A stretch of 64,000 bases of DNA, from NCBI GenBank assembly GCA_036172245.1, contig JAYWIR010000019.1:2728001-2792000 (forward strand). Direction: 5' to 3'. A program made the translations under genes and the position numbers. Shown piece after piece: positions 1-64,000 of the stretch. The notes beneath the pieces are model-generated. The model was not told where the DNA came from, did not search any database, and was given only the letters and a program-made list of their open reading frames with translations. Position 1 is the first letter of the stretch. Every line of letters begins with the position of its first letter. The DNA comes from Raillietiella orientalis (lineage: Eukaryota).

Positions 1-464
1 TTACAAGCGCATTCAAATAATACTTTAGTTACAATGACTTCTAAACGATTTCCGGTTCATCAAAACATATTCTCAGTTTTGCCATTATCATGGAAATACT
101 TGTGATAAAGAAATTTCAAGAAATGCCTCGATTTATTCCATAATTTTTCTGTATGCCATACGTATGGATGATGTAAACTCGTTATCCGTATGTAAGATTC
201 TTGTGAATAAATATCTTATTATTCATCGTGTTTATTGTGGGGAACAATAAAAAACGTTTCCATTTTTCTAGGACTAAAAAAAGTCTCTTCATGTTTGAAG
301 CCACAATTTGAAGTGGTTCTTATGTAATTTATGCTACTGGTATGCATCAAAAATATACAGAAATACATAGATTCCAATTATTTATAGTCTTAAAGGTGGA
401 AAAGGTGAATCAGCTTGTTTCCATGACAATTTGGAATAAGGTGCTGCTAAAGTTTATTTGAAAA

Positions 465-3400
465 ATGCCCAAGAAGAGTTCAGACAATGTGAACAACAAG
501 ATCCCTAAGCGGAATAACAATAATAATAAACATAAGTTGCCAGTTCCCCTTCCAAATGGTTTAATATTAACGGATATTACTAAACGGCAATGGAAGTTAG
601 GAAAAAGCATAGGTGTTGGGGGATTTGGCGAGATTTATTTAGTAACGGACAATGTGTCGACTGTTGTAGGTGCTGATGCCCCATTTGTTGTAAAAATTGT
701 GAGTACCTGATTTTTTCATTACCTGGATGGGGCTAATGTTTATCATACGGTAACTTGAAAAATTTGGCTCACATTTATGAACGGTTGCCAATTATCAGTA
801 TATGGTTACTGTATATTGTTCTGTACTGAGCTTTTATTTTTGCAAGTCCTTTGTCAGGAGTTATATAAATTGTACATTTAAATTAGGATTTTGAATACCT
901 AGCGGAATGCATAGTATTTTTGTTTGGATATCTGTCTTTCAAGAAGACCCATCACAACTTGAAAAATATTAGAAAATGTATTACCAGAGCACACAGTGAA
1001 TAAAGTAATAGTAGTGAATTTGCAGTTTGTATTCCATAAATCAAGTTCATGTATCAGTTTGAGGTTTTTATCATCAATAAGTTCACAGCTTCTGTAGGAT
1101 TCAGCATTTATGTTTCAGTCTCTTCTTAATCTTTGGAGGGATTATCAATCCAAGAATGTAACTTCAGAAATTTGGACTTCCTCATAAAGAGTACTTCTGT
1201 TGAAGAGGAAAAACTGCTAATGATATTTCAATTCATTATAACTACAGAAATTAATGCAGCGTTTTAAATGCTACATTTTACATGTATTAGCAAATAATAT
1301 GCATCCATAAGAAGTTGTACAAATGGCTTATTGAAACTTGAGGTGAAGGCATGTCCTGGAAGGTTGAATTCAGTCATGCCAGTGCCAAATGGTGCAATAA
1401 ATTTCAGAATACACATATACTTTGAAAAAGAGCAAAAAGCAGTTATACATCCATGATAGTTCCACTGTTTGTTTCATAATGAAAGGCATGTGTGTAGAGA
1501 TTCTGATCGTACCTATCTGATCTTGACAATCTTCTTGGTCAGTGAAACATAGCATCTCTCAGACAAATGAGTTCTGGAATCCTAAAGCATATCGAAAATC
1601 TTGTTTGCTAGAAGTAAATTTCCTGCAAAAATATTCAAAAAAGAATGAAGTATTTCTGTTGATGTCTATAGGGAAATATTGCAATGCATTCAATAATTCT
1701 AACTGCTGGGAAACTCTCTAGAGTGTAGCATTGAGTAGTTACTTAAAGGCAATTTAATAACAACAAGAAACAGTTAAGCACATTCAGTCAAAGCATCAAC
1801 TCTTTAAAATAAATAGATCGAAGTATATTGTTTAAGCTTTTAAAATTTTTAGGGTTATTTCAAGAACACTGCACCTTGTTTGCATGGTATTATTTTCCAA
1901 ATACTGTTTACAAAGGGTTTGTAAGGTGAACTTACTGTTCTTCATGTTTTTATTCTTTCATGTCTGCGGACATTTTCTGTTGAAAACCCATAAAGATTGT
2001 GTAAAATCTTATTCACTTGTACTGTATAAGTGGCATCCTGCTTTCATTTTGTGATGGGAAGAAATACTGATTTCCATTCATCGATTTTCATTTTCCAAAA
2101 GTAACTAATTGCCACAAGTTTGATTGTGTAGGAATGTGGATGAACATGCCTGAAGACAGAGTTGAGTATCTCCAGATAATCAACCAGAAACAAAATATTA
2201 ATGGATAGTTTTAAAAATTTTAAGGAGAGCTTAAGTAAATCTGTGTGTGTCTCTAGTTTCAATAGAGCAGTTTATCAGAGAAATGATTAAACCATTTTTC
2301 TTTAATTAATAGATGAAAAAAACAATTGTTCTTTGGTCAAAATTAATATGAACTAAGAGGCATTTTTTTAGTAATGTGACATGCATTTTTGTAAGGTGCA
2401 TAAGTCATTGTTTAGTAAATACCCATAACCTACAAAAAGTAAGCAATTCTTGCTAAATTTTGGAGATCATTCTGTTTAAAGACGAAAGTTACTGAACTGT
2501 TATAGTAGCAGTTCCAAACAAGGTGTCTCTTAATGTTTGCACTGATTCAATTAATGAAAGGTGCTCTGTTTTACAAGTAATTATGAATTTTGAATGCTGT
2601 TTTATTTGTAAACTTTTTATATAAATGATCTACTTACAGTCAAGACAAAGTAAACAGTGATTGCAATAATTGACTTCTAAGCATCATTGATGTAGAAATC
2701 ATTTCATAATCATCTCGATTTTTTTGTGCATCCTGTTGAAAATTGTTTATGCTATTTATTCCATTGATCAATGGAATGTGGGTAACCAAGTATTTTCTGC
2801 TATGTTTATCATCATTGTATTAAAGATAACAAAATCTTTGTATTTTCCAACATATGTGCATGTCATAAGTAGATAATTAAAATATTGATTAGTAAGAAAA
2901 GATGTTTGATTAGTTTGCATGGCAAGAATAACTTAAAATTATGAAGTGCATCATAATTAATTGAATATATTCCGGGAAAGTTACGATCATTCATAAGCTG
3001 CTGAGTGAAATTGGTAGCAAATGTAGAAATTTGGTGGACTCAGAATTGAAATTTTAATGACCTGTAAGAAAATTTCCTAAAAACTGATCCATTAAAACTC
3101 ATTTTCATGTGTGAAGTCATCTGTGATATTAGACTTGAAAGTCTGTTCCAGGGCAGTTCAGTAATGTTTAGAACAATTTGTTTCTAAGGGAATTCAAATG
3201 TGTGTAAATTTCAAGACAATATGAATCACAATTCAATTCAGTTAACTGATAATTATTTTAAGGAATTTATAAAAATTATTTAATAGTTCTGTAATCCAAA
3301 CACTGGTTTCAATTTTTGTGTAAAATCTTTATTTCTTAGCTTGCATTAAAAGTATATTGTAGTTTTTTTGAAGGCTCGTTTTTTATGTGAGTACTTATGA

Positions 3401-5598
3401 AAAGCAAAAGTTTTTTGGATATTGGTATCAATATTGGATGTTCTAGTTTTTTATTCTCTTCATTTGTAGTTCATTCAATAGTCAATTTGTAAAATTAATT
3501 TGTCTAAATATAAAACTAATGTCCTGGACTTCATTAATGCTTTTTCTGTTTGGCTAGTAATTTTGAAGTCATGATCATGATATGCATTCATTTGCAGTTT
3601 TGCATATCCATTATGTGCAGGCCAAAATTCCTAGATGCTAAAATAAGAGACAAGATTCATATTACTAAAATGCCAAAATTTTTGCCATAAATTTGATAGT
3701 ATATGAAGTGAAGTATAAGAAGTGTATTTCAGTGAAAAACACACTCTTGGTTTTTTTGATTCCTCATATCCAATACCTATTGCAATGGCATGGAATTATC
3801 ATGTTTATAAAAGTTTTCTCTAAAGCCGTAGTACATAAGAATTTCTGTTCTGCATTCTTTGATTATATGAATGTAAGCATTGTTTCAGGAACCACATAGC
3901 AATGGACCTTTGTTTGCTGAAATACATTGCTTGTGCAGAATTGGAAAGCCTGAAAGCAGTGAGTGTGGCATGCTAATTTTTTTTTAAAAAAAAAAAAAAA
4001 AACACGATTTTTAGTTCAGCAATGGAAAAAAGATCGTAAATTAACCAATTTTGGAATGCCTGCTTTAATTGGTTCAGGCTCAGTGTGGTATCAAGGAGAA
4101 AAATACAGATTCATGGTAATGGAACGCTATGGTGAGGATTTGCACAAAGTATTTGAGAGCAAAGGCAAAATTCTGTCTGTGCAGATGGTGTTTAATGTTG
4201 GCATTAAAGTGGTATGTAAATTATATTTGCCATTCATGTGCTGATGTAGTCTTTTTATTTAGTTGCATGTACTTGAGTATATACATTCCCATGGGTATAT
4301 TCATGCAGATATAAAGGGTTCGAATCTGCTGTTAGGATGGGGAAAAGGTCGAGAAAATGAGGTTTATTTAATAGATTTTGGCCTAGCCTGTCGTTATGAA
4401 AGCCAGGGCTCACACAAAGAATATGTACCTGACATTCGTTTTGCACATGATGGTACAATTGAATATACATCTAGGGATGCGCACATAGGAGGTACGTAGG
4501 AAAACCAGGTTCTCACATAACGACATCTATTAAGCTCATTCCCGCCGAGGGGACCTGGAAATCCTGGGTTACAACATGCTTCATTGGTTGCATGGCCACT
4601 TACCTTGGGAAGTGTATTTGCAAGAGCCAGAAAAAGTGCATGCATGCAAGAAAGACTTCATGGAAAATGTTTCACATTCCCTCAAACAGTTGTTTGGAAC
4701 TAAACCACCTGCAGGAGCCTCTGTTTTAGAAACCTTCTTGCAATATGTGAAAGAATTGAATTTTAAATCTCAACCAGATTATAAATGGCTCTGTCAGTTA
4801 CTTCAAAATGGTCTCAAAAAAGAAAAGTGCATCATAGGGCCTCTGCTGGTATCAAAGGCAAGGAACACAACCTCATCAGCATGTTATTACGTATTTCATA
4901 GAGTGTGCGTAAGAAAAGAAAATCTACTGAAGAAGCCGAAAATTTCCATGGGACTGCTAAGTTAGCACGAACTTCTCCTCGTTCAAGAAGACCTTTGAAA
5001 AGTGTCAGGTAGCATTGCCTGAATTAAGCTATTGTTAGTTGTTTTATAGGAATGTGCATTGTACTCCATCACCTCCACAGAAGCCTAAAACAGAGAAAAG
5101 TGAAACCCTTACACCTGCCATGCTGGAAGTTATAAAAAAGAAAAACTCGCCAGCTGTACCAGATTCTTATCGCCATTCCAAGATACCCCCTATAAGGTGG
5201 AATTTCTCTCCCTTCCCTTCCCAAATATAAAATGGTCTTTCAGCCCATCAGTGTCAAAAGCCAACATTCTCACACCTGCCATGCAGCTTGTTTTGCAGAT
5301 GTGTCAGAGGCAAGAGGCTAGTTCAAAATCTGTATTGGACGACAAGAAACAAGAAGCAGTGTTTTTGAAAAAAAGTGTCCAAATGGTGAAGCGCAAGTAT
5401 TCGAGGAAGAACATTCAGCATTGTGGTAAGTTGCATGTTATCACCACTATTCTTTTTTTTATCTCTATAGCAGCTGTTCAACCTGTTATTGCACCTAAAC
5501 GACAGTCACGTCAATCTGCAAGCACACAAACATCACCAGGATTGAGGCCAAGACCTGTCAGAAAAGCAAGTCGTCGGTTTAGTCCAGAGCTTTTCTGA
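465..5598 (+). CDS. VRK1: Vaccinia-related kinase (VRK1 / NHK-1 / ballchen-like Ser/Thr kinase), 9 exons, ~535 aa
   Basis: Manually spliced exons 465-698, 3889-3958, 4015-4211, 4263-4491, 4535-4848, 4902-5008, 5050-5196, 5244-5425, 5471-5598. All introns are GT..AG with consistent phases; total 1608 nt. Motifs: [76 protein letters not shown], all typical of the VRK family. Exons 6-9 (low-complexity tail) are less certain. Confidence 0.93.
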
Positions 5599-5623
5599 AT
5601 CCATGCTCTACCTCATTGTTTCC

Positions 5624-5629
5624 TTTATT
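5624..5629 (-). terminator. Putative poly(A) signal (AATAAA, minus strand) of the K2P channel gene
   Basis: TTTATT on the + strand, about 70 nt downstream of the channel stop codon (5699-5701). Confidence 0.55.
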
Positions 5630-5647
5630 TGACTTTACTCTTTAAGT

Positions 5648-5653
5648 AATAAA
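5648..5653 (+). terminator. Putative poly(A) signal (AATAAA) of the VRK gene
   Basis: AATAAA 50 nt after the VRK stop codon. Confidence 0.6.
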
Positions 5654-5698
5654 ATGAGAACCAAAATTTTGAGCTGAAGATCACTTTGAATGTGACAG

Positions 5699-11734
<6,036 letters not shown>

Positions 11735-14700
11735 TTAGGGCCACTCCCCCCTCCTCCTCGCGCTGCGCAAGATGGCTGACAGCTTTGAGCACGCACGGGA
11801 GAGACGCGGCGGCACGAACGTCTTCCCCCAGGAAACTCCGAGGAGATGTCCGGGCGCGCGCGCGAGGGGCACGGCCGGGAGCGGAGGCGTCGCGCGCACG
11901 CAGCGCCTGCGTCGTGTCGCCCGCCGCCTCCTTGCGCGCGCGTCGACAGGAGGATCGAACGGCTTCCCCGGATGGCGTCAAAGGGAATACAGGGACGGCG
12001 CGTTGTCCCCCAAGCGGGATCGAAAGACGAAGAGGGTCCTCCTCCAGGGAGGCAGGTGAAGCGCGGGACTTCCTGGAGGTTGCGCTCTTCCCGAGCAGGA
12101 TCGCGTCCCCCTTCCCCCTGCGGACCCTCCCATTCCCGCGGGAAAAGGAGGAGGAGGAAAGGCAGCTGTCACCCTGCGTTCCGGAAAGGTGGACTTGCTC
12201 TGTAACTCCGTAATCAAGGACGAAGCGAAGTCATGCCCACCCTCCTCCCTCCACTACCTACAAAAGACTTCGCCTCGCCCTGGATGCTGATCCCCCTTAC
12301 GTGGCCTCTCCATCATCAACACCTCCCCTATAGGAAGGCTGCGTGGCTCGTTGTCCGGAGATGTACGAGCAGGCGAGGTAGTTTCGGTGAACCCCGCGAA
12401 CTCCAGGCGCCAAGGGTGGAGGAATTGGAGATGCTCATTGCTCCTTCTTTCCAAAGACCTGTCAGTGGAGCGCCTGCAGGGGGAAAATGGGAGAGGGGAA
12501 TAGAGGAAGAGGAGGAGGAAAGAGATAAGGGGAGAAAGAAGGGAGGAGAGGAAGTGGAAGGCACGGGTGGGAGGTGCCCTAAGCCTTCCGAGACGAGATT
12601 TCCTCGGCTCCCCTGCGGTCCTCCCGGGTACGCATCTCCAAGGAGTCCCCTTGTCGCTCCTTCTCATTAACCTCCTTCCGGCTGGCGCTCTTCTCTGCCT
12701 CCCGTTTGCTTTCCCTTCCCGTTCCTGGCCTGCGAAGGGCAAGGACTGCGCTCCTTGCTGGAGAGGAAGCAGGATAGGGGACTCGCGTGGTGCTCCGGAC
12801 GCCGAGTAGGGGACGTCGGGAAGGGAGAAGATTATGGCGCTGTCGTTCGCTTCTCTTGCCCTGGCACGTGGTGCTCCTGAGCCCTCCGTCGGACGTCCGA
12901 CGGGAGGAAAACTCCGGAAGACACTCCCGACGCTCCTCATTCCTAGAGTGGGGAACGGCACCTCTGCAAGGGGACGGGGCAGGTGCTCTTCCCTTCCCTG
13001 CAGGGGAGATCCGGGCATACCGAAAGCTCGGGAAGGGGGCCAGGGTAAGGCTCGCTTGCTCCTTCCTTCCCTGGAAGAGTGCATGCTCCGGTCCCCCGAG
13101 AAAACTGCCTTCGGGGGCTGCCACGGAAACGCCGTTCTTCCCGGAACCGACCGCCCACCCGTCGCTGGACGCCTGTGCCAGAGAGCCGCCTTCGGAAGGA
13201 CTCGGGAGCGTTGCGACTCCCCCTGGGGGTCGCTTGGAGCGCTGGCATTCGACGCGATCTGTGAGCGCGTGAGGTAAGAAAAGAGGGAGGAAGCCGGAAG
13301 GGAAGGAACAGGGACGGAGAGAAGGAACAGAAGCAACGAACCATCTCCCGTTGTCCGGAGCGAAGTGATGGATCATCTGCGTCTCCGTATTCGGGAAAAC
13401 TGACCCTCAATTCCTTGAGGACGAGTGCGGAGCGGAGACGCGGCAGGCAGGTTTCTCCAGCGTACGAGGCTACGACAGTCCTGCGACACCGTCCTTCTCC
13501 TCCTCCTTTCTTCCTCCATCATTCGCCTTCCATTTAGCTCCTGTGCCCCCCCTCGATGCCCCCCGCGAGGACGGCAGGGTGCTTTGCATTCCCTCAACAG
13601 GAGTGCGCGCCCAAGAGCTCCTTATGCGGTCTCTGTCCGCGTGCGTGACTTATCGTCTCTCAGCGCAGGCGCGAGGTCAGCAGCGATCTCTCGCCCCTGG
13701 TCGCGTCACTCGTCCACGCGCTCTCCTGATCCTACGTCGCACTCCCACTGCATTCCCGTGCTCCCGGTGGCCACCGGACTTTCAGATAGGGCACAGTTCA
13801 TCCTTGATTTTTGACGCATCGCCCTCTCTGGTCCAGGTTGGCTTCGTCCCGTTCTCTCCAGAAGCGCTCCCCCCCCGAATCGGAGGGAGTGGACTGGAGC
13901 TGTGATGGCTACCGGCGGGAAGCGAGAGGTTTTCCTAGCGGTTCCTGGGAACTGCCGAGATCTTCGTCACGATCAGGAAGGGGGAATGCTCGGCGAACGA
14001 GGTTTCCAGAGGGGCATTCCCGGGTGGCCATTCGGAAGCCTGGTTGTCGTGAGCGCGAATTCTCCGCTGCACCCACACGCCAGCTCGATGAGAAGCCGGG
14101 GTGAAACTGCGGCGGCGATCTCAACCGGGAGATGGGTGGGGGAGGCTCGAAGAACTCGCAGTGGTCCTCGCCTGCCCGCTAGGGAGGAAGTGGCGAGCCC
14201 CCTCCCCCCAAACGTCAACCCTCCACCTCTCACAGAAAGAGGGATGAGAAAAACGCCGAAATGAGCATCTCCCAGCGAGATGTGCCAGCCGTTTCGTTGG
14301 GGAACGCCGGAGTGGGAGCAAAGACGTCACCCAACTGATGCTTCTTCTGGAAAGAGAAGGAGGAGGGCCTGCAGAAAGAGGAGAGGAAAGAGGAGGGTCT
14401 GCAGTGGATTTCACTCCGCGGACCGCTGCGAAGTGACGGGGAAGAAGTCGCTCCGCCTCTTTCGATCCTGCCACCCCACGACCCGTTCTCGAGGACCTTC
14501 GAGTCACCCCCGAGGCACCTCCAGCCGCCGCCTCGAAGGAGCTCGAGTGGCCTGCTTGGCTCCCGTTCTCTTCTGCGGTCTTGCGCAGCGAAAAGAGCCG
14601 TTGGTCCTTGCATCGGGCCAGCGTACGCGCGCGCGCCCACCCTCTCCCCGGTCCTCTTCGCACTCACATCGCCACCAGCTTTTCCACGTGACCGAGCTGC

Positions 14701-14819
14701 GACCCGACAGTCCAGCAATCAGAGATGGCAGTTGACTTCCGTCTCCTTACCGCCGACTTCGTGCAAGCGCCGTTCGTTGTCGTTCTCGAACTCAACTGTG
14801 CTACGGGGTCCTCCTTCTC

Positions 14820-15161
14820 CCCCTCCTGCTACTGCTACTACTAACACCATAACTACTGCACTATTGCTACCATTATTATTGCTACTACTACTACTCTCTT
14901 TCTTCCTCCTCCTCCTGCTACCATCACTACCACTACCATCACTACGACTATCACCACTACTACTATCACCACTACCAGTACTACCATTGCTACTACTATC
15001 ATTACTACTTTCTTTCCTTCTCTTTCTCCTCCTCTTACCATCACTACCACTACCATCACTACGACTAACACCACCACTACCACTACCACCATCACCACTA
15101 CCACTACTACTTTTTTTCTTTCTCCTTCTACTACTACCATCACTACCACTACCACTGTCAT

Positions 15162-15193
<32 letters not shown>

Positions 15194-15260
15194 GGAGTAG
15201 TAGTGGTAATAGTAACCACCACTACTACTACTGCTACTTTCCTTCCTCCTCCACCTCTCT
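14820..15260 (+). repeat. Cryptic (CTA/CCA)n simple repeat with three ~105-115 bp higher-order units
   Basis: Recurrent unit: pyrimidine run followed by taccatcactaccactacca, near 14891, 15007 and 15111. Confidence 0.85.
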
Positions 15261-15264
15261 GCAA

Positions 15265-16300
15265 TCTCTGCATCTTCAATGCAAGGTATGTTTTCTTCCC
15301 ACTCTGTCTGGATGAAGATGCATCGCTGGTCTTCAAAGGAAGGGGCAGGTCTTCCGTTTGCAGCGCCTCCAGACGGAGTGTCGGGAGTGGAGGCAGAGAT
15401 TTCAGGAATGTGGAGCAGCGGGAACCAAAACCAAGACCTCGTGCTCCGCTGCTCCGTCCATCCCTATGGTCCTCGCACGCACGCTGGAGGATTCCGGTCG
15501 CGGGACTCATCCGATTCTTCTGTTTGCTGGGGCAGCCGTGTCATCCCTCGGGACAAGCGAAGGCAGAGTTCCTTTCGCTGGAAGGGAAGGGGCTGCTGCT
15601 GATCTGGTGGAATCGACTGACGCGCCTTCCGTGTACGGAAGTGCAGGCTCGAGTTCGTCAGTGGAGTCCCGCAACGGCACACCGGAATCGCTTAGGAGCG
15701 ACGGAAGGACTCCAGCAGTAGCGAACCTCTGGATAAACAGGATGAAGAAAAAGAACGAGGGGCCGCGGATTTGCAAGGCGACGTGGAGATGCGCGAAGCA
15801 GAGTGGGAAAAAAGATCCTCGCCTGCCGTCGAGATGCTATCGTCGGACAGGGGGAAGCTTCCTGGAAGCATCCAAAGGGAGAGAGGCCCTTGCTCGAGCG
15901 AGGGAAAGGTAGCTATGTGCGGTGCAAATGGAAGTCTCCCGAAGACGACGAAATCTGGCCCGCAGGGGAGTTCTCTGCGTGCCTCACCAAGGACGATCCG
16001 TGCTCCGCCTGCCGAAAGGACGCACCGGGCCAGGGAAGCGCTTTCGAGTTCGGAGGAGGGCGACCGGAAGAGGAACTTTCCGAAGGAGAGGCACGCCGGG
16101 GAGCTGGTTGTTGGAAGTTTCTGCAGAGCGCTCTCGTCGAAGGAAGCCGCTGCTTCCCGGCGACGTGTTGCCGTTGCCATGCTCACTTCGGTCACATGGT
16201 GTAACCTGAAAGGGCGGAGGAGTTCTCGCAGCGCGTCCCTGCTTCGCACGAGAAGGGGTTCGTGGGGGCGACCTTGGAGCAGCGAGTCCCGCGCGGTCAT
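15265..16300 (-). mobile_element. Decayed Penelope-like element (RT + GIY-YIG)
   Basis: Collinear degenerate PLE motifs: RPFRLHHVTEVS (~SFDVxSLFTxVP), LSFGKFLFRS..ESASLA (~FxFxGxxYxQ..GSPLS), CGPDFVVF (~YVDDxF), PHIATFPSLEQG/LPLDA (~HPxIxFTxE..LPFLD), LSDSGVP (~LxxNGYP), LPYTEGAS (~LPYxxGxS), TGILQRACED (~GVYxIxC). Confidence 0.55.
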
Positions 16301-16769
16301 CTCCCGCCGCTTACAAGGGGAAGAAGGGCGAAGAGACAGGACGGATCTTCAGCCACCGCTCCCGGCGGTCGAACCGTGATCCACGTGGCCTGGATCGTTC
16401 GAGGGAACACCGGGAGTCGACAGGACTCCCATCGGCGCGTCCGTCTCCCGTAGCGAACTCCGGATCGGTGCTCTAGAGCGAGGGGGGAGGCGGCGATTGT
16501 GCGCCACCGGACGTAGTGCGCCCCTCTGAATCTTGACAACGGCTCCAGAGAGGGCAGCACGGAGAAAAAGCTAGGGGGCTGCCCGGCAGCGTCTCCACTT
16601 GACCTCGGAGGGGGAAAGCGCCTGCAACGTTAGGGGCGTTCGTTCGCCGCAGGTCCGGCGAGAGACGACGGAGACTGGGAGAATTTCTGAGGCTAGGGAG
16701 AGGCAGGCAAGGGAGAAAGGGAAGAGGACGAAGGAAAGAAGGGCAGAGGGAGGAGGGTAAAATAAAACA

Positions 16770-17530
16770 GCAGTAGTAGCAGCAGTAGTAGTACTCCTAC
16801 TAGTAGCAGAAGCAGAAGTTTTACTGCTGTTACCACGACTAGTAGTAATACTAGTAATAGAAGTAGTAGTACTTCTTGTACTGCTAGTAGAGTAGTAGTA
16901 GTAGTAGTAGTAGCAGTAGCAGAAGGAGTAGGAGTTGTAATAGCGGTGGTGGTGGTGGTAGTAGTAGTAATAAGAGTGAAGGAAGAGAAAATAATAATAA
17001 TTAGTAGTATTAGTAGTACTACTATTAGTATATTCGTAGCAGCAGCAGAAGTACTAATAGCACTGGTAGTAGCGGTGGCAGTGGTGGTGGTGAAAGTAGT
17101 AGTAGAAGTAGTAAGAGTAGGAAAGTAGTAGTAGTAGCAGCAACAGTCATAGGCTTAGTAGTAATAATAGTAGTGCGGTTACTAGATACTACTATTAGTA
17201 ATAGTATTAACAGCATTAGCACTACTACCATTACTAGTAGCAGTTACTAATGCTACTACTAGCACTTTAGTATCAGTTAATGTTATCGCTACAACAGCTA
17301 CTACTCCTAGCACTAGTAGTGGCATTAATAGTGCTTTTACTACTATTAGCAGTAATAATAGCAGCAGTAGTAGTAGCATTAGAAGTAGTAGTGGTAATAG
17401 CGGTGGTGGTGGTAGTACTAGTAGTGAAAGGAGGAAAGAAAGGAAGAAAGAATTATTATTATTAGTAGTAGTAATAGAAAAGTAGTGGTAGTAGTAAGAG
17501 GAGGAAGAGACGGAAGGAAAGGAGGAGGAA
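16770..17530 (+). repeat. Cryptic (TAG/GTA)n simple repeat
   Basis: Long degenerate agtagtagt / agcagt / ggtggt tract with a short internal (CTA) patch; AT-rich island in a GC-rich background. Confidence 0.9.
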
Positions 17531-18699
17531 GAGGGAAGAAAGTCGCATGGCAGCAACGCAGCTCCGGACGTTCGAGCGCGCCCCATCTCTTCCAGGATGC
17601 TGCCCCTCTCGAAGGCCCGATGATGTTCCCGGGATGTGCAGGGCGAGCGACGTCGGACCGGCCCGCCTCTTCGGCTTCGCGGCGCGTGCGTGGGGAGGAC
17701 CGCCATAGCAGCTTGCCGCGGGTGCCATTTGAAAATGCGGCGCGTTGGGGAGAAGCGGGAGAGGCGGCGGGCAAGATGGAGGGGGAGTGTCCCCGCGCCT
17801 GTCCTCGTTCGCCCATTCGCCACCTGCACCCTTCCCAGCCCTTGACAAGGAATGCGAGTAAAATACCGACCTATGGAAGAAGAGACGCGCAAGGACCCTC
17901 TGAAGGAACACTGTCTCACGCGCCCTGTGGGGACGAGTGAGAAAGGGAGATCTCAAGGGAGCTCGGAACGGAGGCGGAAGAACGAGGAGGCCGGTTGGCC
18001 CCTCGATGCCGACCCACCTCGTCTCGCGCCGGTGGCCCTTTCGAGATCCCTCGGGTTCGTCTTCGAGAGCTTGTTCTGGGGCCGCTTCCTGGGCTTCCTG
18101 TTCCAAGACGAGCGGATCCCAGAGGTTCCCGGACGATGACGGGGTTCACCGCTCCCGTTCACGCGGTCCGCCACTATCCTGTTGGAAAATCTTGCTCCCG
18201 TTCGGACGCGCTGCTCCCGGCGCCAAGTCGGGTGGGGGGCAGGGCGGAGGGCGCCTGCGCGCCCTCGCAGCTGCGAAGCAGCCGTGGTTTCCGCGAGTCC
18301 CGGCAAGGGCAGGGTTCGCTGCCGTGCAAAGTTCTCCGCCATTTTGCTCCTCCCTTGTTTGTTTCCTCCCTTCCTCCTCCTCTTGCGCGCGCGTCGCTTT
18401 CTGCTCGGAGATACGGACGGCGCGTGTCCCCTCCGCGCAGCAGCAGCAGCCGTCTCCTGCGATCTTCGCCCCGCAGCCGTCGCTCCTCTAAAGCTGCGGC
18501 ATCCCCAAGGTGGGGAACGCTTCCCGCATTTCCTGGTTCTGCTCCTGCTGCGCGCGCCAGACCTGCGTCGGGGCTCCAGCGTCCTTGTTTCCCTGAGTGC
18601 GTGTTCGTTTTCCTTCTTTTCTTTTGTGCCGGAAAAATTCTGCCTTCCACCTGTTTCTCTCCAACTGGATCGCGCCACATCTCGCGCATCTCGCAGCGC

Positions 18700-18832
18700 A
18701 AACAAACAACACAAAAAAAAAAAAAAGAAAGAAAGAGAGAGAGGAAAGAAAAGGAACAAAAAAAAAAAAAAAAAAAAGACACACACACACACAAAAAAAA
18801 AAAAAAGAAAGAGGAAAAAAAAAAAACAAAAA
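18700..18832 (+). repeat. A-rich low-complexity tract with short (CA)n
   Basis: Direct inspection. Confidence 0.85.
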
Positions 18833-20699
18833 CAGTCCGCAGGGGGAAGGAATTTGAAGACCCGGATCGCGCTGTTATCACGGCGTCATCACACATGGAA
18901 TTTCAACGTGCGTGCACACTATGGCAACCGATGCCCGCAAGGGTGTTTCGTTCTCCTGCTCTTCGAAAGGGAGCAGAGCAGCACTTTCGTGACGCGCCCC
19001 CGGAACGCAGGCTTTTCCGAAAGACTGGCACGGGCGCGACGGGCAAACATTCTTTGAGATCGGCTCTCTAGTGAGGCGGTTTCCCCGGCAGCCACAGCCC
19101 AGTGGGTGCGCTAATGCCACGGCGGAAGCCAACCGCTCCCTACTCGCCAAGGAAGCTGCGAGAGCTCGTCGCCCCGAGTAGTGTTCGTCAGCCGCGCGCT
19201 CCCTCCACCTATTCGGCCGGTTTTTTCTTCCCCCCTCCCACCACCACCACAGCTGACGCGGCGGTGAACTCGGAATTCGCGATCTGTGGTGTTCGGGACG
19301 GCTCCGCTCGAAACGGCCGCGCCGCCGTCTGCGTCTCGGGGATCGCTCGGTGACGAAATTTTCTCTCGCCGGGACCGCGGTCCCGGCGTTGCCTGGCGAC
19401 CCCCGATGAGCGTGCGCGCCCACCGCTCTTCCCTGTTTCCCCCCCATCACGCTAATTGCTTTGTGTTTCGCACACGAACACAATGGATGCGATGCGGAGC
19501 CGCTGACGATCCCAAGTTGTGCTCCGCCTGCCCCAAGGTGTGTTATCTGTGGTGCCTGTTCCAGATGAATCTCTAAGCCGAAACGAAATGCTCTTCCGTG
19601 CGCTCACGTGCTTGAACGGTGTGTGGTTACTAATTTGCACGGCGCTTAGTGCATGAGCTGGGAGCCGGTCGTGTCCGAAAGGCAGGAGGAGGTGCTTCGC
19701 AAATCACGGCAGGCCGATCGCTGCAAAACCCGCCAGAAATACGTGCTGAAACTGTGCAAGAAAAAAAAAAACAAAAAAATCGGCGCGCTCCGTCGTCGCC
19801 GTTGCCATAGCAAACTCTCGGGGAACTGCGCGAGTTCACCGGCGGTTCGGGAGGTAAGTAGTGGTGGTGGATCTCGCGGCCTGGCCATGCGATGTGGTCT
19901 GGGAATCGTGGGAGGAGGTTGCGAGCGGTGATTCCGGCTTCCGAATTTCAAAGGACGAGCTTTCCCGCGGTCCTCGTTGCTGCGGATGAAATTCCGAGCT
20001 TGGGATGATAATCCGCGGGAAAGCGCGAGCTGTCTTCCTCCTCTCCCTCCTCCTCCTACCGCTCTTTTCTTCCCGGATTTTTCGGCAGCTTCCCGTAGGC
20101 AAGCTCCGACCCGTCCCCTTCAGCTCGGCTCAACGAACCCAGTCCCGCTGAAGGCGCGATGCCTTCCCTTTTTTTTTTTGTGTGTCTTTTAAGGCTGCCG
20201 CGCGCCAAGTTGTCCCGGTTTGATTTTCCGTCAGAAGCTCTTCTTCGCGTGAGCGGCCGGGATGGTGGTTTCCGTCTTCGCGTATGGTCAACGAGCACGC
20301 ATTCCACATTTCGTCCTGCACGGCGGCGTTCCTCCAGAGCGGCATTTCCATCCTATCTCTGTGAGCGAGTTTCCTCCTTCCCTACCCCTCGACGGCAGCC
20401 GCGATGAAAACTCTGGGAATGCCTCCGCTCCCAGTTGACTTTCCTCGAATGCCTGCTTGTTTGCTTGCCTATCAAGACGATTAGGTTTCCCTCGGAAAGA
20501 GCAGCGGATGGTCACGTGCTCTCGATGGATGAGGCGTGGCGGCAAGAGCGTTGAAAAAATCAGCGAATTTGCTAGCCGCCCGCGTTGGCTGGGAACGAAC
20601 ATCCGACCCGGGCTCACGGCGACCCAGGCGGCGAATCGGTCACCTGGGCAAGCAGCAAGCAGCGTTCTAACAGTGATCGCCCCGTTGTGCTATTCTTAC

Positions 20700-21130
20700 G
20701 CCCAAGGGTGCTTGTGACCATCTCGTCCTCGTGCTTCCCAGACCTACCTCGCACCCGGGGCTCCTTAGAGGGCTCCCTTCGGACGGGTTCGGCGTGCGAA
20801 CGCAGTTCTGACCGTCGCGCGGACACACATCAGCGTGCGCGATGGGAGGCTACGGGTGCCGGGATCACTCGGTCGTTCGCGCCGTCGCCGAGTTCCGTTG
20901 CCTGGGAGCCTTCTGCCGCCTGGCCTGAGCAAGCGCGCGTCGTCCCTATCCACGGGCAGACAAAGTCCACCGGCGGAAGCCGCGAGAGATTTCGGACTGC
21001 GCATCTTCCGCGCACGGTTCCGGTTCCAGGAGAGAGCAAAGTGAGTCAGTGGACCGAACGAGACTTCTCGGAAAAGCTGCGACCCCTCCCCCTCTCCTCT
21101 GCCCCAAACCTTAGAAAGGAGGAATGAACA
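20700..21130 (+). mobile_element. Decayed Penelope-like 3' end (GIY-YIG relic)
   Basis: ORF 20585-21127: DLPRTRGSLEGSLR (~LPYxxGxSExIxR), PIHGQTKSTGGSRER (~YIGQTxR..R..H), ending SAPNLRKEE (~PxLNRDxG). Confidence 0.4.
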
Positions 21131-21132
21131 TT

Positions 21133-22192
21133 AAGGTGGCAAAAGTGTTCGAAAGCGTCGGCGTCACCGTCGACGGCTGCAGTCCTTCGGCATGCGCATC
21201 ATCCGAGGAGGCCGTTTTTGCATCCTCTCAGCTGCCCCCGGCGCCTTGGACGCGCCTCTTCGTCGGACTCCATGCGTCAGCTTGAAGGGATGTGCGATAA
21301 ACCGTATCTTTCACGGCGGTTCATCTTGGATTACCTGTATCCCCTACAGGCCGCATCGCTCGCCGACCTCATCCGTCGAGAGGTCGCATTCGCAGTTTTC
21401 TGATTGTTTATTTCTCGCGGCATTCGATATGGCCCGATAAGGCGTGATGAACGGGGAAGGGGGAAAAAAAAGGCTTGCTTTGGGCACGTGTCAGCGCTGA
21501 GATGAAGCCGACGGGATCGGCGTGTGGACGGACGCTTCTTGAAATACTCCTGGTACTTTGTGACGAAAGACGGGGGCTCGCGTCATGCACCACGTGGGGT
21601 AAGTCACTCGGTGGAGAAAGCCAAACCATTCATCCCCGTTCGTTGCCACGATAATGCTAGTTTAAGAGAAAGGACCGGAAAAAAAAAAAAAAACTGCCAC
21701 GCCGCATGGTCCTTTCGAAATCAGAACATTCATTTCGGAAGAGTGGACCGAGTGAATGGTGATCGCCTCCTCAGTGGATCTCGTACCCCCGACGCAGAAT
21801 TTTCTTCTCTCCAAATGGGTCTCTCCTCTGTCAATGCATCCAGTCCGAACTACATAAGGGGCCCCAGAAATGGAACGCGAGCTCTTCTCCATCGAAAGAA
21901 GACATCCCCATGTCAGCCTTCGAGAGGTCAACCAGTGTCGACCTCTCGACGGATGAGGTCGGCGAGCGGTGCGGCCTGTAGGGGATACAGGTAATCCAAG
22001 ATGAACCGCCGTGAAAGATACGGTTTATCGCACATCCCTTCAAGCTGACGCATGGAGTCTGACGAAGAGGCGCGTCCAAGGCGCCGGGGGCAGCTGAGAG
22101 GATGCAAAAACGGCCTCCTCGGATGATGCGCATGCCGAAGGACTGCAGCCGTCGACGGTGACGGCGACGCTTTCGAACGCTTTTGCCACCTT
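21133..22192. repeat. Near-perfect 254-bp inverted repeat (21133-21386 / 21939-22192), 552-bp spacer; MITE/foldback-like
   Basis: Arms are reverse complements with about 4 mismatches by eye; CATT flanks both outer ends (21129-21132 and 22193-22196). Confidence 0.9.
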
Positions 22193-23934
22193 CATTCTCG
22201 CTTCATCTTCGAACCATCTTCGAAGGTTTCGGTTCAAACTGATGGGGAGATTCGTTCTTCATTGGAAAAGTGCTTTTTTTTTTGGTGCTAAGATCGTTGC
22301 GTTGCTACCATGCAGCGTGCTTTTCGTTCCATTTTCTGCGGCGCGTGGGGTTTCCTTTCCTCCTCCCCCTCCCTCAACAACTACTGCAACTACTGTTACT
22401 ACCTTCCCCCTCCTCCTTTTTCCTTCCGTCGCCTCAGCGAATTCCAGTCCTGTTGCATCTTCAAAATCGAGTTGCCTTTTTGCAGTCTGGAACGTGTTTG
22501 GTGACGTTCTCGCTTTTATTTTTAGGCGGGGTCTTCGGCAGGCAGGAAGCAGCGCGCTCATTTCGGAAGGAACCCCTCGAACAAGAGATCAGGAATGTTT
22601 TTCTCTTACGTGAAGCAGTCAGACACGTATACAGGCGTCCTTTTAAAGCAGGGACGCACGTTCGGCCTTCAGTTTTTGCTGTCGGTTGCTGTGGCTGCCT
22701 TCGTGTGTGCGCGTGTGTGTTTTCCCTGAGCAGTCACGTGCTCCTCAGAGCCATGCTTGGCTCGCCTCCTTCTTCGGCGGCGAGTCTGCTCCTCCCCGAG
22801 GCCGCCGCGTGCGCTCTCTTGCACGCAAAGCAGCGGGGACTCCTTCCCGAGTCGGCGAGGAGAACTGCATCTCCAGAAGCCGCTAGCGGGAGCCCCACGC
22901 CATCTGCCGAGCGGACTGCCTTTTTCCTTGAGGGGGGCCGGTGGTGAGGTTCCTCGGCCCGACCTTTCAAGGGACCCCAGCCGTTCCACGGCCCACCAAG
23001 TGGCCCGTGGCGGAGCGAGCTTCCGCCGGAGCCCCATGGCTTTCCGTCTCTTGATCTCTGGAGCGACCGTTCTGTGCCACAGAACCACCGCTTAGCGGTC
23101 CTGCCTGCTTCTCTGGTCCTCGCTCCTCCGAGCTTCAAGCGATCCAGGGGCGTCCCTCCCTAGCCCGGGCCTGCCCCTGTTTCCATGCCAGGCCTCCGCT
23201 TGCACTCGCCGGGATGCGGACTTCGGAAAGTTGGCATCGGACTGCCGCGGGTTCCGCGCCCGCTTCGTGCTGCTCCCGTGCCTGCTTGTCGTCCAGATCG
23301 AACGGGCTCTCGGCATTGCCGCGATTGACGTATCCCCCGATCCTCATTCATGAGACGCGGATGGTTCCGTGGATGCTCTACCGAGCGCCTGCCGCTCCAT
23401 CAAGATGACACACATTCCATGCCAACGGCGGTGCTCCTGCGATTCGTACCTGACGACAAGACAGCGTGCGGTTTGGGCTCGGGCAGCAGGCGGATGAAAG
23501 ACGCGATTGACAGCGGAAGTGCCGTGAAAAATTGACGAAGGAAAAGGAGGAAGCGGAAAGATGTGTGTGTGTGTGGGGGAGGAAGAGCAGTAGAAGAGCA
23601 CGTGAAGTGAAACTTCAAGGAGTTTTTTGTGATCACTCCGTGGCTGTTTGTTTTGATCACGTTTCAAAGGATGTCCGAGAATTTGCAAAGCGTCAAGAAA
23701 ACAAAGGGATCCAGGATCAACGAGCATGCCCGGAATGATTCGGTTCCCACGGCTGAGCTCGGAGGCAGGAAGGAACACCTGCTCGATAGCCAAAATACTG
23801 TCTGGAGCGTCTGGCGCGGATTCCGCCTCAAGCGGAGGCTTATGGACGTTGGCTTTTTCTTCTTCTTCTTCATCTTCTCCTTGAGAAATCGATTAGTGGA
23901 GGAGCATCCCGGCGATCCTCTTTTAACAGGAGGT

Positions 23935-24245
23935 TTTTTCCTTCCTTACTTCTCCTTGTCCTACCTTCTCTCTCTTTCCTTCTTTCTCCTCCTGCTGTCT
24001 CCTATTCTCCTTCCTTCCTTCCTCGTCCTCATCCTCCTATTACTACTACCACTTTCTTTCCTTATCCTTGTCCTCCTACTACTACCTTCCTGCTTCTCCT
24101 GATGTCTTCTTTCTCCTTCTCCTACTACCTTTTCCTTCTCCTTCCATCTTCCTTCGACTACTATCACCTTCCTTCCTCATATCCTGATTCTTTCCACCTC
24201 CTCCTCCTCTATTCCTCCTCCACTTCCTTTCTTATCCCCCTTCCC
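23935..24245 (+). repeat. Pyrimidine-rich (CTT/CCT) low-complexity tract
   Basis: Direct inspection. Confidence 0.8.
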
Positions 24246-24469
24246 CACACAAAAAAAGATAGATGCCTGTCCTTCATCTAGGGGTGAACCCTTGACGAAG
24301 GAAGTGCCAATGCACTTCCCTTCTCGTCTGGGTTTCCATCTCGCGACCCACGCCTCCTCCTCCAGCCGGTCTGTTTGAAGAGGGAGAACTTTCCTCGAGG
24401 AAAGGCAGCCAATGTTTTGCGTGTCGCCGTCTATTTTTTTTTTTTTTGCCTGCTTTCTCTTCTATGCCC

Positions 24470-24900
24470 GCGGCTGCGGTCTCCGCGTGTGGCACCGAGC
24501 GTCGCGGGTTCTAAATCCCACCCGGGCGAAGTAGCGACTCCGAGAACGGAGGTTGCGTCGCGGGTTTTGAGTTCTCCATGCAAGGTGATGCTGGTTGGCC
24601 TCGGTTGGCTTTGGGTGCGGCTCTGGTGGAAGCCGGACACCCCCGCTGACTAGCCGCGATCGGAAGACGACTCCCTGGGGTTTCCTTCCAGGAATCAAGG
24701 AGCGCCTGTCCCTTTCGAAGTTCTCCTTCGATTGTGAAAATGGAGCCGACCCTCCCCCCATCAAGGGGGTTCCCTCCATCGAGTACCATGGAGCCGGTGG
24801 ACCTTTCCAGAGTGCGAAGAAGAGATCGGCTCCCTTAGGGTGCAACTCTTCGGAGACATCTGGAAGCGTCTTTTCTGGGTTCTCTCTTCAGAGGAGGGAA
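24470..24900 (+). mobile_element. tRNA-derived SINE, diverged copy
   Basis: Degenerate B-box gggttctaaatccc plus shared body (gatcggaagacgactcc, ccttccaggaatcaaggag, taccatggagc). Confidence 0.7.
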
Positions 24901-25869
24901 TAAAGAAGGGAATTCGAGAGCCGTCTCGTTTCTTCTTCTCAAAAGGGGGTGCTCCTGACGCTCAAAGCGCCGTTTCCGCGCCTTTGCCTCGCAGCTCCCT
25001 CCTAAGAAACGGAACACAGCCTCTCGCACGGCCAGCATCCGCGAGCTCATTCGTCACCCCTGCCCGACGGGAGGAGGAAGAGACGTCGGGTGCCGACAGT
25101 GCGGCGCCAGTTGTCGCCGGCCAGGAACGCAGCCGCGAGCCTCTGCGAGCCGAGTCCGTGGCCACGGAGGTCCCGCGGCTGAGGGGGTTCCCGAAGGTTT
25201 CGTCCTGCCCTGCGGGCGGCTCCCCTGGCCGGGGCGAGGGCGCCACGCCATCTGCCAGCCGGGGAGAACCGTTTCCCTCACTCGTTCCGAGAAGGCGTCC
25301 TCCTATATGGAGGACTCTCAGCCCAGACGGCGACCCGCCTCAGGCGAGCAGCACGGTCAGGGAACCCCATCCCCTGCGCGCGTCGCTTTGCCTGCCGTTC
25401 CCTCAGCCTCCGCGGACGCGGACGCCAGCGAACAGCCGAGGCTGCTGCGGTCTCCGACCCTCTTCGCTCCAGGTCTCCCGGATCTCCCACCTGACTGTCC
25501 GAGATGAAGGGAATTTTGCGGGAGTCGGGAGTGGGATGAAGAGAACAGGCGTGGAGGGAGTTTCACTTCCTCATCTTCCCTCCCTCCCGTAGACCTCGTG
25601 ATCGCAGGACGCGGCTGTCGACCGCTGCCGCCTCCCCCCCGCGCCCATCCCGGACGTCAGGGACAGAAAGAACATCCCGATCGGTGTTCTGGAGAAAGAT
25701 TTCCTTCGGAGACCCAGCTCGGCCCACCCGACTTCACGACCTTCCCGGGTGGCGACCTCGGCTCTCGGTGATCAGCTCAACCGGCGAGGAAACCCTAGGG
25801 CATCGGACCTGGGTCCTTTCACCGTAACCGATGCGTGAGGATGCCGCCGCAAGGTTCTTCGGGTGACTC

Positions 25870-26680
25870 TGGTCTAGGATCGACTCCTCGTCGTCGTTGC
25901 CCGGATTTTGGCGATATTGGCGGTCACAGGATTGACAATCTCTTCGAGAGGCATCTGAGAAGCGGCGACACTACGATGGTGCCCTCCTCCCTTTCTCCTC
26001 CGGGAGATCCCACGCCCAGGTTCGCGGCTCGACCTCTTCTCTCCGCGACGGGAGATCTGACCGCCGCCGCCGCTGCCCGGCATCCGCATCCCCTCGAGAG
26101 GTGGCTTCTCGTCTTCCGCTGCCGCCTCGCCTCGCCTCAGTGGGGTTGACAGCCGCGTCTCGCGCGCCGCAGGCGGCGAGCCGGCGGCGCCTCGTCCCCA
26201 CTCCGTGCGTCTGCGACCCTCTCTAGCTCCGCCTCCGTCTTCTGACCGGCTCTGCCATGACCGGCAGGCTCTGGCAGAGCCACGGGATGCGGATCCGCGA
26301 TGCGAAAATCCTAGGTCATCTCTTTTGAATGAGGAGGATGGAATAAGATGTGGGTTCCGTTCAGGGTGGTTGGGTTTCCCGTTTGCCCAATTATTTTTGA
26401 GTGAGAATTTCACGATGAGAAAGCGGTCGACACACACCGGCCCCTGTAAGAGAAGGGGTCCTTCGGCAGGGGGAAGAAGGGCGGGAAGGACGATGATGGA
26501 AGGGGCCGGCCTCACAGAGGTGGCTACGAGCTCCCCCAGAGGGTTGAGGGGTAGGAGGAAGGATGGGGTGCTACTACGATCAGGAGGATCCGACCGGACC
26601 TGACCGAGGGCGGTGCCCCGAGGCGCTTTTGCGCTTCTACCTCCCAGCTTGGGCCACAGCCACACACCCTTCTTCGCCAC
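25870..26680 (-). mobile_element. Decayed Penelope-like RT relic
   Basis: ORF 25874-26680: CVDRFLIV (~YVDDxFxI) followed at the expected spacing by RNPHLIPSSSFKRDDLGFS (~HPxIxFxxExExxxLxFL). Confidence 0.35.
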
Positions 26681-27260
26681 TGCAGGGCGCCAGCCAGGAG
26701 ACGGCCGGCGAGCCCGAAAAGGTGGACGTTCTCTGAGCCGAAGGGCAGCGTGAGGCCCTTGGAGCGTCCCACTGTGACCTTCCGTTTCCCTGCCGCAGCT
26801 GGGCGTGTTCCATCGGCGGTACGGACCTCAAAGGGATGGACCCTTCCCACCGAGGTTCAGCCAAGCCGAGAAGTCTGGTGCACCACCGGCAAGATGGCGA
26901 AGCGCCGGCAGCAAAGGGGAAGGACGCAGAGGCAGCTCGTGTGACCTCCAATCGTTCGAGCGTGTCATCGTGCTCCAGCCGCGTTCTTTTAGGGGGCTGA
27001 CGGAAACGGAGGAAGGAGTTAGGGTGCGCGGGACGGGGACACAAAGGGCGGCAAGGGAATCGACAGGCTCCTGCTGACCCCGTTTCCACGTGGCGTCGTT
27101 GCTCAGATTGCTCAGAGACCGCTGCTCCGCCGCTGTGAAGTTAGCGCTCTCCGACAGAGCTGCCGAGCTTCAAGGGGAGCCTTGCAGTGTTTCACCTCTC
27201 GGGGTTTCGTCTTCCGGACCTTCCTCGGAAAACACTACCTCAGCGCTGGACTCTTTCCAG

Positions 27261-27547
27261 GTTTCTTTTATGGTGACCAGCGCAGCAGTTCTTCCTACCA
27301 AGAGTTCCTTTCCTCTTCCCGAACGTTTCGACAGCCCGCACAGGCAGCTCTGGGACGACTCCTTGGCGAGCGTGGCGACGGCGCCGGCAGATGCCGCGCG
27401 CCGTCGCCCTCGCACTGGAGCCAGGTGCTCCCTGCGGGAGCAATGAGTCCCGGAGAAGCAGTAGCGACCGACATGGAGGGCTTTTGGGACTCCCTCCAGC
27501 CCATTTACAAGTACCTGATGGATGACCAGCTGATTGACATCTGCAAG
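27261..27547 (+). CDS. Probable coding exon of an unannotated large + strand gene (..MEGFWDSLQPIYKYLMDDQLIDICK)
   Basis: Acceptor ctctttccag at 27260 (5' limit uncertain; in-frame ATG at 27443). Donor AAG|GTAATG at 27547, phase 0. Protein-like composition unlike surrounding ORFs. Confidence 0.55.
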
Positions 27548-28538
27548 GTAATGTCGTCCTCCCTTGTCAGCGGATGCGCACTTCCCCTTCCCTTGAGAGC
27601 ACTCTCGAAGGACTGCCTGCCTCTTCCTCCGATCACTCGTACTGATCCCCCTGCTCTACGGCTCTCGAACGGGTGGACCCTCTCTTGTAGCGAGCTCGCG
27701 GACGCCACTGTCCCCAGGCGCGAATGCTTCGCCGTCCCCTTGCAGCTCATCCCTTCCCTGCTTGGCCGGCCCAGACCGATCCTCCAAATCCCATGGGGAC
27801 AGTTGGGGCGGAAGGTCGTGGAGCCGTTTCCAAAGCAACGGGTCCCTCTCAAAGGGCCGAAAGCCACGTGTTGAGCAGGCGCGTGCCTGAGCGACGGAGT
27901 CACAGTTCGGCGGCCTCCCTCTCTCTCCTTCCTCCACTTCGTTTTCCTCCATCTCTTCCATCTCCCACCTATCCTCTCTTCCTCCCCTTTCTCTTCGCCT
28001 CCCTTTCCTCCGTCTCTTCATCCTCTATTTCTTCTCTTCCTACCTTCCTCCTCGTTGCTCCTTATTCCACGGAGGCAGAGCACAGTTGCGTCTTCCGAGC
28101 TCCTGGATGCCGCAGGAACTGGGCGGCGGCGGAGGCCCGACGGTGCTGCCGGTGGAAGGAGGAGCGAGAAGAAGGGAAAAAGAGAGATGCGCCTTCCGGG
28201 CATTGCGCAACCCTCGCGGTACCGGGTGCTTCCGCCCTCGGCCCACTCTAACGTTTCGCCACTCTCCCGGGCGGGCGCCAGGGGCTGGGCCGCGGGCTCC
28301 TCTGCACGCTCTCCCGGACAGGGTCGTCGAACCCGCCACCGCTTCCCGCCCTCCGAAAAATTCCAAGAATCGCGCCTGGCGCCCCGGCCGCGCGCGGGCA
28401 CTTCCGGAATGCGCCCTCTCCCTCCCTTCGTGTCCCCCTCCCCCCTTCGAGCGCCTCCCTTCCTCCCCGTCTCCAAGTCCTGCACCCCTTGCGCGCGCGC
28501 GAGCGGGGAACGCCGTCCACTCTCATGCTGTTTTCAAG

Positions 28539-28697
28539 GATGCCGATGGCGGTCTCCGGGAAGGCTTTGGCAGCGGCGGCGGGGATCCGAAGCTGCTCGA
28601 GCACGCCTGCAGCGACTTGGAGGGCCGCCGGGAGCGATCGGACGGGCTGCTGCAGGAGGAACTCCAGGCGGACGGCGGGAGCCGCCGCCACCACGAG
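28539..28697 (+). CDS. Probable next coding exon of the same gene (DADGGLREG...GSRRHHE)
   Basis: Acceptor tgttttcaag, donor GAG|GTAAAG, 159 nt, phase 0/0; joins in frame to the 27547 donor. Confidence 0.5.
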
Positions 28698-31089
28698 GTA
28701 AAGAGAGAGGAGGAGGAGGGGCGCGAGCTCAGCTAGTCGAAGGCAGCACTTATCGACGCTCCTACCAGGGGAGCGCACGGGACCCGCCGATTTGCCCCGG
28801 TCGCTTCTGTCCGCTTTCCAGGACGTCCCCGGGAGCGGAGGCGGCGGTCCTCCAGGATTGTCTCCTACCCCTCCAGGGATTCACTGGTCGGGGGGCGCGC
28901 CCTTTTCTCGCGGTGTCCCCACTAGGGCACGGCTGTGTCCCAAAGTGGGAAGATCGAGGTGCATTGCCAGGGGAGGACGTGTGGCTGAAAGGAGCACGGG
29001 AAGGACGTCGCAGGACGAGGTGCTCCCCACCTCTCCCTCTTCCCGTGCATCCCTTCGAAAGCACGATCGTCAGCTCCTCCCGTGCCTGGAGTCCGCGGGA
29101 AGTCCCACAGGAAGATGGGAACCGATCAGGACTGGCGAGCGTGCAGTTTCCTCCACTAGTTGCTTCCCCTTGTTGCCTAGCAACCCGCAGCTTCTCGCCG
29201 TAGTACCTCCCGGAAGCGCGCTGGCTCACCAGGAGGAGCTCGGGTAAGGCTATCCCTGCAGGAGGCCGGAAGGCCTGTTAGGAAGTATCCCTACTCCACT
29301 CGTCGGATGTGCCGCTGAAGGCAGCTCAGTACCATCGCGAGCGCTTGCGAGCTGACCCACTCGTCTTCCCAAAAGGAAAGCGCTGATCTCCTAAGCTTCC
29401 TCCTGTCCGCGACGAGTTTCCAGAATTCTTCACCACCACCGCGACTCACCGACGGTTTTAGGGGAATTCGAAAACCGAGGTCTCCCGTCCTCCTCCTATT
29501 CCTTTCTCCTTGTTTTCCATTCCATCGTCATTTCTTTGTTCCTCCTCTTCCTCCTACATTTCTCTCGTTCTCTCTTGCTTCTCCTCCCGTTTCCCCTGCT
29601 ATATGAGCCAGCGTGGGGTGTGGGAGAAGGTAGCGACGCTGTTACGTGGTGCTCCGCGAGCGGTTGGTGAAAGCAAATGGCAGCCTCATGCCAACAGTGA
29701 GGGTTCATAGTGTGAAGCTGCTGCAGGTCATGGTCCAGTATCCGTTGGCCCGAGCCTTCCCAACTTTTGGTGCGAGGAAATAGGTAGTGGATAGGATGGG
29801 GCGAAGAGGAAGCTGTTTGTCTGTCCCCTCGCTGGTCATCTCTCCCGTAGCATCCATGAACGTGGGCCTTCTCCAGGCGAAAGACAGCCTTTCCTCCCGC
29901 TGGAGATCCTTCAGTTGCTACCCTTCACCTGTTCTGATGTTTAGCTCCACGTTGGGCTGGAAAGTTTCCTGCGCAAAGAGGGCGACTCCCTCCTCTTTCC
30001 TCTCGCGCCGCCGGTACCGCGGATCCGCGTTTTCAGCTGCCTCCGGTCCCTCCTGGTGAGACTCCCAGGACCTTCCACACCGCAGCTCTGGCTTCGAACC
30101 GAAGGGATCCAACTTGTGGACGCGCCCCAGTGGTCTCTTCTGCCACGTTTCTGGTTCAGACGCTGTTTCCTTCCTCCACATTCTGCTGTGAGAGTCCCGA
30201 GTATCACGCCTCGAACCGGACCAGGAGCGGCTTTCCCGTAGGAGAGGTCGTCACGAGTCTGTCACCATATTCTACCGGTCCAGGGGCGATATGGATGCGG
30301 GCGCAGCATCTCTAGGATGGCAGGGAGGAAGGAAGAGGGAATTCAGGGCTGATGTCCTCCTTTCATTCGGGAAGTCGGTTCCTTCAGGGGTGTTGGAAAG
30401 TCTTTTCCCGGATGGCACAGGAAATTTCTGGTCGCGGCTCACCCATGGTTGCTCCCCCCCCAAATCACTCCTTCCTTCTTCCCTGAAAGCATCGAGATTC
30501 GCCGTAGCATACGGGGATCATGTCCCTCTTTCCCCGCATGCGACGGGACGGAGGGCCGGGATGTCAGAGCGCGTCAGCGAGAGTCGGGGAGGAGCGAAGG
30601 TGGAGAACCGAACGCTCCTGCTGCAACAGTCTGCGACTCGTCCTGGAGCTGGGAGCGACCGGAGAGGCCCTGCGATAGCACATCGCGGTGTTCCCTCCGA
30701 GAAGGGACGACAGTGCACGAACCACTTAAATCTTTCCGGCTGTGTGCGTCACGGTGGCCGGTCAGGCCACTCCCCGTCCTAAGTCAGTTCTCTGACCAAC
30801 ACAGGTGGCCGACGAAGGGATGTTAGTCCTTGCAAGCCGTACCTGAGCACCTCCAGACCCGAGAGATCTTAACCCGAACCGAAGGGAAGCCGCAGGTAGT
30901 TTTTCGGTTGAGGTCTCGGGTCTGCTGAGGTCCAGGGATCATGGCGCTGTCGAGCGGGAAAAAGAAATCTTAGGTAACCACCGCAGAAGCCTCTCTTCCT
31001 GTGGGGGATCAGTTGGGCGTTTAAGTGTGGACGTGCGCCTCTCGCTGCAGCTGAGAAACCCCGACCTTTCCCGATTTCTGGTTCAGCAC

Positions 31090-31425
31090 GTCAGGGAGAG
31101 GTCAGGCAAACGTCCCAGGTGTCCCAATCACTCTGGACGCCGCGGTAGAAGGTTCGACCAGCGCCACGTCTGGGAATTCGCTGTTAGAGACCCTTTAGAC
31201 ACCGCGGTGTTCCGTGGGAAACGTTCCCGACTCTCTCGGCAGTACGGTGTTTCACGGAAGACCTACTCGACCCTCTCGGCGGGTGTGCGCTGCGAGACGC
31301 GTGGATGCTAGGGTGTGGCTCGGGTGAGCCGCTAACGCATCTCTCTCTCCCTTCCCTTCAGACTCGAGAATCCCGCAGGAAAGTAAGAACCGCCAGTGAG
31401 AATGGTGTCTCTGTTTTCCCCTTCC
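31090..31425. repeat. Direct repeat copy 1 (~340 bp; putative pseudo-LTR)
   Basis: Collinear with 32710-33100 (gagaggtcagg.aaacgtcccaggt, ctgggaattcgctgtt, gaccctctcggcgggtgt, gctaacgcatct, gcaggaaagt). Confidence 0.85.
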
Positions 31426-33008
31426 GTGGGAGTCATCAGCGCCGACGAAGGCGCCATTAGCCCACATAGCGCCCGCACTTTCGTGCATTATGTTCCAGTG
31501 TTCTGCATGACTCTTTCCCGCCGTGTGATCCCCACCTTTCGCAAAGATCTCGCGTCTGTCTCGATCCTGGTCTCGTTTCCATGGAATGGACCAGCAGTCG
31601 TCAGTGGTTTCCTCTGGGATTCCCGGCAGCCTCCGAGCAACAAAGGCTGCCTTTCGAGGGGGATCCGGGCTAGGTGGTCCCAGGACTCAACTCCGTGCGA
31701 GAAGTCCGGGCCGAGCGTGCTACTCCTGCAAGCCAGCGCCAGGTTTTCCCCGCGGTAGAGGACCGGCAGCTGCAGTATTCACCCCGGCATCTACCAGGCA
31801 ACAACGCTGGGATTTCCCCCTTCTCTCCCCTTCCTCCCGCCATCTCCCAGAAATCACTCCGAAGGGGCTTCCTCGAATTCCAGGGAACCTCCTGAAGCGC
31901 GCGCTCATTCCAGAAAGTTCCTCGCTACCGCCGGCTCGCTCCCTGCCGACGATGGCCGAAACAGGCGACCGCCTCAGCTCGCTCGCAAGAGCGGCCGGAG
32001 GCAGGCCGCGCGGGTGCCTCGCGTGGAGACCCGCGAAAAGACCCATCAGTCGGAAATTGATGCTGTTTTCGTGCCCAATGGGCAGCTGGAGCTCGATACC
32101 CGGTAATCACTTTCTGATGAGGTCAAGCGATCCGAGGTCCTCCCACCGAGATGGGCGGATGCCTCGCCCCTTGCAAGAACCGGTGGACTCCACGCCCGGC
32201 GCGCTTGCCACAGCCGGCAGCACCTGCATCTGAGCGATCGGTCCGAACGGAAGGCGGCAGCAGCAGCAGCGATTCAGAGGCAGTGCGCAGCTCCGCTGCA
32301 AGCGGTCAGCGCAGGACTACGACGCGTGCGGTCCCGGCAGCACCCGGGAGTGCGCGTGCCATGAAGATTTCGTGCTTTTCTTCCCGTCCGACTTGGTTCC
32401 TCATCTCTCTCGCGCGCGCCACACCCACGCTTCCCTGGGACGGACTTCGTTTTAATGACTCTCGAAATCCCCTTAAGAATTTTCCTCTTTTCCATCCCCG
32501 TCTCCCCCCTCCCTCCCGTCTCTCCCGAGGAAAGAGGTAGCTGGGAATTTCCTGTTTCGGAGCCGCCCATGGCTCGGCGCCTCCAAGTGCCGTGCCGAAC
32601 TCGAAAGGCAGCGATGCTCTTTTTTATTTTTATTTTTTATCTCGGCCAGCTTTCCCGAACCGACTGAGGTCGTACCCGAAACGAGCGCCGCGAATTCCGT
32701 GGTCCATTTCCGGAGAGAGGTCAGGGAAACGTCCCAGGTCTCTCGAGCGGTTACACCGCCGCAGATGTGTGACCGGCGCCATGCTGGGAATTCGCTGTTC
32801 GAGTTCGCCTCTCGGCGACCCGGTGTTACTCGGAAGAGGTTCCCAACCCTCTAGACAAGGCGGTGTTCCTCGCAGGAGGTTCCCGACCCTCTCGGCGGGT
32901 GTATGCTGTACGCGTGGATGCTCGAGTGTAGCTCGCTAACGCATCTATCTCTCCCCTCTCCCTTTAGACGCGAGAATTCCGCAGGAAAGTGAGAATCATC
33001 AGTGATAC

Positions 33009-33028
33009 ACTACACTTTGATCTTAGCC
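33009..33028 (-). pseudogene. U2: Inverted U2 snRNA fragment (approx. nt 19-38)
   Basis: The reverse complement reads ggctaagatcaaagtgtagt. Confidence 0.85.
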
Positions 33029-33030
33029 CA

Positions 33031-33068
33031 ATCGCTTCTCGGCCTTTTGACTAAGATCAAAGTGCAGT
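33031..33068 (+). pseudogene. U2: 3'-truncated U2 snRNA fragment (nt 1-~38)
   Basis: atcgcttctcggccttttgactaagatcaaagtgcagt matches the U2 5' end (AUCGCUUCUCGGCCUUUUGGCUAAGAUCAAAGUGUAGU) with 2 mismatches; the rest of U2 (stem II, Sm site) is absent. Confidence 0.9.
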
Positions 33069-34367
33069 CAGTGAGAACGCTGCGTTTGTTTTCCCCTTCC
33101 CCGGAGCGAACCTCCTCTTTTGCCGGGCGAGTTGTCCCTTCCCGTGTGGTTCGGGCAGAAGACAGCAGTGCAACCCACCGCTACCTCCTGGAGTCCCTCC
33201 CTCCCTTTTTTTTTTTTTTTTTTGCTTCTTCTCCTGAACGGTAGCGGACGGGCAGGGAGGATGAGGCGGTTGTGCGGACCGAAGTGTGCCGCGGAGTGAA
33301 AGCAGCAGGGAACTCGGGGCGCGGCGGATGACGCGCAAACCGCAAAGGTGCGAGGCAAAGTCCGAGGAAGATTTTCCAGGCGACGAACTTCTCCGCTTGC
33401 CCGCCGCTTCCACGGGACGACTGCCTCCTTGTTCCTCTCCCTCCTCCCTTGCGAGAGTCTGGGGGGGGGCACCTGAATGTGAAAATCGCGTCCGCGGGTG
33501 GCCCCCAGCTCGAAACGAGCGACAGCGACGCTCTTCCTGTAGGTTTGAAGTGTTTACATAGGGCTCTCGCCTTCCGCGAACTCCCGAACGCCATTGACGC
33601 TTGCACCGCCCGTTTGTTTTTCTTCCCGAATGATTGATACAGTACGCCGCCGAGGAGTGCTCTCAGAGTCCGCGAGGTCATTGGTGCTGTCCACTCCCAT
33701 GGCTTTTTAAGAGCCTCCGAGATGTTAAGAGGGCATGGAAAAACTCATCTGGGAAGATCAAGTGACCTTTGTCATCCGTGGCACGTAATGCTCCCAGGAC
33801 TACCCGAAAGGTCGTTCACTCGGCGGTAAAAATAACGCGTGCGGTGGTCGCGGATCGCACGTCGGTGGGGTCTCGGGCCGGCCCTTCGCTATTCCATGGC
33901 ACTGTTCCCCCCACCCTTCCTCCAAGTTCTCTACAGCAACCGGCCCTCTCTGACGGGAGTCTCCCTCTCCCGTTTGCATCGCGTCCCACTGAACCGAAGG
34001 CTGTCGAATCGCCCGGAGACCACGGACCACGGGTTCCTGCTTGAAATTCCTGCCTCGTGTCGCCAAGCGCTCCTGCATATTCGAGAACGTCACGGGTAAT
34101 TTGCGCACGGATTCATCTGGGTCGGCGGCATGGCGCAAGCGGTGCTGCCGCGACGATAAAATCGCCGGCGAGGCGCTTCGATATGCATCGAATGCATCCA
34201 CCGCGTGCGCTTCCTCCGTGGAAGCGTCCTTTTATCTTCAGTCGTGTGTCGTTTGAGCAATGTACACGGAAGTGCCGCGGCATGGAGACTGCATAAGTGG
34301 CTCGCATCTATAAATATATCTGTACAGTTTTTTTTTAATAGGGATTGTTATCATGCCCTTGTTGGAG

Positions 34368-35290
34368 GCCGTGTGGCTATAGTCTCCGCTCGTAGTACAC
34401 CAAGTCTTGCGGGTTCGAATCCCGCCCGAGGAAGGATCGAACGCCGAGAACGGGGGGTGCGTCGTTGGGGTTTCGAGTCCCCGTCCGCATGATGACGCTG
34501 GTCAGCCTTATAGGCTTCGGATGCGGCACTGGTTGACAACCGGTCACGCTGGGACATTTATTTACAAAAAATAAACACATGTCTGTGGCAGGACGTTTGA
34601 TCTTGCCACGTTACTTATGAATACGAGAAGGAACCTGCCGGGAACTGGCACACAGGCCAGCGGGGTTCGCCTCGGCAGCACAAGGGAGGGGAAGACAAAC
34701 AAAAAGAAAAAAAAATAAAGCAATCCAAAAAAAATTGGGGGGGTTCGGGAAGGGGATCATTGTGTGCTGGAGGGTGTCCTCTGCATCCTTGTAAGGATGA
34801 TGGCAAGTTTCTGTTTCAAGGCTCCCAGGTGGGGTCCTCTTGACGCTATCCTCTTGAAGAGGACAGCAGAATAGATGGCGTCCCTGTCGTTCTGGCCTCT
34901 TCTGAGTCCCGCCGCGTGGGCAGCACAGTGCTGCTAGGGATGCTGCCGGCGTGAAGGCGTCTCGTAGGAAGGGTGTGCCACTGGTGGAAGCCGGAAACCG
35001 GATGCCCCCGTTGACTGGCCAGGATCGGAAGACTACCCCCGAGTTCCTTCCAGATGAATCAAGGAGTCGGTTCCCTTCGGGATTCCCCTCCGGTCGTGCA
35101 AATGGAGTCGTTTCTCCTCCACCTCGTACCATGGAGTTGGTGGACTGATACCTCTCCAGAGTGTGAAGAAGCGCCCCGCTCCCTTCAGGGAACTGCCTTT
35201 CCGAGAAATTTGGAAACTTCAAGAGTTGCCTCGCTCCTCCGCGGTTGGCGCGGCACAGTGTTAAAGAGCTTCGTGAACCACGAGGCGAAC
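34368..35290 (+). mobile_element. tRNA-derived SINE split by a ~445-bp insertion
   Basis: 5' half with B-box gggttcgaatcccg (to ~34550) and 3' half from ~34979; cactggt is duplicated at 34527-34533 and 34979-34985. Confidence 0.7.
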
Positions 35291-36569
35291 GGCGGCTCGT
35301 GGCTCACGGCTTTTTTGGTTTGCTTGAGGACTTAGCAAACCGAAAAAGAGAAAAATCGAAAAAAGGAAAAAGAAAAAAGCTGGAAGGGAAACAGGGAAAA
35401 CTTAAAAGAACCCAAAGGAGTTTTATCGGAATAATAGCAGTGTGGTCCCTCTTTTCTCTGGAATCAGACAGGGACTTCACTGCCTCGGTTTCGTCCTCTT
35501 GCACCTGTTCCATTCTCAGCTGCTTGAAGGAAGACGCTCCTCGTGTATTCTTTTTTGGGATGCCGTCGCCGTGAATGTTCTTCCTGATTGCGAGGTGCCG
35601 CCTCTTTTGGTTTCCATGAGATTCCGAATCTGGATGTCCGGTCCACCTGGTGAAATTCAAACGTCCAACTCATTCCCGTGTGCCGGTCGCAGTCGATCCT
35701 GAGACCATCCCCCTCCCCCCTTGCGTCGTTTACCCTTTACATCGCTGACAGTTTCCCGCAAAGCTGACGGGGAATTTTGGCTCTGGGAACAAAGTGACTC
35801 GCCTTGTCTGCGGGGGACCACACTTTTGGCCCCGGCTCCAAACGAACCTCGGCACAGCGGGCTCAGAAGAGAGAGTTTTGCAAAAGATGCAAACTGCACG
35901 GGACGTGGTGTCTCGACATTTCGATTCTGTGCAGCGTGCTCGTTCTGCACACTTCTGGCCGCGATATACCCTCTAAACTATAGCACCATCCCGCTTCCAC
36001 GCACCCACCGCAGCACTTGCTCTCCGCGAACGGGTTTGCTACCGGAGCAGCTGCGCTTCTTGTCGTGACTCCTTGGTTAAACGATTCGGATTTGCCGGCC
36101 ATGGGTGTGCACTTTTCTCCCTGCTTTGGTGTTTCGGAAGGATTGGCTCTGCGTTGTGGGAATCCTGAATGTCTTTTTCCCCCTTTCCGCCCTCGTTGCT
36201 TCTTCGTCATTTTCACGCTCGGATTCCAGCGTCAGTGGTACTTGGCGAGGACAGGAGAAAAGGCATCCCTTTCCATTCTTCTCGATAAATCGAAAAAAAA
36301 AAAAATCCAATCTCTTACGCGCCTTTTTAAACGCGGCAGACCACGATTTCTGTCTCGACAAACCGGCGGCCTGGCATTTCCGTTGTTGGTTTGCATGCCC
36401 TCCGTCCTCACTGCTCGAGTGAACCTCCGAGTTCGTCGCCAACGGGAAGCTTCCCGAGTGGCTTTCAATTTTCTGGTGATCTTTGGTCGATGACCCGATC
36501 TCGTAAGCCATCGCCCGTCATCTGCCCCGCTCCTGTTTACTCCTCTGAAGAGAACTTCCGAAGGGACGC

Positions 36570-36930
36570 TTCCGAAATTCAGAAGGGTGCTCCACGGAGG
36601 GAGCGGCATACTCCTCTGCACTCTGGAGAGGTGGTAACACATCTACTCCATGCTGCGACACGGAGGGTCTGCTCCTTTGCACAACCGGAAGGGAACTCTC
36701 ACTCCTTGATGCTGTTTTCTGGAGGGACCCTGGAGGTTCGAATCTCAATCCCGGCCACTCGTTGGGGGCATCCGGTTTTAACCTCTACCGGCTCCGCACC
36801 CGAATGAATAGACACCAACCAGCGTCATCTTGTAGGAGGATCTCGAACCAACGACGCCCCCTTCTCTCGGCGTCGATCCTTTCTGAGTATTTGAACCCAG
36901 GAAGCCTGGAGCCACGCGCAGAGACCTCAA
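36570..36930 (-). mobile_element. tRNA-derived SINE, diverged copy (minus strand)
   Basis: Reverse complement contains aggatcgacgccgag, atgacgctggttgg, ccggatgccccc, atcaaggagt. Confidence 0.7.
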
Positions 36931-37849
36931 CCACGTGGCCTCCAACGCAGTCATCCCTCAACTGTCCATTGCTTCTGCCCACGCAACCCGAACTCTCCTC
37001 GGCTTTTGATCAGTCCTTGAAAAGCCAGAACCAGTTCCTTTCCCTGCTCGCATGCCCGTGGAATCGTTCTCGTACGACCAAGCGGTCAGCGTCCACTTTG
37101 TGTTTCCCTTGCGCGAAGAGACTCCGGGCACGCCGTTCCTCGTTCGCACGAGCTCGCGTGACCCACAGGTGCCCTTTTCCAAGATACGAACTTCGCGCTT
37201 CCCTTTCGAAAAATCAGGTACGCACTCAACTTGCAAGTGCCGCACCGGTTCGTGCTCGCGTGCCACTCTGCGGCAGACGTGGCCTTTTGAGAGGACCATT
37301 ACTAAGCGGTAGGCGTCTTCCTTCCGAGCCGCGTCACTTGCCTGTTGCCAAAGAGAAGGAAGCCGATCCGCTTGGAAACGTTGTGTGGACCATCTTTCCC
37401 TGGGTTCAGTCAAACTGCTTCGTTTCCGAAGAATCGCTTAGCAACGACAGCGACAGCAATCAAGCGACCATTTTGATCACCTACTGTGTTCTCAGAGGAA
37501 CCGGAAATTCCATCAGCGGAACGAACTGGGGACAGGGAAGCTCTCCGCGTTGGATTTTTTGTCCTGTATCCCTTGAGCTCTCGGCTGCTGTCCCAATTTT
37601 TCGATCAGTGTTTTTCCTCAGCATCCGCACCAACATGCCTCCTTGTTTTACCTCAGATTAGAGGCTCCACTGCCTCGGGTCATTCTCTTCCGGCAGCTCC
37701 ATTTCTAGCTGTTGCGCTCATCGCATTCACGTCATTAGGATGCTGTGAACGTTCTTTCTTATCGTGGTGCGTCTTTTGAATGCGATGAAGTCCCGAAGTC
37801 TGAAGGTGGGGAGTTGGCCCACTACGACTATCAGCAAATGTGGTTGTCT

Positions 37850-38880
37850 TTAAGACAGAGCGTAGCGTTACTATGGTTCCTGCTGTGAGGGTCAGCAATA
37901 AACCGTGGGGCACCGATAAGGATCGTCAAGATCCAGGGATGTTCGGAAAAGACTCTGATCGTCAAGACGTCACAGGTGACATCGCAAGCAAACCCACTCT
38001 GGGACGTGGGGAACCTTTGAAGTCCTCTCATGCAGAAGAGCATCCGCCAGCGCTTCCACGTGGTGCCCAACCAGGGTTCGCGGAGAAGGGTTCGTCGCCG
38101 CCGCCCAGGGCGACGTTCTTCACTGAGAGTAAAGCCTTCTGAGGCCGAGAGCGTTTAGGTGGTTTTCAACGGCGCTCGCGTGGAACTGGTACTGGCATTT
38201 TCCAGCTTCCACTTTTCCTCCCACTCATCGCTTTTCCTTCCGAGGTGCCCCCTCTCCCCCACCGGCCTGACTGCCAGAAGTGACGTGGCTGGGTGGCAGC
38301 GTGTGGTTCCCAACCCCGGCTTTTTCACTCCTCCATGGAGGGGAAAAAGTACAAAGTCGGTCTCAGAGTCGTTTCCATCCGCGAGCACATCGAGATGCCA
38401 CGTCCGCCCTCCTCCGAGGATTCCACTTCCGTTCCCCACGAACCCACGTCGCTATTTTGGAAGTCAAGGCGGAAAGAAAAGTCGTTCACGCTCGTGTTTC
38501 GGGCGCCTATGTCTTCATCCCCCTTTCCCATCTGTTTCTGGAAGTCCTCACTCGGGTGCCAAGCTTTTTCTCGTTTTGAATTCTGCACCGGGATGGATGC
38601 TGAGATCAGGACTGGAATCGTTCAAACCTCCCGCATCTGGGGCGGCCTTGATCAACATTCAACAACGGCCGCGACCAACCTTGACAGTTCAGGTTTACGG
38701 GAAGGCATCGTTGTTCGCTGTTTCTCGAGAATACTGCTGCTCTATCCAGCGTGGCAACCGGATGGTGGTATCATTATCAGACTCAGCGAGGTTTAGAAGA
38801 TCCAAGAGATGAAAGGTAAACACGGTCTCAAGAAGGATCGAGGCCCTTCTCATTAGAGACAGTTTAACTTCCCGTGAAGC
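37850..38880 (+). mobile_element. Decayed Penelope-like element (RT C-terminal half + GIY-YIG)
   Basis: QPGFAEKGSSPPPRATFF (~QxxGxAMGSPLxPxLAxxF), TSVPHEPTSLFWKS..KSFTLVFRA (~TSVYRKPT..WxS..TLxxRA), FKPPASGAALI..TLTV (~FxCPxCxxxYIG..RxL), RRIEALLIR (~xxxEALxI). Confidence 0.55.
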
Positions 38881-38949
38881 CTCGTTGTCTGGGATGTGTT
38901 GGAAACTCCAGAGGGGTTCATGGATGAAACGCGTGATGAATCGACTGCA

Positions 38950-40050
38950 TCGCTTCTGGCTTGAGGGATGCGGATCATTTTTCTTTTTGAGAAAAGGGAC
39001 GCGCGAGACGCAGAATGGGAGAAAGCTGTTCTCTCTTGCCATCATTGGGGAGAGATGAAGACTACCGGGCGGACAACCGAGCGATGCAGAGCCAGCTCGG
39101 TCGTCCGGTAATTTTCACCTCTTAGCGCCAGCAGCATGCAGACGCCGTCGCATGGACCAGCTGGCTGAAACAAGCGTTCCCGAGGTAGTCGGAGAAGCGC
39201 AAGATCCAACTGATCCGCAGTGAGAAACCCGCCGGATGGAGTCAGCGTTGCTTGGAAACCCGATCTCGGATCGCAAAAGCTATCCCTGAACTCTCAACGT
39301 ACGATCTCGAGGGATCCCCCTGTGAAATGACCTCGACAGAGTTGGAGTGATTTTCGAGCTCGTGGCAAGCCAAGGCGTACGCGAGACACCGAAGTCGGTT
39401 CTTTCTCAGCTTCCTTGTTGAGCTCGATCCGCCAAGAGATCTGCAGGCTGCACGGCTCACCACTAGGAATTGAAGGACCCTCGTGAGCAAACAGTCGAAT
39501 TTCGGGACTACTCGCCAGTGCCGGCTATCTATTCAATGAGCTGTCTCTTCCCCCAAACATGGAACAGTGGCATTTCTTTGGTTTTCTTTTTTTGGAGGCC
39601 TTCCTGAATTCCTGGTTTTCATTCTGCGGCTCAAGCTTCCGAAGAAAAACAAAGCAAAACAAAAAAGCAACCTGGGGTTTCGGGAGCCGTTTCTGGCGCG
39701 GGGTGACGTAAATCCAGAGTCATGAAATACTGCAAAAGTGTGCTAGGAGCAGGCGGAAACACACGCGTGTCTGAAAGCTGACTTCCAGGAATGGGTAGTT
39801 GGCTCCGCTCTGCTTTCGATTCGACTGCAGTGGGGCCGAGGGTTCTTGCCGAGAGAATTTCCAGTTTGCTCTTCGATGCGCTCTTCGTGCGAGACTGCTT
39901 CGTGCATCCAGCGGGAGTGGAGGCAGCTCGACAGCACCGCATCACTCTTCCGCTGCTGCGCCCTGGCGTAGTCCGAAAACTTAGATGGCACCATAAAGGT
40001 TCCTCCGACCACCCAGCGAAAATTCAGAGATGACTGCATCTCTGTCGAGC
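38950..40050 (-). mobile_element. Decayed RLE-type (R2/NeSL/Utopia-like) non-LTR RT relic
   Basis: Ordered motifs: SLNFRWVVG..SKFS (~NFRPI..KxF), TPAGCTKQ (~FxPxxGCxEH), RLRCLAYALA (~LAYADD), SGIAF (~GLxF), RFSDYLGN (~xKYLG). Confidence 0.5.
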
Positions 40051-43000
40051 CCAGAGGAGGAATTCTACCGCCCGAGTCAGCAGCGGTCGCTTGTTCCTAC
40101 CGGGCATCGAGTCGGAGTGCGATCATCGCGCACTTCCCGAGAAGGTTCCATTAATTTTGGCGTAAGTCGCGGTCAAGTCGAAACGTCGGCAATCCGAAGG
40201 ATCAGCAATGCTTTTTGTCCACTGCTGCGTGTGATCCATGCGTGTCAACAGCCTCGTCCCTATTTCTGAAGCTTGTAAGAAAAGACCTGATTCTGTGAAT
40301 CAGGTCTGTAATGCGCTCTTGCGGAGCGCATTAAAGACCTGCGCTTTTAAAATACCTCAGCAGAGTTGGCTGAGAACTGCATGTGGAAGTATATGCGCGA
40401 CCAAAAGTCACGCATGCGTTACCACAGGCAGCACAACAGGGGGCAGAGTGTCACAGCAACCGGGGCTTTAGGTGGATTGGAGTCTTAGCGGAGTTTCCTG
40501 GAGGAACGACCCAGGCGAATCCTCATTTACCTGAATCTTCATTTCGAGCACCTCTGCCAGTCCTCCACAACTTTCGTTCCTCGTGAAATGCTGCGAAGCG
40601 TCTTGGGGAAAGAAGGGACCACCTTTGTATCTTCCTAATTCCTTAGTTTGCGCTGAAGCATGGCTTCCCTCCCTTCCCCCTGCTTCTGTTTCCACGATGC
40701 CATCCCTCGGCATCATTTGCCTCGCATGCATATGCTGCATGCTCAAAGAGTGACAGCGATGTGGAGCATAAATCCGAGCTCGTTAAGCAGTAAAGCCTGA
40801 CGTATCTGCGAAGGAGATGATCTTTTTTTTTTTGTTGACCGAGGCTTTCGAGGTTTAACATAGCTTCCTTCTCGCGTCTCTCAGACTCCAAGATGAATGT
40901 GAACTCCCATGAGAAATCTCTCTTTCGAAGGAGGAAGGCGGCTATCAAACCTGACTTTGGGAACGCTGTGAACTGGCTGTCGCGTTCACAGCGTTCCCAA
41001 AGTCAGGTTCCTCGGAAACTGCCCGAAAGCCCAAGAACCATTTCTTTAACCAAATCCTTTGTTTCGGTCGCTTGCATCCGGCGCAACCCTTTATTGCGAG
41101 GAAGGAAAAAATTCCGTCTTCCTCTGGAATGCTGATGTCGAGCATCCTCGCTGCGTGGTCGGACGACCCAGGCACGCGTCCAGCTTACAGCATGCGGAAC
41201 GTACATCCAGCAAAACGAATCTTCTAGCATCCCAGGAAGCAGGGGATCTGCTAAACTATGTTCACGGACTGGCGCACTGTGTTCGGACGCTGCGAAGGCC
41301 GCGCCGCAGACTCGGTGCGTTCCCAAGGTGGAACGCATGCCGCGGTGTTCCGCTCAGCAAGGGCTTCACGTGGTCGAGTTTTCGATCCTCGTGGTCTCGA
41401 GACGAGAAGAAGTTCTTGGGTGCTTCGTTGCTCCGTGTTCTCCACACTCTGAGGGAGGATCGGCGCTCCGTTTTCCATCGTTGGTGTTTACTCTTTTGCT
41501 GACGTACAAGAAAGAAAGGAAATAATGCCTTTATTTTGTACTGGGACCTTCGGTGCGAGTGTTTCAAGGGAAAATAGTGTTTGTCAAGGTGGTGCGCGCC
41601 ATTACGCATTCGTCGCTGGTTCTTTTTGTTCTTCCTTGTAGTTTGCTGCGTGGGAATCACGTCATTCAGTTGCTTCGAAAAGGATGCGTTTCACAAGAGT
41701 AACTGAGCGCCGCATTTCGTTCGATTCTCGACTAAGATCAGATCTGCGCAGCAGATTTTGCCTGCCGGTTGCTTCCTGAGGGAGGACGGGACCCTGCAAC
41801 CCGTCAAAGTGTTCCGTAATTCGAACTCCTAGCGGTTACCAGACGATTCGGTGATTCGGATGGTTCGAGGCAGCATCCAAGGGGCGCTACCGAGTGCAAT
41901 TCTCAGCTACTATTTGTGTTTCTCCTAGCAACCGCGAGAGCCGCTTCCGTGCTCGCGAATGAACCGCCTGGGCTCCAGGTCGCGCTCTCTGACAGAGGGT
42001 GCACAAGAGTTATTCCGTCAGAAAAGCAGCAGCACATTCCCAGTCAGCGATTGTGATGGTGGTTTGCCATTGTGAACATCCGTCTGAGAGAGAAACCATT
42101 CCGAGTGCTTCTATCCGTGTTCGTGCTTGCATTTCCCATAACTCCATGCAATGTGCAGAAGTCGTGTCGTAAACGTTGTTGAGGAGCACAGAACAGAGAG
42201 AGCGCCGATCGATCTTCCTGGGAGCTCAGATACTTGTCAGATGGTTCCAAGGTGGCGTTAATGTGGGCTCTGGACTGTAGCTAAAGTCTTTCGTGCCTGT
42301 TTCCGAAGGCAAAAACAAAAACACCACGGTTCGTGTGAAACACACACAGACCAAAGCGCAGGTGGTTCGTGTAGCGAAGATTCATGCCCTTCATAGGTAG
42401 TGGTCGACGTTGAAGGCCATCGAAAAACCGAAGAAAACATGGGTGGTGATGACATTTAGTCTCTCATCGTTAAGAAGTACAATTCTTTGGAGTCTTAGAG
42501 GAGCAGAATCTGTAGAAGAGCAATTTTCTTTTCTTCTTTACGTGATAGCTGCAGTGCTTTCTGTCCAGAGCCAACATGACCAGTTTCGGTTGTCCAGCTA
42601 CGACTTCTCTGGTATTTTAGGAATGCCCTTCCTGTTCTTGTTGCTGCTGTTCCAGTAGGGATAGATGGTTCGAGATACGCGTTATTTAGCAATCTGCTTG
42701 TGCTTTGGTGGCTTTGGAGAGAGGTTTTGGATCACTGTCGTTTGTGATCCAATGAAGTAAAGTTCCGAGGAGCGGAGTGACTTTTGCAAGTCACCGCACA
42801 GTCAGCTCCCAAGACGCAAGAATAAGGGAGGTGCCTAATCGCTCCAGATGAGTGAAACACTTCGACATCGTGCAGAGGTGTCTGGAACGATGCTCGTAAC
42901 CTTGACTTCGAAAGCATTGCTTGTGGCCGAGCACACTGCTGCTTATTTGGGGAGCACCGGGGAGACCCCAAGGAAAAACGAAAGAAGCGACAGTATCCAG

Positions 43001-43409
43001 CGAACAGGAGAGATTCAGACGGATGACCTGCGACGCCACTTGCAAAGAGCTTGGGGTCTTCCCGCGTCGGGGACGGAATCTCATGTGAAGACGCGCCGTC
43101 GGCGCCAGCCGCCACCTACGTGCACGTGACACTTGTCACTCTGCGGCCAGCGGTTCGGCGCCGTCGCCATCTTCTGCGGGCCTGAGATCGAGACGACCGG
43201 TCTGGGAAAAGACCAACCAGATTTTTGGCAGCGCCGCAGGAGTCGAGACGGAGTCCTCGCAAGCAAGAGTCAAACCTCCGAGGTTCCCGGAAGTGGTGCA
43301 CAGAAGCCTTTCCAGAGCGGCCCTGTTCGAGCGAAGCCCTCCGGGCCACGGCAACAAGACGAAAGTCTTGACCGGTCAGACAAGCACTCTATCAGCCCGC
43401 ATTGACTAC

Positions 43410-43920
43410 CGTGCGGCTGCGGCCTCCTCTGCAAGGCGTGGCACTGTCACGGGTTCGAATCCCCACGTGGAGGATCGACGCCGAGAACGGGAGGGAGGGG
43501 TGAGTCGTGGATTTCGCTTCCCCGCAGCATAATGACGCTGGTTGGCCGACGGGCCTCGGGGGCGGCACTGGTGAGCACCGGATGCCCCCCTTGATTGGCC
43601 GGGATCGGAAGACAACTCCCCGGAGTCCTTCCAGGAATCAGGGAGTCGGTTTCCTTCCGGTTGTGCAAATGGAGTCGTCGTTCTCCCCTCCCCCTTCCTC
43701 TTCCTCGGAGGGATCCCTCTTTATCTCGTACCATGGAGCTGGTGGATCGATGTCTTCCCATAGTATGAGGAAGTGCGCTGCTCCCTTCCGGGTTCTCTTC
43801 AGGGGAGGAAACCAGGAGCGGATCCTTTCCGGGTAACCCGAAAAGGGCCCACCCCCTACAACTTGAAGAAAGGTTGCACGAACCCACGGGGGGTGGCGTG
43901 GACAGTGTCAAAAAGCTTCG
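43410..43920 (+). mobile_element. tRNA-derived SINE
   Basis: B-box GGTTCGAATCC near 43452; near-identical to the 52735-53330 copy over ~330 bp; 3' motif ggacagtgtcaaaaagcttc is shared with the copies ending near 35270 and 51950. Confidence 0.8.
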
Positions 43921-44084
43921 CTTGTTCCCTTGACCCCTAAGGAGGCAAACGGTTCTTCAGTACTTAGCGAACCGGAAAAAAAAAAAAAGGAGGGGGGCAA
44001 GTGAAACCTGAAAGGAAAGCACCGAAAACAGGAGAACAACCCCAGAGGGTCCCCATCATCCTAGACTAACAGCACCGATGACGC

Positions 44085-44192
44085 ACTGTTATCAGAAATG
44101 GCCGTTCGGAAAAACTGAATGACTAATGAAAGTGATAACGGGAACAAACACAAGCAGTCGCTGATAAAATTAGGCAGGGCCTGGCAGATGTC
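44085..44192. promoter_or_regulatory. Candidate enhancer: clustered GATA/forkhead/E-box sites
   Basis: TGTTATCA 44087, TGACTAA 44120, TGATAAC 44133, ACAAACA 44144, TGATAA 44162 and CAGATG 44185 in an AT-richer island. Confidence 0.3.
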
Positions 44193-44679
44193 CCTGTTGC
44201 TACAGGAAGGACGAGGTACCTGAAAGGATCGTCTTACTCCAGGTTCGCGAAGGGAACCAAAAAGTCGCGGGAGTTCGGCTCGTCCTGCGGTAGGCCCAAG
44301 GCTGGAAGCGCTCGCGGAACGGCGTTTCCCGGACGCGGTTCCCGCGGACCTTCCGCGGGGTGTCGCGAAGACCTGGCACCCTTCGTTTTCGTAATCTGAG
44401 CTTTCACGGCGGGCTCCAGGACGCGCTGCTCCCCAGTGTCCGTCCCTTAGGAGTGCCGAACGACGCTGCAGGCTTCACAGGTTCCGAATTCCGGGAGCAC
44501 CGCGAAAGGTACGTGCTTCCCTGCATTCTTTCGCTTCCCGGACTCATCCATTGCAAGTTTCCTTGAGTCTCCCCTCGCCACGGCTTGGGTCTGCATTCCC
44601 GGTTCGATGGTGGCTTGGAGCCCCTGGGACTCTTTTCGCGGCGCTTCTTTCGTCTTCGCCTCTTCCTCTGTCCCTAGCC

Positions 44680-44860
44680 CCTTCGCGCCGCACGCCTTCG
44701 TTCCTTCCCGCTCCGCGCCCCTCCTGCTATCTTCCGGACGAATCGCAAAGCTCTTCTTCCGGCACGGAGAAGAAACGCTCTTTTGAAGCGGTTTACCGCG
44801 TGCACAAGGGGGTAACAGTGAGTAGGTATCTGGATATCCTTTGGAAGTAGGCAAGGCTCA
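44680..44860 (-). mobile_element. LINE 3'-end relic (shared ~95-bp 3' segment), copy 1
   Basis: Reverse complement of 47441-47539; preceded by LPKDIQ..VNRFKRAF (~WNxLPxxI..FKxxL, the end of LINE ORF2). Confidence 0.5.
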
Positions 44861-47319
44861 TTGACCGCGGTGCTGAGGCGGGAGCAACAGAGAGTGAAGC
44901 AGACGCACCAAACGAACGCGACTGGAAACCTCGTGAGGAGCAGCAGCCACGGGTGCACCGGGAGCTCGGACGAGCGCAAGCGCTCCCGGTGAGCACCCGG
45001 ACTAGCGGTGGGGTAACGCTGCGTCTTCGAGAAGCGGTTCGCCAGGTGGCGGCTTTGCGACGACGACCCGTGCCGGTAGCGCCTGCTCACCGGAACAGCG
45101 CAGGGCACGTGAAGCTGTGCATTCCGTGCGCACCCGAACGTTCGCCATGGGAGCTGCAGGGGAGAAGACTGCAGAGGCAAGCGAAGGGCCGGCAGAGGCT
45201 GAGAAGAAGAAGCGTCTCCAGCGTGCAGAAGGGAGGTGGTAGAGTTGCGATCAGCCTCTGAGACTTTACGTGGGGTCTCCTAGGGGCACTCGGATGGACG
45301 GATGCTGCTTAGATCGTTGTCAGTCCTCGCTCCGCAGAGAACCTCTGGAGCTTTAGATGGTGGAATCCTGATTCTTTCTTGTTGCTCTCCACGTCGTTCC
45401 ATTTTTTTCTTTCTTTCTTTCTTTTGATTCGCCAAGCATTCACGCACCTTTGCTTCACCCCACAGGGATATATCTCTCGACAACGCGCCACGTGGAAGGT
45501 TTGCGAAGTTCTTTCACTGTCACGCAAATCAGGCAGAAAGTTTCCCGAAGGGAACAACACTTCCTGGTCCCTGGAAGGGAACTCCCATAAGAGTCCGCAC
45601 CCGATTTCCCGGCTAGGCAACGGGCATGCGGCCGCAGGCACGTTCGCGTCCTATGGCCGCATACGCGAAGCATCGAGCCATCCCAGAGTCATCTCGCGGG
45701 AGGACTCTGAACCCCCGACGCGAGCAACTCCGCGTCCATCTCCTTTTTACAGGCGTTCTAGCGCGGCGGCGCGGCCGCCAACGCAGGAGTTCCAGCTAAC
45801 GAAGGAAGGCGCGCCTCGGGGGCGGGCTTTTGGCGCTCGCACGGAGGCGACCAGAAAAGGTGCTGCGTGTTCTTCATCAGACGAGACGGGAGAAGCGACC
45901 TCCGTCGCTGCACAGCGGTCGGCCTCTGCCGGGGAGAGTCCCTCCCAAGACCAGGGAAGGTTCGGCTTCCACCCCGGGGGAATTTCGATCCTGTGACCCT
46001 GCGCTCGCGAGAGTTCGTTCGCACCCCTGCCCCAGCGCACAGGGAACCACAACCAGCGCCCGCAGGAGGCCGTGAAATGAAGTTCTCTGCGTGGAGGCGT
46101 GAGGAACTTTCTAAAGAAAAAAGGAAGGAGGAGGTCCTCCGTGGAGTCTTCTAGAGGGAAATTCGCTTTCCGGGGAGGTGAGGGGGGGTCACGGGATCGT
46201 GGGGCGCGCCTCCCGCCGGAAGGGGCGAAGATTGGGGCTACTCCTCGCCGGTCTGGTTTGTGTGCACCGGAAGGCTCCAAGAACGAAAGAGCTGGCGCCC
46301 TTAACCCAGTCGCGAGATGCAGTTGGCCGATATATTTTTTCCTCTCTCCTCTCTGCCTCCCGGCGCGTTTCCCGAGCGACCGCCTCTCTGGGGGTTCCGC
46401 CCTGCCACTGCCGAAAATGGGGCCATGCTCCGGGAATCGTGGGAGCAGCAAGAGCTCCCCCTCCCGGGACCCGATAAGCGTCAGTGGCATCCATTCTTTC
46501 GCTCCTGGCGACCGCGAAGTTCCGCTGCTCCAGCGCAAGGCTGGCACTCCCGGGTATGAGAGTTCGCGGCTACGCCGCCCGGCGGCAGCACCGCCTACCT
46601 CCGCTGCCGCCGACCAGCAGCCCCGCGGTGGGAGCGCGCACGCGAGGGAGACGGGAGGGCTGGCGCGGAGTAGCGGGTTCAGGCGCCTCGCTACGGGCTT
46701 TCCGGGACCTCCCACCCACTCGCTCTCGCGCGCCCTAGGCCGCACCGTCCGCGAGGGAAGGGGGAGGATGCAACCTTCGACGGATTCCCGGTCGGCCTCG
46801 TGCCCGAAGCCGGCGCGCGCGAACCTAACGCATGGAGGGAGCCTCGGACGATCTCCCGTGCCGAGCGATGGCGGCGACGGCTGGGTTCTGGGAGCGGCAC
46901 ATCTGCTCTGGCTCAGCATCCCCGGTCGCGGCCGAGGAGGGGGGAGGCAACCTTGGGGCGTGCTCCATCCGCTCCCCCCTTTTGCGCCTACTGGCCGCCA
47001 CAGGGGCTGTTTTTTCAAGGTCCTCGACGGAGAGCAGCCGCAGAAACCCGGCAAGAGGCACATAGGCCCAGCAGCAGACAGGCGGCCGGTCAACCGGAGG
47101 ATGAGGGAGGACCCCGAGGACAGGGGCGGACGGACGCTCTTCGTAGGTAGGCCGCGCGTCGCTGCACGACCGCGTGCACGTAGGGAAGTGGGGGGGGGGG
47201 GACGCTCCGCCGTTGTAACTTTCCTCGCGTGTCAGCCCGCGAAGAGTCGGGCAAGAGCGCCACCTCCGCTCCCTTTTCCTCCTGACCAACTGCTCCCCAG
47301 CCTGACTTCGGCTGCGGGA

Positions 47320-47540
47320 TGCGGAGCCATTCCGGAGGAAATTCGCTATGTGGTGCGGCGCTCGTGTTGGCAGCGGCGGCGTGCGCAGACTCTGCGGGAG
47401 GAGAAAGAAGCGACGAACTCTTCCGGAGGACGTGCCGAGGCTCCGCGTCCAAAAAGAAAGCTTTGCGATTCGTCCGCAAGATGGCAGGAGGGTCGCGGAG
47501 CGGGAAGGAACGGAGGAGGGCGTGCGTCGGCGGCGAAGGA
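47320..47540 (+). mobile_element. LINE 3'-end relic, copy 2
   Basis: agctttgcgattcgtccgcaagatggcaggagggtcgcggagcgggaaggaacg, preceded by AIPEEIR (~LPxEIR). Confidence 0.5.
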
Positions 47541-49729
47541 ATTGTAGTAGTAGAAGACGAATGCTCTCCGAAGGGGCATGTGCTAAGTGCTGGGCGGGAG
47601 GGAGGGAAGGGTCACCCGGAAGAAAAAAAAAAACGCTCATGACCGCGGCCGCGAGCATGACCTCCATCTCAAAGAGGCGAAAGGCCACGCCCCGTACGGT
47701 CCGAGCCCCAAAGCGGCAATTCCCTTCGTGACCCTCTGCCCTTCTTCTATGCGAGAGTCGTTCTTCCCCATCCTCACCTGCCTGCGCCCCCTTTCTCCCT
47801 CCTCTGCCGCTCCTTTCCCACTCGCTGTCTCCTGGTGACGCGATCTGCTCTTTTTCCACGCTGCTTGCAGCAGGAGGCGCCTTCCTTGGCACAGGGGGTG
47901 GAAGTGGGGGATGTTCACTCTCTTGCTGCGACGGGGAACGTCCCGGAGTCTCCTCCTCCCCTGTCTCCCAGAGCAACCGCAAGGCTTCCTCCGCTTCGGC
48001 AAAGGGGATGAGCAAGGGATCTGCCAGTGGTCGCGGGAGGCTGGGGAGCGAACAGCTGTTCCCAGGTTAACCTCATCTCTTCCATTCTTCTCTTCCTCTT
48101 CTTCCCTCTTCTTCCTCCTTCTCCTTCCTTCCTCTATCCTTCTTTCTCCTCCTCATCCCCCTTTGTACCAGTGGCGCCGCCATCTCTCAATTCTCCCGGC
48201 TTTCTCTTCAGAGTGCCGCGGGTGCTGTCCTCGAATCCGTGCCCCCAGTACATCCCAGCTTTTCCTTCTCCCGGTTCCTTCCTCAGCGAAGAGGCAGGCT
48301 CTTACCATCTCGCAAGAGAACGGCGTGGTCGTCGTCGGAGGGTAGGAAAGGAATTCACGTCCACGGATCGCTTCTTTTCCGTTTTCCACTTTTCCCCTTC
48401 GCTCGGTCGTCTCCCCAGGAACTTGAAGAAAGTAGGACAGCCGAGTTCCTGTTTTTCTTCGCTCTGATGTCTCTCCCTGAGAACGGGCAGGGTTTCATGG
48501 GGACTTCCTAACGCCTCTTCCCCTCCCCTCCCTTCCACCACCCGACGCAAGCCCTGCCGGCCATGTAAGTGGAGGGTGCAACTCCAGGAACGCCGAGGAT
48601 CTGTCGGCGGCCATGGCAACGGTAGGAACCTAATACACGGCACGGAATCGGAGAGGAGGGGAGAGGGAAGAAAGGAAGGGAACGCGACCATGAAGGTCCA
48701 TGACCGTCCTCCGGTTTCCCGGAAACCGCGGCGGAGAGCTCCGACACACTCACGCGTCCTCCCGCTCGTGATTGCCCGCCACACAGCAGCCACAGCGCCT
48801 CCGGAAGGGCAAACTCGAGGGTCCTGGAGGTTTTTCTCTGTAGGGAGAGATGTCCCCGGGTGAGCCGACTCCCCAAAGAAGTCCTGCGAGCGAACCTTCG
48901 GTCCGGTGACCTCCACCCTGCCTTCCGGGTGCCGGAGCGCCACTGCTTTGGCTCCCTGGAGCTCCGGCATCCCGAGCCAGGCGACCTCGGTCCCCTGGTC
49001 AACGACCGCAGCTTCACAAGGATGGGGCGAACACTTGTCCCCCTCTCCCTTCCGGTAGAGTGTCGAGCAGATGCAGAGGGCGTGCCGTCCTCTTTCGGTC
49101 TCGGATGCCGCTGGTGACCTTTGCCGTCTCGTCTGTGGCACAGCAGGCTCCCAATGCCCTCACGAAGACCTCTTTTCCCTCCTTGGCAACCACCACCCGT
49201 ACCCCCACTTCCAACCTTGAAAGGACCGATCTTTCGGGACGAAATACCAAGAAGCAGCCGCTACCGTAGGCGGCTGAGACAAACCATGGGTGACTCCAGG
49301 GTGGCAGCTCTTTCAGCTGCTTTTCAGCTGCTCCTCGTCCTCGCTGATTCCGAAAGATCCTCCGGTTCGATCTGCGGCTTTTATGATGCCCACCTTGATA
49401 CACTTCTTTTCTTTTGCCCCTTCCTCTCTAGTGTTTCTGTCTCCTTGGAAACTCAGCGCTTTCCTCTCCCCAGTTCCTCCCCTCCACACACACGAGGAGG
49501 AGAAGCAGCATGAAGAAGGTTTCTCAAGCACTCACCTCCTCATGCGCTGACCTCTAGTGCCCGAGAGTTTCCCGAAGCGCCAGGGAGCTCTTGCACGAAT
49601 GTCTTCGGGGACAACCGTGGCGATGCGGGTTGCTCGACAACCCTATGGGCAGTCTACGGTTCCGCGGGGGTTGCGAACCCACGCACGCTGGAAACTGGCG
49701 CGTCTCGCACCTCCACAGTCGGCCAGCGG

Positions 49730-49815
49730 CTCTGGTGCATAGGAAAGAGAACTTTCCGATTCGGCCGGAAGATGGCAGGGAGGACGCGGGGCAGGAGGGA
49801 ACGAAGGTATGGAGC
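49730..49815 (+). repeat. Third, more diverged copy of the same 3' segment
   Basis: actttccgattcggccggaagatggcagggaggacgcggggcaggagggaacgaagg. Confidence 0.6.
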
Positions 49816-50001
49816 GACCAGCATTAAGATCCGGCTTCCTCGCCTTTCCGTCTCCCTTCTCTTTTCTTTTTCTTCTCCTTCCCTTACGCTCCCGCAACCG
49901 CTCTCCTTCCTTCCCGGTGCTTACTGAACCGCCTGACTGCGCCAGGGAAGGAGGGGTGGAGTGAATCCGCACTCACCGCTTCTGACTTCGTTCCTTTCCA
50001 G

Positions 50002-50129
50002 ACGAACTGAACCAGGAAATAGAATGCCTGAAGAGCTGGCTGATGACCATGGAGTCCCGGATCATCCCTCTCAACTTCAATCTCTGCTCCAACCTCATCG
50101 AGCTGAGGGGTAGGACACGCCAGTTCGAG
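50002..50129 (+). CDS. Probable coding exon with spectrin-repeat-like helix (ELNQEIECLKSWLMTMESRIIPLNFNLCSNLIELR...)
   Basis: Branch-like ctgac plus strong acceptor ttcgttcctttccag at 50001. Stop-free frame with an LxxWLxxME heptad pattern and C/G-ending codons. Donor at either 50109 (G|GTAGG) or 50129 (GAG|GTCAGG). Not in the ORF track. Confidence 0.6.
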
Positions 50130-51334
50130 GTCAGGTCTGGGGGTCTGCGCCACGCACCTTGACCTTGCCCCTACCTGAAGCAGGGGAGGGGGGAGAGGAG
50201 TCCTCCGTCATTGTCGCATCCGGTGCTCCCCGTCCTCTCGTCCTATCTCCTGGATGCGCATCCAGGTTCTTACGTCCAGGTTTCTTCCGGTCGCCTCCTC
50301 GCCCTCCTGCTTCCGTTTCTCCTTTTCCTGCCCGCCTCTAGAGAAGTCGCATCCCTGTGGGGTTTCCGGGTGAGCGTTGCCGTCGCCCGATTGCGGCGGT
50401 TCTTCGGTCCACCGTTTCGGACTCTGCGTCATCCGCGGCGTTTGCTTGGAGACGCCGTTCGGCTCGTCCAACCGGGGAGGAAGTTTCCCCGTTCTTGGGC
50501 CAGGGTCCGTTGCGAGCCTTCGGGTCTCCGTCTCGTTGCCTTGGTTCTCATCCCGTGAGCTGGGGTCCACTCGGAGGTGGCATTCCATCCACTCGCAATC
50601 CCCGGCCGCCCTCTCCCGGGCGCGTGGACCTGCCCGGAGAACTCCGCTCGGACCTCAGTCCTCGGGACGAAGGAAAGGCGGCAGCTCTCCCTTTCTTTCG
50701 CTGCCACGTGGACGCAGCGACCCTCTCCGGCGCGGGGACGAAATTTTCCTGGCCCTCGCCCGCGTCACGCCTCCCGGCGGCGGGCACAGGAACCGTGTCA
50801 GGCGCACTTGGGAAGAGTCGAAACTCAGGGGAAGATCGGCAGACTTCACCGCGCGCGCGGAGGATCGTACGAAAGTATGACCGGGCAAGGAAAGGCGGGA
50901 GCGGCGCAGGAAGAAGGGCTGGCCTTCCAGGAAGCGCCCCCTCTCTTGCGGTCCGCATTTTCGCCGGAAACTCCCGGCAGGCAGATGAGTGCTGCGGCGG
51001 GCCCCACGGTTTGAAGCCTCGGGGGGGGGGGGGGATTCCGGATTCGGGATCCCCGTTGGGCATCGTTCGGGAGGTGGGTCCGAGACCGCTCACGAATTGG
51101 TCTTCTCGTTTCCTGAAGCTACCCTGCACGTCGGGACGAGGCGGCTTTTGCGGTTCCGCCATCCGCGCCGAGGCTGCCGCCGCTGCCCGCGTTTTTTTTT
51201 TTTCCGGCCCCTCAGGCCGAAGGTCATTAGCCCCGCTCGGGATCTTCCCCTCGGGCTCTCCGCAGCCCGGGGAGCGGCGTCTCCGACCGTCCGCTCTGAT
51301 TCGCCAGCGCTGTCGGTCTCCAGGCCGCCGGCCC

Positions 51335-51950
51335 GCGTTGGTGGCGGCCGCATGTGGCACCAGGCGTCGCGGGTTCGAATCCCGCCCGAGATAAAGCATC
51401 GAAACCGAGAACGGGGCTGGTGACCCCTCAGTAGGACAGCGCTGGTTGACCTTCGTTGGCTTCAGGTGTGGCACTGGTGGGCACCGGATGCCCCCCACTG
51501 ACTGGTCGGCATCGGAATTCGACTCTCCGGGGTCCTTCCAGGAATGAAGCAGCCCTTTAGGGTTATCCGGAGCCGTACCATGGAGCTGGGGTCGATTGCT
51601 TCTTCGGAGAGTTGCCTCTCCAGAGTGCAAGAAGCGCGCTTCTTCCTTCGGGGTTCTCTCCAGAGGAGGAAACAGGGCGCGGTTCCCTTGCAGGTTTCTT
51701 CCGAGGAAGAAATTCTAGGAGCGGATCCTTTCCGGGTTCTCTTTGGGGAAGAGGCGAGGAGCAACTCTCTCCGGAGGTCTCTCCCGAGAGAATGAGGAAG
51801 AGGTGGTTCCCTTCGGGTTCCCTCCCAGGCGTGAGAGAAACGGACCCCTTCTTCGGGAACCCTTTCTGGATTCTTAGAGTTGCGTCCTAACTTGAAGAGT
51901 TGATAAACACCCTCGGAGGTGGTAGTGCGGATAGTGTCAAAGAGCTTCCT
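51335..51950 (+). mobile_element. tRNA-derived SINE
   Basis: B-box gggttcgaatcccg at 51371, shared body and 3' motif ggatagtgtcaaagagcttc. Confidence 0.75.
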
Positions 51951-52469
51951 GATCCCTTTTACCCACCCGCTTCCCCGCGAGGAGCGGTTCTCCAGAAGGG
52001 AAAACTTGGGAACAGGACACCAGGCGCGAGCAGCTCCTTTGTCGGGTAGGTGCCGTGCGGTATCGCCACCCCCGCGCCGCTGGCGTGCCAGGGACCCTTC
52101 TCCGAGCTCAGCGGATGGGACGCCGAGTTCCCCCTCTCCCCATCTGCTTCGGGATGACTTTCTCTTATCTGCGCGACGACGATTAGATTCGCTTACATCT
52201 GGCGCGGGATTAGCGACCGATCCCGACCCTATAATCCTCCATCACCCCTTCCCCCGGAGATCCCTTTTCAGACTCCGCCCGCTCGCAGCTTCCGGCCGAG
52301 GACGCGAGGGGGGGGGGAAGACACCATCCGGCCGCTCTTCGTTCGGCGTCCGGGTGCAGAGTGGCGGCGGCGTCGCGCGCTCACGTCTTTCCCTCCCTCC
52401 CCGGAAAGGAGTGCCGAAAAAGGGAGAGAGGAGCGTAGCCGGAAGTCCGTGCTTCTCTGCCAAGGACGG

Positions 52470-52506
52470 ATCGCTTCTCGGCCTTTTGGCTAAGATCGAA
52501 GTGTAG
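52470..52506 (+). pseudogene. U2: 3'-truncated U2 snRNA fragment (nt 1-37)
   Basis: atcgcttctcggccttttggctaagatcgaagtgtag: starts at U2 +1 and ends within the GUAGUA branch-site recognition sequence. Confidence 0.92.
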
Positions 52507-52734
52507 GGCGTCCGGAAGCGACGGCCGGTGTCGCGAGAGACAGGCGCGCTGTTCTGAAGGTATGGCGGCGGACCTGCTGCGTCCTCCTCATAGCGGAGGG
52601 CTCGCGGCTTTACGGAAGGGCCCGGTGCATCTTCCACGCCACATCCGGAGGCGGAAGGGACGTGCGTGGCTTTCTTGGGCACCCCTGCGGTGGGGGCAGC
52701 AGCCAAGGTCCGCGGGAAGGGAACCCGCTTCGGC

Positions 52735-53330
52735 GGGCTGCGGTTGCCTCCGCAAGGCGTGGCATCGGGCGTCACGGGTTCGAATCCCCACGTGAAGGAT
52801 CGACGCCGAGAACGGGAGGGAGGGGTGAGTCGTGGATTTCGCTTCCCCGCAGCAGGATGACTCTGGTTGGCCGACGGGCTTCGGGGGCGGCACTGGTGAG
52901 CACCGGATGCCCCCCTTGATTGGCCGGGATCGGAAGACAACTCCCCGGAGTCCTTCCAGGAATCAAGGAGTCAGTTTCTTTCCGGTTGAGCAAATGGAGT
53001 CGTCGTTCTCCCCTCCCCCTTTTCCTTCCCCGGAGGGATCCCTCTTTATCTCGTTCCATGGAGCTGGTGGATCGATGCCTTCCCATAGTGTGAGGAAGTG
53101 CGCTGCTCCTTTCCGATTTCCTTTTGGGGGTTCTCTTCAGGGGAGGAAACCAGGAGCAGATCCTTTCCGGGTTCCCTTCAGAGAAGAGTCGAGGAGAGAT
53201 CCCCTCCGGCGTAAGAAGGAAGAAGGAAGAAGTTCCCTTCGGAGTTCCGTCCTGAGCGTAAGAAGAACGGAGCCCTTCCCGGATTCATAGGGAGGTCCCC
53301 CCCAGGGTGCCTCCTAACCTGAAAAGTCGT
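52735..53330 (+). mobile_element. tRNA-derived SINE
   Basis: B-box GGTTCGAATCC near 52777; near-identical to 43410-43920. Confidence 0.8.
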
Positions 53331-56300
53331 CGGGAAGGGTTTCCAACCTCATCCGCGTTTCCTTTGGTCCGTTTCCGCATTTCTGTGCTCTTCTTCCGAG
53401 AATTCCGGATCTACTTTGGCTGCCGCATTCGGGGCGCGACATTGGGCGCGGGTCGCGTGGCTCAGACCAAGGTCGTAGGCGACGAAGGCATTCCCTGGGC
53501 ACGCGAAGGATGCAGGGGGTCTCGCCGATGCCATCCCGCAAAACCACCGAGGCATCTTTGTGAGTTCGGGAGAGGCGCGTGAAAAGTATGGGCAGGAACG
53601 TCGTTTTCTTCCTCTTCCCCAGCGCGCCGAGGGTGAATCCGCCACCAGAGAGCGCCAGCATTGTTTTACAGCATGGTTGGAAAAATGGGTGCTGTCTTGC
53701 TGCGTCGTGAAGATGAAGCTTCGCGGAGAGCGGTTCAGTGCCTCGCCTTCTCTCTTTCTCTCTGTTTTTTTTTTTTTTTTTCGAAAAAAAGAGCAGCAGC
53801 AGCAACATCCATGATGCTTTCGGTCTTGCATTTTTCCCGATCGTGCTCTAATCCTCCTGGCTCTGCAAGGCGCCCCTGAATTTTCCATCCGCGATCATCC
53901 AGATCTGCAGCTGACAATTTCCCAAATTGCCTTCTCTCAGCTCCGCCTACCATTACTAGAAAGGGGTCAGCCACCACCACCATGTTCTCTCGGCGCCGAG
54001 ACTGGCAACCCTGCAGGAGAACGCCCGTACGATCCGTCCGCGTGCTGAGCGGCGCGGTTTCCTCGGAAGGCGGGTGATTTTTTTTTTTCTTTTTTCTTCC
54101 ACCCTACCCCTCGGAACGCTGCGGCATCTCGCACGCGTGTTCGGGAGGTCGCACGAGAGTGGGAAAGCGCGGGAGCAGGCGGATCGGACCCTCCCCCGCA
54201 CGGAGAAGACATTGCACCCTCCTTCCTTCTGGATTCGCGGCGCGCCGGGCCTTCTCCTTCCCTGCCCTTCTCTTTCCGTGGCCCATCGCCAGATGGGAAA
54301 CGGAAAAACGGAGGCCGTCTAAAAGTGGCTTGGGGAGGGGGAGAAGTTCCTCAGCATCAGAGGGCTCCAGGGAGGCGGAGAGTCTCTCAAGGGACCGTGC
54401 AGATCATCGCAGGGACACCGCAGGGGCGTTCGTTCCGGCAACGGTTCCTCTGCGTCCACTCCGCTCTTAAAAGCACCCACCCACTCCCCCTGCAGCCGAG
54501 CTAAGAATTTCGCGGTTGTGCCTTGCGTTTGGGACAGGCAAGCAGCGTCCAGTGTTGGCAGCGCCTCGGGACTTCGCTGCCGAACTGTGCGTGTGCGTGA
54601 GCTCTTCCTCCCCTCCCTCCTCCTCTCTTAGGAAAAGAAAAAAAAAAAAAAAATGGAGCAAAGATTGATCATTGCAATGCATACGAAGTAGGGGAGATGG
54701 GGCACTGTAAACGTAAATCTTATCCAGGACCGATTTGATTGATGACTGTGCTCGAGATGGAAGTCCAGAAGAGATATTGGCTGTCCATCCCATCCGGCAA
54801 GCATTCACGCAGAGATAGGCGCTCCGTGTTCCTGGAGGGGGAAGGGGGGGGGGAACACACGCGCGATTTCCTCCCGATACACGCGCGAAATCGCCCGATG
54901 GCTCGAGGTCCAGCAAGCAGCCGAGAACGCGCAACCCATGAAGTCATTGACTGATGGAGGGATCGAATGGCCTGCGGCAGTTGTTCGCGAGTTCGCGTGG
55001 GAGATCGGAGAGATCTCGCGCGTCGTCTCCCAGCGAGAACACCGTTGACCGTTTGCTCACCGAGGGTCGCGCTCTCCACCCAGCAGGTTGCCAGGGAGTT
55101 TCGCTCCCCGGAACGAACCGGTGAGCACGCTCTGGCCGAACGCCAACGGCGGCAGGAGAAGATGGTGGTGGCAGAACAGACTGCCGGAGATCCCCCTCCC
55201 CCCCGTCCTCCTTAATCCAGCCTCTCGCAAGCCTGAAGCGAGGGTGCGTTGCCATGGAGCAAGAGGATTGGGGAGCGGCTAGCAGGACTTCTCCTCACAA
55301 TGAGGAGCACCGACTTTTTGCTCGAGCCTTCCCGGTTTCGAGCTTGCGCTTAGCGGAGGGGGGGGGGGAGAGAGAGAGAGGGTGAGGGACTTACAGCTTG
55401 CAGTTGCAGCGAAGTGCCAGGGAATTCCGATCCAGATTCCCATTTTGGACGTCGTCTAAGAAGTGGGTCTGAGGCCGCTTTTGAAGCGGCCTTCCCGTTC
55501 CCCGAAGCCATCCTGCTCGTCGGCCGGCAGCGTGATTTTTTGCGGTCCCGTGGATTTTTCTTGGGCCCCGAGGCGCGTTCGCCGCACTCAGGGTCTCCCC
55601 CGCGTGTGTGTGGAAGAATGCGCGCGCATCCACTCGCACGAGGAAGGGGAGGGGAAACACGGACAAGTGCAAGCGGAGGTGCACGCTCCTATCCCGGAGA
55701 CATGGCGGCTGACTCCCAGCACTGTTTCCCGAAACCTCCTCCCTCTCGTGGCGACGCGCGACGCCGAGGGAAGCCTTTCAAGACGCGGGAAGGGATGCCA
55801 AGTGCTCTCTTTCTCGTGCACGACGTTCCGCGTCGGCGGACCGAAGCCTTGAACGGAGAGCTTCGAGAAGGCGGCTGCTCCCGGGAAGAGGAGACAGAAA
55901 GGGAGGACGCACCCAGAAAGGGGTGCGCTGGAACCCGAACCAGCCCCTCTCTGCGTCCACGCTCACCCGGACCTGACCCCGCGAGGGCGCGGAGTCGAGC
56001 ACCAGCTCCCGGCGGAGCTGGCGGACGGCTCCCTCGACTTGTGCCAACTCACGCAGCTGTCAGGCGCCCTCCCGGGGCTTTGCTGTCGCTGCGATCGACG
56101 TCCGAAAGCCCGCGCGTCATCGGGTGCAGCCTCCTTGGATCACATGGTTGGATGACAAAGGGCGCACATCTTTGGCAAGGAGAGGTGGTGACATTTCCAG
56201 GCCGGCTTCCTCCGTAATCCTGGGTATGCGGGTCCACAGGCTCGGAAAGGGAACGTTCGCCCGTGCTGCTAAAGAGCCTGCGGGCTGGAAGTCTGTCGAA

Positions 56301-58999
56301 CAACAGTGGATGCGCTTCTTGTGTTTGCAAGACGAGGGAGCGAGGAGAGGGGGAGGACGATGTTGCATGGAACGTCACCCAGTCCGAAGGCCAAAGAGAA
56401 AAGAAAAAAAAAAAAGAAAAGCGTTTCCAGGGCAACGTTGTGGCACAAGCGATGCAACCCCAATAGCTAACTGGGCAGCTGAATCAAAGATCGCTGCGGT
56501 CCGACTCGAAGGGCAGCACGGACGATGGTCGTCTCCCCCCCCCCTCTTCCTCCTCGTGAGGTTCAGCAGGCCGTTACGGTCCGATTCCTTGCAGGACTCA
56601 CGCAGAACCGTGACCCCACGTTCCTTGCCCCTAGGTGATCCAGGGGTTCGCTGAGGCTCTGCTTGGACTTTTGTGGGTCTTGAGGTGCCGCCTGACTGCG
56701 CCGCAAGCAGCATCCCTCGAGAACCGCTCAGTATCTTCTGCGAGTTGAGCGAAATGCCGGAACGGATATCTTTTTCGCTGGAGGAGCGACTACCAGCAGT
56801 CTCGAAGCCGTGCTTTAGGGTGGAGATGGTGGATGGGGATTCGCTCTGATTCCTCGTCTCGTGGATTTCGCAGCGAGTGGTAACGAAAAAGAGCGGTCTC
56901 GGAGCGCCGTCCGTGGGTCACCGCGCTTCCTCCGAGATTCCTCCGCTTTTCTCTCTCTCTCGACTTCTGCCTGTCGCTCCCGGAGAGCGCCTTCCGGGTT
57001 TTCCGAGTGACGCAGACAGCCAAGAGCGGGAGGGTTCCCCTCTGGGGGATTCCGGGTTCACCGATTTCACCCGCGGCAGCGGGCTCGAATCGAGTTCACC
57101 CCGGGTGAAAGCTGACCGCGTCTCCCCCGGCGAGACGCGCAATGCGCCGGAACGGTCGGCCCCTTCCTTGCGCGGCGCTCTGCGCGCACCCCCAATCAGC
57201 GTTTATGGCGATGCTGACGTTCAGCGGCCACTGCCCACCCCGAAGACGACGCGAGCCTCGCGTTTTTCGCGGGGCTGTTCTCTCGCTCGGCCTTCCCCGG
57301 CAAGTTGGACACGAAGCCGTCGCCTCGGCGCCAACGGCGGCGCGCGCTGGACGGCCTTGCTCCGTTTTGAAACTTTCAGCGCGAACCGCGCGCTCGGCGA
57401 AAACTCCCGCGCAATTCCTGCGGGCTACCGAGACGAGCTTCACTCTTCCCCCCCTCCCCTCTCTCTCATCCTTCCCTGTGGCGGCGGCAGCGGCGAGTGG
57501 AAAAGGAATGCGGCCCGTCGTCGGTCTGCGGCATCCGACTTCTCTCTCTCTGCGACCGATGTCGTGACGAAGCGGCGCGCACCGTCCTGAGCTGTTTTGC
57601 GCGACTAATGACACCACGACGTGTTTGGCGAAGAATTCCGTCGTGACGGACCTTGGCCGAATGCGTGCCCGAGCAGCCGCCTCAGCTGCGCGACTGAGGT
57701 GCACGGAACGTGTCCGCGGCACGGAGCCCTCACATCGCCCGAACGGGTGACGGGTCGGCTCCGTGGCGGCGGCGACCAGTCCCTTCCGCCGTTGGGGGAG
57801 CCATTCGGTGGTCCGTCTCCCTCGACTGTGCCCGTCCATTCCCCTTAGGCTTTTCGCAGCAGCGCGCTGGAGAAGAGGTCGGCCAGAGCGACCGCTCACC
57901 CCCACGCACCACTCTTGCACCGCGTCCCGATGTCAGTCCGAAGGTTTTTTTTTTTTTTAAACGCCCCGCTGCGGGAGGGGGGAGGGGAGGGGAAAGGAAA
58001 AAAAAACAAACAGCAGCAGCGAAGAGGAGACCGTTGCTAATCACCTTGCACCTGCAACACCTTTGCGCGAAGAGCAGTGACTTTCCCTCGGCCCACCTGC
58101 GCGCACACAACAGGGGCGATGGCGCTTTTCATCCCGCACCCTCTGGCTATTGGGCGAAGGCGTGGTGACAATTGTGGGAGCGCGCGCTTCCCGCCCGCGT
58201 TCCCTGGGGAGATTCCGAACCGTTTTCACGCGTTCCGCTCCCGAAACTCGAGCGTCTTGTTCGCTGGCTTTCTTGCGCCGCTGGGTCCTCACTTCCTCAT
58301 CTCAACTCAAGAGCTCTTCTACGGAACGCGCACCGTTCCGTGAAAATCCTCCGCCGAGGACGTGTCACGCGCCAGCGAGAATGCGGAAGCAGAAAGCGTT
58401 CCGGACGCTCCAGTGGAGAAGATGAAACGGAAGAAACCGGTCGTGCTTGCTAAACAGTAAACAAGCGGGAGTCCTGAAGATGTTCCGAGACGGTGGCGGG
58501 GGAGGAGGAAGGCGTTCACAGACAAAAAAGCCGGTTGCCTAGGCACTTTCGCCCCAGAGAAAACCGAGAGGTTGAGCCGGAAGCTGACTCGAGTCGAAAA
58601 TATCAGTTTGATAAGAAGCGGAAGATGGAAGTTCTCCTCGATGAATGGGCAGGGCGGGCTGCAGCCCTTTCCGCGACTGCTTGACCGTGGAAGACGAGCC
58701 GTTCGTCCGCTCTCCGCGACGGCTACCAGTGCGACGGAAGCGGAGCTCTCGTTTCGACCTTGGGTTTCCGCGGTAGTTCCAGAGGCATCGTTCTTGCGTC
58801 TGGAAAACGCCCCACGAATGGTCATCCTCCTCTTGGAGGTCGGAAGCCTCGCTCTGATGCAGGGGGATCCTCGCCGCCGTCCGTCCTCCACAGGCAACAC
58901 TCTGATTGCTGAATCTTGCCGATCTCGCGCTTGGTCTGAGATGTCCTTCGTCTTCCTGCTCTCCGCTTCCAGAGCTCAGGGCGGGGAAGTCAGATCTTC

Positions 59000-61720
59000 A
59001 GCGTGCTGCTCCCTCATTCTCAATCGGTCGCTATTGGAACGGGCAGCTGCCCTTCCACCACCATCCTGGTCTCTTGCCGGCGATGCTCCCGGTTTCCGGC
59101 GCTGACAATTCTTTGCACCTTCGTTCTTGTGAGGCGCCGCTATTCGCAGGCGGCCGAGCGGCGTGGTTCCTATTCGACCATCCTTGGTTGCTTCTTGAGA
59201 AGTTGTTCCGACGACTGGTTCTCAGGAGCGTCAGCTTGAATAAAGCCGTCTGTCCGTTTCGTTTCTCCTCTCCTCCCCTCCCCCTTCTTCTCCTACAGAG
59301 GAAGCAAAAAAGAGAGAGGGGGGGGAAAAAATTGTCCTTTTCCTCCGGGAAAGTTGGTCAGCAATTCCTAAACACCGCCAATCACCGTGCGTGGTTTCCC
59401 CGGCGCACGGCGCGGTTCGGTTTGATAGCAGCTTGCGCACGTGCAATTACGAACGATAAATTACCTTGTGATGACGTAATTATATCGCCATCACCAGCGT
59501 CATTACCCGGACTTTCTTCCTTCCTTCCTTCCTTCCGCATTGTTGCGCAAACGGTGCGATCGCGGAGGACGGGGGGGGGGGGGGATTTCCTGTGACCTCT
59601 CCATTTCACCGCAGCGGCAGCAGTGCGGGCCCTGCCGCTCGCAAGGTGCTTTCCCGAGGTCTTTCGGAGTCTTCCCAGAGTCGGGGGCTTGCGGATTCAG
59701 GCGGCACACTTTCCCCTGTCATCCCGATCTCACCCTGTTTTTTTCACTTTTCTTTTTCTTCTCTTTCTTTCTTTCTTTCTTTTTTGCGATCGCGTCCGAA
59801 CTTTGGCCCCTGCCTGCAAGTTCTGCTCGAAAAGTTTCTTTGTCCCGCCGAGTTCACCAAAGAGCGCTCTTGTGTGAAATCTCTGGGCTGCTGCGGCAGC
59901 GCGGTGCGACGACGTGGAATTTGTTGTTTCCCCTCGGCAGTCCGTATCGGTGCGACGGGATGAAGTCGCAACGCGTCGGAGCGACTCCGCAGCTGCGTCC
60001 TCATGAGGGAGGATCGCACCTACGATGCTGACCCGGCGTCGTAGGCCCAGAGGCGACCATGCGACCGTTTCCACGTTCGCCTGCCCATGGACGACCGCTC
60101 TCCGTCCAGACTTTTCTGCCGCTGTGTATCCCTTAGAGGCAGACAGGGACGCGTCCGCCAGCACATCCCACGACTTCGGTATCGTGGGGTGCGTGAGGAG
60201 AGGTGAAGAAGAGACGGAAGAGCAAGGAAAAGAAGGAAAAAGAGGCGGAAAAAGAGGAAGAGGAAGGGGAGAGGAAGAAGGGAGAGGTCTAATTGGTGCT
60301 TGTGGACCCCCGCTTCTCCTTCGTGTTCCTTCCTTCTTTCTTCTCCGGTGATGAAGAAGAGATTGCCGAGAAACACGGCGAGCCGACCGGCTGGCGACCG
60401 CTGCCGCAAACCCGAGCGCAAGCGCAGCTGAGGTCGGCGAGAGGACTCCTGCGCTGGTGCTAGGGGGATCCAGGAGATGAGCGGAGGAGGTTGCTGGTCG
60501 CCCCGCCACCGCACACACCAGCCGGCCTTGCTCGAGAGTCGACGTCCTTGCGTCTCGTGTGCGGAGGAGGGAAGAGGATGAAAACGTTGCGCAAGAGGGG
60601 GGCATCGGATTTTGTGGGTGGATTCTGGATCCAAGCCTCTCACTTCCTGTGAGTGCCACATCCTTCCCTTCCTTTCATCCACACCCTCCCTTGCGAGGTC
60701 GCTGGCCGGTCCGCGGCTCGCACTTGGGCGAACTCGAGGTCAAGTACAACGGCGGTCTCTGGGCGACGGATGGAGCCTTTCCTCTTCCTCTACGCTGCCA
60801 CGAAAGGGACGTCTTTCTTCTTCTCTCCTTCCTTCTGGTTCATCGAGGTCCTCCTAGCGGGGTCACCTTCGAAAAGGAGGCCGTCGTACCCCTCAGGGGG
60901 TGACTCCATCACTTCCTGCCAACTTCAATGCGGCGCACAGAATGCCACCGGGAAAGAGGCGGCTCACCCGTTAACCGCGAGCCGAAACCCGCGTAAAAGT
61001 GGGGAAGGTCCGCGCTCCGGAGGGCGTCTGCGGTGACCAATCAGTTAGTAACCTCAAGGAGCAGAATGGCGGAGAGAGGGAAGAGGTCACTCCCAAAAGC
61101 CGCAGGACTGTTTTCAAGAATTTCGCCACCGGTGAAAAGTTTGCGAGCCAGGTCGTCCTGGAGGAGCGTCTTCCGCCTGCCGATGGGGAGGCCAAACTGT
61201 GGAAGAGGCTGAGCGCGGGGGCTGGGTGAGGATCCCTCACGAAATGGCTCCCGTCTGGCTCGCAAAAGCCTCTGGCAATGGACTTTGAGGTCTACTTCGC
61301 GGGAAGCGAGCCACGCGACCAGAAAGGTCCGCAGGGAAGCCTCCGGAGTGCTCTTCGTTCCCATGGAGCTTCGAGGAGGGGACATCCTCCACGTCTTGAT
61401 TCTCTTGCGGACTTCGCGGAACGGCATCTTCGGGTGGCAGCGAGCGAGTGACGTGGATGCATCGAGGGCCAGAGAGGGAAAGCCAGACCATCAGGTGCTT
61501 TTCGGATTCCGACGGCCGGGTCGGGAGGTGTCCTAGCAACGCGCCTGCCTTCGCGGCGGCGGCGCCCAGGAGAGCAAAAAGAACGCCGTTGCGCCTCCTC
61601 ACGCAGTAGCCAGTCGCCTCGTTGGCGGTACCTGCGGCGCTCGAGCCATCTTTCCTGCTCCGGCAGCCAATCGGGGCAAACCGCCCTCCGCTCGTCGTCC
61701 AGGAGACCAGGAAAGCGAGC
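59000..61720 (-). mobile_element. Decayed Ty3/gypsy pol relic (RT-RNase H-integrase order)
   Basis: RFAPIGCRSRKDGS (~WAAPIVxVxKKDGS), LFALLG..SESEKHLMV (~LFAxLxG..EESKxL), EEH..LRTFL..DLKV (~EEH..LRxVL..GLK), LWAYDAGS/IVGAILPH..RRVATSSR (~LACDAS..GIGAVLSH..RPIAFASR), GGTKKLFEQNL (~FGVKKFHQYL), KEL..G..WWW (~ELH..H.G..WWP). No LTRs recognised. Confidence 0.6.
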
Positions 61721-63519
61721 GGACCCTTCCTTCCTTCTCTCTTCCCTCCTTCGCTTCCTGCTCTCTCACCCAGTCCCATCCTCGGGCGAAAAGGAGAAGG
61801 GGGGGGGGGGGTATGCGAAACCTCAAACACACCATCAGCGGCGTCGCCCCGAAGCGGGTCCTTTGCGCATGCGCGGGCGCGCGCCCCTTGGAGCAGAGCG
61901 ATCGCTGCCGCTGTCGGACCTGCGCGCGCGTCTTCCGGCTGTCTCCCTCCGGCCAACCCCCCGTCCTCCTCCTTCTCCACCCCCGCTCGTCCATCGTGGC
62001 GGGAGGCCGGAACGGCGCGCGCGCACCCTGGCTTTCTCTCGCTGGTGTTCTGCCCGTTGGCAAGGCACCCGCGACGATCTCTGAGTTCCGCGGCAACGAG
62101 AGTTCCGCGGGGGTAAGACTGACGTGCTCGGGTGGTCCAGGAGGAGTTTCCGGCTCCCATGCGGCTTCCTGGATGATTTTGCGCCCGCGTTTCCGGGATT
62201 CTGGCACTGAGAAGCTGTGGAATAGCAAGGAGGGTGGGAGAGGGGTGGGGAGAAAAATCTTTATCCTTTTGTTACTTTCTGAGCCGGCGAGAGCGCGCCC
62301 GTGGGGGTGTCATTTCGCCTGCCGTTTGCTGCCCGGTACCAAAAAGACAACGAAAAAAAAAAGGGGCGGGAGGAACAAAGTCGCCGTCACTTTCGCGGGA
62401 CGTGCGGAAGGCTCCAGCACCAGAGGCTGCTGACGCTGTCGTCACTTCCGCTTGGCGACCCGTACCAGCGGCACGGTCTTGTAGGAAGCCGCCGCCGCCC
62501 GTGCGAAGTCCTCCTTCGCCCTGCCAGAGTCCGCCGAGCGGACCTCTCCGGGACCGTGGTCCTCCTCCAGCATCTCGTCTCCTTCCCCACGTCCCTTCCT
62601 CACCCTTCACCCCCACTCACTCCCAAGCACTCCTTTTTTACCGGGGGGGTTCCTCCCAACCATTGGCAGCGAGGCACGAATGCCCTCCCTCGACGGACCT
62701 CGGAGAGGATCAGGTTGCGGCCTCCGGGGGTTCGGAGAGAGGCGCGATGCTATTTTAAGATCGAGAGAGGGCGCAATCCCCGCCTCAGAGAGGGAGCTTT
62801 TCCTGGAGCACGTTCGGATTACGCGGGGCGGACTTCCCTGCTCTCAGGCGGAACGAACACCCGCCCACTCGCACCCGGAGGTCCATGTCAGCGCGGCGTC
62901 TTCGCTCTTGCCCCGCGCAGGCGCATGAGCCGCCGACTAGCGGGGGTACACTCTCCGGTTCCGCCGCTTCCCACCGGGGGTCCAGGACGAACAAGTCTGC
63001 CTCTCTCGTTCATCTATCAGCCCCCCATCCCACTTTTTTGTCCCCGCGTGACGTCACGACGCCTTTTGGACCATTGCGGCAGACGCCCGTCGGCTACTCC
63101 TTCGGGGCTCTTTTGCCGAACGATGACTCTCTCCTCGGAGACTCCCGGCGTTTTCTCACAGAGGCACCTCAGTGGCGCCACCCTGCTCCCAGTTCAGCAA
63201 TCAGTAGAGAGCCTGTTCACCCTCTCCGCACCGGGAGCGGAGGGAATGGACAGCGCGTTGCCCCCAGCACCGCTGGCGGCTTCTGCCGGCCGCTCTCTGG
63301 AACGACCAAGGCGTTAACGAGGAGGCATCTCCAGGATGCCTCCATCCTCGGGATTCGCCCGGAAACCCTGGCGACACTGCCTCCATCTCTCTGCCGCTGC
63401 CGTACCGGGATCTGAGCGAGGAAGGAAGGACTCAGATGTTGTCATCTTCTTTGTTGACTTGTCCATCTACTCGAAAAGAAATGGGGACGGTGGCGCCACA
63501 CTTCTGCCCTCGTGCAACT

Positions 63520-63685
63520 CTGCCATCCTCGCGCCACTCAGCCCGTCCTTGTGCCACTCTGTCCGACCTCGCACCATTCTTCTCTCGCCCACGCGCCACT
63601 CCACTCGCCCTCGTGCCCTTCTGCTCATCCTCGCGCCACTCCTCTCCTGCCCTCGGACCACTCTTCTTCTGCCCACGTGCTTCTC
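63520..63685 (+). repeat. Degenerate minisatellite (catcctcgcgccactc-like units)
   Basis: Repeated cgccactc / ccactc units. Confidence 0.5.
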
Positions 63686-64000
63686 TGAAGCTTCAAAGAG
63701 CGAGGGCGCAAGAGGGCACGGTGGGAGGGCGGCACTCAGTGTGGTGCACGCGAAAGGCGACGCAGAAGTCTATCCACTCGTCCTCCCTGTGGAGGCCCGA
63801 AGGTCCGTCCCCACGGCGTGCCGCTTCCCGTTTCCCCCGGTGGTGGTCTTTACTCCCTCCTGCCACCTTTTCTTCTGGAGAGGGCGAGGTCCCGTCTCCG
63901 AGCAGTTTCTGCCCACCCCCGCGCCCGAAGCAGCTGCCGCACAGGGTCTCGGGCGGACGCACCGCTAGAGTCTCCCCGGGGAGGGGCATCCTCCATCTGT

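Follow-up and report, generated by a model that had tools for sequence, protein, structure and literature searches.

In the 64,000-nt stretch of DNA analysed here (the window), a 62-nt insert (33006–33067) between two TCAGTGA heptamers consisted of an antisense and a sense piece of the U2 small nuclear RNA (snRNA), joined head to head. We regard the insert as a real, non-functional retro-insertion fossil at a neutral locus without sign of function. Both heptamers were re-read at 32999–33005 and 33068–33074, the positions given for them in the initial annotation, which had also described the 62-nt insert between them. The features discussed below are as follows.

31096–31425, plus strand: local repeat copy 1 (approximately 330 bp), empty state
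31393–31399, no strand: unoccupied site in copy 1, with a single CCAGTGA and no insert
32715–33100, plus strand: local repeat copy 2, bearing the insert
32999–33005, no strand: target-site duplication, left copy (TCAGTGA), running into the left flank homologous to copy 1
33006–33030, minus strand: antisense U2 arm, its reverse complement corresponding to U2 from approximately nt 18 to nt 38/39
33031–33067, plus strand: sense U2 arm, U2 nt 1–37 by alignment with the Rfam U2 model
33068–33074, no strand: target-site duplication, right copy (TCAGTGA), running into the right flank homologous to copy 1
52470–52506, plus strand: lone U2 5′ fragment, nt 1–37 (29.3 bits, aligned from model position 1)

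The sense arm began exactly at U2 nt 1 and matched the Rfam U2 model from position 1 to approximately position 38 (27.8 bits, E 0.012 in a 6-kb search), which agrees with its earlier assignment to nt 1–37. A fragment is expected to fall short of the gathering score (46), as this one did. The arm was identical to the second U2 fragment of the window (52470–52506) at 34 of 37 positions and differed from the other U2 pieces by two transitions; its 3′ end read ...GTGCAG. The antisense arm stopped short of U2 nt 1. Its U2 origin and orientation had been correctly recognised before, with limits of approximately nt 19–38; the inner limit is moved here to nt 18 (or 17), and either an extra C or a T18-to-G mismatch lay beside the inner junction. 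The outer end of this arm was TACACTACAC, where the U2 consensus predicts 2 nt fewer. The two arms overlapped over approximately nt 18–37 of U2, with about 20 nt represented twice. Only the sense arm contained U2 nt 1–17, and only the antisense arm contained T38 and the extra bases. Since each arm has U2 sequence missing from the other, neither, as now found, is a plain copy of the other.

In both arms the RNA 5′-ward ends faced inward and the RNA 3′-ward ends outward. Both outer ends lay in the single-stranded GUAGUA branch-recognition region (nt 34–39 in the U2 numbering of this organism), as had been noted from the sequence at the outset. The truncations were located at nt 37 in the sense arm, at nt 37 in the 52470 fragment (ending ...GTGTAG at the same U2 position as the sense arm) and at approximately nt 38–39 in the antisense arm, all in the unpaired segment that follows stem-loop I. 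No A run followed the U2 pieces at the insert or at the 52470 fragment. Each arm is a classic 3′-truncated tailless U2 retropseudogene.

The insert formed a hairpin, as described earlier, although not one of about 18 bp: positions 33009–33031 and 33046–33068 (23 nt each) were 87% complementary (20/23), with a 14-bp perfect core. The DNA fold of 32999–33074 had an energy of −16.2 kcal/mol (z = −5.0), which was equalled by none of 200 shuffles. A miniature inverted-repeat DNA transposon (MITE) was considered for this structure and judged improbable, as its arms are U2 sequence beginning exactly at nt 1. The heptamers were direct repeats with G at the centre of both, in place of the C expected in an inverted copy. 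As a near-palindrome (6/7), the heptamer leaves the distinction between direct and inverted copies to hang on one base. The target site (...ATCA/TCAGTGA/GAAC) was not of the L1 type (TTTT/A; TT/AAAA). At each outer junction an overlap of only 1–2 nt between target and U2 was possible, and the homology at the inner junction was at most 1 nt.

When the insert and one heptamer were removed from copy 2 of the local repeat, the remainder was colinear with copy 1 across the single CCAGTGA (276 matches, 65 mismatches, 81%), which bears out the earlier report of a paralogous site without the insert. The flank identity between the copies was 234/284 on the left and 21/26 over the first 26 nt on the right. 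Together, the insert and heptamers carried approximately 3 changes in 76 nt, compared with 19% mismatch in the flanks. The insert itself had 2–3 substitutions versus approximately 6.1 expected if it were as old as the duplication of the repeat, a weak test in which the difference was not significant (P = 0.06–0.14).

The U2 matches exceeded chance expectation. The 14-mer CTAAGATCAAAGTG occurred three times with at most 2 mismatches, versus 0.25 expected, and none of 100 shuffles reached three occurrences. A 19-mer of the U2 start occurred twice (0.04 expected). An exact flanking direct repeat of at least 7 nt was present at 80 of 20000 random 62-nt sites.

An ungapped scan of the window returned three U2 pieces only; a 22/37 match at 8749–8785 looks like chance and was not counted among them. 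The Rfam E-value scan of the window for small-RNA fragments yielded only the two sense pieces, all other matches being far below thresholds. With 27.8 and 29.3 bits, both pieces scored below the gathering score, and everything past the branch-point region was missing from them; no match to a functional U2 gene (RF00004) reached the gathering threshold in the window. Further copies of the insert were likewise absent from the window. The 52470 fragment had no adjacent direct repeat of at least 5 nt. Two CCGGAAG copies, at distances of 24 and 5 nt from this fragment, were rejected as a target duplication, since such a pair was present at 2567 of 20000 random sites. A Pfam scan detected no reverse-transcriptase domain in the 257 stop-to-stop ORFs of at least 110 aa in the window. 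The only Pfam match past the cut-off among these ORFs was a K2P potassium-channel exon (5702–6385, minus strand), and sub-threshold matches were to ZSWIM and RPC4. The two longest ORFs of the GC-rich part had R/G/P/S-rich translations and look non-coding.

A metagenome scan for head-to-head U2 returned three loci, of which L003 was genuine; L001 and L002 were chance matches in non-U2 sequence. In L003 (40% GC), the reverse complement of U2 nt 18–34 was joined to U2 nt 1–19. L003 and the insert had the same inner junction, at which nt 1 follows directly on the complement of nt 18. The L003 flanks were not alignable to the window and the contig is unrelated. Past nt 19, the sense arm of L003 may continue in degenerate form, with 9/18 positions matching in register (a level that 19 of 968 random offsets attained) and a colinear alignment of 56/72. 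The bacterial/archaeal genome collection and the viral collection each gave 0 matches to head-to-head U2, as expected from the little eukaryotic DNA that they contain.

The origin that we favour, with confidence about evenly balanced, is that of two tailless U2 retropseudogenes produced by one twin-priming event at a staggered break, with RNA rather than DNA as the probable template. Events would have begun with the opening of a staggered break in copy 2, leaving complementary 7-nt 3′ overhangs (TCAGTGA). Each 3′ end may then have annealed, through 1–2 nt of homology, to the exposed GUAGUA (nt 34–39) of a U2 snRNA and served as primer for reverse transcription in the direction of the RNA 5′ end. 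On the bottom strand, the cDNA would have extended to nt 1, and the top-strand cDNA would have halted at nt 18, in the loop of stem-loop I. Joining of the cDNA 3′ ends on no more than 1 nt of homology, followed by fill-in, would have made the 7-bp duplication. A LINE reverse transcriptase and a repair polymerase are the candidate enzymes. Given the approximately 20 nt shared by the arms, the template would have been either a pair of U2 molecules or a single one copied twice.

Twin priming is supported by the direct heptamers, each continuous with flank homologous to the empty paralogue, and by the outer ends, which, like the end of the 52470 fragment, lie at nt 37–39, a hot spot of human tailless U2. 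The initial annotation had stated that U2 retropseudogenes truncate near this position, and this agrees with human U2: among the 119 rows tallied from parts of the supplement of Noll 2015 (PMC5322556), 88 retropseudogenes were 33–39 nt long, and 35 nt was the commonest length. Several features argue against twin priming. Approximately 20 nt were copied twice, compared with the small overlap in classical twin priming; the cleavage site was non-L1, and the window ORFs encoded no reverse-transcriptase domain; the overhang–U2 homology was only 1–2 nt, and a 2-nt surplus is needed at the left outer junction. The two-ended, U2-primed break patching put forward in the initial annotation fits the anatomy of the insert, but it is not a new mechanism, being equivalent to published twin priming.

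It is unlikely, but to be taken seriously, that a single U2 cDNA (the complement of nt 37–1) was made from the right end and then underwent a template switch or snap-back by the polymerase or by a repair polymerase such as Pol theta. The copied-back nascent strand would be the inverted arm, and the product would then be joined to the left end. The 87% complementarity of the arms and their ready folding are consistent with this, the near-palindromic heptamer would let the snapped-back end pair with the left overhang at 6/7 positions, and the inner junction common to L003 could reflect a switch that is stereotyped and driven by structure. However, by hand pairing, the hairpin needed to begin copying at the complement of nt 18 would be held shut by one T-A pair only, and fold-back needs no target duplication, although one is present. 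Fold-back also predicts an inverted left heptamer (central C) abutting the arm, whereas a direct copy (central G) and 4 extra bases were observed; these 4 left-arm bases are not derivable from the right arm and flank. Fold-back of a single insert, which the initial annotation had named as the alternative that would refute it, is disfavoured, albeit by few bases. The secure arms of L003 share no more than 2 nt and could not have been generated by fold-back; if the sense arm of L003 extends past nt 19, the arms overlap and L003 no longer argues against it. Rather improbable is the capture by end joining of double-stranded U2 cDNAs (nt 1–37 and nt 18–39), ligated without priming into a filled-in 7-nt break. 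The break could be, for example, the excision site of a DNA transposon making 7–8-bp duplications, and the footprint of transposon excision also comprises two copies of the duplication around a short palindromic filler. The minimal junction homologies (0–2 nt) and the target, which is not LINE-like, speak for capture, as do the reports of reverse-transcribed sequence captured at induced breaks in mouse zygotes (parts of PMC4516963) and of templated sequence insertion polymorphisms in human (parts of PMC5110952). Random ligation would be head to head in only one of four cases, however, and no transposon remnant was present. End joining also leaves unexplained that both outer ends are RNA 3′-ward and lie at a known internal-priming hot spot.

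We consider it very improbable that the insert was ancestral to the local repeat and that copy 1 lost it through recombination between the heptamers. The substitution test, with no significant age split between insert and duplication (P = 0.06–0.14), is compatible with such a loss. It would require a precise deletion between 7-bp repeats, whereas a target duplication around U2-derived sequence marks an insertion, and the approximately 3 changes in the 76 nt of insert and heptamers stand against the 19% mismatch of the flanks. That the structure is a fold-back artefact of the library or the assembly, or a resemblance due to chance, is scarcely credible. The junctions were read from the assembly; the arms, though, are unequal in extent and mismatched at 3 of 23 positions, where artefactual fold-backs are exact, and chance falls far short of accounting for the U2 match, the duplication or the paralogue.

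A more general reading, which we consider doubtful, is that head-to-head U2 pairs are stereotyped products with an nt 18-to-nt 1 junction, arising from LINE-1-independent, two-ended patching of staggered breaks with snRNA. Such a pathway is suggested by the junction shared by the insert and L003, the occurrence of three 5′ pieces of U2 within 64 kb, the non-L1 target and the arthropod-like host. A second reverse transcriptase trailing the first on the same U2 might collide with it while it is parked on the terminal RNA:cDNA duplex. The second enzyme could then jump onto the first cDNA, which would fix the stop at a distance of 17 nt from the 5′ end of the RNA. The value of the locus lies in being a clean natural example in which both break ends appear to have been extended on an snRNA without LINE sequence. 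The insert also falls outside the mammals and the lizard in which tailless retropseudogenes are tied to relaxed L1 activity. Should many U2 pieces with recurrent junctions occur genome-wide, they would inform both which enzymes reverse-transcribe cellular RNAs at arthropod breaks and how twin-primed cDNAs resolve.

Tailless U2 retropseudogenes are described in parts of Noll et al. 2015 (PMC5322556) and, as Group III, in parts of Doucet et al. 2015 (PMC4476161); the portions covered attribute tailless copies to internal priming on short target–RNA homology, with the terminal 2–18 nt of the RNA annealed. The insert shares with them the nt-1 start (in the sense arm), the truncation at approximately nt 33–39, the lack of an A tail and the flanking duplication. 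While the cases known from these portions are single copies at L1-type A/T-rich targets with duplications of 8–35 nt (a screening threshold), the insert comprises two copies head to head within a 7-bp, G/C-containing duplication, with no evidence of L1 in the window. The same portions place tailless cases in therian mammals and a lizard, whereas the present host looks arthropod-like. Compared with a functional U2 snRNA gene (RF00004), the first 37 nt match and the rest is absent.

In twin priming, two reverse transcriptions begin on opposite break ends and are then joined (parts of PMC13174262). It accounts for the inverted, 3′-truncated, top-strand-primed snRNA in 7 of 30 human snRNA/retrotransposon chimeras (parts of PMC4476161) and has been proposed for antisense tRNA/L1 and 5S/L1 chimeras (parts of PMC13174262). 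Like these products, the insert contains segments of opposite orientation within one duplication pair and snRNA truncated at its 3′ side in a loop. In known twin priming, the partner of an L1 or Alu cDNA is either that element again or a small RNA, and the segments hardly overlap, whereas both partners of the insert are U2, LINE sequence is absent and approximately 20 nt are present in both arms. Twin-primed segments are adjacent parts of one RNA; those of the insert are not, and those of L003 would be, should its sense arm stop at nt 19. With break-captured cDNA, as described in parts of PMC4516963 and PMC5110952, the insert shares a short filler and little junction homology, but the captured inserts reported there derive from mRNAs, retrotransposons and distant genomic sites, in contrast to paired U2. 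No description of U2/U2 inverted pairs was found in the running text and the minority of supplementary tables that the literature search covered, and a sequence-string search of the literature for a U2 variant with an extra A gave no match. The mechanism itself has already been published; distinctive here are the pairing of U2 with U2, the approximately 20-nt overlap, a target that is not L1-like and a host that looks arthropod-like.

The two TCAGTGA heptamers and the 62 nt between them were exactly as the initial annotation had described from the raw sequence. The insert consisted of two U2 snRNA-derived arms joined head to head:

32999–33005: left heptamer TCAGTGA, direct repeat of the right heptamer
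33006–33030, minus strand: antisense U2 arm, reverse complement corresponding to U2 from approximately nt 18 to nt 38
33031–33067, plus strand: sense U2 arm, match to the U2 5′ end from nt 1
33068–33074: right heptamer TCAGTGA, direct repeat of the left heptamer

The Rfam U2 model aligned with the sense arm from position 1 up to and including GUGUAG, in the region that recognizes the branch point (27.8 bits; E 0.012 when 6 kb were searched). The score was below the gathering score of 46 because the arm is only a 37-nt fragment. The antisense arm had two irregularities: beside the inner junction, a surplus C (alternatively, a T-to-G change), and the outer end TACACTACAC, where the U2 consensus printed by Rfam predicts two fewer bases. 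The arms were 87% complementary across 23 nt with a perfect core of 14 bp, and DNA folding of the whole 76 nt (heptamers and insert) gave −16.2 kcal/mol (z = −5.0). The 14-mer of the arms occurred three times (0.25 expected), the 19-mer of the U2 start twice (0.04 expected), and an exact flanking repeat of at least 7 nt was present at 80 of 20,000 random sites. These counts rule out chance as the source of the arms, the U2 match and the flanking repeat, and we regard artefact or chance as an exceedingly improbable explanation.

An empty site had also been proposed, and was recovered in a paralogous copy of the local repeat:

31096–31425: copy 1, 1.6 kb upstream of the insert-bearing copy 2

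Copy 1 had a single CCAGTGA (31393–31399) and no insert. After removal of the insert and one heptamer, copy 2 was colinear with copy 1 across CCAGTGA (276 matches, 65 mismatches); homology on the right side persisted for approximately 26–33 nt and then faded. Since the alignment is colinear, both heptamers of copy 2 are directly oriented copies of the original target. As TCAGTGA is almost a palindrome, this orientation hangs on its central base, which is G in both. The insert carried 2–3 substitutions, whereas an age equal to that of the local duplication predicts approximately 6.1 (P = 0.06–0.14). This shortfall was not significant; an ancestral insert later lost from copy 1 is statistically compatible with it, but such a loss would be unparsimonious and is very unlikely. 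The insert-hosting repeat of approximately 330 bp also contained a 40-bp tandem repeat (2.2 copies, 32808–32897; also 31192–31292), short pieces of which recurred at 30680 and 32541. A run of 18 T (33205–33223), approximately 130 nt 3′ of the insert, was missing from the aligned part of copy 1.

Beyond the two arms, the 64-kb window yielded only one other U2-like piece:

52470–52506, sense: lone U2 fragment, nt 1–37 (29.3 bits), truncated 3′ at the G that also terminates the sense arm

No adjacent direct repeat was found around this fragment; a CCGGAAG pair flanking it at distances of 24 nt (upstream) and 5 nt (downstream) was not significant.

The GC content shifted sharply from 31–37% in the first 8 kb to 53–63% thereafter, with no N in the window, reflecting either natural heterogeneity or a chimeric contig. 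All 257 open reading frames of at least 110 aa were scanned with Pfam. The AT-rich part (1–8000) bore an arthropod-like gene, whose exon was the sole convincing coding feature of the window:

5702–6385, minus strand: exon of a two-pore-domain potassium channel (sup-9/TASK type; Ion_trans_2, E 1.5e-21)
4534–4962, plus strand: open reading frame with a weak ZSWIM1/3 helical domain match (E 1.7e-4; 22 bits, below the cut-off of 27.3)

The best relatives of the exon were arthropod proteins (59–64% identity), with an ostracod as the top match. The second frame may be a transposase-derived remnant. Apart from the exon, no frame passed a Pfam cut-off; no reverse transcriptase or transposase was found among the 257, and no recognizable protein domain in the GC-rich 56 kb (8001–64000). 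Long imperfect trinucleotide arrays were located at 14889–15193 and 16840–17137, comprising repeats of CTA/CCA type and approximately 100 copies of TAG.

Public metagenome contigs were scanned for U2 starts preceded, at a distance of no more than 12 nt, by an antisense segment of U2 stem-loop I. Of three loci, two were dismissed as chance matches and one (L003) was a U2 pair:

74–109 of metagenome contig ERZ1740070 NODE-23381: reverse complement of nt 18–34 joined to nt 1–19

Its inner junction, where the complement of nt 18 directly meets nt 1, was that of the window insert save for the extra C of the latter. Because its flanks were unrelated to those in the window, its GC content was 40% and its stem-loop-I loop sequence differed, L003 was treated as an independent event. 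No clear target duplication was detected for it. Past nt 19, 9 of 18 positions matched U2 in register (19 of 968 random offsets did as well), and a colinear alignment with the window insert (56/72) spanned this stretch too; the stretch is ambiguous and may be a degenerate U2 continuation. Compared with the Rfam consensus, L003 and all three U2 pieces of the window had one additional purine ahead of GUGUAG, which we take to be typical of insect U2; searching the literature for the variant string did not confirm this.

We prefer two-ended priming of a staggered break on U2, to which we give about an even chance. The break would expose two 3′ overhangs, complementary and near-identical, both ending in TGA. 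Each would anneal weakly in the accessible GUAGUA stretch of a U2 molecule and prime cDNA. One cDNA would extend to nt 1 and the other would halt at nt 18, in the loop of stem-loop I. The two cDNA 3′ ends would then become linked through no more than 1 nt of homology, the 7-bp target duplication arising by fill-in. The TACAC–TACAC doubling at the left end could reflect slippage on GU/GUA repeats at initiation.

A single cDNA that folded back or switched strands is an unlikely origin, given that the hairpin this needs would have only one closing base pair, that the left heptamer is a direct and not an inverted copy, that the right arm and flank cannot supply four bases of the left junction, and that a target duplication is present. 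This evidence hinges on few bases, and the nt-18 junction recurring in L003 is equally compatible with switching driven by structure. Alternatively, two free cDNA fragments may have been ligated into a staggered break after its fill-in, perhaps where a transposon had excised; this would account for the minimal junction homologies but leaves the outward-facing 3′-ward ends unexplained, and we consider it rather improbable. It is doubtful that the common nt-18 junction marks a stereotyped product (e.g. of two reverse transcriptases colliding on one U2) of a LINE-1-independent break-patching pathway, a reading drawn from two cases, one of which (L003) came from a search built on the features of the other.

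Both arms show the diagnostic features of snRNA retropseudogenes that are truncated at the 3′ end and lack an A tail. In Noll et al. 2015 (PMC5322556) such copies are named "tailless retropseudogenes" and explained by internal priming on single-stranded stretches of the RNA, given 2–18 nt of complementarity to the target; U2 is listed there among the major sources. The truncation hot spot invoked in the initial annotation was borne out there: 88 of the first 119 of approximately 300 table rows were human U2 entries of 33–39 nt (mode 35). This truncation point is the same as here once the extra base of this organism is allowed for. Doucet et al. 2015 (PMC4476161) reached the same internal-priming model; in 7 of their 30 snRNA/retrotransposon chimeras a 3′-truncated snRNA was inverted beside L1, which they ascribed to twin priming on the top strand. 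A 2026 survey (PMC13174262) describes twin priming as two reverse-transcription reactions begun on opposite break ends and joined at resolution, and invokes it for antisense tRNA/L1 and 5S/L1 chimeras. The previously suggested "two-ended snRNA-templated break patching" therefore amounts to twin priming, an established mechanism, in which both templates are U2. Single U2 5′ fragments are commonplace in mammals; the pair described here lies in a non-mammalian, apparently arthropod genome, and no published report of a homotypic U2/U2 head-to-head insert without a LINE partner was found in the literature searched. The insert is a neat fossil rather than a functional element. It differs from textbook twin priming in the 20-nt overlap of its arms, in a target that is not of L1 type and in its lack of LINE evidence.
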